DNA from: Lophium mytilinum
Lineage: Eukaryota
DNA length: 64,000 nucleotides
Assembly: GCA_010093605.1 (NCBI GenBank)
Contig: MU004193.1
Span: forward strand, 248,001-312,000
Reading direction: 5' to 3'
This document shows positions 1 to 64,000 of this stretch, one piece after another. Positions within the stretch are counted from its first letter, which is position 1. Each line of letters opens with the position of its first letter. The notes beneath the pieces are model-generated. The model did no database searches and was not told the origin of the DNA. It was given only the letters and a program-made list of their open reading frames with translations. Made by a program: the position numbers and the translations under genes.

Positions 1-1161
1 TCGCATCCCTGGATCTCGGGGCCCATGCCGGCCCCGCTATGACAACATACCAGTGTACAGGAGATACCTCACGATATGCTCTAATCCTCGTTAAAAATAC
101 TGGCCCCATGCCGCTTCTACTACTAATGCATCAGTTCGAGTAAGTGGAGCACAACAACAGGAGGTGTCCTCTGCGCTGAAAAAGATCCGAGTACGTCATA
201 TAAGACGTCTATCGAATCTCGAATCTCTAATCCAATCACGACGCTTACACGGTGCGGCAAGGGGTCCCGCCCCCCCGCGTGCTATAACGTACCTAGCATC
301 AAGGAGGTGATTCCGATAACGCCCTGTCCGTAGCTTTCGAAAGCTAGCTAGAGTTCAAACCTTCATTTTCGCATAACCTCCACACACCGTCGAATCAACA
401 GCCGTTCATGCGCTCTTTCAGGATTTTCAACCACGTTCTTCCAACCACAACATCACCTCATGGCCTATCCGGTCCATCCGACGTCAGCATCTAATTTCCA
501 TACCATTCACTTCGATCTCTTTATCAAAACCCCGCAACGCTTGTGAAGTACAGTGAGGTACCTCAACCCCGCTCATGCAGCCTTGCGCCTAGGAGATGGC
601 TCCGGCCGAAGGCTGAACAACCTTACACAGCATTTGTAAACGATTAGTTATGCAGATGTCAGCACACGCTCACAGCCGGGCAGCCGTTGGAAGACGCGTT
701 AAAGCTTTTCGCTTCTGCGCTCCCTGCTCGTGGCGTTGTTAGGGTCGAGGAGTTGATTCCGAGTTGCTTTCACTTGCGGCCGCCGATATTTTCGCTTTCG
801 GGCAGAATCGTCGGCTGACGTGCTTTATGGATTGTGTGCCGCGAGGCCATTTCGGCAGATGGGTGGGATGTGGATGGGTTCTGGGCTGTCGGGGCATAGG
901 AAACCGATGCTCGTGTTGTTCGCGTCCAGGGCTGGATAGTGGATTGGTGTGATTTGGTGATGGCAGCTGGAATCTCCAATGGGAATCCGCCGAGAGATGC
1001 TCATTTAGGCTTTGAGATAATCGAAGCGAGCAGAGATATTTGAATGATTAGAGATCTTTGAACCGACCGCGATGTTCGATAATAGGAGAAACGTGAATCG
1101 TCCCTAGATCTGCTGCACAGTCCACGTGATTCTCTTTACAGCTTCTCCCATCTCAACCCCC

Positions 1162-4100
1162 TCAAGACCCAGCTTGCCGATTCCAGCTCATACCCACTGC
1201 TTCAACTCTCGCCTTAACCTCCTCGCCTAACCTCACGCCCACCATCCTCACAACCTCATCCGTACTCCCAATCCACTTCTCTACCATCGCCCTCGTCTTC
1301 TCAACAGCCTCTTTATCACCCACCTTCCACCCCGGAACCGCCCTAATCAATTCATCCGCCAACTCAACCCTCAGATACCCCGCCACATCCACCTCTTTCA
1401 CATCAACATCTCCAACCGCCCACGCAACCCGCAGCCTATACTCCCCCGGACACAACAGCACCGCATCCTTCACTTTCTTGAAATCCTCATGATACCGCCT
1501 AGGGTGGGCGGTGGGGTGGGCGGGCGCAACCTCCCCAATAAACCCCACAACCCCCTCCGCAAACACCCGACACTTCTCCCCCTCCTCCTCGGGGGTGGGT
1601 GGCGTCGCCAGCAAACACGGATACGGCAGTAGTACCAGCCTCAGCTCCAGCGTCCCAGGTAGGTATGCAGGCACGCGCCGCGGATCTCGCTGCCACTCCT
1701 CCGTGCGTAGGCTATCGATATACGCAACCAGCTGCTCGATCAGCGGTCGCACGTTCGCCATCCACGCGCGCTTCCCGGCTTCGTTGGCGGTGGTTAGCGG
1801 GCGCAGGTCCGGCTCTAACGCCTTGGTGAATTTGCGGAACAGGCGGAAGTGCGGGTCGGGGTTAGGGAGCTGGAGGACTGCTTTTGCCTGCGCGATTAAC
1901 ATTTCCTGGATATCCGCGAGCGCGATGCCCTGATCAGCAGGGAGTTCGGTCGGCCGCCAGGGGCGAGTGAGGAGGGGGATGAGCTGGACATGCTGGAACA
2001 TCCACATCTTCGGCGGCGTGTTGAAGAAGTGGAGGAAGTTTGCATTCTGGCTGCTCTGCTGCTCGTACTCGTCGGCGGGGAGGGCGAGGATTTTCTGGCG
2101 CAGTGCGGTGTGTGCGGGGGGCGGGTTGATGTTTAGGAGGACGAAGGCGTGGTAGAGATCTAGATACTTCTTCGGCGTCCAGGATGGGTGAGTCTCGATG
2201 ATGCGCAGGGCGCCGGGGCGGAAGGGGATGCTGGGCAGGGCGGATGGGGAGAGGGGGGAGGAGTGCTGCGCGAGGTAGATGGCGGTCCAGCGGGAGAGGT
2301 TGCGGCGCGAGGCGTCGATGGTGGGGAGGAGGATGCTGGTGAAGATTTGGTGGCGCCAGAAGGCGCTGTGGGTGGTGTTGGATGTGAAGGATGTTATGGC
2401 GGCGAAAATGGGGGGCCAGGTTCGGAAGTTGCCTTCGTTGTAGACTTCGGGGGCGGTTTGGGTAGATTCAGCTAGCTGCCACTCAGTTTCGGTTAGTGGA
2501 CGCCGTTCGTTGAGGCTGCCGGCGATGGGTATGGTGGCTTCGAGGGACTTGAGGAGTTGCGATGCTAGTGGGTTAGAGATGTCCTCGAGGCATTGGAGAA
2601 GCAGGTTCAGCATTGCAGTGATGACAGCGACGCGGATGTCTAGATGGGTGGACTTCTGAAAGATGTCGACGAGCACGTCAACGGTGATGGGCTTCGCGAC
2701 GAAATCTGCCCCGTCGAGGAGTTGAGCGAGGTATTTCACGGTCGTGATTTTGACGAGGGGTTTTGGGGGGGTGGTGGCGGCGTTTTCAGCGCTCTTGGGG
2801 GGAGGGAGTTGTGATTGAGCTTTTAGTTTGGCGATGATGGCGGATGAGAAGCCTTGTATTGTTTCTCGAGCTAAACGAGCTGGTAGGCGGCATAGAAAAG
2901 TCTTTGATAGCCATTGCCGATGCCACGAGCTGGCGTCGGGATTCTCTATAATACTTTGCGTGGCGAGAGATGATGCGAGCTGTGGGCGATCGCTTTTTCC
3001 TAGGAGAGTGATGAGACTATACGCGATGCGCTCAGCTTCCACTGGGTCCGCTGGGCTGTTGGATAGAGCTTTCAAGGCAGCTTTGGTCAATGATTGAAGC
3101 AGGCTTGGTGGTACTGAAGCGATATGCCGTGCCAAGATACTTCTCGCATCCTTCTCTTTCACATCTAGGTCGAGGAGAAAGTCCTCGTCGAGAAAAAGAG
3201 ACGGGTATCTGATGTCGGACGAGGAAGGAAACGGAGCGGAAAGGAGCCTAGATGGTCCTTTAATCTTGCTGTCCAGAAGTAGCAGTGCAGCAGCAATTTG
3301 GGCTTCCCGAATCTCCGGTGAAGGCTGCACTTGCGTCTGCCAGAGATGCCCATCAGTTGAGTACGTTACCTCCGGAAACATCCATTGGCGAACAGCCTTT
3401 TTTTCCGCGATAGCAATGCCATACTCCGGGATTTTCATGGGCCTGAACGGTTTATGAAGGTCTGAGTGATTCCGATTATTTTCTACAACCGAGCAGTCTA
3501 GTCTCGTCGGCGGAAGGTTTCGAGCAGGTATCGTTGGTCGCTGAGGTTTGAGAGGATTCCACTCTACGGACTCTGAAGCATCTATGTCTTTTGGAAGCGG
3601 TTGATAATCCTCGGTAGAACACTGGCTGTAGTCGAAGCTAGCGAATCGCCGTGGAGGTAATCCTTTCTCTCCTAGAGTTTTGATAAATTTAGGATACCAA
3701 TACTCTTCTGCTTCTACCCCCGACAGTCGCCCAGAGCTCAAAGGACCTACGGCATGTGTCCACGCAAGTGTGATCCGATTGTCTCTTTCGTCGCCGTCGC
3801 ATGATGACGGGATGTAGATTGCCAGAGCAGCACAATAATCATCGATGAACGATCCTACGGCAAGCCTTGTCTCTTCATCCTTAGGTAATGGCGCAAGGGC
3901 TTCTTCTGGATCCTGGAACACGATAGCACTAGCGCGAGATGCCATATATGGAGTCACCAGCTCGGGAGGAAACCCTCTCATCTCCCAAGGATCAGTAAGG
4001 AATTGGATACCCAGACCTTGGGGCCATGGTGAGGATAGAGATGCTGTAGCAGGAACCACAGTAGGTCGATATGTGCGCCATACTTCATTTCGAGCCTTAG

Positions 4101-6517
4101 CAAGGTTATCAAAGAAGCGGTAGGTGGCAGGTGCACCATCGTCGATGGTGTAAGGTCCATCGAAGCTGGTGGTCCTTAAAGGTGCGTATGGATGCCTGAA
4201 GCCCAACTTGTCGTTCTCGCTTTTAATGGCCTCCTTCTCAACTTTGATAATAAGTTCTAGCGAGTCTTCCCAGAGAACTGCATATGTGGCGTCGTCGGAA
4301 AGATTGAGGGCTTTCTGAACTTCCTTTGATCGCTCGACGCGACGGAGAGTGACCTCTCTGAAAAGATCTAACGGCGCGGTCCAGTCGAATCTTTGAAAAG
4401 AAGGCTCTTTCAAGGCCATACATGCCGTCTCGAAGACCTGGTAGATGACCTGATTTGCTTTGACTATTCTTGAGCGCAAGCTGTCTTTGTCTAAATTACC
4501 GGGTATGAAGGATGGGATACCCGAGAGAAGGCTAATGCTTTCAGTAGTGTTCAACTCCGAACTGTCATCACTATTACTGTACAGTTGCTTGGAAACGAGC
4601 TAGAAGATAGTTAGCCTAGTCTGTAGGAAGATAGCTCGCGGGGCATGGAAAGATGGCACACTCAACCCGCATTCTGCGTTCTATACACCTGGCTGCCGCT
4701 GTTCGGGGTGCTTCAACGCATTTTTAGAAGGAAGAGATATCTTTGGACGATCTGGAAACATGTTGAAGCACTCCAAGCAGTGGCTGACAGATGCGCAAAA
4801 GACAGATTTTGATGAATGTGCCACTTTTTCCATGTCCAGCGTAGATAGGTACGTCTTACAGGATCACGAATGTACCGGCGCGCCCATAACAGCGTTTCTT
4901 CGTAAAGGTCGAGCGAGCCACTAGCAATCGCGTAGCGAAGGGCTGAGTTCGCATAGAAAGCTCGGTCGGTCGGCTCACGACTGATGGCCGACTTCTTTCT
5001 TCGATCTTCGACAGCTGCGAATGTCAGTGCCGTTCCGGAGAACCTCGAGACAACGGACCTTTCTGTACACTGCGCAACCACTCTTCAGAGTCGACATTCT
5101 TTTCTAGTAGCAATAGTAACAACGATGCGTCGCCATACTTCATATCAATCACTGGAGTGTGACGCAGGATAGAGCCACCTTCTCCCAGTGAAAGAAATTT
5201 CTCTTCCGGTTTGGCCTTGCGTAGGCGACGAAGGAAAGATATCGCATCTTGGCGGTCTAACGAGAAGAATAAGCCGGGTGGGCACCTTGTTATAGGAACA
5301 CCTCTCAAGTCCTCGATGCTGTTGATGTCGCCACTATTCTCGTCTTGAGCCAGGAAACAAGACCGGAGTAGTTTGTAACGGAGCGATTTTTGATCTTCAC
5401 GGACAAGTGCGCGAAAAAGACCCTTGTAGTTCGCGATGGAGCTTCTGGAGCCTTTCAGCGCGAGTCGCAAAAGCTTCAATAGTTGATCGTGGAAAGTCGG
5501 CTCCTCGTTTGACCAACATCGAACGACGTAATAAACAAAGTCGCGGTCTAAGGCAACTTCACTAGCTACACTCGGGTGCAACTCGATGTATGCCAGACTG
5601 AGGTCCACAATTTCTCTGATTCGATCCCACTCGTTCGTGGGCCTGAACTTTCGGTATGCTCGACGGATGAGCGGCTCGACGAGCTCTCCTATGAATGTAT
5701 TCTTGGGTATAGTTGCTTTCTCGGACTTGACGAGCTGGCGGAGAAGATTTAGAGAGAACAACATGGATTCGGAGAAGCCGGAGACTTGGCTCGAGCGCGG
5801 TGGTGAGCGTCGGAGGAGACTAGGAAGACAAGAGATACTTGTGCTTCTATCTTTGCTTGTAGAGAGAACCTCTTCGACGCAAATTTTTCTGAACAATTCC
5901 GGATGGTACTTGACAAACAATGTCATGTGATGATCCAAGGAAGAATCCCTCCAAAGCTGGTCTAGGGTCGTGGCTGAACATCCTGGAAGAAGGTCTTCGG
6001 CATATTTGCTGAGAGGGCGGTCGTCCAAAGCTTCTTGGGGTTTGGAGTCTTGGCTACTTTTAAGAAGATCAGGATTAAGGGATCGAACTACCTGGGTGAT
6101 CTTTTCTCGCTTTTCTTCAAAGTCCACGCCCGAACCGCATTTCCCGACAGTTTGGGTGAGATAACGAACATCTGTAACGGAGAATTGGCTAAGTAGAGAC
6201 ACAAGTCCGGATATCTGTCCAACCCCGTCCCATGTTTCTCTCCATTGTGTTCCTCGTAACTCTTTTCCTAGTTGCCTGATTGCTTGTCCCCGCACTAGCG
6301 CAGAGAATTCCTGTTTCAGAGCTGCTAGAAGTGTGCGGGGAGTTTTTCGAATGCTGAGCCAGATTTTGAAAACAGCAGGAGAGATTGATTCATTTTCCAC
6401 ACTTTCAAGTAGGTGGGTTGAAATCAGGTCCTCTGTTGTCTTAGTCAGAGCATCGAGAAGATGGCGAGCGACGGTTGATGGAGAGCGGTTTCGTAAAACG
6501 CGATTATCGACAGACAT
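1162..6517 (-). CDS. Large (~1683 aa) hypothetical, probably alpha-helical protein; 3 exons (6517-5059, 5014-4860, 4599-1162)
   Basis: Three ORFs (5024-6517, 4713-5081, 1162-4554) join in frame through two introns: 5058-5015 (GTCCGT..CTGAC..CAG) and 4859-4600 (GTAAGA..CTAAC..TAG). Spliced length is 5052 nt, a multiple of 3. No catalytic motif recognised. Confidence 0.85.
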
Positions 6518-8064
6518 ACTAGTCTATAGATACGGGAAGGCAGTAATCGAGGATGATCAGACGCCTCGAGGTACGAGAGGAAGGCGAGGGAATCATGTCA
6601 GCGTAGTAAACTCAGCGCCGGGTGGCGCGTGCACGTAACGTGACATGGGGCCAATTTGTATCTGAAGCTTTCGTGAGTAAAGATCCTTCAGATAATGATA
6701 AGTCAATTTTCTGATCAGATCCTACAGTCATGCAGAATTAATCCTGTATACGTAGAGAAAGATTGTCGTGACGTCCAGTCACGTGATCTTGTGACTGGTA
6801 GGAAGAAATACAGCTCTCACACATCCCTTTCACGTCTGACTGCTGCCATCGTGTAACATCTATCGAGTAATAGAGCTTTAGGATGTCGAGGATGTGGATG
6901 CTTGCGAGGTTGTGGATGGTGAGAGATATTACTCTGCTACGCCGTGTGAACTCCTTCAACAAAACTCTGGAACGTCTCAGAGACGTTCGGTGCGTGCTTC
7001 GACAGACATGAGACCTTATCAGCCTTCCTCGAGCGGTAGTAGAGACATGTACACAGACTGGGCTCGTGCCCTACTGCTCCAGGTTCGCTATGGTATCGAA
7101 GCATGCGAAGGGGTGTCAAAAAGGTCGAGGAAGCTTTCGCTGCAGTACTATGAGAGCATATGAGTCAGTCGCTGGGTAGGTTTCGTGGAATCGGAAGGTG
7201 GAGTAGGATCTAATCGAATGAGATATTGAAAAGCAATCGGAGATCTTCTGCCGTTTCTAATAGGGTTCACAATTTCTTTTCATAGGCCAAGGCAGCTTCG
7301 CGAATTGATGATTTTGAAGGGCGCGCGCCGTGGAGTAGTGTTCTTTGGGGGTTGTCAAGGTATAGAAAGGAGACGAAACTACTGTTGGCATAGGAGTAGA
7401 CAATGTTGTGATGTCAGGATGATGTCTTTGTGACCTTGTCATGTTTGCGCGGATGATGCATAAATGACATGAGAGATAACCCTGGGCAGAACCTGAAATA
7501 GAATGACGCCAATACTCGTGTAGTCATCCACAACTCAAAAATTGCATGCGCATATAGCTCCTCTCTTCAAGCACCCTAACGATTCCTTGACTTCCTTTAT
7601 GTAGGCAAGAACGGAAGAAATGGAGAGGTTTTGATAGCTAGAGCGTTATTTAAAGAATATTTCATCCTGACTTCTTAAGTAACAACTTGTCTTGACTAAT
7701 GGATGGATGCGTTGGTTACTCGGCGTACAAATTGTACTTCGTCTACCTTTTTGCCGTTTCAAAATCGCTCGGAGGTTTGAGGCTGGGAATCTTGCTGCGT
7801 TCCTTTCTTTTGCAGCCCGATGCATATGTTCATACACTCGACGCCACTATTATCGTCAACATGGAAGACATAATCATAAACTGCATTCAACTTTCTCTCA
7901 ATAGTATCTTACAGATGATATAAACAGGTGTTTGAATGGAGACGTACCCGAATCATCGCATACCAACCAAAAATGCCTGAGCAAGAACGCCATCGTATGC
8001 CTTTTTCGCCATTCTTGATACACACATACACACATCGTATTCCTCTCATCGCCCGCAATCCTCC

Positions 8065-8562
8065 CTAATCCTTCCTTAACTCTCCTGACTGTTTTACCAC
8101 CTCCACCCCACCGTCCTTTTTCCTCACTTCCACATATCCCTCGGGAACCACATTCGGTCCTTCATCTCCACTCGTCACCCGCACCCTTTGCGTTGGCTTG
8201 CCCGCATACAGCATGTATCCCTTCTCCTCAATTGTCCCAACAGTCGCATCGTCAGAGCCGGCGCCTTCGAGCTCGGTCAACAATCCCACTGGTCGGTTTC
8301 CGCGGAAACGCTTCCGCATATCGATCATGCCGCGCTTGCATTGGCCGTAGCCTTTCTGGAGTTGTTGGCATTGGGTGGGTAGCGTTTCGTTGAGCGGCGG
8401 TCGTAGGCAGTCTGAGGGCGCGTGACGGTCGATCATGATACAGTCGGAGTTTTGTAGACAGGCGGCTAGAGCTTGCCCTGCAGTACGGGGTTAGCTGCAA
8501 GCTTCATGGAGGGTCAGGGTAGTGGCAGGATGCGTACGGATGTCTTTGCAGGAGGCGGGCAT
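8065..8562 (-). CDS. PET191: Cytochrome c oxidase assembly factor Pet191/COA5 (twin CX9C-type)
   Basis: Exon 1 MPASCKDIR, intron 8537-8478 (GTACGC..CTAAC..CAG), exon 2 QALAACLQNSDCIMIDRH..CQQLQKGYGQCKRGMIDMRKRFRGN, the characteristic Pet191 signature. Confidence 0.93.
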
Positions 8563-9048
8563 GATTGCGGTTGGCTGTGTGGGCCTCGATTATGGCGTGT
8601 GTTGGTATTTTCAAGAATAGATATACATTCGGGTTACCGATCGTTAGGGCGCATTGGTATATAGAGCTGTAGATGCAGGTGGTGGTGAGTTTTCGAATGG
8701 TTCGACATGGAATTGTTCCGCCCGGTGCCAAGACTTGGCCGGCATGCCGAAAGCTTCCTCGTCGGCTGCAGCTGTCACATGCCGAAACTTCGCTGTTCAC
8801 GTCATGAAATGGCCAGGGGAAGCCGGTCCACCAACAAAACAGAGGTGGGGTCGAGCCCTCATCAACTCCAACTAGACCCTCGAGTGCATCGCTATCGTCC
8901 GATTGCCATCAGTTACTGGCGGTGAGCATGCAGACGGTACCTCTAGCCTTGAAGCTTAACACGAGATCCTTCACGTAGCATCGCGCTCTAGCGGACCTCC
9001 CCGAACAGCTGCTATTGCTACTACTACTACCTCGACCACACCGCCAGG

Positions 9049-11304
9049 ATGCCGCACATCCCATTCCTCTCGCGGCTTCATATCCGCGAGTACCTCGCCC
9101 TCATGCTCAGCTTCTTCCTCATCGCCCTGGAGTCGTTCATTGCGCTCATCACGCTGATGCTACCGACTCCCATCATAACCCTCTGCTACAAGGCCACCCG
9201 TCGCGCCTTCAACTACCTCTCTACCCCACAGGGTCGTCGCCAGCGCCAGAAGAAGAAGGCCGTCAGCTCCAGCATTGCCAATGCCTCGGACTTCGTTGAG
9301 CTGTGTGAGCTCTTTGGATATTATGCGGAGGAACATATTGTGCAGACGAAGGATGGTTATCTACTCGGGCTGCACAGACTAGCATATCGGAGGGGCGAGG
9401 AGGGCTTGAGGGTGAATTACGGAGCAGATGGGGATACTATGAAGAAGAAGGTGGTTTACATGCATCATGGCTTGATGATGAATAGCGAGGTGTGGGTTTG
9501 CTTGACGGAGAGGGAAAGGTGCTTGCCATTTGTGTTGGTAGAGCGAGGATACGATGTTTGGGTGAGTGTTGATAACATTTCTTCTCAATTAGGTCAATTC
9601 CTCGATTCTAGAATTTTTCTCATTGTGCTCGATGTGGAGTACCAAGCTTTCGGAGTATGATTGAGTACCACGATGAGTACCACGGTTCGGTGTACCAATC
9701 AGCGAGAATCTACATGTGTCTTTCGTAAAACATTGGCTAACGCTATACAGCTTGGGAACAACCGTGGAAACAAGTACTCCAAGAAGTCAGTCCATTGCGC
9801 TCCAACCTCGACCGCATTCTGGAACTTCTCAATGGACCAATTCGCCTTCCATGATATCCCCGACAGCATCGACTACATCCTGGCTACTACCCACCAGCCG
9901 TCGCTCTCTTACATCGGCTTCTCGCAAGGCACTGCCCAAGCCTTTGCTACTCTTTCCATCCATCCGACCCTCAACGAGAAAGTTGACGTCTTTATCGCTC
10001 TCGCCCCAGCCATGTCCCCGAAAGGGCTAACGTCCCAGATCGTCGATACGTTCGTCAAGGCCTCCCCGGAAGTACTGTTCCTTGCCTTCGGACGCCGAGC
10101 TATCTTAGGCTCGGCCACAATGTGGCAAGCGATCTTGTATCCGCCAATCTTCGTCCGCTTGATTGACCATTCTCTTACTTTCCTCTTTGGATGGACGGGC
10201 GTCAACATCACACCGCATCAAAAGCTGGCCGCATATCCTCATCTGTACTCGTTTACCAGCACGAAGAGCGTAGTGCATTGGTTTCAGATAATCCGAAACG
10301 GCCACTTCCAGATGTATGACGATGAAGCGCCACCCTCGCTAGCTCTCACCAACCCGAACAAGTATTACAAGATTGCGAAATTTCCCACTCGCAACATCAA
10401 AACTCCAATCGTGCTTGTCTATGGCGGCTCGGATAGCCTCGTCGACATTAACGTCATGTTGCACGAGCTCCCCCGTCACACCGTCGCGAAAGAGATCCCA
10501 CACTACGAGCATCTCGACTTCCTCTGGGCCAGCACCGTCAACGAACTTGTCTTCCCGCACGTCTTCGACGCCCTCGAGGAGTACGCAGCAGGCGACACAT
10601 CCAGCCCAAGCGGGAGCATAACACGAAAAGAAAAGAGGCGCGAGTTCCGCTCGCCAGCCCGCTTCGCCTTCCCAGAACGGAAGCAGATCGGCGACGTCGG
10701 CGACGAAGAGGACGAAGACGAAAGCTCGTCCAGCCCATCCGCCTTTCGCGCGAACAAACTAAGCCAGAACACATCACATCAGCATGCCCCAGCAAGAGTC
10801 CCTGAAACTCCCTCACCCGCACACGGAGTCCGCAAAACCTCCATTACGCGCGCGCTTTCGGGCAGCAGTAAACGAGCGCATACGCCTTCGCCTGCTCGTG
10901 TCGCCGCTGCCATAACACCGTCGTCTGCCCAGCCTTCCGCGTCGGAGAACTCCCCGCCGAACCACCAGGACTCGCCATCTGGAACCCAGCTTACGAACCA
11001 GACGTCGACGTCCCGACCGGAGGGCTGGTGGAGTAGCGACGAGGTTGCTGGCTCTCCGCAAGGCTCTGCTGCGTCGACAAGGTCGCCGTCGCGGAATAGT
11101 TTCGAAAGTGGGCGTGGCGTGTACGGCTTGAAAGGGATCCAGATCGGTGCGAGTAAAGCGGTCGGCGGGTTGATTAGTGACATGGGTGTTGGCGTTGGTG
11201 GGGGGAGTCGCAGTCGTAGTGGGAGTGTGGAGGATCTGGGGAAGAAAGAAGAGACGAAGAAGAGGAGGTGGAAGGGGCGGAAGAAGGGGGAGGTGGTAGC
11301 GTAG
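9049..11304 (+). CDS. AB-hydrolase lipase / sterol esterase (Tgl1/acid lipase-like) with N-terminal membrane anchor and disordered C-terminal tail
   Basis: Motifs TKDGYLLGLHR, HHGLM, GYDVW|LGNNRGNKYS, nucleophile GFSQG, YEHLDFLW. Intron 9562-9750 (GTGAGT..CTAAC..CAG) joins the two ORFs. Confidence 0.92.
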
Positions 11305-11927
11305 AAGAGAGGTGAGGATTGTGAATAGGAGATAGACGTATATATGGGTGGTCGCTTTGGCTATGAGCGTCATGGGATTTAGGTATTCTAAGAGAACCGG
11401 AAGCGAGATCGTTGTAGATGTGCCTATATTGATCGCGATACATACGGTTACTCTTGTATTAGCACTACTGTATCTCGTCATAGGTTTTCTTCATACTGTG
11501 GGTGTCCAACTTCTCATCAACTCCGCTCATGTAAGCTTCTTCGCGCACCACCGTCCAATCTACCTCAGCCAGTTTCCGGCTTGTTCAAGATGATAACGTT
11601 TCTGCTTTACTCCAATTCGCGAAAATACCACAAGCCCTCTTCGGGTGTTGCTATGAGGCTACAATATCCCTACATATCTCAACATCGGGACCAGACATAT
11701 TTCCTTCCTTGAACGTCATCCACATTAGAACCATTTACGCTGTTCCACGTCACTAAGATTTATCCTACTGAGTGACGTGGTTTTCTATAGCGTTTGTCGT
11801 GGGTCAATCAGAGACCGATCTTTCCTTTCTGACAAAACCTGAAAAAATCTCATTCCTCAACCTACTACAATGCATCTACCGCGCCACCCTCCGCGTCGGT
11901 TTTTCGTACTCTCGAATCATTGTTGAC

Positions 11928-12761
11928 ATGAAAGGAAAGAGCACGCAAGACACATCGCCGCCCGCGGGAGGAAGAGTGGAAGATCCACACGAAAGCGATA
12001 TGACGGCGAGAGCGGAGGCAAGGTCGGTTTCATCTGCTGAGTTGTTTAAGAGTGATGCGCCGCCTCCGCCTACAAAATATACCAGTGCCGATCTAGAGAA
12101 GGACAATGGGGAGGTCTAAGCCGCGGAAACCCTCGGACCCGTACCGCCCTCCACTTCATCACTGGAACTCCCGCTTTCCCTTAGCGACAAAGAAGAAATC
12201 GATCAAGCAAACAGCAATGCCACCGCATCGTCTGCGCCCGAATCAATCGACGCGTTAGAAAACGTCTCCCATACCGCCATCGAGAGGCCCGCTGCTATGG
12301 ACGCCAGCAGCGAAGGCGCAGACACGCTCCAAGCATTCGAAGGACCGTCTAATGAAGCTTTAGCGCTGGTGCTCATAAGCGTCGGCGTCGACCCTGTGTA
12401 CGCGTTAAGGTATGTAGGGTTTCATGTGCCGGATGAGGAAGTAGAAATCTTGGCGGTGCGCCTGACGCGGCAGGTGGAGTCGGATAGGCTTGCCGATAGA
12501 ATCAGGAGGAACTATCGGGAGGATTTGGAGAGGCAGGAGAGGAAATTACGCGGGTCTTTTGAGGCAGGAATGCAGGATTCAGAAAACGAGGAGGCATATG
12601 GGGCCGACAGCGAGGAGGAGGAGGATGAAGAGGGTGGGATTGCGGGTCGTGGTGATGGTGAAGGGTTGGGAGGGAGAAAAGAAGAGAAGGCAGAAGAGGC
12701 ACCGGCGGATCATGTTGAAGAAGTGGGGAAGCGGATTGCGATGATGGAGATGGACGAATGA
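11928..12761 (+). pseudogene. Acidic low-complexity protein (trio member 1) with one in-frame premature stop
   Basis: The ORF from ATG 11928 and ORF 12297-12761 are in one frame, separated only by TAA at 12117-12119 and 59 sense codons. The C-terminus resembles that of the next gene. A shorter product from ATG 12297 is possible. Confidence 0.65.
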
Positions 12762-13085
12762 GTTGCGAGATAGTACGAGAATGAGATTAGGTAAAGAGAG
12801 AAATTTTGATAGCGAGACCATGGCTTTCTATAGGGAGATGATTGAGCCTTCTTTCTTTGAGCCCAGTAGGTGTTGGCACTATCTACGCTGTTCCACGTTG
12901 CCAGAGGTTCATCCAGTAAGTGCTCGTTTGCGTTTGTGTTGCGTTTGACTGAACATAGATCGTCTAGAAGCCCTTTACTGTCTAGTCATAAAAACCATGT
13001 AAGCTGTCCCGACCGCCAGAGAACCTACAACATTCCGCTAATTTTCTTAAATCTTTCTCTGCACTAGCAATTCTCGGTGCTCACC

Positions 13086-14291
13086 ATGTCTGAACAGAAT
13101 GCACAACATCCGTCCACACAAACTGAAGGCTCTCCCTTAACACCAGATGAACTGAGAGTGCTCGCGGAGCTCCTACGAAGAGCGGTTGCACATGGCCAGG
13201 ACCCCAGGCTGGAGGGAGATGTTGGGAATTTCGATGGTCCGCCCGACCTGCCTCTAACGGATTCCCGGGCAGGACGTTCGCGCTCGCCAGTGGAGGACCC
13301 TGGAGCGCCGGACAATGGCAACGCTGTGTACAAGCCGCAAGAAGATGGAGCTGATGGATCGGAAACCAGGGCGGCGTCGATACCGGAAGCGTCTGCTGAG
13401 TTGGATGCGGATGATGTGCCGCACATCGCAGAAGAGGCGTTCGGGACCCAAGAAATTGGAGCTTCGGGACAAGCCCAACACGGTCATGACATAGAGGATA
13501 CGTCGTTCATCAATGTGTCGCCGGAAGAAACACCCGTTGCTAGAGATGTGGACGAGGCGTCGCCGTCAGCCAATACTCAAGCGGCAGTTACTGGAAACCA
13601 GGGAGTGGCGGACGAAGAGGATCATGTTCACGACAGCGAGGTGGATGACCTTCACGATAGCGAGGAGGATGATCTTTACGATAGCGAGGAGGATGTCCAA
13701 TCGACTACAAGTGCGGCGTGGGACGATGCAACGGAAGAACGCGCCACAGACGATTCAGAAAACATCGATGCGGTACCGTCGCCAACACCGCCAGTGGCCG
13801 AGTATTTTAGACTCATCAGGCTAGGAATGGGCGAGGAAGAGGCGAAAGATGAGGTGATAAAACATCAACTGATAGACGTCTCCGCGGCGGAACAAGAGGA
13901 CTTGAAAGAAGCGCTAAGATACTCTTTGGACGAGGCTATAGGTACAGAGATCAGAAGATATCATGCAGCGCAGTTGGATGTGAAGAATCAGAGGGAAGGA
14001 GGAGGAAGCAACGGTGAGGGAACATCGTCAGGGTTCGATGGAGATAGTGCAGGGTTTGAAAGTACAGTGGGTGCGGAAGAGCCTGTCAGAAGGAGTGGAG
14101 ATGTGAGTCTGGAGGCAAATGAGGTGAACGAAGACAACGGGGATGGAGAGCAAGGCGAGGCTCGAACCTCGGAGAATAGGAGAGATGGAGGAACGGATGA
14201 GATTTCCTCTGAGATTGATGTACCAGGGGACGCCGCAGACGAAGTTGAAAGGGAGATGGCGGCGATGGCGGCGATGGATTTAAAGAAGTGA
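13086..14291 (+). CDS. Acidic disordered protein (trio member 2) with a UIM-like motif
   Basis: ~400-codon D/E-rich ORF. EQEDLKEALRYSLDE (13890-13934) fits the ubiquitin-interacting motif consensus. Confidence 0.8.
   Translation: MSEQNAQHPSTQTEGSPLTPDELRVLAELLRRAVAHGQDPRLEGDVGNFDGPPDLPLTDSRAGRSRSPVEDPGAPDNGNAVYKPQEDGADGSETRAASIPEASAELDADDVPHIAEEAFGTQEIGASGQAQHGHDIEDTSFINVSPEETPVARDVDEASPSANTQAAVTGNQGVADEEDHVHDSEVDDLHDSEEDDLYDSEEDVQSTTSAAWDDATEERATDDSENIDAVPSPTPPVAEYFRLIRLGMGEEEAKDEVIKHQLIDVSAAEQEDLKEALRYSLDEAIGTEIRRYHAAQLDVKNQREGGGSNGEGTSSGFDGDSAGFESTVGAEEPVRRSGDVSLEANEVNEDNGDGEQGEARTSENRRDGGTDEISSEIDVPGDAADEVEREMAAMAAMDLKK
13629..13695 (+). repeat. Coding 24-bp tandem repeat, ~3 copies (HDSEVDDL/HDSEEDDL/YDSEED)
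   Basis: Directly visible: cacgacagcgaggtggatgacctt cacgatagcgaggaggatgatctt tacgatagcgaggaggatg. Confidence 0.85.
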
Positions 14292-14731
14292 GCTGCAATA
14301 CCCTGAAAAACTCTAGCTAGGTAAAGAGTTCTTTGTTGGGAGATAGGGTAGTCAAGCTCAGAGATAACGGATGTACTGCCAATCTATGTACACGCTGCTG
14401 ACACTAGTTGAGAAAGTCTCGCGACTTTACTGGGTGTCTGGAATGCGGAAATGTTCCCCTGCTCAGAATGCTGAAAATGCTATGGCACTCATAAGCTCAT
14501 GTAGTGGTAAATAAGTGTATACCAGAGAAATCAGGCGATATCACGTGCGATTGACGGTCTGTGCAGGACGCATGGACGTTTTTGGGAGATATTGACGATG
14601 AAGGACGGCCCCACACAACGACGGCTTGTCCACATTATCAGTTTTCTTGCCTACATCTTCTTCATGTAAGCTCTTCACCTCTCACCTTGTAATCCATTGT
14701 CTCTTGATCGCCTTCGCTCGCCTCCTCCAGA

Positions 14732-16324
14732 ATGGTAGGACTCGATTCACCACCACCGCAAGACGAGGGCGCGTCTGATCCGCACGAGCAGCCCACAGGC
14801 CGTATGTCCTGACCAACCTCACTACGCTCAAATCCCGTCACTCTCCAACCCAACCCCTCACTGACACCATTAGACGCCATCGCTTGCGCAGAGTTCGCAG
14901 GAACCGCTACTCACCATCAACCCGAGATGGGCGCCATCATGTCCTTTGTCCAGCGTCCGACAGAGACCGCAGTCGAGAATCGTGGTGAAGGTCGTTCTGG
15001 TGAGGCCCAACAAGACGCCTACGCTGTGTTCTCCCCCCAGGGCCCAGTGAAGCGACAGACTTGGCGTGAGAGCTTATGGTGGCAACCAGCCCAGGCCGAG
15101 CCCAAAGATGTCGAAGCCGCACTCCCAACACAGGATGATACTGTTCTCCCGGCACAGAACAGTTCTGCCCAGTCGGCCCTGCCTGGAAACGTCACTCAAG
15201 CTAAAGACCCGTACTGGTATGAATTCAGGCAGCCTTCCGCATCCGAGAGTCCCTCTGAGCAAGGAACCGTTCCTGACCTTGAGGACATGGATCACGATGC
15301 TCAGGGCATGCCGTTCAAGTCACAGGTCAGCGTGACTCTATATCAGGATGATAAAGAGAACCCGGAGCCCCCACCCACTGTGGAAGATGCTGGAGCCACA
15401 TCCGCGATCGCCCCGACCCATCCCAATCACCGCCATCCGTTCGAGCAATCTGGCGAGCTGACAGACCTCCCCGAAAACGAAAACGTCGATCCGTACGACT
15501 ATTACGAGGTCGTAAGTACACTACTACCAGCTACTAGAGAGAAGACCTCAAACTGACTATCTTGCACGCAGGCTGTTGGCCCTGCGGGCGGAAGAATGGC
15601 ATCCTGGGATGCACTAGGATCTGACACGCGTTTCGTGAAGGTCCCAAAGGATCCGATGTTCGATGCACAAATAGAGGCGATGATTTCAGACACGGGAGTC
15701 TCGTGGCTCGAGGCCGTTGAAACACTGCTTTCCTTCCGGGGAAAGTCTATGATGATCAGACGGTTTGGAGAACAGGACGGGTCTGGACCGATGGACCCCA
15801 AGTGGGAGGCATATCAGTTCCTGCAGCCGGATGGAAGCAAGTGGGAGGGTCTTCCCCGCCCCATCCCCGTCGACGCCGAGGGCAAGCCCATTCCGCCTGA
15901 AACGAAACTCAAACTACGGCCTCGGGTGGCGACGAAACTCGAGCATCTACATCCTGTGATCCAGGTGCAGGTCACGGAACTTATGGAACAATGCGACCTC
16001 TCTTTTCTAGAGGCGCTGGAGATCGTGGTTGGCGATGCTGCAAAGAGCGAGGAGCAACTTGAGCAAGCAGAGGTAGACCGCAAGCAGCACGAGATCCGCG
16101 AAGCCCATGACATCGATGCACTGGTAAAGGAATACGCAAAAGAAGACGACGAGTGGATGTATGATGAATCGGATGATGGATTCGATACTGCCGTTGAGGA
16201 CCCTGAGTCCAACATGGACGGGGAAACCGAGGGTGGTGAAGGCGATGATGAGAAGGACGGCGAAACCAAGTCAGATTCTCTCAACTCGAGCTCGGATCAT
16301 GAGGAAGGCGGAGTCGCCTTGTAG
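14732..16324 (+). CDS. Acidic disordered protein (trio member 3) with two UBA-like helical motifs; 3 exons
   Basis: ATG 14732, intron 14802-14873 (GTATGT..CTGAC..TAG) and intron 15512-15571 (GTAAGT..CTGAC..CAG) join ORFs 14927-15556 and 15596-16324 in frame. Confidence 0.8.
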
Positions 16325-16889
16325 GGATACTCGGCAGGAGGGATCGCTAGTCAGTGGTATACCTGCTTGACCAGACTTGACCTGAGTTGTTATCTGTATT
16401 CTGTGGTATTCAGCGCAATCATGGCGCAGTGTTTTGCGAAACCTGGATTAGATTCTATGCTGGGGAGTACTACTCCATAGCATGACGTTTCCCTTGCAGT
16501 TCAGAAATTGAAAAGTCTCTGAGGAGCTTTACACTTAGTCTCACGCCGCGTCCATTTAAGGCTTGAACCATCCGGATCCACGTTGCCCTTCGCGTGACGC
16601 TTACATAGGTATAGTCTCAAGGAAGTATACTGATGTTAAAGACAACGCACTAAAGCTCTCTGAATTCTGTTTGTGAGGGCTTCGCAAAGTGTGAGGTTAT
16701 ATTGATTGCTCGGGTGATGTTGGGGCCCAAGCTCGAATGTCTCCGACCTCCCCGAAACCACTGTTGAGCCAGTCCAAAGCCAATTAGCTGAAGCCCACCT
16801 CCCTCCAGAGCTCGGAATCAATCAATCAGAGGATGCGATTGGGTTGATCTTGGACCTCAAGAAGTACCGTGCATGGTGGCACGTCCCTA

Positions 16890-17848
16890 CTATTGGCCCG
16901 AGATCAACCGGAGGGTGGAATTGAATTGATTGATTCCGAGCTGAGGCTCCCTCTGCGTTATCATCACCCATCTTCCATCACTTCTCCAGTTATTTCTCCA
17001 GGTATAGGCCAGAACATCCGTTTCCACCTTTCGACCACGCTCCTCGAAGCCCTTCTTGACCCAAGCCCTCAGTTCGTCAAGCACACCGCGACAAACGTCT
17101 GAACGGAGATCACGATAGCAGTACCTGCAACTAGAGGTAGACACCAAGTTGACCTCCCGCAGCTTCTCATTATGGGAGAGCGCTTCCATATGATACCACT
17201 CCAAGAACTGAGCAAGCGAGAGCTGTCTACGGTGCACCTCTGCCGCTCCCTCAGACCGTAGCTGAGTACACTGCAGATACCGGACCTTCCCCCCAGGATT
17301 AACACTTGGCTCCCTGTGCGGCGCCATTTTTAACCGGACGGTGACCAAATTGAGGCACTTTTCCATGAACTCCAAGTCCAGACTGACGTCAAGACGAGCG
17401 AGAGGGATGGAGAAGAACGGGGAATCCCCCGAGTAATTCACGATGCGCTGGCCAGGCTTAATTCCAATCCACCACCCGTCGATGCGCAGATGCTTGACGA
17501 GCTTGAGTCCTCCCCATCGCTCAAGGCTCTTCTCTAATCCTTCGGCGTCGCCTCGCTTGTCGATGGTGAAAGCATGGGCGGAGAGGAAGTACGGCATGGC
17601 CTCCAGGCGGATCTGCTGGTTGACGCGGCATACGGCGGCGGTAGTTTTGGGATGTTTGGCGATGTCGAGCTCGGAGGAGGCACCGGTCCAGACGAAACTA
17701 TAGATGTGGTCGCGGAGATCGCGGGGGAGCGCGAGGAGGGGGGTTGAGGACTGGGAATGGACTTAGTAGTGAGGAGTTGAGGAGAGTGAGAAACGAACTT
17801 CTTCCTCTTACTCCATGATGCTAGAGCTGGGCTGGTTGGGTGGCTCAT
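16890..17848 (-). CDS. F-box/2EXR-like protein, paralog 1
   Basis: The frame upstream of ORF 16890-17597 reads PLLALPRDLRDHIYSFVW..AVCRVNQQIRLEAMPYF, the family motif. First exon and donor site are uncertain. Confidence 0.75.
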
Positions 17849-18232
17849 GCGATGCCATGTGGAGTGGTTTGATGGGGCGTTGCGTGAAGTGAGTGTACGG
17901 CTGACATATGGAGGTTTGTTGTTGAGAGATTGAAAGTAATGCGTGAGCTTATGTAATCAGGGCAGTGTCGTTCAAAAGTTCACTCAGGGATCATCATCTT
18001 TGCGAGGAAGCAAGGGGTCTCTCGTCTGGATTGCAATTGTTTTCGACAACGCCCGCCTCAACGCAGACTAGATACGTAGTACCTTAAGCAGTGTGCTTCG
18101 GGAGGCCGCTGCGTATCTGGCTTCCTACCGTGAGAATAAAACTACGTAGACAGCAGTAGAGCACCAAAACACAACCCACACTATCTCGCCCAGAGGTAGG
18201 CATCATGCCCGTCGACTGTATTCCGCTATTCG

Positions 18233-19071
18233 CTAGCCCCACGTAGTGCCCTGGGCTATTTTCCACCACCAAATCTCTTTTAAAGATTCCGCATTGGACC
18301 AGTCTTTACCCACGAAGACCTTTTGATTGCGCTCTTCGAAGCCCTTCCGAACCCAGTCCAGCAGTGCCTCAAACGTTGGATGCCGAAACTGGAGATTCCG
18401 CCCGTCACTCAAGGTGAAGTGCTCCAGCTTATTGCATTCAAACAGCCCTTCCAAGTGGTGCCTCGCGGCGAACTGCTCTATAGGAAGCCCATGCAGTACA
18501 TTGCCTTCAACGATATCATTGAAGATCTGCAAATCAATGCTTTTGAGGTTGCGGCACTTCTTCATGAATTCGATATCTTCGTTCATTCCACTCGCATGTT
18601 TCCAGCCGTTGACATCGTCCCCGTTGGCAGATTCAAGACGGCGAACGCTGGTAACACCAGCGTTACCTGGATACCAGCCAGCCACTACTCCGCTGCTTTC
18701 CGGCATTCAGATGTCAGTGAAACTAGTGTTTTGTTTCGGATCAAGTAGGGCATTGTCTCTTGCCGCAGTTGGCGGTTTGTACGACACAGTGGAGGCGTGG
18801 CAACGGGAGCAATGTAAGCGGGTCGTAGATATAGGTAATTGAAAATCATCTTCTTATCTTCTTCGCAGAAGGCACAGTCGTATATCATGTCCCTTAGCTC
18901 GCGTGGGAGGGCTATCAGTGGGAACTAAAGAACAGCTGTTAGCGAGCTGACGTATTGAAGGAGGGGCCGGCTTTATCTCACTGCTGTACTAGACTTCTTG
19001 CACGACTAGATGCCATCTTCGATGATTGCATTCTCAGGCGGCGGTGCAGTGTAGGTCTTCGTGGGCGCCAT
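18233..19071 (-). pseudogene. F-box/2EXR-like paralog 2, pseudogene
   Basis: ATG 19071, phase-0 intron 18981-18925, FPLIALPRELRDMIY..PLCRTNRQLRQETMPY. In-frame TAG at 19008-19006 and 18687-18685, plus a frameshift near 18670 into ORF 18233-18706. Confidence 0.8.
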
Positions 19072-20404
19072 GGTCGTGGACTCTGGAGTTTTAATAGGGG
19101 TTGGGATTGCTTTTAGAGGACACGTTTGGAGGTGTGGTGTGCAGGTGTGGTGTATACTGCAGAGAAGCGTCAGGCGTCGGGTTTCGAATGAATCTTATGA
19201 AGGAAGAGGAACGATCTCGGCGCTATGCAACTAAGACAACGCCAATCCTGCCCGCAATAAGCCGATGGTCATTAGCGGCAAGGTAATTAGGCTGTGTTGA
19301 ATTCATACATAACAAGGCATTCAAAGGCTTCAAGCTAGAACACGCAGTGAATAATATAGGTTTCGGTGGCATAAGCATAGATACCGGCTGCAGCTAGCTA
19401 TGATTGTACTAGATGAGGTAGTTCAAGATGTTCTTGAGATTTCAGATTCAAGGCAGACTTCTAGCTAACGCACTCGAAGTGAACCTTGATCCTTCCACGT
19501 GCTCTCTTTACCGCTGCTCAAGGCAGATCTACACATGACATGGACGTTGCAAGACAGCCTAAGACATTGTCCACGGTTATTTCATGCATGAGCGCAGAGT
19601 TACCGTGCCGCAGAAGATTAGCAAGGTCACCCCTGGGAGATGATCGCAGACATAGGGTATATCTGTGAAACCCGTGATTTACCTAAGCAAGTACTCCTCT
19701 CTCAGACCTCTCATAATCCCTCTGCATTCCATCAGCATTAAAGACCCGTACTCAGATCTGTCAAGAAGTTTCATGACCCCGGTCGATCTGCCCAAGAACA
19801 TCATACCAATTTCATAGCTTCTTAGCGAAGCGCCGGAGCCAGGTTGTGGGACCATAGATGTAGCAGTCTTCATACCACAACACGAGATCAGCCGAAACCT
19901 TTCTGCCCCGCTTCTCAAATCCATCTCTGATCCATTCTCTTAAGGCTTTTGGTGTTTCCTTGTCGACGTCGCAATACTGCATGGGCATTTCGATATGCTC
20001 AAGCTTTTTGCATTTGAAAATCTCTTCTAGACGGTACTCCTCAATAAGCTCTTCCATCGTTGGACCCTGGGACCAATCAAGGCTTGAGACCAGAAAACCG
20101 AAATCGAGGCCGAGACAGACGTATGTAAGTCCTGAGCATCTCTTCATCAGCTCAATAACCTCATTGTGCCCGTTTGCGTTCATCCAGCGATCGTCGTGCG
20201 TATGGATGCTGTCAAAATGAAGACGACGAACGTCTTTCAAGCCAACTTCTGAGGGTATCGCATCGAGACAATCTTCCAGGCCCTTCATATCTTCCACTGC
20301 TCTGATCATGACAACATTGTCTCGGACGAGACATGCAAGGGTTTCTTCCCGCAGTTGACGGTTGGTATGGCAAAGCGCTGGGATCAAAGATTCCCCAGGA
20401 AGAA

Positions 20405-20545
20405 TGTCAGGGAGTAGCGGTGAGGGCTACGGCAGGCACGTGTATATAGCCTCACCTTCCTCCAGACCTCTTCTCTCCAACAACATTAATCATCATTCAT
20501 CTAATACATCACGTACAACGTCTACTTCTCTCCTGTTACGTGACA
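20405..20545 (+). repeat. 5' LTR of the TRIM
   Basis: Identical to 21202-21342 except for two CpA-to-TpA differences. Confidence 0.95.
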
Positions 20546-20636
20546 GTTGGTAGCTGAGCCGGTTCTTTCCATCTCTTTCTTATTACTCCTCGGAGTTGTT
20601 ACCTACCCTTACCACCCTTACCGAGAGCAGCTCCTT

Positions 20637-20970
20637 TATAGTGCAAGCTACGAGCCAATCCTAACGGACATTATTCCCGTACAGTGCAAGCCAAGAGCTA
20701 ATCCTAATGGACGATAAGAACGATCTCTATACAGTGCACGCCATGGCTAATCCTAACGGACGAACCTATAGACATCCCGCTGTATAGTGCACGCTACCTA
20801 CAAGCCAATCCTAACGGGACTGGGACCACACGCTGTACGCCAATTCTAACAGGACTTCATGAAACCTGTACAGTGCAAGCTACGAGCCACCATCCCGCCG
20901 TCGAGCAGCAGCGCTAGTTTTATCTGAGCCCTCCGTACAGTGCATAGCCACGAGCCAATCCTAGCAGGAC
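20637..20970 (+). repeat. Array of ~7 imperfect ~33-bp repeats (TACAGTGCAAGCYACGAGCCAATCCTAACGGAC) separated by unique spacers
   Basis: Units start at about 20637, 20680, 20730, 20783, 20836 (partial), 20869 (partial) and 20936. Confidence 0.85.
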
Positions 20971-20987
20971 GTCTGCCTTATTTGGTT

Positions 20988-21071
20988 GGTCGATCGGTAA
21001 CGAACAACTCCTACATCACCAACACCTTCGGTCGATTGGTAACGAACAACTCCTACATCACCAATACCTCC
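20988..21071 (+). repeat. 42-bp tandem duplication inside the TRIM
   Basis: ggtcgatcggtaacgaacaactcctacatcaccaacaccttc followed by ggtcgattggtaacgaacaactcctacatcaccaatacctcc. Confidence 0.9.
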
Positions 21072-21201
21072 CACAGCGAATTCCTCTATTACCATTCCAC
21101 CAGCACACCATGTACGCCTTGTCCAGCTTGTACAGCGCTTTCACTGCTTTTGTTTTGATGGGCAGCAGACGGGGACGCCTGCTATTCTTTGGGGCGGCAA
21201 C

Positions 21202-21342
21202 TGTCAGGGAGTAGCGGTGAGGGCTACGGCAGGCACGTGTATATAGCCTCACCTTCCTCCAGACCTCTTCTCTCCAACAACATCAATCATCATTCATCCA
21301 ATACATCACGTACAACGTCTACTTCTCTCCTGTTACGTGACA
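21202..21342 (+). repeat. 3' LTR of the TRIM
   Basis: Direct repeat of 20405-20545. Confidence 0.95.
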
Positions 21343-22379
21343 AAGAATGTCGTCCTTCATCTCTGGTGATGAGTAATAGTCCCAATGCCACTCGTCAGGA
21401 AGAGCATAGCTATATATCTTATCCCGGAGTTCACGAGGAAGTGCAAGCAGTGGAAACTATTGTTACATCATTTTGTTAGCTAGATCATACACTGGTGTGG
21501 CTTTTGGTTATGTTTACCTTGTATTCAAGATGTTGCTGAAGTTCGACGCCGTATGTTGTATATTCATTGCCTGTCTTCAAGACAGTGGCCCATGACGGTA
21601 GGGTCTTGAGCGGCATCCTGGCACCTAGTGAGGGAGGTAGTGGGTAGTGGGTGCCAACGGAAGGATGTGGGTCTAAAGAAGCTTAAGGGATGTGGAAGCT
21701 GGATGGTTTATATATTACAGTGAGCTGACGTAGTCGGGAAATTGGTACTCTATGTAATTTAGACACGAGAAACTTTAGGCAACAGCGTAGCCTAACGTGC
21801 GAGCTAGCTAGCGTATTATATCCGTATAATTCACTGTTAAATATTTCTGGAATATCCGGCCAACACTACTCTTCCTCTGTAGCTACTCTGCTAAATGCCG
21901 GCCTTAGCGTCTAATTTTAGGTGGAAGACGAGCTAATATATAGGAATGCACCCAAGTTTGCTACCGCATTAATTACTATAAGTGATTGCCATCATCCAAC
22001 ATATTCCACCGTAGTGCACACCCCTTCATTGATTTTCTTAGCGTATATCTATGACTGAGGCTAAGTCATTGATTCTTGCAAATCCACTGCGCCGCCACTA
22101 CTTTTAGTGCTCTTATACATTTTTAGAGATTTGAAGTGTTGCAAAGCCCAGTCAAAGACCTAGTTTCCTTCATTTGGCTCTGCAAGCTTACTAGTTGGCT
22201 CACTTGGAAGTTCTCACCATCTAGAGAACGCACTAGCCACCTTTTAGCAACGGCAAACAAACGTACACAAATCAGTACCGTGTCATTGTAAGACCCTTTG
22301 CTCTCTTTTAGACCAGATGCTGCACTAGTTTCCTAGGAAGTCGGTCACTCGCCGCTCGGACTGCTACCTAAATCCTCAC

Positions 22380-22720
22380 ATGGTGAGTCATCCCACGCCA
22401 AATCCATCACACCGACACTCATCCCATACCCCTGAGATCCTTTCTGAATCCACTTGGCCACTCCATCCAAGTGGATCCAGTAAGATGACTCGATCGTAAT
22501 TTTTTCGAGCCTTGAGCATCTGATATTTCTTCCGGATGGAAATTCCGGATGAGATTCTTCAAATTATCCGCGATCATTGAGAAGGAGGAATGGGTCCCTC
22601 CTTTGAAACGTAGTATTCGTCGGTATTGAGGTTCTTTTGTAAGGGGTGATGGATCTCTACCATTCGGATGTCTGGGCATTAACTTATCACCTCGATGCCT
22701 TCTTTCATGTTGTTGTTATT
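22380..22720 (-). pseudogene. Decayed C-terminal fragment of F-box/2EXR-like paralog 4
   Basis: Across a frameshift it reads LIRNFHPEEI/RCSRLEKITIE..VAKWIQKGSQGYGMSV, matching the family C-terminus (YRLEEIFKCKKLEHI..LREWIRDGFEKRGRKV). Boundaries approximate. Confidence 0.55.
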
Positions 22721-23192
22721 GCTCCAGCGTTTTGTAGAGTCGCTGATGCACTCGAAGTTCAACAGTGGCTAGTATCACCCTGTATTAGCTTCGATACTAC
22801 TTGAGGTACCTCAACTTGAAACTGAAGACGAAGTGGGTTGTCGAGTTTCAAGCTGGTCAGATTAGACTCCCTCTTGACTGAGTAGCTGCTCAGCAGCCAG
22901 ACTACCACCTACAGTGGTGTCGAGTGAGCAACATTTGAACTAGGCAGTGATGATCTGAGTGACTAGACTCATGGTTAAGCAGTAGAGCAGAATCACTGGC
23001 CTAGAAAAAGGAGCTGACCTCTTCACCGCAATGGAACACCACTGATGCGAAGTTCGTTCATACTATCCATTCACCGCGGCTCCAATTGACGACAATCATA
23101 GTATATCTATTCAGCTGTTGAGCCTTCCTCCAAAGGCCTCGCGTGTCTTATAGCCAACCTCTGCCACCCCCAACCCCAAGTTTCAACCAAAC

Positions 23193-24188
23193 ATGTCGGC
23201 GAGCGCACCTTTTCCCAAGAGCCCATCACCCGTTGGCTCATTTCGTAGGCAATCCCTCAATCTTCTCAACTTCGCACAGCACGCGCCGCAGAGGGCAAAA
23301 AACAATGTAGACTGGATAAATCCTGCTGGACCCGCGAATAAGATCCGCACACCATTCCCACTCTTTCAATCTACGGTCAAGAGCAGGAACTCAAAAGCCG
23401 AGGAGGTGGGAGACAAGGAACATCGTCTAGAAGATCTTTCATCCAGCAATTATCTTCAGTTCGCAATCCTGGCTCTTCCTCGTGAGCTGCGAGACCATAT
23501 CTACAGTTTCGTGTGGCCCACTGAAACGCCGGAGGAGATCTTCCTTTCACTCACCCACCCTCCGATCACCCCATCTCTGTGCCGCACTAGCCAGCAACTC
23601 CGTATGGAGACGTTGCCATACTTCATCCAAGAACAAGTGTTCAATGTTCGGGCGTCGGCGGATTTGAAGGACTTCCGGGAGTGGCTCGACGGATCATCCA
23701 ACAAGTGGAACTTCAACGCGTATAGCGCCATCCGTCACCTTCGATTCATCGAATGGAGTGGCCGGGGAAGCTGGTTGGAAGGCGGCAATGATGGGGCCAA
23801 CTTCCTTAAGCGATGTCCGAACATCAGAACTCTGGAGATCAATGTGCCACAGGATGTCAACGCTGATGAAGCCCCTGATACCGGTTTCAGTTACTCTGCC
23901 GCCTGGGATGTGGTGCGATACTTCCACAATATTGGCGAACTTATGGAGTATCTCCATTTTGGTACAGTATTCCAGTGCGAGAAGCTTGAGAAGCTCACAA
24001 TTACCGCTACAAGAGCCGACTACATGAGAGTCGCGGCGGGTATTAAGTTCCAGTTCTGGTTTCTGAAAGGCTTTCACAAGCTCGGGAGGAATGTCAATGT
24101 CAACAGACGAGTCATCACGGGCGATTCATATCCGTCTACTGCCCGCATTACTTACTTAGGGGTCAAGACCAACTACTCACAATACTGA
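23193..24188 (+). CDS. F-box/2EXR-like protein, paralog 5
   Basis: 331-aa ORF with FAILALPRELRDHIYSFVW..PSLCRTSQQLRMETLPYF..RCPNIRTLEI..QCEKLEKLTI..WFLKGF. Confidence 0.85.
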   Translation: MSASAPFPKSPSPVGSFRRQSLNLLNFAQHAPQRAKNNVDWINPAGPANKIRTPFPLFQSTVKSRNSKAEEVGDKEHRLEDLSSSNYLQFAILALPRELRDHIYSFVWPTETPEEIFLSLTHPPITPSLCRTSQQLRMETLPYFIQEQVFNVRASADLKDFREWLDGSSNKWNFNAYSAIRHLRFIEWSGRGSWLEGGNDGANFLKRCPNIRTLEINVPQDVNADEAPDTGFSYSAAWDVVRYFHNIGELMEYLHFGTVFQCEKLEKLTITATRADYMRVAAGIKFQFWFLKGFHKLGRNVNVNRRVITGDSYPSTARITYLGVKTNYSQY

Positions 24189-25198
24189 GTTTCTAGTCAG
24201 TATTGCATTACGAGCATTTTATCGGCCTCACTCCTTTGCTGACGCTCATGGCGATTGCATACCGTTTTCAAAGACATCTTAGCTGTCACGGGGACGATAA
24301 GTTATCTGGTGGCCTAAATCCTACGATAAATAGCTCTAGATCATTTCCAATTTGTTTAGAGTCACACGCGTTGGTAGTGCTTTCTACTATCTTACGGTGA
24401 CTAGCCGTGAATCCGTGCACACCAGCTTAGCGCTGCTAAGGGTGCCCTCATGAATTTTCAGACACTGGACAACATGTACAGCCACGCGCAGCGTACTTGA
24501 AGCAGCCTCTTGACCACGAGGCGCTTTGGTTCAAAGGGGCCGCTTCTGACATTGGTATCGATCTTCCAAAAACGGCCCGCCAGCAGCAGTGTGGCGCCCA
24601 TTCCTGCCTATTGGCTTACTCAGCCGATACCGTATATCTATCCTTCCATTGTAGCTAGCTAGCTTCCTTACTCACTCATCAAACAATAGAATACTTGACC
24701 ATCACCGAGCCGCTACTGAACCAACCTCACCTCAGCAGCATCTTCGTGCAAAGCCTCATGTTCTAGTACTACACCAGTGAACTCCGATACTGCTCATCTC
24801 CGGACTTGAACTTATGTGTCTTGAGAGGTTAATCTGGCTTGGCGAAGATTTGTAATCAGTGACATGTCGTAACAATGGAGTGTGGAGTGTCTATTGGAGT
24901 GCTGCGGCCATCGGAAGGCCATTGGCCATATTTCCGGCTGAATGTTTGCGTTTGTGCCGCTCACTTGCCCGCGGCTAATCACGGATGGAGAGGTGGACTG
25001 CGACGAATCTGGATTCTGACTTCTTCTCACTATAAATGGACCGTCGAAGCTCAGTCGAGTGATCTGACAGCAACAACACCACTGAAGCATTTTCTAGCTA
25101 TTGACATTCAACGTCATCGAACAGCAGGTCCCCCTCATCTTATCAAAGTTCTTCCATACCGGAGACCACTCTCAAAGTCGCCCTAGGATATACCCAGG

Positions 25199-25982
25199 AT
25201 GTTTGCTTATGGCCCACCCACCCAAACTAAGGCTGCAAAGCCGGGCAAAGTATTGAACATCTTCCACCCTACATTCCTCGCCAGCATGCTAAGAAAACGT
25301 CTAGTCCCCTCTTCTAAGCCTGCCGCGCGAGCTGAGGGACATGGTGTACACCTACACCATGCGTTCTCATGTCAGCTTCAAAGAACTCGTCACTTTCGAG
25401 TCATTCAATCCCGACCCGAACAGCCCAAATTTCCTGCCCGCCCTCTGCCGCGCAAATCGCCAGCTGCAAATCGAAGTCACCCCTTGCTACATCAAAGAGT
25501 CCGCATTCTACATATACTCTGGCTCCGACAAGTTCGCTACCTGGCTTGGATCACTCCCGGAGAACGAAGGTTTTCCTAGCATCCGGTCACTCAAGTTCAA
25601 AGACTTCGCTACAAGCACGGACGTCGATCTGGTCGTGCACTGCTCCAACATCCACACTCTCGAGGTGATCATTTCATTCCAGAGATTTGTGTCGAAAGCA
25701 GCACGCAAGAACAGGAACCAAATAGTGCTGATGTCGTCGGAAGAGTTTCGTGAACTGCTACAGATGGGGAGAGTCCTCGACGACTGCAAGAGCTTGGAGC
25801 GTGTAACACTGCAATGCCGCCATGTTCCGGGCGGTTATCAAGGGCTCGCACTTGCTGCGATGGAGACGCTAATGACGTGGCTTGAGAATGGCTTCAGCGA
25901 GCGTGGCATGTCGACGGTCGTCTCCCTCGCTCCTCTCGGTCCTCCGATCGGGATCAAGCAGTTCATGCGCATGCTGGATTAG
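25199..25982 (+). CDS. F-box/2EXR-like protein, paralog 6
   Basis: Exon 1 MFAYGPPTQTKAAKPGK, phase-0 intron 25250-25304, then SPLLSLPRELRDMVY..PALCRANRQLQIE, continuing as ORF 25341-25982. Confidence 0.82.
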
Positions 25983-26412
25983 GTATGGTCTTGGTCTAAT
26001 GAGGTCAAGTCGATGGAGTCAAGGTGGACTGACTACATCACAAAACGTGGCTGGATATCCCTTTCGGCCTCGAGCAACAGCCTTATGGAAATCACAGCCG
26101 ATTCTCGAACAGACATACTGGAGCTTACTATACCTCGCCAATCATGCACCGGATACAACTTAACTATATGTGAAAACTGAGGTAAGGCTTAGCTTAGGGC
26201 TAGCTCGATGACCCGAACCTTAAGACTCAACAGCTAAAGGAGGCTTCAGTAATGTCGTTGTTACTATAACAGATTCTCGATTAGGTTTCAAGGGCCTAGC
26301 CTCGATGAGTGGGTAGTCTCCAGATCATCGCAATTCACCGCTCCGTCCGCTATCCGTTAGCACGTGAGCTGCACTCCGTAAAGACGGCCCGTCATCGTCT
26401 AGTGAGACCAAA

Positions 26413-27617
26413 ATGTCAATTGACACGTCACGCAACTTCTTCGCCAACATTGAAGCGCTGAAATTATCGTCTCGAATCATGTCTTCGTCGTCGTCGCCGC
26501 ACTTCGTCATTGCCGATGAGACTTCGCAACTAGTTACTGATTCAGCAAGCCAGGTTTACCCCTCGGGGAACACACACACCCAATCCCGAGTTGAGCAGTC
26601 TCTCGCAGGATAGTTCGACCCAGCGGAACGGTGCGCTAACAAACCGACCTTTGGAGCTTCGGTTCTGACTTGCATAGTTGCATCCCTTATCGTGGACATA
26701 CCAAACGAACATAGCAATACCGAGTGCATAACATCAACACCACACCTTTGCGAACCTGCCGAACCGATAGCGACTGAAACGCTTCCTGGCGGTCTCGTTG
26801 TCGCGACTACCGTTGACACAGATTCTGCGCACCATGTTACTCGACATAAACAGTTAGACCCTAAAGACACGAGAGTACGATATCTCCCGCCAATATCAGC
26901 TCACCGCCTAACCCAACGTAGTTTCTCCTTCTCCGCCTGCCACCTGAGCTCCGGGATGCCATATATGGCTTTATCTGGCCAATCGAGCATCCCCAACAGA
27001 AGGCCATGAAGCTCTCATCCAAATCAATCGAGGAGGTCCTCAGCCGCTTTGTCGGACCATACGATACGTCCGAAGGAATGCCCGTTCGAGTACAAACAAA
27101 GAACGCGACCTTAGTTCCTGGACTGTGCCAAACGAACCAACAGCTCCGGGAAGAAACATTGCCGTGGTTCATCAATTTCTTTGTTCACGAAGAAACTTTC
27201 GTCATCGCTGCATTGGATCGACTGCATCACTTCGAAGAATGGCTCACTAACAATCCGGAGGAATTGGGCTTCGGGGGAATTCAGCACTTGGAGTTAACTG
27301 ATCCGGATATCACCAAACATTGCGCGAACCCATTAGGCGTCAGACATGAGACGAGGCTCGTGAAACGTTGCAAAGACCTTAGAACGCTACGACTAAACTA
27401 TAGTTCCTCGGGTCTCCCTTACGGATGGCGATACCTGGAGATGGGACTCAAGTCAGACATATCGTCTCACTGCGACAAGCTCGAGGAGATGCTGTTCGTT
27501 GCCAGTGGGGAAGATACTGAAGAAGCGGAAGACGTGGCGAAGTGGCTCGGGAAGAAGTTCAGGGAACAAGGTCGGGAGGTGAAGACGGGGGTGCTGACCA
27601 GCGATCATTACTCTTGA
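26413..27617 (+). pseudogene. F-box/2EXR-like paralog 7, premature stop in exon 1
   Basis: ORFs 26413-26613 and 26692-27009 share a frame split by TAG at 26611-26613. A phase-0 intron 26875-26921 leads to FLLLRLPPELRDAIY..PGLCQTNQQLREETLPWF (ORF to 27617). True start uncertain. Confidence 0.65.
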
Positions 27618-28367
27618 CATCCCCAGTGTCCATTGCTCATCCAGGTGTCTCATCCACAAAACAACAAACAAGACAACCCTCGAGCAATGTTTGCCGAGAC
27701 AGGAGCAGAGGCTACAGCAGAGGAGTGTTTATATGAATCGAATTATACCCTTCGATACTGCTTCAAGACTATGCATTCTACTTTCGAAGGGGGTGAGAAA
27801 GCGAAGTGGAATATTGCACGCATTCGTGAATTCGCACCTACAAATACGTCTATATATACATGAGGCACTGCTATACCGGCCTCACTCATATTTAGTCGAG
27901 GATGCCCATGAAACTCCGCGCAAAAGTGGCAAATTACTTAGCACCGAAAGTCGTGGGGCCTAACACGCTAGCCTTTGTATGTTTTCAGCCATGAAAAGCA
28001 AGAGTTTTTCTCTTCGAGTTCAATATTAGGAAAAGGAAGAAGGTAAAGGCTGCACATACATGCCTGTCAGGCAAAGCGCAGAACAATGGTCCGGAGCTAA
28101 ACAAAATACTAAATGATGACTACGCATGCCGCAACCAGAACCCTATCTCCTCTCCGTCCCGTTCTTACATGAAGACAAATCAACAGCGCGAACACTGCTA
28201 TGTTAGTGTCTTTATAGCTCTTCGGACGCCGCCCTCCGCCTACTCGCCAACCGCGAATCCAGGATTTCTTCAACCTCATCACGCCTCCGGTTCCAGAGGC
28301 GATGAATACGTCCGATTGAGGGGCTCTCAGTTCATTCGAATCGGCTGGCAACCGCTTCCATTACTTT

Positions 28368-29992
28368 CTAAGTTTGTTCCAACACATCGTAAGGGTCCCC
28401 ATGCGTGTCATCGTAGTCAATGTCTTCCGGATCCCACTCGTCCAAAGCCGAGTCCGAGCTTGAGTCCGATGCGTAGTCCTCCGTTTGATTGTCGCTATCG
28501 TCTGCTTTGTCTGGTTCCGAACTCGAAGTGGAGTCCTTCATTCGGTCGTCGCTGTCTTCTGACTGGTCTGATCCCGAATCCAACTCGTAGTCTTCCATTT
28601 CGTTGTCACTGCCCTCCGCATAGTTTTCATAGTCGTTTTGTTTCATCTTCTTCATCCACCGTACCCGGCGCAACGCTACCCGTGCATATTTGTAAATGCA
28701 TTTCGCAGCCAGCAAGCGAGGAAGCCGATGGTCTAGCGCTACCTTAGTAAGAATGTCAATGGTTTGCTCATGCCAATACCGGTCGTGTCCCTGCTGTCTC
28801 GCGTCTTCATATGCGGTCTGATGGCGCTCTATGAAGCTTTGACCGTCAAGGTCCTTGCGAGTAGGGTCTGCGCCGTATTGAAGTATTAGAGGCAGAACGC
28901 TGATGCTGACATCATGCGAGTGCCAGTCCCATAATGCTGCAAATTTCAACGTGGCATCCAGCACCGCATCCAGCACCGAAGTCCTACGTCCATGATCTCT
29001 GTCACGTGTGGACATGCTATAACCGTTTGGGTCCGCACTGAGCTCGAGGAGGCTCTTGATAAGGCCAAGCTGTTTGTCCGTCATTGGATGTGTGCCAGGT
29101 TCGTAGTCCACCTCCTCAGTACGACAGTCGCGTATGGCTGCTACGAGTGGATTCGGATCTCCACTGAGGGAGGCACCAAAATTTATCAACATTAGTACAC
29201 AATCCAGATTCCCAGCTTTGATAGCGCATGTAAGCGGCGTGCTCCCTTGATACACAAAGCTTGGGTCTGCTCCCGCCTCTAGAACTAACCGGATCATAGC
29301 ATTTATGCCATTCTCTTGCTCTCCGGTCTTCTCAACATACCGATAACCCCGGGGAAAGTCTTTGATCCAATGCAGCAGAATCGGCGGAATCTTGGCGGAG
29401 CTCCAGCCAATGTCCGCTCCGTACTTGAGCAGCGGTTGAACCACCCTTGGGTTCTTAGTTTATGGAGAAAGGGCTGTTTCCGAGCCAAATCTTCTGTTGG
29501 ATTGGCGTTGCACCTGGGAAGGAGGATTTCCATGTACTCAAGCAGTCTCGCAGATCCCTTGACATAACCACTCCGAATAGATTCGAAGTTGCGGATAAGC
29601 TTGCCTAGAATAATAGACGCCTGATGAGCAGCAATCAGTGGTCCAATCTCACCAACTTTAGTGAATACTGCGGTAGCTATTTCAGGATTGTAGAAGATGA
29701 AACGTAGACCAAACTCGGTCACCTCATCAAGGAGAGGCCAGGTGCCGGTACTGGGATCGAAACCTATGATGCCATGCGCAAGAAGGTACTGCACGAGCTT
29801 AATGTTTCCCCTTTTCACTGCCCAGTTGATAGCTGGAGTGATGCCCCGATCTGCGATGGCACGCTTGTGGAGTTCGCCTGCCAGAAGATTCTGAAGATCC
29901 CAACAGCTTTTGGATAGTTTGCTAAGCGACGAGTCGTCAAGGTATGATGCTGTCTCGTGGACTAGCTCAAGGGGGAGGTCCGAGAACGACAT
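28368..29992 (-). pseudogene. F-box + ankyrin-repeat protein with acidic tail; apparent frameshift near 29455
   Basis: MSFSDLPLELVHETASYL (F-box); AINWAVKRGNIKLVQYLLAHG, LLKYGAD and TPLTCAIKAGNLDCVLMLINFGA (ankyrin). The two ORFs are in different frames with only a weak intron option. Confidence 0.72.
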
Positions 29993-30635
29993 AGTTGAAG
30001 GAGGCAGTTGGGTATGAACGGGTTGGCGGTAGAAGGTATGGTGGTTGATTGGAAAGTGAGTGGGAAATGCGATGAAGCGATGCGAGAGCGGAGGGTTTGA
30101 CAAAAGCCTTGGTCGGTAATATTTCATACCCTTTCACGATGAGCAAATGTGGAGGTGGACGCTTTTGTAGCAGTGATGTTCCATTCACTGCCACCGAAAT
30201 GTATGTCTGTAATACTGACCCTCTCTTTCAACTTATGGGGGGAAGTTTGCATGAGTTTGCTGCGAGATGCGCTTTTGTTCACGCTGATATGGAGCAAACT
30301 CGTGGAATCTTCTAGACAAGTTAAATGGAACGTTGGTTGAACTTGATTTGATCCCTGGCTCGTAGCTACAGTGTCTTGCCACAGATATCCGTGCTACTGT
30401 CTGCCGGCCTCCAACGTAATAGTAGAAATAAAGAGTCGCGATTACATCTCACTCGTGCGTAACGCTTGCTGATGCTGTCTGGGATTGCCTTGCAAGTCCA
30501 ACATCTGCCCAAAATGCTGAACTGCACACTTACTTGGAATGGTGAAACCCTTCATGTAGCGGGGAGCAAATTCGTGAAGTTCCGATCCCTATGAGGAGGC
30601 ATTGTAACGAGAGTGTCCCAGGCCGTGGACACGAA

Positions 30636-32448
30636 CTAACCCATCGCCATGGGAGCTTCGCCCGGTGCATGACTTGGAAGCCTCTTCATGGGGATGGCCC
30701 AGGAGCACAAAAACGCGGCCCCACAGAAGGCAATTGCGACTGCAAAAGCAGCCTTGAGACCGACCATGTACGCTTCTAGGACTCCCGGAAGTACGTCCGG
30801 CGGGAACACGCTATGCAACTCTGAGGCGCCTGTAAGAAGAACCAGGCCTGGGTTCACTCCCGGGGCCGTCTCGGGTAGAGTGGCAAGGAGTCTGTTCACA
30901 AAAGCTGACTGTCCTGCCGAAGTACTAAATGCGCCTCCAACTGTCTGGAAGACTGGACAATGAGCTGGTTAGCTTCCTCAGAACAATGCGCAGAGACGAG
31001 AGGGGATGAGGACGTACACAAAAGGTTTGCCGTGACAGCTGAAAGGTCTTCCGGATCCACGTCGGCTTGAGCAATACTCAAGCCATGCATGATGGCAAAG
31101 GCCATGGTGGCTCCGGTGAAGAACTGATAGCCAACCCACTTGCCAGTAGAGGTGTCAACATCAAGGGTGTACATGAGGCCAACGGCAACGGTGGAAAGCA
31201 TTGAGCCAACAAACATGACCTGCTGTGCACGACCAGTCTTCATAACGACAGCTCCGCCAGCGAGAGCGAACACAGCTGCCGCGAGTACGAGAGGCAGATT
31301 GTTAACGCCGGATCGAATAGGGCTCGCCCCAAGGATACTCTGGAAGTAGATAGGAAGGTAATAGAGAAGAACGATGTAGCTTCCCATGAAGAAGAACTGG
31401 TAAGGAGCCGTAGTCGAGAGCGAGCGCTGCTTGTAGAGTCTCGGTAGCATCATGGCGTATTCGCCCAGCCAGATCTCCCATCCCACCAGAGCAATCGCGA
31501 GGAGTGCAGAACCGACCAGAAGACCGATGACCACGCTGCTGTTCCAGGGGTGGGCGTTTCCTGCATATTGAAGGGCAAGAATGAAGCAAGTGATGCATCC
31601 CATAGCCAGAGCGATACCAAAAGGATCCACATGGAGAAGCCTCTTCGTCCAAGAGATTTTTGGAGGCGCAGCCGCAGCTGGAAGGTTGAAAAAGAAGAAA
31701 ACGGTTGCAGCGGCGACTCCTCCGATCGGCAAATTAATATAGAAACACCATCGCCAGGTAACGGAGTCGGTAAATGCGCCGCCGAGAAGGGGTCCAATAA
31801 CGGCAGCAATGGCATATGTCATTCCAATGATGCCCATCATCATTGGTCGCTTTGCTGGCGGGACAGTGAAGGAGACGATACAAGTGCCACCCACAGACAG
31901 ACCGGCGCCACCCAAACCAGCAATAGCCCGTCCAGCAACCAGAGCCTTGGAAGTGGGCGCAACTCCACATATCAAACTGCCGATCTCGAAGATAAGCATG
32001 GATACTAGAAAGCTCCACTTGAGGTTATTGTACTTGTAAATTTTCCCGGCAGAGGTCTGGGCAGCACCAAAAGTCATGAAATAAGCCGCGGCGTACCAGG
32101 ACACATCATCGAGGCTGTGGAACTCGTCCGTGATCTTGGGGATTGCTGTGCCGACGATGGTCTAGCCGAGGGCTGCATTAGAGATAAACTAGTACCAGCA
32201 TATGGAGTACGTAGAGTACTTACCTGGTCTAAAGAAATGAGAAAAACAGCGACAACAGATGCCCCTGCCAGGAGTACTAGCTTCAGACCATGCGGATACT
32301 TGTCGTCGGGCATGTCCTGAACGGAGGTTTCTGGAAGGCCGTTGTCACTGTCACCCACGCTGTCCGCCTCGAGCGTGTTCATGGCAGAAGGCTTGGGCAA
32401 AGTCGGGTCTCCAACAGCCACGGTCGCTTTCTCGTTTGTCTCAAGCAT
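30636..32448 (-). CDS. MFS drug:H+ antiporter, DHA2 (14-TM) efflux-pump type; 3 exons
   Basis: FLISLDQ|TIVGTAIPKI, GRAIAGLGGAG, WRWCFYINLPIGG. Introns 32223-32162 and 31017-30953 have canonical signals. Confidence 0.93.
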
Positions 32449-33155
32449 CCTGTCAAAGGCGGGCGATGTTGAAAGCGAAGCGCAGCCGTCAACGGGACCT
32501 ACGAGTCGTATATCAAGGATGAGTTGGAGAGAAGCCGCCCTTGAGAACACCTAGAAACGGTAGCGATAGTCCTTACACTTGCGTGAGTAAAGACGGGACA
32601 AATAGAGTGCGAACCGGGCTTGGGAAGAGAAAGATAATAAATTATGCTTCACTAGCTCGTGAAGACAACTAAAAATGGGAAGGAGAAAAGCGCCAAGTTA
32701 TCTGTTCTCAAGAGAAGTCGGAGGGACGGAGGCGGTGCAATCCCCATCCGGCATCGAAGGACGTGTTGACCTGTGGGGCATGCTGAGTCGTAGGTTCTTT
32801 TGACCCGTAGGAGTTTTGAGCCTATCTCCGACACGAGCATCAGGCTTTTGGTCGGCACAACTATTCGTCCAGCGGAATGAAGCCAATACAAGGCATGAAG
32901 TAGAAGCTCGGCTGTGCCACGCTAATGTGATCGGCGCTAGTTCTGCACGAAACTTTTCCCAGCACTTCAATTGGCGGTTGATGGCAAGGAACGCATAGGC
33001 ACTTACCTACATCTAGGCACGCCGCGCCACGCCGAGCGACCTTGATCTGTTCCCCATCCATCTTCCCGACCCTTTCTTTCCAGCTCATCAATTTCAGCCA
33101 GCGAAAAAGTTCCATGCAGCTACACCACCCCAACAGTCCTCGAAATCTTCCAGCG

Positions 33156-35012
33156 ATGACACGCACTTTTTTGCTTCCTCGACATGACTGGCCTCTTAAG
33201 TCCGTCGTCACAACGCCAAACGCAGTGCCGACGCAGAACGATTGGGCCGCTTCGTACGCGGAGATCGGGCGACTTTACGTCCGCGAGCGTCGGAAGCTGC
33301 GATATATCATGCAATACATGGAGAGAGAGCACGGATTCAAGGCTACGTAAGATGAACCACTTTCGCGACCCCACCTCGAATCTCTTGCGGTCGTGTTCGG
33401 ACGGAGAAGTACCCCTGCGAGGATGAACTCTAATACCAGTCGTGCATATAGGGAGCAGATGTACAAGAAACGTTTCGCCAAGTGGGGCTTCCAGAAGAAT
33501 TCCAGGCGACCGACTACCGCTGTGCCGACCTTCGCTACGAAAGAGAAGGATGAATGCAGGAGACTGGACAGGACACTCATTCCATGCGAGGAACTGGGCT
33601 CGATGCCAGCAGCTCCCGGACTGAGCCACCACGATGGCCTAATGCTCATGTTCCTGGCTAGTGTGCGGACGTGCAGTGTGGCATTCTTCGAGTCTCCGCA
33701 AGGCCGTGGCCGGTTTCTGACCTCTCTTCGGCAGCCACCACCGACAGATCAGCCATGGCCTGAAGAAACTAAAGAGGTAAGCTTCACGTTCAAGCTCGTA
33801 GTTGACCTCCTGGACCGAGGTCATGGTGATTTGGCGGGCAGGATGGCCCGGAAGGCGTTTCTGCTGGTAGAAGATATGTTGATGCTCGAGGGGCCCGCGC
33901 TGGTATGGAACCTGCTCGAAATAATGCACCACATGGTGAAGATGCATCATGCACAGCTGTTTCAAATGCTGCTGGCCCATCTGATTGCACTGGTTGCCGG
34001 CCGGGTGCCGAAGACCCATCCGTTACAAGCCATGTTGTGCGGCTTGCGAGGACTCGTTCCGAGCCTCAAAAGTGTAATATCCATCCCTAGCAGCTCTTCA
34101 CCAATATCATCCTCCTCTTTGTCGCCATCCTCCTCGGCCAACAATGATAGAACACCAACTGCCGCCGAACCTCGGCTTCTCTCTCTCGCCCTCACATCTC
34201 TGCTGGAGCGGGCATGGAACCTCAACGCCGAGATCCTTTTCGATAACTTTGACCCTCGCCTGTTTCAGCTCTATTGCTGCATTCACTGGGACGCGTGCTC
34301 GATCAGTCCTCCTGCGGCCATTTTCGGCGCAGCGGACCAGTGGTTCAGCCACAACGAGACAAAAGAAGCCTCCCGTACCGACTGGAGGGCACATCATGTC
34401 GAGGGCCTCTCCGGGGTTACTCCTGTCAATGGTCCCTCTGAGATCATATCCGTCGAGGAGGAGAGGATGCTCCAACGCCTGCTCGCCCCGCGGATGGATG
34501 CCTCGCCGCCTCAGGACTTTAAGATGCTCCGCGCGAACAGCATCGCCGCGCTTCGGGAACATGGGTGTTCGATCCTACACAAAGGAATTGGTTTCGCCGG
34601 TGATACCACCACCTCGCTACGCACATTGGCAGGACTAGTGACAGCCAAAGTCCTTGATGAAAGTCCTGCCCTTGTTGGACGACCCGGTCCAGCTAGTAGT
34701 GCGACAATGAGAGTGCTACACGTTCAAGCGGAGAGTCTCGCGTGTGCTATTAGGACGTTGTTGGACCTCAGCATCGAGCACGGTGGTGAGGGAGTCGGGG
34801 CAACTTTGGATGCCGTCGAGCGGATTCGATCTATCGTGGCTCTCCGCGAGTACGCCCGCGGTGAGATAGATCCGCAGGTCGTGTGGGAGATGTGGCTGTT
34901 GAAAGACGCACTTGTTGCGGCTGGCCGATATCCAGAGGCGCAAGATGTAGGGCTTATAGCTTTTCAGCGGTTAGAAAAGTATATCCAGGACGTCCCTATT
35001 AACTCTGCGTAA
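33156..35012 (+). CDS. Clr5-domain protein
   Basis: DWAASYAEIGRLYVRERRKLRYIMQYMEREHGFKAT|EQMYKKRFAKWGFQKN is the Clr5 domain pattern. Intron 33347-33451 (GTAAGA..CTAAT..TAG). Start may be ATG 33114. Confidence 0.88.
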
Positions 35013-35172
35013 ATAATTAATTATTCTACTATATTAAAGAACTATAGAGTATAAGTACTTCATAACCTTTTAATAGAAGAAAGTTAAAAGTTTCTCTTAT
35101 TATATATCTATATATTTATCTCTACTACTAGATATAGTATTTTATATCTTCTTAACTTAGATATATTTATAA
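35013..35172. repeat. Short AT-rich RIP-mutated repeat relic
   Basis: Abrupt switch to TpA-rich, CpA/TpG-poor sequence right after the Clr5 stop codon. Confidence 0.6.
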
Positions 35173-35504
35173 CCAAGTGCTTCAGCCCCAGCGTCAACTC
35201 CAGAATCAGGCCCAAAACAGCCGATGATGGGCGACAAGGAGCACGCTTACAGGCTGTCAAAAGCCTCCTCAACCTTTGCGTGCGTAGACGGGATGGATGC
35301 GGAGTACTCTAGCAAGCCACGGCCGTTCTGGATGCGTCGGCGTCGATGCCAGGACTGATACGATGGGCCACGAAGACGGCTAGGTATTGTACTCCGAAAG
35401 GCTTGCCTTGAGCTTAAGATTACATCAAGTCACCCTCTCCTTGGTCGGCAACAATTCTTCTCTAACTTCTTTTCTCGTGTCGTGAGCGTCCGAGTTTTCT
35501 CCTC

Positions 35505-36112
35505 ATGTCTTCCACCACGCAAACGAATGGCTCAGCTAGGCCGAACATGAACGGATCGGCTACGGCAGACTCAAAGACTCAAGACGAGCTCCTCCAGCTC
35601 AATCTGGAGCTTAAGAACATGAGGAAGGAGGAGACTTACGCAAAATTCCATGGTGATGATCTCATCGGAGTCTGTACTCCCTCAGCTGGATAACGAACTT
35701 CATTGACCAAAATCGCAGGACAAATACGCCCGGCAAGGGTTCATTGCAAATCTCAAGAACTCCACAGATGACTTCTAGAGAATCCTAACGGCGAAGAATA
35801 TGCCTACGGTCATGAAGATCCTAGGCAAAGCTATAACTTTCCAAGGCGTGGATGTAAGTACGCACCGAAGCCAAGTTTCGAGTCTTCTAACGATCTGATA
35901 GATGAAAGCTGGAGCTTCCCTTGTTGCATCAATGTCGAACGACAGCAACAGAAGAAGAGGTCTCATTGAAAGTCAAGTCAAATCGAAATACGACAAAATG
36001 CTGCATCCGCCGCTAACGTACCTCGGAGACGCGTTTCAGTATCGTACAGCCGACGGGAAATTCAACAATGTCATGTCCCCCCAGCTTAGACAGACAGGCG
36101 CGCCGTCTGCCA
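35505..36112 (+). pseudogene. 5' fragment of a fungal heme fatty-acid dioxygenase (Ppo/linoleate diol synthase family)
   Basis: KYDKMLHPPLTYLGDAFQYRTADGKFNNVMSPQL..GAP matches the conserved HPP-x-YLG / YRTADG-x-NN start of the family. Intron GTAAGT..CTAAC..TAG before 35902; in-frame TAG near 35775; similarity stops near 36112. Confidence 0.8.
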
Positions 36113-36935
36113 TACCCCAGATGTCTCGCAGGCCCTGTTTAGAGATCGTCTTAGGGTCGCCTTTGTTGGACCATTGTTTCCAAGTACTCTTGAACTCCAC
36201 ATCTTCTTCTTCTCACAGCGTGTCGTCTTCTTTCGGATTCGACTCTCGGTACAACGCCAGTGCAGTCTTCCATCGGGCGCTGTCCAACACGTCCATTTCT
36301 ATCTCGGCAGCGCCAGAATCTTCTGCAACGTCGCTGTGTGCCACGCTTGGCCAGACCCGCTCCATCCAACAGTCCCACCCCGTCCCGTTGTGATTGTCTT
36401 CGAGCTCGGGTGGGCGTTGAGCTACCCAGGAGATGACCGCGATGAATTCCGAAGGATTGATCTTTATCCAGGCCTTGAATTGTTAGTCCAAACCCGATAT
36501 CACTTCATTCGTCACGTACTTTATCTTTGCCTGTCCTAAATGCCTCGTCTTCAATCACAATTGCTGCCGCTTGGGCCGCCCATGTGTCGCCGGTGTTGTG
36601 GTGGCTCGGTCCGCTCATGTTGATGGTGATCGTGCCTGAGATGTCAACTTCGGGCTCCTGCGGATGACTAAGTGGCATACCTATGGCGACGATGGGTGGG
36701 CGTTGATTAGTGTCATGGTGTAGTCTTTGCGAGCCGAGGGTTGCTAAGTGAGGTCGTTGCCCGAGAGTTGTAATCACGTGCGATTTCCAATTGGCTCTAG
36801 TCTTACCTTTTTCACTACTTCTTCTATCGTCGTCCGATTCCTCTTATTCTTACTCAATTTCGTATGAAGGACGGCGCAAGTATGGCTGACCCACACAGTT
36901 TGATGGTTCTTGAAAAGTTTGCTGCTGCGAACGAC

Positions 36936-38493
36936 ATGCCGAGTGTACGGCGGGACAGAGCCTGGTTCCGCAGGTTGCACGATGAGACAGTGGAGTTTGG
37001 TGAGTGAGGGTCTATGCCGCTAATTATTAATCTCTAACCATTCCAGTCGCTAGTCGAGCTTCGGCTTTGGCTACAGAAGAACGCTCGCATCTCAATCGTG
37101 GCTATATAGGGGCAACAGAATAACATGCCAGCAAAAATGAGCTTGGCGAAATACAATGCCAGAAATTTAAGCGAGACGCCTCCGTTGCCGCTCTAAGCCA
37201 GATTTAGCTGTAGCGTTAAACTTCAGCGTCTATGCAGAATTATCTAGCATGCATAACTTATATAGCCCCGGCACACCGGCGCAGAGCTGCCTAGCTATTA
37301 TATGATGGCTAAAAGCAACCGCCAGCAATATAAAACTTGGGAAATCCACCTTACAGTAGCTAGTTTCCCCGGTCGCATGTCCTCTATAAGTGCCTGTAAG
37401 GTATATAAGAGGGAAAGTAGAGGGTTAGGGGGCGGCTAAGTGTTATATTATTTAGCGGTTACTCGGCTAACTTAGCACGTGCTATGCATATGCACGCCTC
37501 CCCCTTATCTTCTCCTGTCCCCCTTAGCTAATTTTCTATTCTACTTACCTTACAGGCACTTATAGAGGACATGCAACTAGGGAAACTAGCTACTATAAGG
37601 TAGATTTCCTAAGTTTAGTATTACTAGCGGGTGCTTTTAGCTATTATATAATAGCTGGGTAGCTCTACAGGCTAAGATAAGTTATACAATGCCGGAAAAT
37701 AACTTGTAGACGCTAAGGGCCGGGTTATAGTGCTAATTTACAGTAGTCTACACTGGATTTGGCATTGCTTAAGGCTGGTGGCGTCTGTAATGCATTTTCT
37801 GGCATTGTATTTCGCTAAGCTAATTTTTGCTGGCATGTTATTCTATTACCCAGCTATGTAGACGTATTATCATCTACCCCGGCAAAGAAAGATTCCAATT
37901 TGAATACGACAGCATCTTCGACCTTGCGCCGGGAGGCTACGAACTCGCGGTCACCATCGGTCTTGCACAGATCTCCGACCTACTCTCCGCCGGCCCCGGC
38001 TTCACGCCATGAGCCCACGTTACCCCAGCAGCCTTCCGGTCCCCGTCCGACCAGTATCTACTCTCAGCAGTCCTCGGCCTTGTGCCAGGACCAAACATCT
38101 GATTCCCGCCTTGGCTTTCAGGCCTTTCCGGTCACCGATTCATTTGCAGTGCCAGCAACTAGACCGCATGCCTCCATCCTTATTAAGAATGAGGGTAGCA
38201 GTTCTTCGGGGGACTCAAGGTCTTCGTCTCCGGCTGGTCGGGGACCAATCCTTTCGGATATCGACATGGCGAGTGTGAAATCGGTGGTATCAGATCGACA
38301 TGTCTCGGTAGATGGGAGTTCGCAGGGTGATGCAGAGATGGCGGATTTTCCCAATAAGGAATCCTCCTCCCCGACACGACAACAGCAGGCTTTTTTGGCC
38401 TTCGGAGTGTCTCAAACCGCCTCCTATGCAGCAATCACGAAGTGTATTTCAAATTTAATGCAGCCTTCAGGAGTTCTTCAACCCTTCATCTAA
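36936..38493 (+). pseudogene. S/P-rich hypothetical gene interrupted by a Mutator-like element
   Basis: ATG 36936, intron 37000-37046 (GTGAGT..CTAAC..CAG). Removing 37110-37861 joins exon 2 in frame to ORF 37900-38493. Confidence 0.7.
37110..37851. mobile_element. Non-autonomous Mutator-like / foldback DNA element, 742 bp
   Basis: GGG..CCC termini; outer 56-bp inverted repeat with 4 mismatches; inner arms ~37283-37403 pair with ~37546-37667; 10-bp flanking direct repeat GGCTATATAG / AGCTATGTAG. Confidence 0.88.
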
Positions 38494-39003
38494 ACCCGCA
38501 CACGACATCAAATGCCTCACGAAAATATCGGCCGAGTTCAATCCCGTGGTCTCTACCGCCTAACCTTCCTACTCTGGGCCTAATTCGTACCGCTGGTCCG
38601 TATCGAGCTACTAGGAACCCGTTCCGGATATGGCATCCGTATACCCCGCATGAGTCTAGACCAAAGGGGATGCGCCCCAGACTATCATGCTTTCCCCGGA
38701 TTCTGCATCAAACCATGTTTTCACCTACAGGTCGAAACTCCGAGCCCTCTGACTGGCTGAACAGCCCCTCGTGATAGAACTCTAAACCTCGCCACGACCC
38801 TGCCGCATCTGCCGCATGGCCGCCCACGGGTCATGTCCCAATCAGTCGGGCCGGCTATGAAACTTTCCTCTCCAACACATCCTCTCTCCCGCCTCACCGC
38901 TCACGCAAACCCTCATCACCCTCGTCGCACCCCTCGCGACTCCACCTTCTTCGTGTAGAATGGCCTTGCCCGCCGTGGTCGCCTATCAAGCGTATTCCGC
39001 AGG

Positions 39004-40224
39004 ATGACAACCGCCTCGTTTCATTTCTACAATGGCCATCAGAATGCCACCGCCGTCATCGTCGTCGTTTGCTCCGCCATCTCGCTCTACAATGCGCTTG
39101 AGCTGCTGCTTCTCATCTTGACGACCTTCCATGTGTACCGCGGACTGTACTTCTCGTCGCTCGTGGCTGCGAGCGCGGGGATAATCCTCTACGTCCTCGG
39201 CTTCCTCTTCGAGTACTTCAAACTCGCGCCGGAAGCGGTCGGGATCGCGGTCGACACGCTCGGATGGACGCTGATGGTGACCGGGCAGAGCGTCGTGCTC
39301 TACTCGCGCCTCGGGATAGTAATGGGGGAAGGGCATAGGCGCGGGCGAGTGCTAAGAGCCGTGAAGTGGATGATTATCCTCGACGCCCTGATCTTCCACA
39401 CTATGACGACCGGTACGCTATCCCCCAACCCCCCTCTCCTCCAGCATCCCGAAAGAATAGTCCTAGAGACGAAATCAGGAGAACGAGGGCTAATTAGGGT
39501 CAACAACAGTCGTCGTCTTCGGCGCCCACTTCAGCACCTCCCCCTTCTACACCGCCTACACCGCCATCGAAAAAATCCAAATGACCGCCTTCACCCTGCA
39601 GGAATTCATCCTGTCCGGCTTGATATCTACTACGTGCTGCAGATCCTGCGCTCGCGGCGGCGGCCCGAGTTCCTCCCGTCGACTACCTCGAACTCGCACG
39701 CCCGGTCCTCGTTCGGCTCGACGAAGCGCATCATGTACCAGCTGTTTAGTATCAATGTGATTATTATCGCGCTGGATGTCGGGTTGCTGGTTGTTGAGTA
39801 TATGAACCTGCACGTCATGGAGCAGACGTTCAAGGGCGTTACCTACTCCGTGAAGCTGAAGCTTGAGTTCGCGATCCTTAGTAAACTCGTTGAGCTGACA
39901 AGGCCGTCGGCGGGGCAGGGGACGGCGTCTGGGGTCGATTTCGCGTCGGCGGGGTCGGGACCGTGTCTTGGGCCGGATGATACGGGGATTGGGGCAAGGC
40001 AGGGGTCTGGGGCGGTGAATTGCTTCTCGACGGAGTGGTATGATGGCACCGAGCATGAGTGTAGTGTGGAGTTGGGGAGGGTGGCGAGTGCGGAGAAGCC
40101 GAGGTGGTTGGAGGAGTTGGAGAAGGAGGGGGTGGAGCATGTGGAGCGGGTGTATTCGAGGAGAGGGGGGGAGGAGGGGGGGGATGTGTTGTATGCGAGT
40201 GCGATGAGGTCGTTGGATAGGTGA
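39004..40224 (+). pseudogene. Fungal multi-pass integral membrane protein (DUF7703-like); frameshift in the spliced product
   Basis: ISLYNALEL..GLYFSSL..VTGQSVVLYSRL..YSVKLKLEFAILSKLV. After the 97-nt intron 39413-39509 the frame gives IEKIQMTAFTLQEFILSGL, then needs one extra base near 39622 to continue into IYYVLQIL. Could be a sequence error. Confidence 0.7.
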
Positions 40225-41879
40225 TTTAATGGTAATATCTTTAAAGTCATTGCTGATTAGGGGGGTTACTGATGGCGCTTTTTGTGATGGTTTGGAAACG
40301 GAGAACGGTTCACGTGATGCTCGAACTGGCACGTGCATGCCGCGTGGCCTCGGGTCTGGTGAGGTATATATATTTCGACTGCCTGCCTCCCCAAAGCCTC
40401 GCTCAAGGAAGCCGGTCCTCGGTTTGACATCAAGTTACAATGGGGCTGGCGACGGGTGGATTGGGTGTGGGGGTGGGAGGTGGCGAGGTGGGTTCAACAG
40501 AGCTCCAGGCAGGATCTCATGGTCCTGTGGAGTAGCCTGTGGTTTGCAAAACGTCCCGATCCCCCCATCCATGGCTGTGGCCGCGTTTGCAAATCGGTGC
40601 GCAAGACCAACTATGGGAACTGCTTTCGCACAACCAAATTTCCAAGTGTACGATGCCTGGGGGATTGGATCAATCCGGTCCAGTCGGCGCCCCATGGTCC
40701 GAGGGCTGGGGTTGGTGGGAGTTTCAAAACTGGAAGATGGGGACGTTGATGAGGGAGGTGGGGAGTGGAAGTGGGGCTGATAGGGGAAGGAGCAGTTCGT
40801 GGTGCAGTTCATCGATGTATCCGGCTGACTGAGAACAGTTCTGTTAGTGATTGTTTTAGGTAAGTGGGTAGGAATGATGTTAGTCGTCGTCTTCTGAGAG
40901 GTTTTCCGTCACAGCGGGCTTGTTTCGATGTGTATCATCAATAAAAAAGCTTCTTTTCCGCCTTGCAGCGCAAACCACTTCCTTACTCCACATAGTCCTT
41001 CCGACTCTTTCGAGGTTGATCTCCAAGCTCCAAGACCATAAGATGGTCGTGCAGTCTGTTTTGCTCAAAGCATCACAAGGCACTCGTTGTGATCATAAGG
41101 AGGGTAGATACACAGTTCTTATACTGGGGGATCTAGATTATGTCAGCAAGGGCACGTGATAAGCATGTGACTGTCGTCTTTCCCGAGAGTAAATATACGC
41201 TGCCCTTGGCATGCTAGCCGAGCCTCTAAACTCATCAGTAAAAGGGGCGTGATTTTCCCAAACACGAAAGATAAAATAAAGATAGCGTGCCAAGGTGGGC
41301 GTAAGACGGTATGCCTATTGTCTCCTCGGGATTTAAAAAAAGCGATCCACTCAGAGCGCATGTCGTCAGAGGGATGACTGGCATCTAAGAGATGGCAAGT
41401 TCTCTGAGAGAGTTCTTCATTACGCAAACTTGCGACCGTTTAGCATGTGAGACACCAGCTGTAGATTAAGGAGTTGATATTTTGCAATTTTCTCCTGTAA
41501 AGCCCACTAACAATTAAAAGGGAAGTTGAAATGTAAAGATTCTGACAGGCGTGAGCGTTTCATGCACCCCGCATCCCGAAAATGGATTGCATCGTCATGA
41601 TCTACATTGCGCAGGTACTCAACTGTTTCTTAGCCCCCAAGACGATCCTAATGCTACATACCGTACCCTGTTCGGGAAACTTGCAGGATCGGTGCCGTAA
41701 TCTCCGCACCTAACATCCATCCTTTTCTATAGGCTCGGTTCTACATAGACCGAGCAAGACTACAAGCATCGTGATCAGATTGACCGAGCATAGCCACAGG
41801 TCAGATTTTCGTATGTACTTAGACTCTCCACTACCCGCTCTTATATATATGCAAGGAGGGGTTCCTTTGCTTCGCAGCT

Positions 41880-43970
41880 ATGTTTTCCTTCTCGTCTATT
41901 GTCGTTTCCTTAACTTCTATACCGTTGCTTGCCATAGCACAGGATGACACCTCCTGGCATAAATATGTTCGTGCTCCGAGCACAGCACTTGTCTCGCCAT
42001 CTCGCATCGTCTCTACCTTGAACAATGTCACAAACGCGGATGCGCTGCTAACTACCGACTCGGACTACGCTACCCTGTCTCGAGCCGATGGAAGCGCAAA
42101 TACTACGTCGCCTACTATAACTATCGACTTCGGTCTTAATGTGGTCGGATTCCCGATCTTCACATTCGCGGGCGCCTCATCAAATAACCCTGGAATCCGT
42201 GTGGCGTTCTCCGAAACCATGGAATATCTCACAGATAGAAGCGATTTCACCCGCTCGGACAATGGCGACACCATCACGCACGGCACCGATCAACACGCTG
42301 TCCCAGCCAACGCAAGCGTCTGGACCGACGTCCATGGCTGCCAGGCATCCACCCCAAACCAGGTCTGCGCTGATGGTCTCCACGGCTTCAGATATATGAA
42401 AGTATGGCTTGACGCTCTAGCCGAAGACGAGCCCCTCGCGAACCCGTCCGGCGAGGTGAAGGTTCAGAGCGTGCAATTGAACTATACCGCGCTTCGAGGA
42501 ACCTCGGACACCTTTGAAGGGTGGTTCGAGTGCGGGGATGAAGAGTTGACGCAGTATTGGTACGATGCCGCGTATACCAACGATATGAACATCGATCTCT
42601 TCCTAAAAGATTACATCGACCCGCGGACCGCCTATACAGAGTCTCTCGATGGGCAGCAGGTACTTTTCGACGGTGCAAAACGAGATCGAGATCCTTATAT
42701 CGGAGATCTCGCCGTTTCTGGCCGAACACTATATTTGACGCATCCGAAATCCAAGATAGCCGCAAAGAACATGCTAGTAGACCTGGCGAATCATCAAAGG
42801 AGTGATGGCTGGATACCGCCCGCCAGTATCAACAACTACACACTCCCGCTCTACGATTATCCCCTTTGGTGGGTATTGACCTCTTACGATTATGTATTAT
42901 ACACCGGCGACACGAGCTACCTAGACCAAGTCTACCCAGCTCTCGTCAAACTCCTAGATACCTACTATCCCGCCAACACCGACAACACCACAAACCTGCT
43001 ATTCAAAGGCGATCCATTTGGCACATCAGGATACGGTGACTACGCCTTCCTCCCACGCAACGGCTCAGTCACATACTACAACGCCCTCTACGTCTACGCC
43101 CTCAAAGCCGCTTCCGAAATGGTGCCTTGGGTCGGCAAAGAAGACACGTCGGACTGGAGAAGCCGCGCGGAAACCGTCGCCACCGCTCTGAACGCCAACC
43201 TCTGGGACGACGCTGCAGGAGCCTACCTCGACTCGACCCTCGGCCCTATCCGCCACGCCCAAGACGGCAACTCCATCGCCATCCTCTCCGGTGCTGCCCC
43301 CTCTAATCGATCCGCCTCCGCATTATCCTATCTCTCCAAGAATATGCACCAGCCCTACGGCAACGCCTTCTACGACGCCGCCGGCGACGCTCTCGGCACC
43401 GACTTCTCCACCCGCGTATACGCCTTCATCTCCTACTTCGAGATCTCCGCGCGCTTCGAGACGAACGTCTCCGACACCGCCGTCGAGCAGATCAAGCGAA
43501 TGTATGGGTGGATGGCGAGCCAAGACCCAGGTGTCACGATGTGGGAGGGCATCGGGAAGAACGGGAGCTACTACGAAGAGGGATTCACGAGCTGTGCGCA
43601 TGGGTGGAGTACGGGGGTGTTGCCGGCGTTGACGAATTATGTGCTAGGAGTGAAGCCGACGGGGCCGGGGTTCCGCACGTTTGTGTTCAAGCCGGTGGTG
43701 ACGGAGGGTGTGACGTGGGCGAAGGGGGTGGTGCCGACACCGGGTGGGGGGATTGGGGTGGATTGGAGTGGGAAGGTGTGTAAGGTGAGTCCACCGGAAG
43801 GGAGCAAGGGGAGTGTGAGTGTGCCGGCGGAGAGGGAGGGGACTGTGAGTGTTGATGAGGTGGTTGTATGGGAGGATGGGGTGAGTAAGGGGTCTGGGGC
43901 GAGGTTTGAGAGTGGATATGTCACTGTTGATATCAAAGGGGGGAAGCAGGTCACGGTGAGCGTTAAGTGA
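41880..43970 (+). CDS. Secreted glycoside hydrolase family 78 (alpha-L-rhamnosidase-like)
   Basis: Signal peptide; GFRY, DGAKRDRDPYIGD, TMWE, SCAHGWS motifs; C-terminal GVVPTPGG domain; 696 aa, single exon. Confidence 0.92.
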   Translation: MFSFSSIVVSLTSIPLLAIAQDDTSWHKYVRAPSTALVSPSRIVSTLNNVTNADALLTTDSDYATLSRADGSANTTSPTITIDFGLNVVGFPIFTFAGASSNNPGIRVAFSETMEYLTDRSDFTRSDNGDTITHGTDQHAVPANASVWTDVHGCQASTPNQVCADGLHGFRYMKVWLDALAEDEPLANPSGEVKVQSVQLNYTALRGTSDTFEGWFECGDEELTQYWYDAAYTNDMNIDLFLKDYIDPRTAYTESLDGQQVLFDGAKRDRDPYIGDLAVSGRTLYLTHPKSKIAAKNMLVDLANHQRSDGWIPPASINNYTLPLYDYPLWWVLTSYDYVLYTGDTSYLDQVYPALVKLLDTYYPANTDNTTNLLFKGDPFGTSGYGDYAFLPRNGSVTYYNALYVYALKAASEMVPWVGKEDTSDWRSRAETVATALNANLWDDAAGAYLDSTLGPIRHAQDGNSIAILSGAAPSNRSASALSYLSKNMHQPYGNAFYDAAGDALGTDFSTRVYAFISYFEISARFETNVSDTAVEQIKRMYGWMASQDPGVTMWEGIGKNGSYYEEGFTSCAHGWSTGVLPALTNYVLGVKPTGPGFRTFVFKPVVTEGVTWAKGVVPTPGGGIGVDWSGKVCKVSPPEGSKGSVSVPAEREGTVSVDEVVVWEDGVSKGSGARFESGYVTVDIKGGKQVTVSVK

Positions 43971-44113
43971 GGCCAAAAGTAGAATACTTATCATCAGTAT
44001 CTTAAGATGTATCATTTTCTTTCATTCTCATTCTCTGCGCCTTCATAGCCAGCCCTTTAGCATACCGTCCATCATACCCATCTAAGCCCCGCAATCTACA
44101 CTTAATAAAACCT

Positions 44114-44797
44114 CTATTCCTCTCCCATCTCCTCCGCCCTCTCCTCCATGCGCTTCTCCAATCTCTCTTCCAACCCCTTCCTCTCCCCCCTCTCCCCTTC
44201 CGTCTCCACATACACCAACCTTCCACACGCCGGACAAAACTTACTCCCCCTCACCGCCACTAAAAAGCAATCCCGCCCCACCACACACCCGCACGGTACC
44301 CTCACTGCCACCTCCCTGAGATAGTCCTCCACCACCTCCCCCCACTCCCTCAAACACTTCCCGCACCCCTCCCCCTCCAGCTCCTCTACCGCAACTCTTG
44401 GACACCGCTCCCCAAACTCCGCAAAGAACTGCGTGCGCGTCGGCGTAACATACCCCTCTTCAGGCATATCCCCTTCCTCCCATTCGAAGAGATGAGCGCC
44501 GCATTTCGGGCATTTGTTGGAGGAGCGGAGGTGGTGTGTTAGGCAGTGCCCGCCGAGGATACAGTTGCAGGGGAGGCGGACAGGCGCTTCAGCGGGTAGG
44601 GTGGGTTGAGTGGGGTCGGGGGTGTTGTAGCGGCGGCCGCAGGTGAAGCAGGGGGTTGTTGGTGTGGAGCGGGTGGGGAGGGTGGCGGGCCAGGTGAGGG
44701 CGAAGGTGGTTCTGGGAGGTGGAGTGTAGGTCTTGTCTTGCAGATTGCTAGGTGTGGGGTTGGGCTTGGTGCGTTTAGTGTAGTTTTTGGGTGGCAT
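44114..44797 (-). CDS. Tandem double RING-finger protein (atypical zinc ligands)
   Basis: CFTC..VRLPCNCILGGHC..CPKC and CGKC..VRVPCGCVVGRDC..CPAC; likely start MPPKNY at 44797. Confidence 0.82.
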   Translation of the reverse strand: MPPKNYTKRTKPNPTPSNLQDKTYTPPPRTTFALTWPATLPTRSTPTTPCFTCGRRYNTPDPTQPTLPAEAPVRLPCNCILGGHCLTHHLRSSNKCPKCGAHLFEWEEGDMPEEGYVTPTRTQFFAEFGERCPRVAVEELEGEGCGKCLREWGEVVEDYLREVAVRVPCGCVVGRDCFLVAVRGSKFCPACGRLVYVETEGERGERKGLEERLEKRMEERAEEMGEE

Positions 44798-45319
44798 AGT
44801 GGAGGTTGAGGTTGGGTGGGTGTGCTTAGGTTGCTGAGAGTTCAAGCTGGGGTGGTTTAAGGTGGCGAAGTTGAAGAGCAGTGGAGGATGGGCTTGTGTG
44901 CGTTTGAGGATGTTTATCTTGAAGTTGTAGTGGTTTGGTGGTAGGGGCAGGCGATTGGAAACTAGGAGTGTGAATGAGCTTGCTTGGTTTGTCTGGCTGC
45001 TTGCGAGGTCATGCTGTTGAAGTCTTTCCACGTGCTTCTTCGTGGGAGCTATCCGAGCATTCTACGGGTCTGGTTGTATAAGCTAAGGTCTTAGATTAAA
45101 TGGCCTCATTCACCTTCACTTCAAAGCAGATCTAAGATGTTCGATACCTTCTCGAGGTGACCCCAGCAAGGATCGTTCCTAAGAAAGAATAGACAAGCGT
45201 GAAGACGTTTTCGGACTCTTCGGAGTTCCTTTCCAGCAGGATCGCTGCGGCCTTGTTAAGGGACTACATGCAGTGGTATGAACAAGGAGTTTGGATAGGA
45301 GTAGAAATGTACCGCGAAA

Positions 45320-46790
45320 CCTTTACGTTAACTCCTCGAATTTAGTGATACGTTGAGGAGCCACTTGCAGTGTTAAACGTGGTTGACTCGAGCATTACAG
45401 ACTAGGATAGATATGTAGTATGAGAAGCTTTACATTGACTCCAAATTGTAGCAATACGTTGAGGAACCACGTACAGTGGTAAACCTGACCAACTCCAGCA
45501 TGGTATCCCGGTCCAGATACAGAGCGTGAAACGTTTTACATCGGCACTCGAGTTCGAGTGATACGCTGAGGAGTCACTTGCAGTAATAAACATGCTTGAT
45601 CCAAAGTATTCTTGACTAGGCCGGATACGTGTTGTAGGAAACATTACATCCACTCCCAAATTCTAGTATTGTGTTGAGGAACTACAGACAGTAGTAAGCA
45701 TGTTCAACTTCAGCGTTTCGAACGGACCCGGACATGGAGGGTGAGAAGCTTTATATTGCCTCCCGAGTTCTAGTGATACGTTGAGGTACTTCATACAGTG
45801 GCACACACGTCAAAAGTCTGTCGTTCGAAGTGCCCTTGACTTTTACCGTGTCGATCGTGACATCACATTCCTGAGATTCCTGCGGCAGTAAGGCACCACA
45901 GACGGTGGCAAGCCCTAGAACTCGAAAAGTTTGAATAAGAACCTAATTTGAACTGTGGCACAAGTTACATCGTACCTGGCGTATTTCGGTGCGCCAGAGG
46001 ACTTCAGACGGTAGCAAGCAGGCGTGGAGAAGACGATGTTCGATCTGAAGTATGGCGCTTTTGACATCGTGTACAGGATATTGCAACGGTGTTGAAGCCT
46101 GTTAAACAGTGGCAACAAGGTAGCAAAACGCATACGAAATGGTACTAAACTTGCGTTCGAGGACCTCAGAAAGGCCCGGAGAAGGAGATTTTCCCATCAG
46201 CACGATTTAGAGTATAGCGCTCTTGACATCATGTACTAAGTTTTGAAGCGGTGTTGAGGCCCTTTAGACGGTGGCAAAAGGGTAGCAAAACATATATAAA
46301 AATAGTGCAAAACCTGTCTTTACAAATTTAGGGATTAGATACCGGCGAGATGCTCAATGTTACTCCCATCAGCCTAGATCGCAGTGCAGCGTTTCTGACA
46401 TCATGTACCGAATTTTATACCGGGTTGAGGCCCTTCAGACAGTGGCAAAAAGGTAGCAAAATACACGCACAGCTGGTCCAAAACCAATGTTTACAAATAA
46501 AAGCATCAGATATAGGCGACATCCTGGATGTTAGTCCCATCGATCTAGATCGCAGTGCGGCGCTTTTGACATCATGTATAGAATTTTGAGAACATGCTAA
46601 AGCCTATCAAACAGTGGCAAAATGGAAGCAAAACACACACAAAGCTAGTCCAAAACCTATGCTCACGTAAGCAAGCATCGGATATAGACGACATCCTAGA
46701 TGTCAATCCTATCACCCTGGATCGCACGGTAACGACTATGACATCCTCATTTCTAGAATTCAATTCAGCCAGGAGGACCTGACAGACCTA
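45320..46790. repeat. Degenerate tandem array, ~12 units, period ~107 bp changing to ~172 bp
   Basis: Core TTKACATC..GTTGAGG-N7/8-CAGTGG(C/T)AA recurs at about 45352, 45458, 45565, 45673, 45780, 45887, 45994, 46091, 46253, 46424, 46596 and 46770. Confidence 0.8.
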
Positions 46791-46888
46791 ACCTCGCAGT
46801 CAAAACATGCAACGAAGAGCTCCAATATAGAGAGTTTGAGCGGCATGAACTTGATCTATTGTTACAATCTACATTGCGTGGTACTCAT

Positions 46889-47003
46889 GCCACAACTTCT
46901 GCCATAACCACAACTACCGCCATAACCCTTAGTTCCGCCATCATCACAAGTTCCGCTGTCACCACCACTGCCACGATAACCACAAGTTCCGCCATAACCA
47001 CCA
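46889..47003. repeat. 18-bp degenerate minisatellite (ccacaagttccgccataa-like)
   Basis: About 6 units just downstream of the RING gene stop codon. Confidence 0.7.
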
Positions 47004-47034
47004 AACCCTACATCTCCCCGAACTTCTCCCACTT

Positions 47035-47814
47035 TCACCGCGAACCGCCACGCCACGCCGCCCAAGCCGCCGCACGCCGCGTGATCTGCTCCTCCCACCT
47101 CGTCGCTTCTTCTGGTCCGACGTAGTCTGGGCGGAAGTTCTCTGCCTCGTCGTCCCCCTCGTCGTCGTCCTCGTCGTCGTCCTCGTCGTCGTCCTCGTCG
47201 TCCTCGTCGTCTTCGTCGTCGTCCTCCTCGTCGCGGTTGTCAGGCGGAGGTCTGAACAACACGGCCTTGCACATTGGGCACGCGTTGTGCTGCCCCTCCC
47301 CCGTTGTGTAGCGGTGATCTTCTGGCATAATCCACTTTTCAAAGCAAAAATTACCGAACCTGTGCCCGCAGGCCAGTCTGATGGCGTGCTCGGCGGGGGC
47401 GTCGGGGAAGCTGGTGCCGTACTCTTGGCCACATATTGGGCACTCGGGGTCGTTTGGTGGGTTTTCGTCGCCGCAGCGCGTGATGCCGTTGTCGAGGAAG
47501 TCTTGCTTGGTCGGGCAGCCCTCGTAGGGGTCTTCTTCGTCTTCTAGTGCCGAGTCTTCGTCCACCGGTTCTGGGCCTTGCCGCCGGATGGTGTAGTAAT
47601 TATAGGGGAAATGTGCCCTCTGCGCGGGAGATTCTTGCTCAAAAGACGCGAAGTAGGAGTCGGGATAGTCAAACTCTGAGCCTGTGGAGCGGCGGGAGGC
47701 GGTGCTGGCAGGAGGTGACGCGGACGGGTGACGCTGCTGTTGCTCTTCGTGACTGGAGGAGCTGGAAGACGCGGAGCGGGCAGGAGGTGACGCTGACTGG
47801 CGTGAAGAGTCCAT
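47035..47814 (-). CDS. RING-finger protein with poly-D/E tract
   Basis: CPIC..IRLACGHRFGNFCFEKW..CPMC; GAC/GAG trinucleotide run at ~47147-47232; 259 aa. Confidence 0.88.
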   Translation of the reverse strand: MDSSRQSASPPARSASSSSSSHEEQQQRHPSASPPASTASRRSTGSEFDYPDSYFASFEQESPAQRAHFPYNYYTIRRQGPEPVDEDSALEDEEDPYEGCPTKQDFLDNGITRCGDENPPNDPECPICGQEYGTSFPDAPAEHAIRLACGHRFGNFCFEKWIMPEDHRYTTGEGQHNACPMCKAVLFRPPPDNRDEEDDDEDDEDDEDDDEDDDEDDDEGDDEAENFRPDYVGPEEATRWEEQITRRAAAWAAWRGGSR

Positions 47815-48136
47815 CTTGAGGATGTTGTGAATGATTTCTCGAGAGTGTGCAGTGGATGTTGAGGGAAAGATCGTGAGACGTTGGAGGGAGGTTTGTGAAG
47901 TGGACGTGGCTGGCGAGTGGGGCCCGTCCTACAACACAACAACTGTTTTTAGGCGGGAGGGCGAGACGCAAGCTGGAGCAGTCAGCTCGAACTTTCACCC
48001 ACCGCCTTCAAACTTACATGCATGTTGCAAAGCCTTAGACCTCATCAACTTCAAGACCGCGCTTCAAGCTCTCCCTCTCTTCAACCACCAGACACACCAA
48101 GTCTTGCCAGACACCACCACCCGAACCCACCCCAAG

Positions 48137-49279
48137 ATGCCCGACTTCAAGAAACTCGCCCGCATCTTGTCTCCCCGAGGCATCCAAACAGCAGACAACG
48201 ACGGCCCTTCCCGCTTCCCCCCCGTCCCCTCCGTCGCCCCATCCGCCTTCACCTCCTCCTACATCCTACTACGCCGGCTGAAGGAAGGCGAAAGCGGTGA
48301 CATATCCCTCTACACGCACCAGACGAGCCTCCAGTCCATCGTCATGAAGCCCGTCAAGAGCGTCCACCCAAAACAGCCCCTCGAATACTCGATCCTGGAG
48401 ATTTGTAAACATTCCCCCAACATCATCACGGTCCTCGGGTTTTGCCCCCATGTTCCAGACCCAGGCACCGACGCGATCCTTCTTGAGTACTGCAAGTACG
48501 GTGACCTGCTGGAGTACCAAAACCTCTTCGTCGACAACAGCGTCTACCCGACTGAGCGGACGATGCGGGTAGTCTTTCGGCAGCTGTTGCAGGCGCTCGT
48601 GTTCCTGCATAACGGTGTGGGCAGCGGGACAGATACCAGCAAATGGAAGCCAATCGTTCATCGGGACATCAAGCTCGAGAACGTGCTCATCTCCAAACTG
48701 AATGAAGGACCGGAGGGATTGTTACGGGACATATTGGAGATCAAGCTCACCGACTTCGACCTGGCCAAGAGGTACAACAAGCGGGACTGCATAGTGCCGC
48801 GTGGTGCAGGCTCGCCGGTGTGCTGGCCGCCAGAGCAGACACTCCAGAAGCGCAAAGCTAAGCCGCGTGGTGATATTTGGGCTGTTGGGGCCGTCATGCA
48901 TGCGCTTGCACACTGCACGTACCCTCTCAAGGACGTGGTGGAGTACAAGGAAGAGTTTTTACGGAACTACGGGGGACGGTATCCGGCAGATATTGGCGCA
49001 GAAGAGCGCAACAATACCTTGAGAGAGAGGTGGTACTGGGAGGCACTGGTGCCTCGCGAAGTAACTTCCCTGGAGGACGCCATTGATGGATACGATGGGT
49101 CTGGAGTTCGGGTGGATCGAAACCTGCCCCTCTGGCGCCTAAGAGTGGCAGAATGGCGCCAAGTGTACAGCCCAGAGTTCAGCAATCTTGTCGCCAGCGC
49201 CTTGAAGAGGAAGGAGGAGAGGAAGACGGCTTTGGAGCTTCTTGGTGGCATGTCCAACATCCTGAACGTGGAGACCTAG
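48137..49279 (+). CDS. Ser/Thr protein kinase, divergent
   Basis: IVMK, LEYCKYGDL, VHRDIKLEN, DFD (in place of DFG), PPE, DIWAVG; likely start MPDFKK at 48137. Confidence 0.88.
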   Translation: MPDFKKLARILSPRGIQTADNDGPSRFPPVPSVAPSAFTSSYILLRRLKEGESGDISLYTHQTSLQSIVMKPVKSVHPKQPLEYSILEICKHSPNIITVLGFCPHVPDPGTDAILLEYCKYGDLLEYQNLFVDNSVYPTERTMRVVFRQLLQALVFLHNGVGSGTDTSKWKPIVHRDIKLENVLISKLNEGPEGLLRDILEIKLTDFDLAKRYNKRDCIVPRGAGSPVCWPPEQTLQKRKAKPRGDIWAVGAVMHALAHCTYPLKDVVEYKEEFLRNYGGRYPADIGAEERNNTLRERWYWEALVPREVTSLEDAIDGYDGSGVRVDRNLPLWRLRVAEWRQVYSPEFSNLVASALKRKEERKTALELLGGMSNILNVET

Positions 49280-50361
49280 AGACCCCGGATTGAGTTGGGA
49301 TGATGAGGAATTATGAACAAAAGTTTCATCGTCTAAGGGTCCTTCAATGGTCCTAGAATGGCGCCAAACCTTAGATATCTAGCTTTACAATGAGAGCCTC
49401 GGGTATGTGCATGTGAAGACTGAATCGAAACGTGAATGCCTGAGGCTGAAAAACGAAATTGAACCATAACTTGAGATGTGTAATGAATATGTGAAAATAG
49501 CTCCAACGAGGCGCTGGAGAAGTAAATCCAAACCCGTTTTAGCCCTGGTTCGGACTACATGGAACAGGTTCCTCGAAATCGAGGCTAAATGCAGCACCTT
49601 TCGTCCGGAATACCTGATATCGTGGTTCACTAGTGAGATGGTTGCCTGGTCAATGCGGGTGGGCATGCCTTCGCCAACACCTGGAAGCCGTGTGCACGAC
49701 CTCGACGCCACCCTGGAAACTTGAAAGCACACCCCCGAGATCCTCGGAGCCTGAGCCCCAGATTCTGACCACAGCAGATAGCGCACAAACACGACTAAGA
49801 TATGATACGTCCATACGGTTTAGCGTAGCTTGTTCAACAGTTTGATGGCGTGTGCAGGACCTTGACACCAGTCCTGACAGCTCAAGATATCACACCCCAA
49901 ACCCTCAAAGCAATAGGCTGGAATCCGGAGAAGCGGGAATAGCGAGCCCATAAGACCATGGCTTGATACGAAAATGCTAGCATGCATCCGAAGATGCGAA
50001 ATGACGGCCCATTGAATATTGAAATGAACCAGACTGTAATCAAAACAAGAGACAAGGGAACAAATCTTCACAACACACCAAGTTGTGGGCATCCTCCATA
50101 CTAGATTCAGGTCATGCCAGGAGACTGAAAGAATTCAAAGATATGACAAATAGACGCCAACAATGGATCAGAGCCATACCAAAGTGGATTTCTGGAGAAA
50201 AGAGCAGGGAGACAGACAGGGAATTAGAGACTTTGAGCAGCAGCTCTGCATAAGGATGCGCGGCATTCTGGAGATGAAGAGAATAAAGAGAATGGGTAAA
50301 ATTTCACGGGAGCCGGGGAAGTCATGATCCGGGAGACGTATTGGTGATCCTTTCCAACTTG

Positions 50362-50641
50362 CCAGATTGAACCTACATACTAGGTCGTATGTTTGGGAAC
50401 ACGGAACTCTTACTCCTCGGGGTCCATTCTTGCTCGCTCGACATCACTGTAAGGAGTACCCTGGCTAAGACTTCTTCGCCCAGGCAAACGATAGCCCGAC
50501 ATACCAGATTGGACCTACATGCTAGGTCGTACGTTTGGGCATATGGAAATCCTACTCCTCGGTGGCTATTTTTGCTCGCTCGACACCACTGTAAGGAGTA
50601 CCCTAGCTAAGGCTTCTTCGCCCTGGCAAACGATAGCCCAA
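50362..50641. repeat. Diverged 142-bp tandem duplication
   Basis: ccagattg..ctaggtcgta..cactgtaaggagtaccct..gcaaacgatagccc at 50362 and again at 50504. Confidence 0.88.
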
Positions 50642-53600
50642 TTTCCACGACATGGAGTTTCTGGTTGTGTCGGAAATTTCAAAGTCGTCTCAAGATACTC
50701 TAAGCAGATTCTAGGAGCGCCCAAAATCCTGTCAAAGTGCTGCGATTTTAGCCATAACAGGCTTTGCTTCTTTGTGGGATCCCGAGTGGGCCGTCTAATC
50801 CAGGGGTACCTGGCGTACATTCCGGTGGCCAACATTCGAATACGTTCCAGCCTTTTATTAGGGAAAAAGGAACAATGTACGACTTAGAGGATCAAGTCTT
50901 CCAAGAAACTTCGGCCGCGTTGTGGCATTGTTGCATCCAAAGCCGTCCCAGAGCTGTTCCCTGATCCGCAGAATACTCTGAGATTACTCTAGAAGCCTAG
51001 AATGTACCTAGAATGGATGGAGGTACATCCCAGTGTCCCAATATGACTCCGGGCGTTGAAGCAGTCCTATACTCCCGCAGATCCGGTAGAATTTCGCCTC
51101 GAGGCGTCGTTGCCATCCACTAGGTATACCCGGGGCTTAATTTGCCCTTCCTGTATGGATGCTAGGCCTTCGAAGCCCTCTATAAGTCTATTCTGGTTGT
51201 GTGATGATGGATCCGGGAGTCATTTCGTGCATTGTGCGCGGTCGGGTATAGCCATCCCATCGTTCCAACCCGTTCCTATCCAGGCGCATCTACGCCCAGT
51301 GTGTCGTCCACGTCCCTCCATATCATCTTTCACATTCAGGCTGTCTCCGTAGGCACTGCTAGTACGCCCGGCTGGGTGTGCGTGGAGGCATGCGATCGGA
51401 AGGTTGCGGTCGGTTCGGGTGGAGGATTCAGCATTTCCCCATCTCCGAGAGGGGAAGCTTCGTTGGCAGGAATAGTTGCAACGTCAGCATCGTAGATTGG
51501 GCGTAGCTTCTAGCCAGACACAGCCGGTGGATGCAGGCTGATGCTGGTGTTGTTCATGGATGTGGAGAAGAAGGAAGGTGGTGTTGCGGCGCCGAAAAAA
51601 CCTCATCCCCCCCATTGTGCCAAGGCGAAGCGTTGCCTTTTCAGCATCACCAACTTAATCGCGCAACTTCAGGCCTTTTAAATGCGCAAAGTCTGGAGGC
51701 TATCGAGGAGTCGAAGTCCAATCACGGAATACAAACGATGTAGCGCTATGCTTCCGCGCGCAAGTCTGTACGGATCCTCTGGCTTTACTCCGCTTCCCTG
51801 AAACATCATTACGAACGCGCCCATCCCCGATAGAACGCAGAGATCATGTCACTGTGGCAGTCTGCACTAAGTCTCGTTCCGGGAAGCTCTTACATTTAGA
51901 TCCTTTGCCTCCTGAACTTGGAGCATTCCCCTCTCCTCGATCTCATCGCGCCGACGAAGAACTTGTCACATCTACGCTAGCGGAAATCCGCAAAACGGGG
52001 GAGAGAGCAGCACAATTACGACCAGAATGATGGAGCATCTAGCTTTACTACTAACTATCCCCTAGAATCGAAATGACGCAAACATCCTCCTGCAATCCAT
52101 CATCTCCGCAGCGAAAACTCATCTCTTCGAATCGCCCGGCCCTATCTAGGAGTGCATCAATCGTCCGTCTGCAATCCACACCTAATTCGGCGATGCCACC
52201 AACCCTTAGCAAATCTCATTGGGCCAATATAGCGATCGAAGGTGCTTGTTAAGATGGTACAATGTCTCGGCATATACTTCTGTACAGTCGTTTACCGCTG
52301 CTTGAGGAGCCCCATTGTCTTTTCAGCATTCCGAACAAGAGAGAAGTTCGGCGTTCTGAGATACTAATGACTTCACGAAGCTACCCTTGACATGCAGTAC
52401 TTGTGCGCGCCGAGCATTCCACGGCATCTTCCTTACCTACGTAGGCTTTTCCATCAGGATCTCAATGTCCAAAAGCATCTCCGAACTCAGGGCTGGGGCC
52501 AAGCATATTGGTCCACCCACCACCTACTCCGCTCTGTGCCTAGTCGAATACTAATGCACGCCGCCACGGCGTCAGAAGCACGATTTTATAGTGCATTGAT
52601 CGACAGGCTAGCGGGAGTGTCACGGCAAACCGGGGCCTTGGGACAAAAGCGAACTGCACCTTGCTTATGGTGTTGGAGCAGGCATTGACCAAATACTTTC
52701 ATCGATCGCTGATCATCAAAGACTTTGCAGGGTATATGACATTTATACATAAATGATACAGTCTACATGGCGTGTTCAAGGCTCTAGCACCGCAACCTGA
52801 CGATTGAAGCTGATTCAATGCGGCAAACCCACTTGTCGTTAGCAAATCACTCGCCGTACTATTTCTTTTCCTAGCTTTCGCTATCCTTCCCACATTCCCA
52901 CACATTCCGGCTTTCCTATAAGTCAGGTCGAATTGAACCGAAACCGCAAGGCTTCTACCGTTTTGGGATTTGCCCATTTCTGTCGTCTTGGTCCCCTGCT
53001 AGGCATAAGCATGCCCATCGCGCGGCGGGTCCGACACCACTTGTGGCTCCGACGGGCACAGTCAGGTGTCTTTTGTTTCGCCCCAATCGCATGACTCCAT
53101 AAAAGTGGTTCGCAATGACCAGGTTGTGAAGTCCAGGAATGTCTTAAGTTTCATTGGTGTGCCTTATTGATTTGGGTCACGTGCTCGTATCTTCCTTTAA
53201 GGTTTGTTATTGAGGCAAGTCCTCACCAGGATCAATAGCATTTCGACTAATGTTTAGATTTAAGCAGATTACAAGTTCGTGAAGGCCGTCGCAACTAAAC
53301 CACGTGATGATGGTCGCACCTCAATTCATGGTTACATTACATCACCAAACCCAGCAAGCCCAGCCAACTCTTATTCGACGTCCAAGCCGCAAAGCATCAG
53401 ATTAGTCTGTATTCTCACGGCCTCGCCGTGTCAGGTTACCATTTCCCACGCGAAAAGCCTTGCACCTTCCTCTCTAGTGCTTTGACGTAATACCAACTGA
53501 GCACGCAATACGGTTCCTTCATGCCTCATCACCGCCGTCTCACCACGAATTTCATTTTTTCTTTCCGTGGGCGGCTTTGCTTAAATATGTTCCCTGATCC

Positions 53601-53648
53601 TGTCTTTGAATCTCCGCACTACTTATTGGACATCCCAGGGCTGCCAAC

Positions 53649-55385
53649 ATGTCGTCGAGCAGACCCACTGAAAATACTGCGGGGATACACGAGCTAGGGA
53701 AAGAGTCACCTGACATCGAGGATCCAAAGTCTCTGGCAGGGTATGATGTTGATGAACGGGGAGGCCATCACGACCATGTTGTCGTTGCGGACCGTCTTGC
53801 GCGGAAGCTGTCTGCGCGACAGGTGCAAATGATTGCTATCGGTTTGTACCTCTTCACGCTGCAATAATATGAGCTAATATCTGTTCTAGGTGGAACGATT
53901 GGCACAGGTCTCTTCCTAGGGACTGGCAAATCCCTCGCGACCGGTGGCCCAGCTTCCATGCTCATTGCATACATGATCGTCGGAGTCATCGTGTTTCTCA
54001 CCATGCTGGCGCTCGGGGAGATGGCTGCCTTCATTCCGGTGGCAGGAAGTTTCTGCACTTTTGCTGGCCGCTTCGTGGACGACGGGTTTGGATTTGCCTT
54101 GACTTGGAATTACTGGTTCAACGATGCTGTCAGCACGGCAGCCGATCTGGTAGCTCTTCAGTTGATTCTGGAGTACTGGACTACTAACTTCCCGGGCTGG
54201 GCGCTGAGCTTGATCTTTTGGTTTGCATTGATCGCGGCGAATATCATCACTGTCAGGGCATACGGAGAACTTGAATACTGGCTCAGTTTGCTCAAAGTAG
54301 TGACTATCACCGTAAGATACCCATTCTCACAACACGCCTCCAATTCTAACAGCTACCAGATCTTCATGATCCTCGGAATAGCCGTCAACTGCGGCGGCAA
54401 CCGCGATCACAAGTACATTGGCACCAAATACTGGTACATCGGCGACGCCCCCTTCGTCGGCGGTATAGGCGGCTTCGCATCCGTCTTCGTAACCGCCTCC
54501 TTCGCATACGGCGGCACCGAATCCATCGCCATCACCGCCGGCGAGACCAAAGACCCCACCAAGAACATCCCCCGCGTCGTCAAGAACGTCTTCTGGCGCA
54601 TCCTCATCTTCTACGTCATCTCCGTCCTCCTCATCGGCCTCAACGTCTCCTACCTAACCCCCAAGCTCTCCACCAAATCCTCCGCCACCAGTCCCTTCAC
54701 CATCGTCTTCCAGATGGCCGGCTCAAACGCCGCAGGCAGCTTCATCAACGCCGTTATCATGACAAGCGTGCTGTCAGCAGGCAATCACGCGCTTTTCGCC
54801 GGCACGAGGCTGCTATACACGCTTGCCGTCAACCGCCACGCGCCCCAGGTCTTCGGCAAGCTAAACCGCAACAAAGTCCCCTGGGTCGCCGTGCTCGCCA
54901 CAAGCGTCATCTCCGGTCTCTGCTTCGGCGCCTCCTTCATCGGCGCCGGGCAGCTCTGGACTTGGCTGCAGAACATCGTCGGCGTCTCCAACCAGCTCTC
55001 CTGGATCGCGATCGGGATCGCCTCGATCCGCTTCCGCGCGGGGCTGAAGCACCAGGGGAAAACGCATTTGCTGCCGTTTAAGAACTGGACGTATCCCTAC
55101 GGCCCGTGGTTCTCGGTGATTCTGAATAGTTTCTTGGTGCTGGTGCAGGGGTGGAGTTGTTTCAGTCCGCATTTCAGTGGGGTGGATTTTGTGAGCTATT
55201 ATATTGAGCTGCCGGTTATGGCGGTGATGTTTGTGGGGTGGAAGTTATTGAAGCGGACGCATTTTAAGAGGGTGGAGGATATGGATTTTGAGACGGATGT
55301 TTATGAAAGACAGCCGGGAGAGGAGAAGGCGGATCGGAAGGGGTGGAGGGGGAAGCTTGAGACGGCTGTGAGGTGGATTTTCTGA
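53649..55385 (+). CDS. Amino-acid permease (APC superfamily, yeast amino acid transporter type); 3 exons
   Basis: RKLSARQVQMIAI|GGTIGTGLF, LGEMA, YGELEYW, FAYGGTE, AGETKDP. Introns 53842-53889 and 54312-54359. Confidence 0.95.
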
Positions 55386-55649
55386 GAGTGCGTGATGATG
55401 AGATTAGTTGTAGAAGAGCGTGTAGCTACGAATTTATTTCTTAAGGTCAAATACACGTTTTCGTCTTGTTTCAGTGGAGACGATATGGGAAAGGTGCTGC
55501 GGTGCTAACCCAGCGCTGACTAATCTAGCGTAGGTACTCAAACTCAACGACAATCATCGGTCGTCCGCTCGGCTTCACCAAAATTACTTCTTCTTTCTCC
55601 ATGAAGTAGCAGAGTGGATAGCTTCAAAGGTCAGGGGGTCGGGACAGTA

Positions 55650-56230
55650 GCTAGGTGATGGAAGTGTGAGCCGTCTCATTCCTTCATATTACGTTAATCC
55701 GCCTGGGCTCTGCCGACCATCCGTCTGATTCACGCATATTCCCATCTACTCGCACACCAGATATCCAGATTTACCAAATTGCGTGTCTTTTACTACGTGG
55801 ACTCTAGCCCCCAGTTCTGCCCTGAGCCACGACATGAGGCGGTGCTGTAGAGCTCGCACAAGATTAGAGTTTTACGATATAACGGATGCCCTCTATCAGA
55901 CTCCTCAAAGCAACTAGCGATCTCTTCATACATCTCCGCTTGGAGAACTTCATCGGCGACTTCAAATACACAACCTAAAAGTTGCGCTGATATCTTAGTG
56001 CTGCGTACATTTGTCTCTTGCTTCGAGCCGTCCGGCGGCGGATTCACGATAATCATGTGAACGGCACGTCTTGCCGGGGTTTTAAGACCAGAAATATAGT
56101 GCCTGAAAATGTCGTCGCAGGCAAGGAGTTGTGCCCATGGCGTAAGCGAGCTTTTCAAAAGAGCTTCGCTAGCATCCACGTGGAACCAAATGCTTTGAAG
56201 GACATTCATATAATCCTCGATGCGACACTC
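55650..56230 (-). pseudogene. MIF4G-like paralog 5, decayed
   Basis: RIEDYMNVLQSIW..WAQLLAC..LILCELY. Beyond the stop at 55793 a broken frame reads GYLVCE*MGICVNQTDG, matching the family. Boundaries approximate. Confidence 0.65.
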
Positions 56231-56694
56231 GAATGAATCATGATGTTCAACTGCTCCTCTAAGTCCGCATTCGCTCCAAAGTATGGATCAATTTTTATTG
56301 TTGTCCGCAGGCTTCACTTCGACTTTGGGGATTATCACTGCGAGTAGCGCACTGAAGAGGGTCAGATGTGTTCGCAGGATATACCTAAAGCGTGACGGAT
56401 TCAGGGAACCAACGCCCAATATGCTCACTCTCTCATTCTTACAACTGACGGCAAGGGAAGATTTCAATTGTGCAGTCGTTCAAGTCACCACGTTGTGAGT
56501 TCATGTCCTTCTATCAACCCGAAACCGGCTGCCAAAAGCAGGACATTATGTGTTCAATCCATTGATTAAATGCTAGAATCATCGGTAAGATCCCCATTCA
56601 CCCGCAGCCCAACATCTCTATCCATATCTTCCTGATCTTTCCAAACGTACAAGTTCCGTAAGGCAATACCGACCACGTGAGAAAATAGGGGACA

Positions 56695-57585
56695 CTAGTT
56701 TGGCGCATCGGACATCGTCACATTCTCCGTCGCTCCCGTAGCTTCCATTAGTTCCATCCCCCCGGCAGCCGTATCCAGCATTCTTTTCACAATTTGCTTG
56801 ATCCTTCCATCCTGTTGTTCGGTATATGGCTTCGAGCCCCGCGTACTGCGGATTTTCTCGGCCAATTCACGCAACAAAAAGCGGCCGTCTTCATCGTGAC
56901 CGATTGCAGACCCGATATACTCAAAGAAATCTAAACAGATGTCGACGTTGTACGCCCATAGATCTCTCTTCGCCAAAACAACACAAAAAATAGATCCTAC
57001 TTCTCTCAACTCTTCCCACCAAATCTGGTGATCCAGGTCGTCAGAGAGAAGGTAAAGTTCGCACAACATAACGACTGAAGAGTAATCCGAGGTTCCAACA
57101 CCAAGTTGTTCTAGCTCCGTGCTAAAGAGCATTGCTTCTTGAAAGTCTTCTCTGAACTTCGCGTCGACGTTGTGATGGACACAGTGAAACAGTCGAGCGC
57201 AGACCTTTGCCCAGCGAATTCCGGCCTCTGACTTGGAAAGTTCGTACCCGTGATCGTCATCATCAACACTCAGCCATGCACCCTCGCGTATGCAATCAGC
57301 AACAACAGTAGATGCGCAGCGAAGCATCTCTTTCTCTATTGGCCTTGGAGGATGACTTATTACCGACTATACGTAGATGTCGCGGGCGAGTTGGTGGGCG
57401 TAGAAGGCGATGGTGTCTTCACTGACATCTTCCCAAAGCCGCGGGAGGATCGTGAAGAAGTCGCCAAGTCTCGCTGCAAGCTGGTACCCATCTTCATAGG
57501 ATCCACACACGCCGACTTTCAGCGGCTTGAGAGTGAATGGCACGGACCAAGGGTCGTAAGCATCGTCATTCTGACCGTCACCCAT
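56695..57585 (-). pseudogene. MIF4G-like paralog 4, one in-frame TAG
   Basis: ORFs 57367-57642 and 56695-57327 share a frame split by TAG at 57369-57367. RLGDFFTILPRLW..FYAHQLA..WAKVC..VMLCELY..FFEYIG. Confidence 0.75.
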
Positions 57586-57967
57586 GATGGAAAGATGGGG
57601 ATGCATGAGTTTCAGGGCAAAGCGGCGGTTTATATGCTCCAAAATCGTCCCTGCAAGATGACATCTGCTTGTCGGCCATAGTATGTCCTAAAAACACAGT
57701 TTTCGGGGCAACACCAAGTTTGGGCGGCGGTAGGAACCCGACATGAAGTAGTTTCGCCAACTCTGCTCAGTCAGAGTGGTAAGGTCTGGAAAATGCGCAT
57801 ACACAATTATTTTTCTACACGATCATCAAAGAAGCGGCTCTGATTGTACGGCTAGCTTGGCAGAGCAAACATCGTTACGTTCTCCATCGCTGTAGAGACA
57901 TCCGCGGTATCCAAGTCTCCGGTTGATGCGTTCTGCACATACACCACCATATCAGACATTGTTCTTG

Positions 57968-58753
57968 CTACATCGCAGCAGAGACTTCCGCAATATCCGC
58001 CCCCCCAGCTAATGCATTCTTCAAATTCATCACCAGCGCCGCGATTGCCAGAACCTGCTCGTCCGAATGCTTCAGCTTCCCTTGCAAATCTGGAAGTTGT
58101 TGGACAAGTTCACCCAGAATTTCCTCACCCGCTCTCTCGCGTCCCATCCTTACGCCCACCTCGTCAACCAAATATCTCAGCCATCTCAAGACCTCAGTGT
58201 CCATTTTTCTATATCTTTCCATCATGTTGAACGACGACCGGATCGCTTGTCGAATCTCCTGGAACCAGAGTCTCCGCTCTTCATCGTGATCCACAGCAAG
58301 CACGTAGAGCTCACATACCCATACGATGTCGCGAAACCACGGTACATGTTCCGCAATACCACCATTTGGGTAAACACGACCAGCGCGCTCCCTGTCCCCA
58401 AGGAAGTACTTCACCAACTCGTACAGTCCCACTGCGAAATCCGTGCTAAGAAGATGCTGATACAGACGACGCAGCAGACGAGCGCGCAGTTTCCACCTAC
58501 GGATATCAACAATCTTATTGTCAATACCCTTGGTGGACCACCAGATGATATCGAAGCCGATATCGAAAGCGCGCTTTTTGTCATTTGACTGTGTCTGGTC
58601 ACACTCAGTTTTTGGGTCCAGATCACAGGCCAGTATTCGGGCGAAGAAGGTGATCATGTCGTCAGTCACCTCGATATCAGCCCAGAGCTCCGGTAGTTTC
58701 AACATGTAGTGCGCGATGTGGTTGTTCTTCGAAACTTCAGTCCCGGACGTCAT
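57968..58753 (-). CDS. MIF4G-like helical protein, paralog 3 (intact, 261 aa)
   Basis: HYMLKLPELW..FFARILA..VWVCELY..LRYLVDEVGVRMG; single-exon ORF. Confidence 0.8.
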   Translation of the reverse strand: MTSGTEVSKNNHIAHYMLKLPELWADIEVTDDMITFFARILACDLDPKTECDQTQSNDKKRAFDIGFDIIWWSTKGIDNKIVDIRRWKLRARLLRRLYQHLLSTDFAVGLYELVKYFLGDRERAGRVYPNGGIAEHVPWFRDIVWVCELYVLAVDHDEERRLWFQEIRQAIRSSFNMMERYRKMDTEVLRWLRYLVDEVGVRMGRERAGEEILGELVQQLPDLQGKLKHSDEQVLAIAALVMNLKNALAGGADIAEVSAAM

Positions 58754-59239
58754 GGCGAACTAAAGATTTGATGTCAAGACAAGTGGGTGGCCAATATCGA
58801 GATGGAGGTCACTAGATATCAGACTGGGACAAATAGCTTGGGGCTTGATTACTATACATATTCACGGCAAGGACGAGCGACGAAGAGACAGGAATCAATT
58901 GCTAGTCAAAGCAAATCACCGCAAGAGGGACAAATAAGGTTAGTGCTTTACCAAACGTCTTTGCATTCTTACTTTCCATTGCTTGGGTGTTCTTATGGTT
59001 TCCGAAAGACCTGGGCGACATGCAAGATATGATGGGTGGGAATTTCAAATAGCATCTCCTAGATTATGATGTCAAGCAAGTAACGATGGATGTCAAACAG
59101 TCGCATACTTTTATGTCCCAGAATAGGCCTAGTACCTGCATTGGAATGGCATGTTTCTAGTTCCATCTATTCACAATTTCGCACTACCTCTGCCACTCTC
59201 TGCTTACACCTGACCCCTTGAGATACCCACATGGATGGA

Positions 59240-60056
59240 CTAGATCGTCTCCCTACTAAAGTACAACTCGATTTCTTTCGCCTCAGTAATCTCCACTTGG
59301 CGACGAAGCTGGATGTTCTTGATGATTTGGATCAGATCCATGATCCTTTTACCCTGCGCATCTGAGGGAGACAGGAAGTAGTGCGCCTTATCTAGGTACT
59401 CCAGGAATTTGGCCAAGATCGTCATGCCCCCGTTTCGGCTCCCCAGTCGATCACCCAACTTATGAACAATGTATTCATACCAGCGCCTCGTCCTTGATTT
59501 CCTGGGCCGATGACATCCTTCTGTACAACAATGACCCGATTTTTGCCAGCATCAGCGACCATACGCGGCAGTCTTTATCGACGCTCTCGATAGAAAGATG
59601 ATAGGTATCGCACAGGAAGTGACCACGGATCGACATAGCTGCCTCTGTTCCATTGTAGCGCGAGAGTCTGGTAGTCAGGGTTGCTCGCATTCCACTCTTG
59701 AGATCTTGGTCCACATCCATATACAGGCTGTAAAGCAAAAGAGACATCAGCTTTGCCCATCGTTCTTCGTTTATTTCCTCGACTGAGGCGACGATCCTTT
59801 GCACAAGACTCTTTGCCACCACAATCAAATCATCTACTTCGAGGTCGTCGGTAAGATTTTCCGTAGAAACTAGTTCAAAGTAGTTCGCGAGGTCCCAGGC
59901 AAAGGATGAAATAGTCCCAGGTTGGACATCACTCCAAAGCTCGGGAAGGATTTTTGTGAAGAGTTCCCTCATTCGATTTTCATGCTCTTCGGGATTACTG
60001 CAATCTCCCAAGTAGTCGTCAAGAGAGATCGATGCAGAGTTCTCGGTAGTGAACAT
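59240..60056 (-). pseudogene. MIF4G-like paralog 2, frameshifted near 59483
   Basis: LFTKILPELW..WAKLM..FLCDTY, continuing in another frame as WYEYIVHKLGDRLG (ORF 59240-59458). Confidence 0.75.
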
Positions 60057-60226
60057 CTCGCCGTGCTGAAATTTCGGTTGCAGATATCAGGGTAGATATG
60101 AGGAAGCCAATCATCAGTCATCACAGGATCTTTATATGCGGGTCATGGTCGTTTGTGACACTGTTGACGTTTGCATTGCTACCGAATTCCAGCAACGCCT
60201 TTAGAGCAAGCCTGCCGTGTTTGGAG

Positions 60227-61015
60227 CTACATCGACACATCCTCCATCGCACCGGTAACTTCCGCAAGCTCCCATCTAGCTTGTATCCGTTGCTTCAGCA
60301 CCTCTATTCTACCTCTCTCTTTAGGAGAACATTCACGATGATCAGGTATAGCTCCCAAACAATCCACGATCTCTTCCAATCTAACTCGACCTTCTATGTC
60401 TTCTCCCATCTTCTCACCGGCTTCGTTGAACATGTATTCCAGGTATTCGAAGCAGTCGCCATGGTAACGATACTCATCGGGGTTGGCTAAGAATCTGCAC
60501 AGCGCGACGCAGGCATCTCCCACCTCTTCCAACCAGCCGTCACCTTCGTCATCGTCGGCATAGAGGTCGCATAGGATGACGATCAAGGCGAAACGAACGG
60601 TACGAGGTCCGCCTGACTCTAAGTTCTTCAAGAACTTGGCAACCGTTTGATAGATCTGACTCGTAAACGGGCCTTCGAGAGAATCATCCATGGCGATAAA
60701 CAGGTTGGCGTAGTCTTGGGCCAATTGCTTGTCAGCTTGGTGTGATGGGAAGCCTTCTTTGCCAGCATTGTTGAAAAGGCTGTGGCAGACGACTTCTGCG
60801 CTCGGCATCACTCTGGAATGTACATAGATCTCGCGGGCTAACAAATTGGCGTAGAACTTGACGGTCTCCTCAGAGGGTGAAGTCTTGGACCAAAGCTTAG
60901 AGACCAGCTTGAAGGTGTCTTTGAGACGGCTCTCTAGGGTGGTTATTGCACCACGCGTGGGCGGCGAGTATGATGGAATGAAACTTTGTGGTATGTAAGC
61001 GGTGCTGGTGACCAT
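60227..61015 (-). CDS. MIF4G-like helical protein, paralog 1 (intact, 262 aa)
   Basis: SLFNNAGKE..DYANLF..PF..VILCDLY..FEYLEYMFNEAGEKM..RGRIEVL..RW follows the MIF4G motif order. Confidence 0.8.
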   Translation of the reverse strand: MVTSTAYIPQSFIPSYSPPTRGAITTLESRLKDTFKLVSKLWSKTSPSEETVKFYANLLAREIYVHSRVMPSAEVVCHSLFNNAGKEGFPSHQADKQLAQDYANLFIAMDDSLEGPFTSQIYQTVAKFLKNLESGGPRTVRFALIVILCDLYADDDEGDGWLEEVGDACVALCRFLANPDEYRYHGDCFEYLEYMFNEAGEKMGEDIEGRVRLEEIVDCLGAIPDHRECSPKERGRIEVLKQRIQARWELAEVTGAMEDVSM

Positions 61016-61399
61016 CGTGAGCAGGAAGAAGAGGGTCGGGGTGTCGAATCGGAAAGAGAATGGAGGCGCTCATAACTTATATTAACGTAAGGTAAACTCA
61101 TGTCAACGGATTGCTTACATTCCGCTTGCTCGTACAGTTTCAGAAGTAATAGCAAACAAGCAGAGTGGATTTGTGTTTTCTTTGTATTGAACCAACTCCG
61201 ATTATTAGGTTTCACGTGATCGATTCTTTCGGACTCTCTGTCCCAGATTTTCAATTTGCTGCAGCACTGTCGAATATCGGTGGCCGACTTTGAAACCAGA
61301 TCAATAAGATACAGTATTCCCTTCTTCTCCCAGGAACACGAGTTATTAGAATAAGGAACTAGAAAAACATCAGCAGCATGGCGAAGAAATGTAACTTTA

Positions 61400-64000
61400 T
61401 GCTCTTTAACGTCGCCTCGTGGAACTAGTAATAAATGTTAAAAGGAATACTAAGTTAATTAATTAACCTAGGTAGAGGGGGAATAGGGCTATCTATATAT
61501 CTAACCCTAAGCCTAATTTCTCTTATATTAGAATACTAGTTAGCCTAAGCTAACTACTTCTAATACTTCTATATAATAATATAAGAGAATATAAAGATAT
61601 CTAGATATAGCTAAGAAGCTTCTATAGATAAGAAACCCTATTCTATATCTCTATCTACCTAGTAATTCCCTTTAATAGTACGGCGTACAGCTAGCTATAT
61701 TACTTCCTCTTATAATATATTTACCTTCTAATAGTATACCTTCTTCTCTATAGAAAGATCTATATTCTTATCTTTAGCCTCTTAAATAACTACTCCCTCT
61801 ACCTTATTTTAAGCCTTCTAATATATAGTTTAAAATTTATATCTAGGTTTAGATAGTATAAAGAAGATTATTCTAATAGAATTCTTTTTAACTTCTAGGT
61901 ACTTATAGTAATAGAAAAACTCTATATTCTTTATAGTCTAAAATATCTAGCAGGATTCTATAAAAGAGTTAGAAGAAATAGAGATAGAATTATTAGTATT
62001 ATTAAGTATATATCTATAAAAATAGATATAGAAAAAAACTAGAATAGAAGATTAATATTCTCTTCTCTTCTAAATCCTCTTAATCTTAGTATAGAGAATA
62101 TATATAGGCCTTACTATTTTCTTAGAAACTAGAGATATATATTTTTCTAAGCTAGAAGTAAAGGTCTAAGAAGAATTAACTAAGTAGAAGAAGATAGTCT
62201 AGGTTCTAATACTAATATATCTAGTATAGGGAGGGGAATCTAGATAATAAGAACTAGAAGAAGGTAGAGAAGGTAGAGAAGAACTAGAAGTAGGGGAAGA
62301 TATAGAAGTAGAAGAGGTAGTAGAAAAAGAGTAAAAAGAAGCTCTAAAAAGAAATAGAAAAGAAAAGAAAAAAAATAAAACTTTAGAAATAATAATAAAA
62401 GATAAATTAGATTAAACTAGAACTAGAGTAGAAACCTTATCTTTAGAACTAGATTTCTTAGAAAGTTCTTATACTTCCCTTCTTCTAAAAGTATTAGGTC
62501 TAGTTTTAATCTTAGAAGAATCTAAAGAAAGAGTAGCTTTCTAAGAAGATAGAGCTTTAGATAATCTAGAAGTATTATAAGATTTATATTATATCTATCT
62601 TCTATTACTATAGGCCTAGAGATAGTTAAGAAGACTCTAATTATAGTTAGAAGTAGGCTTATAATTAGGTAAAATATTAAAAGGGAAAGAAAGAGCTAGT
62701 GCTAGAGGAGTTAATATAGCTATAGTAAAAAAGGTAGAAATAATTAGTATAGCTAGAGAGTTATCTAGAAGGTCTAGAAGGCTATTAGAAATAGTAGGGC
62801 TTAGAGAAGTAGGTAATAGTAGCGGAAAATTATCTAAAGTAGGCTAAGAAGAGAAGTAAAGAAACTCTTAAGGAGTCTATATTAGAGAGCTTAGTAGTAC
62901 TAATATTTTAGTATACTTTTTATTAAGATTAGTTAAAGATTAAAAGAGTTATAATTTTTTAAAAGTTAGAAAAATTTAACTTAGTAGTTTTAGGTGCTAA
63001 ATTTAGATTCTAGTGCGACTTTAAGAATTTAGAGAAGTAGAAATTATTAAGTAGTAGAAGTTCTAATATACCTAGCACTTAGTTATTAATAGATAGTATC
63101 TTAGTATACTTAGTAGAAATTTTCTTAATAAAAATTTATATATAGAAAATATAATTCTAAGACTAATTTTTAGTAGCTTAGTATAAATTATATAGAGAAG
63201 TTAAATATTACTCTAATTAGGCTAAGAATTTAAACATGCATAGCTAGAGTATTAACTTTCCCCCTTATCTAGAGAGAAAGTTTATTTAAGTCCTAGAGCT
63301 TATCTAAAGAGTAAGAAATAGTTCTTTAAAAGTGCCTTTATAAGACTATTAGCTACCTATTAGTTAGTTAGAATAAATTTAAGGTCTATAGTATTATTAG
63401 CAACTTTTTTCTAAATATAGTAGTATTAGATAGTAATATATTTTAACCTAGAGTAGAACTATAGGTTCTTTACTAGTGTAATAGCTTCTTAGTTATTACT
63501 ATAGATAATAGTAGCTGCTAGAACTTCTTCTATAGCTAGTAATTTTTAGAGAAGAGAGCGTAGCTATATAGCTTTCTTAGTAGCTTAAGTTTCTTTTATA
63601 TATTCTACTTTATATAAAGAGAGAGTAATAACGGTTTACTATTTAGATAACTAACTAATAACTCTACTTCTAATACTAAAAATATATCTAGCTATAGACT
63701 AATATATAGCTTAATTACCGGCCTAATTAGAATTAGTATATTTAATAAGTAGCTAAAGTAGTCCCTTATATATAAGCTTAAGGTTAAGAGTCCCCCTTAG
63801 ATAGTATATAATATATTTTATAGCTTTAATATATACTATAGTAGGGTTTATAAGGTATTAGCTATATATAAATACTAAAAATATAATATTAGATTAAGTT
63901 CTAAGTATAGTATATATAAGAAAGCTAATTACTTTTATATACTAGAATTAATTAGCTTCTAATATAGTATAGCCGTCTTTAGCTAGGTCTATATTACCGG
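61400..64000. mobile_element. Heavily RIP-mutated AT-rich repeat/transposon relic, running off the window
   Basis: Very high TpA (TAG/CTA/TAA), almost no CpA/TpG, no ORFs in the track. Element class not identifiable by eye. Confidence 0.85.

Follow-up and report, generated by a model that had tools for sequence, protein, structure and literature searches.

Miniature LTR retrotransposons (TRIMs) are defined, in the excerpted text of PMC6934838, as elements shorter than ~1000 bp that carry terminal direct repeats of 100-250 bp, run from a tRNA-complementary primer-binding site (PBS) to a polypurine tract, and contain neither gag nor pol. They occur in dothideomycetes (PMC4112212, in excerpt), and both this and the presence of tandem repeats inside LTR retrotransposons are already known. 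Tandem arrangements, in the excerpted TRIM literature, consist of whole LTR-internal-LTR units and not of arrays of boxes and linkers.

Macas et al. in 2009 reportedly described stretches of hypervariable tandem repeats within the 3' UTR of Tat/Ogre elements of plants. According to excerpts of one account of Tat/Ogre LTR retrotransposons, the sequence and length of the monomers vary between copies, and the regions are ascribed to illegitimate recombination or to abnormal strand transfer between co-packaged RNAs (PMC7004042). The same excerpts present Tat/Ogre elements as autonomous plant Ty3/gypsy retrotransposons with ordinary tandem monomers after the coding region. A further relevant system is VL30, a non-coding rodent element with a small dimerisation/packaging signal 3' of the 5' LTR and with motifs bound by PSF, a protein of the host (PMC4859993, in excerpt).

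Here we describe an array of short boxes at 20637-20970 of a 64-kb stretch of DNA from Lophium mytilinum (the window, to which all positions refer), housed within a TRIM. Like known TRIMs, the host element is shorter than 1000 bp and non-coding, lies within a gene, has short terminal direct repeats, a PBS-like start and a purine-tract end, and is flanked by a 5-bp target duplication. Unlike them, it has an internal domain of 656 nt, which is long for a TRIM and consists mostly of local duplications. With Tat/Ogre elements, as excerpted, it shares a short repeat array inside an LTR retrotransposon, variation between copies and a proposed origin by strand transfer, but here a TRIM of a fungus is the carrier, the 5' leader is where the array begins, and nothing except a 33-nt box has been kept. 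VL30 is likewise an LTR element without proteins, and its cis-acting RNA sites after the 5' LTR may serve, by analogy, as a model for how the boxes could act; the excerpted description, however, gives VL30 no multiplied array of boxes as its signal, and no sequence likeness is claimed. Conserved repeats alternating with unrelated short linkers are also a hallmark of CRISPR arrays, from which the locus differs in that it lies in the genome of a eukaryote, its repeats are imperfect and contain indels, its linkers range from 10 to 46 nt without a set length, and it lacks a hairpin and associated genes. In a narrow full-text literature search, extending to excerpts of papers, no TRIM was described as containing an array of boxes and unique linkers.

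Results

The host element

The element at 20405-21342 is a TRIM of 938 bp with a non-coding internal domain of 656 nt. Its 5' LTR (20405-20545, + strand; 141 nt, TG...CA, with TATATA at 20443-20448) is identical at 139 of 141 positions to the 3' LTR (21202-21342, + strand, 141 nt), located by repeat comparison. Copies of AAGAA, read from the sequence at 20400-20404 and 21343-21347, form the target-site duplication. Also legible in the sequence are the PBS-like TGGTAGCTGAGCCGG, which starts with TGG 2 nt after the 5' LTR (20548-20562, + strand), and a purine-rich, PPT-like tract, GGGGCGGCAA, 1 nt before the 3' LTR (21191-21200, + strand; 8 of 10 letters purines). Since the PBS-like and purine-tract signals are absent in the opposite orientation, the element reads on the + strand.

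The total length, the 141-nt repeats, the terminal purine tract, the AAGAA duplication and the lack of gag/pol domains all agree with the definition of a TRIM. The initial annotation had named a TRIM as host of the array, and the LTRs, the 5-bp target duplication, the PBS-like start and the purine tract are indeed all present. It had also seen no accompanying protein gene, which held when the seven internal ORFs (43-88 aa) were searched against Pfam at E up to 1 and matched no family. A protein look-up with the 69-aa ORF that runs across the array returned no candidate, and ARAGORN found no tRNA genes in the 64-kb window.

Local duplications make up most of the internal domain. Besides the array, Tandem Repeats Finder reports three small tandem repeats in its 656 nt, as against three in the ~5 kb scanned outside the element. 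Its calls on the + strand include a small tandem repeat (9 nt x 2.5) at 20599-20622 and a duplication with two 42-nt units, 95% alike, at 20988-21069. Across 20988-21071 the 42-nt repeats differ at three positions, all C/T transitions. At the two positions where the LTRs differ, the 5' LTR has T and the 3' LTR has C, with A as the next letter.

The split gene and its surroundings

The TRIM is inserted, antisense and in frame, in a minus-strand 2EXR-like (F-box-like) gene of this dothideomycete fungus. The N-terminal part of the split gene (FPLLALPRELRD...; 21343-21456, minus strand) is identical at 15 of 22 positions to a neighbouring paralogue, and the remainder (19812-20404, minus strand) matches later parts of that paralogue with E values of 3e-8 and 2e-17. 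In the paralogue itself (18233-18924, minus strand) both halves lie in one gene, which has a weak 2EXR match in Pfam. As read from the sequence and its ORFs, ...KDDIL and PGESLIPALCHTNRQLR... come together in a single minus-strand frame once the TRIM and one of the AAGAA copies are excised. Judged by these reading frames, the second of two neighbouring 2EXR-like paralogues is knocked out by the TRIM.

A permease elsewhere in the window shares 94% identity with a Mytilinidion resinicola protein, which places the host among the dothideomycetes near that species. The GC content falls to 25.5% at 62001-64000, compared to 42-57% in the rest of the window, and this low-GC end may be a repeat region degraded by RIP. 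A purine/pyrimidine word search of the window for RIP-degraded relatives of the TRIM gave only short pyrimidine-run matches, and the low-GC end has no likeness to the TRIM.

Array architecture

Between 20637 and 20970 lie five full and two half copies of a bipartite box of ~33 nt, spanning 334 bp and all on the + strand. Box 1 (20637-20669) falls within a leader that is common to a second genomic variant, described below. Alignment of the copies places three more full boxes at 20680-20712 (box 2), 20730-20761 (box 3) and 20783-20820 (box 4, with 5 extra nt between its halves), and a fifth at 20936-20970 (box 7, with two 1-nt insertions). The half boxes, supported by both the alignment and a half-box search, are box 5 (20836-20855, second half only) and box 6 (20869-20889, first half only, followed by a 46-nt linker). 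In the aligned copies the box reads TAYAGTGCA, then 7-12 variable letters, then GCYAATCCTAAC-GGAC. Pairwise identity among the five full boxes is 82-94% (10 pairs), and the most constant letters, AGTGCA, AATCCTA and GGAC, lie outside CCAAT.

The locus had initially been described as about seven copies of a ~33-bp repeat containing AGCCAATC and CCTAAC. The array is real, but it comprises five full and two half copies and not seven full ones, and while both words occur, each is intact in only three of the seven copies: AGCCAATC is replaced by GCTAATC in two, and CCTAAC is unbroken in three. Among the six second-half boxes, four have CCAAT and two have CTAAT; CTAAC is intact in four of the six. 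Each CTAAC sits 20-31 nt 5' of the next TAYAG.

The half boxes are strongly clustered. At no more than one mismatch, the first half-box, TACAGTGCA, has 12 matches on both strands of the 64-kb window, six of them in the array; at no more than two mismatches, the second half-box, GCCAATCCTAAC, has 11, again with six in the array. Matches within the array are confined to the + strand, where by our own arithmetic ~0.07 and ~0.03 would be expected by chance in 334 bp, and the 6 and 5 matches elsewhere in the window are roughly the chance number.

The six linkers measure 10, 17, 21, 15, 13 and 46 nt. Their summed semi-global likeness score of 35, against a shuffle mean of 32.3, is reached by 151 of 500 shuffles; it is reached by 252 of 500 when the last 3 nt of each linker are removed, and the score in a purine/pyrimidine alphabet by 221 of 500. 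Summed local scores are equalled in 220 of 1000 shuffles. The sole local likeness among the linkers is CATCCCGC, found in linkers 3 and 6, a maximum reached by 37 of 1000 shuffles, and C-Y-G is the ending of all linkers but one. The common word and the shared ends are weak hints that the linkers may descend from a common sequence.

Tandem Repeats Finder, at a score of at least 30, does not report the array at 20637-20970, which fits its irregular period of 33-67 bp. An ordinary tandem repeat or minisatellite has head-to-tail units that can be aligned over their full length; here the units vary from 33 to 67 nt and the linkers score like shuffles. Because the half boxes cluster far beyond chance, the linkers are unrelated and Tandem Repeats Finder makes no call, we consider the array real and not a simple tandem repeat. 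These results confirm exactly all six linkers in the initial list, together with their description as unrelated, and we agree with the argument made there that simple tandem duplication cannot explain them. The alternative, that the spacers are decayed tandem units, is disfavoured by linkers that align no better than shuffled sequence.

Comparison within the family

Contigs were mapped on 20000-21750 from X1 and X2, two DNA runs that share a single sample of this organism (the sample may itself be the source of the window), and from a run of another organism (X3). The unique flanks have a depth of 111 in X1 and 157 in X2, whereas depth summed over the LTR bins reaches 2400-4300 from many variant contigs; contig depth does not equal copy number, but this sum over many variants indicates that relatives of the LTR are numerous.

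Two contigs cover 20551-20669, the stretch with the PBS, box 1 and the leader. The first shows no differences from the window (depth 94/155 in X1/X2); the second has 10 differences (depth 147.7/126.8), of which nine are T for C and one is A for G, the window copy always having the T or A. Both contigs stop exactly at the last letter of box 1. From 20642 to 21177 there is a single 536-nt contig with no differences and a depth of 88.5/131.7, about that of the unique flanks, and no other X1/X2 contig covers 20708-21120, the stretch with copies 3-7, the 42-nt duplication and the sequence beyond. No joint from the variant leader contig to later parts of the window is listed among the mapped contigs. 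From this pattern, a second member of the family appears to share the leader and box 1 and then to continue differently, and the remainder of the array, like the 42-nt duplication, would be private to this TRIM copy, with the proviso that a relative sharing only the 33-nt boxes might escape mapping.

The array had been called cargo carried inside the TRIM. Box 1, however, lies in the PBS-proximal leader that is common to the second genomic variant, and the box is therefore native to the family and not cargo.

Contigs of the other organism (X3, a run guessed to be RNA) include LTR-like sequence on 20400-20468 and 21201-21343, at a summed depth of 1200-1800, so that the LTR family is not confined to one organism. 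One X3 contig has a 72-nt match to 21073-21144 with seven differences; the array is unmatched in this run. The recent differences across the element, in the LTRs, the 42-nt repeats and the sibling leader, are all C/T-type transitions, a pattern that resembles light RIP, or some comparable bias towards deamination, on this copy.

RNA structure and sequence searches

The consensus fold of the boxes is not conserved, with three pairs and -0.66 kcal/mol, which settles negatively the folding check of the repeat that had been proposed. Of 100 shuffles of the + strand array RNA, 96 fold better than the array itself (z = +1.69); z is +1.18 for the whole internal domain and -0.43 for the minus strand of the array. 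The array region of + strand TRIM RNA is thus predicted to be unusually unstructured. Rfam gave no matches at E up to 1 and one at E = 4, with 15 bits against a threshold of 59. Processing into small RNAs, as had been suggested for the array, finds no support here, given the missing conserved fold, the poor folding against shuffles and the absence of any meaningful Rfam match.

Several other candidates were rejected. Long-range pairing of 20592-20607 with 20996-21011 is unused in the minimum-energy fold, and a GUGCAC/UGUACA palindrome considered as a dimerisation site is found in only a few copies. Neither ARAGORN nor Rfam points to a tRNA-like or Pol III A/B-box origin. Derivation of the box from the PBS/leader, the LTR or the region after the array is likewise not favoured, as the local alignment sums are reached by 76-281 of 300 shuffles.

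A degenerate box pattern searched in metagenome contigs has 77 matching loci (~30 being our estimate of the chance number), each with a single match, no second box and no wider likeness to the TRIM. About 50 of the 77 share one conserved 27-nt word that fits the pattern, many of them in soil contigs; this word probably belongs to a conserved gene in some abundant lineage from soil and has no relation to the window. Five of the 77 loci were run against Rfam without a match. In viral contigs the box pattern has one single match, and linker 3, the one of the six linkers searched, has no exact match among 2.9 million contigs.

Discussion

We favour, at roughly even confidence, an explanation in which the array is the hypervariable, duplication-prone middle of a young TRIM's non-coding internal domain, with a box that is native to the leader and was multiplied in this copy. 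The bipartite box would belong to the family's 5' leader, 3' of the primer-binding site, and would have been multiplied to five full and two half copies in this one TRIM copy. Slippage or illegitimate template switching in the course of reverse transcription may have produced the copies, much as is proposed for Tat/Ogre elements. Boxes that are alike beside unrelated linkers are most simply accounted for by constraint on the box as a cis-acting site, and we infer, from one copy of the array, that the box could be a docking site on + strand TRIM RNA. It sits in the leader past the PBS, the region in which non-coding LTR elements such as VL30 have their packaging/dimerisation signal and host-protein motifs (PMC4859993, in excerpt), and the RNA of this region is predicted to be open. 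Its partner could be the Gag/nucleocapsid of the autonomous element or a host factor.

Not everything fits this explanation. Template switching or unequal recombination should copy linkers as well as boxes, yet no linker is duplicated, and the origin of the linkers is not explained by such a model. Conservation of the box by selection is likewise our inference from one array copy, and any constraint would be loose, as two of the six second-half boxes lack CCAAT and two of the copies are halves. The boxes may have a role in protein binding or packaging. It is tempting to speculate further that the 33-nt box is a multimerised docking site on an unstructured TRIM RNA, bound by Gag/nucleocapsid or a host RNA-binding protein, so that stacked leader signals would out-compete the helper for packaging and the linkers would be free filler; we hold this fuller version to be doubtful.

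The array might instead be a neutral by-product, a decaying, indel-ridden and functionless minisatellite in which the contrast between boxes and linkers stems from chance or mutational bias. We regard this as unlikely, though a serious contender: by contig mapping the array is private to one copy, two of its boxes are halves, the CCAAT and CTAAC words are often mutated, other small duplications occur in the same internal domain, and the word common to linkers 3 and 6 and the C-Y-G that ends five of the six linkers hint at an ancestral unit. Uniform decay, however, cannot yield boxes of 82-94% identity beside shuffle-like linkers of differing length, and the few recent differences in the rest of the element are without exception transitions. 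The boxes could also be constrained as DNA, as an enhancer made of transcription-factor sites, for example for the CCAAT-binding complex, that would boost the TRIM or neighbouring genes. Their clustering in a single orientation and the CCAAT in four of six second-half boxes would suit such a function. We nevertheless consider it improbable, given the CTAAT in the other two, the position of the most constant letters (AGTGCA, AATCCTA, GGAC) outside CCAAT, and the lack of enrichment of either half-box elsewhere in the 64-kb window, where the 6 and 5 outside matches are close to chance.

Very little probability attaches to capture of host sequence, in which template switching would have brought part of a cellular transcript, or of another box array, into the TRIM as true cargo. 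Transduction of host genes has been described for TRIMs (PMC6934838, in excerpt), and the central 20670-21120 is unlike any other genome contig at an identity of at least 80%; the same comparison offers no donor locus among the contigs, and box 1 belongs to the leader common to the second family variant. Least credible, to the point of being almost negligible, is an RNA-processing array, whether as repeat-flanked small RNAs of a CRISPR-like or phased-siRNA-like kind or as CTAAC...YAG units acting as serial branch-point and 3' splice-site signals. The repeat-linker layout is what such an array would have, and CTAAC lies 20-31 nt 5' of the next TAYAG, a CTAAC-to-YAG spacing typical of fungal introns. 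Against this, there is no conserved hairpin and no stable fold, the lone Rfam match (E = 4) scores 15 bits where the threshold is 59, the linkers of 10-21 nt are not uniform in length, linker 3 is without an exact match in the 2.9 million viral contigs, and CTAAC is intact in only four of six second-half boxes. By the features of a CRISPR-like locus, repeats of only 82-94% identity, linkers of 10-46 nt, an element with no domain-bearing ORF and no viral match for linker 3 (one of six) mark the array as something else; it is not a CRISPR-like guide array, nor a eukaryotic CRISPR analogue.

The explanation that we favour, a leader box multiplied in the variable middle of a young TRIM, has different consequences depending on whether the boxes work. 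Packaging signals of fungal LTR elements are poorly defined. If the boxes are functional docking sites, the array would provide a handle on these signals, and it would be a compact natural example of a protein-less retrotransposon tuning its own cis signals. If they are functionless, the array would be another repeat-prone variable core, of the sort already described for LTR retrotransposons of plants, this time carried by a fungal TRIM that knocked out a gene.
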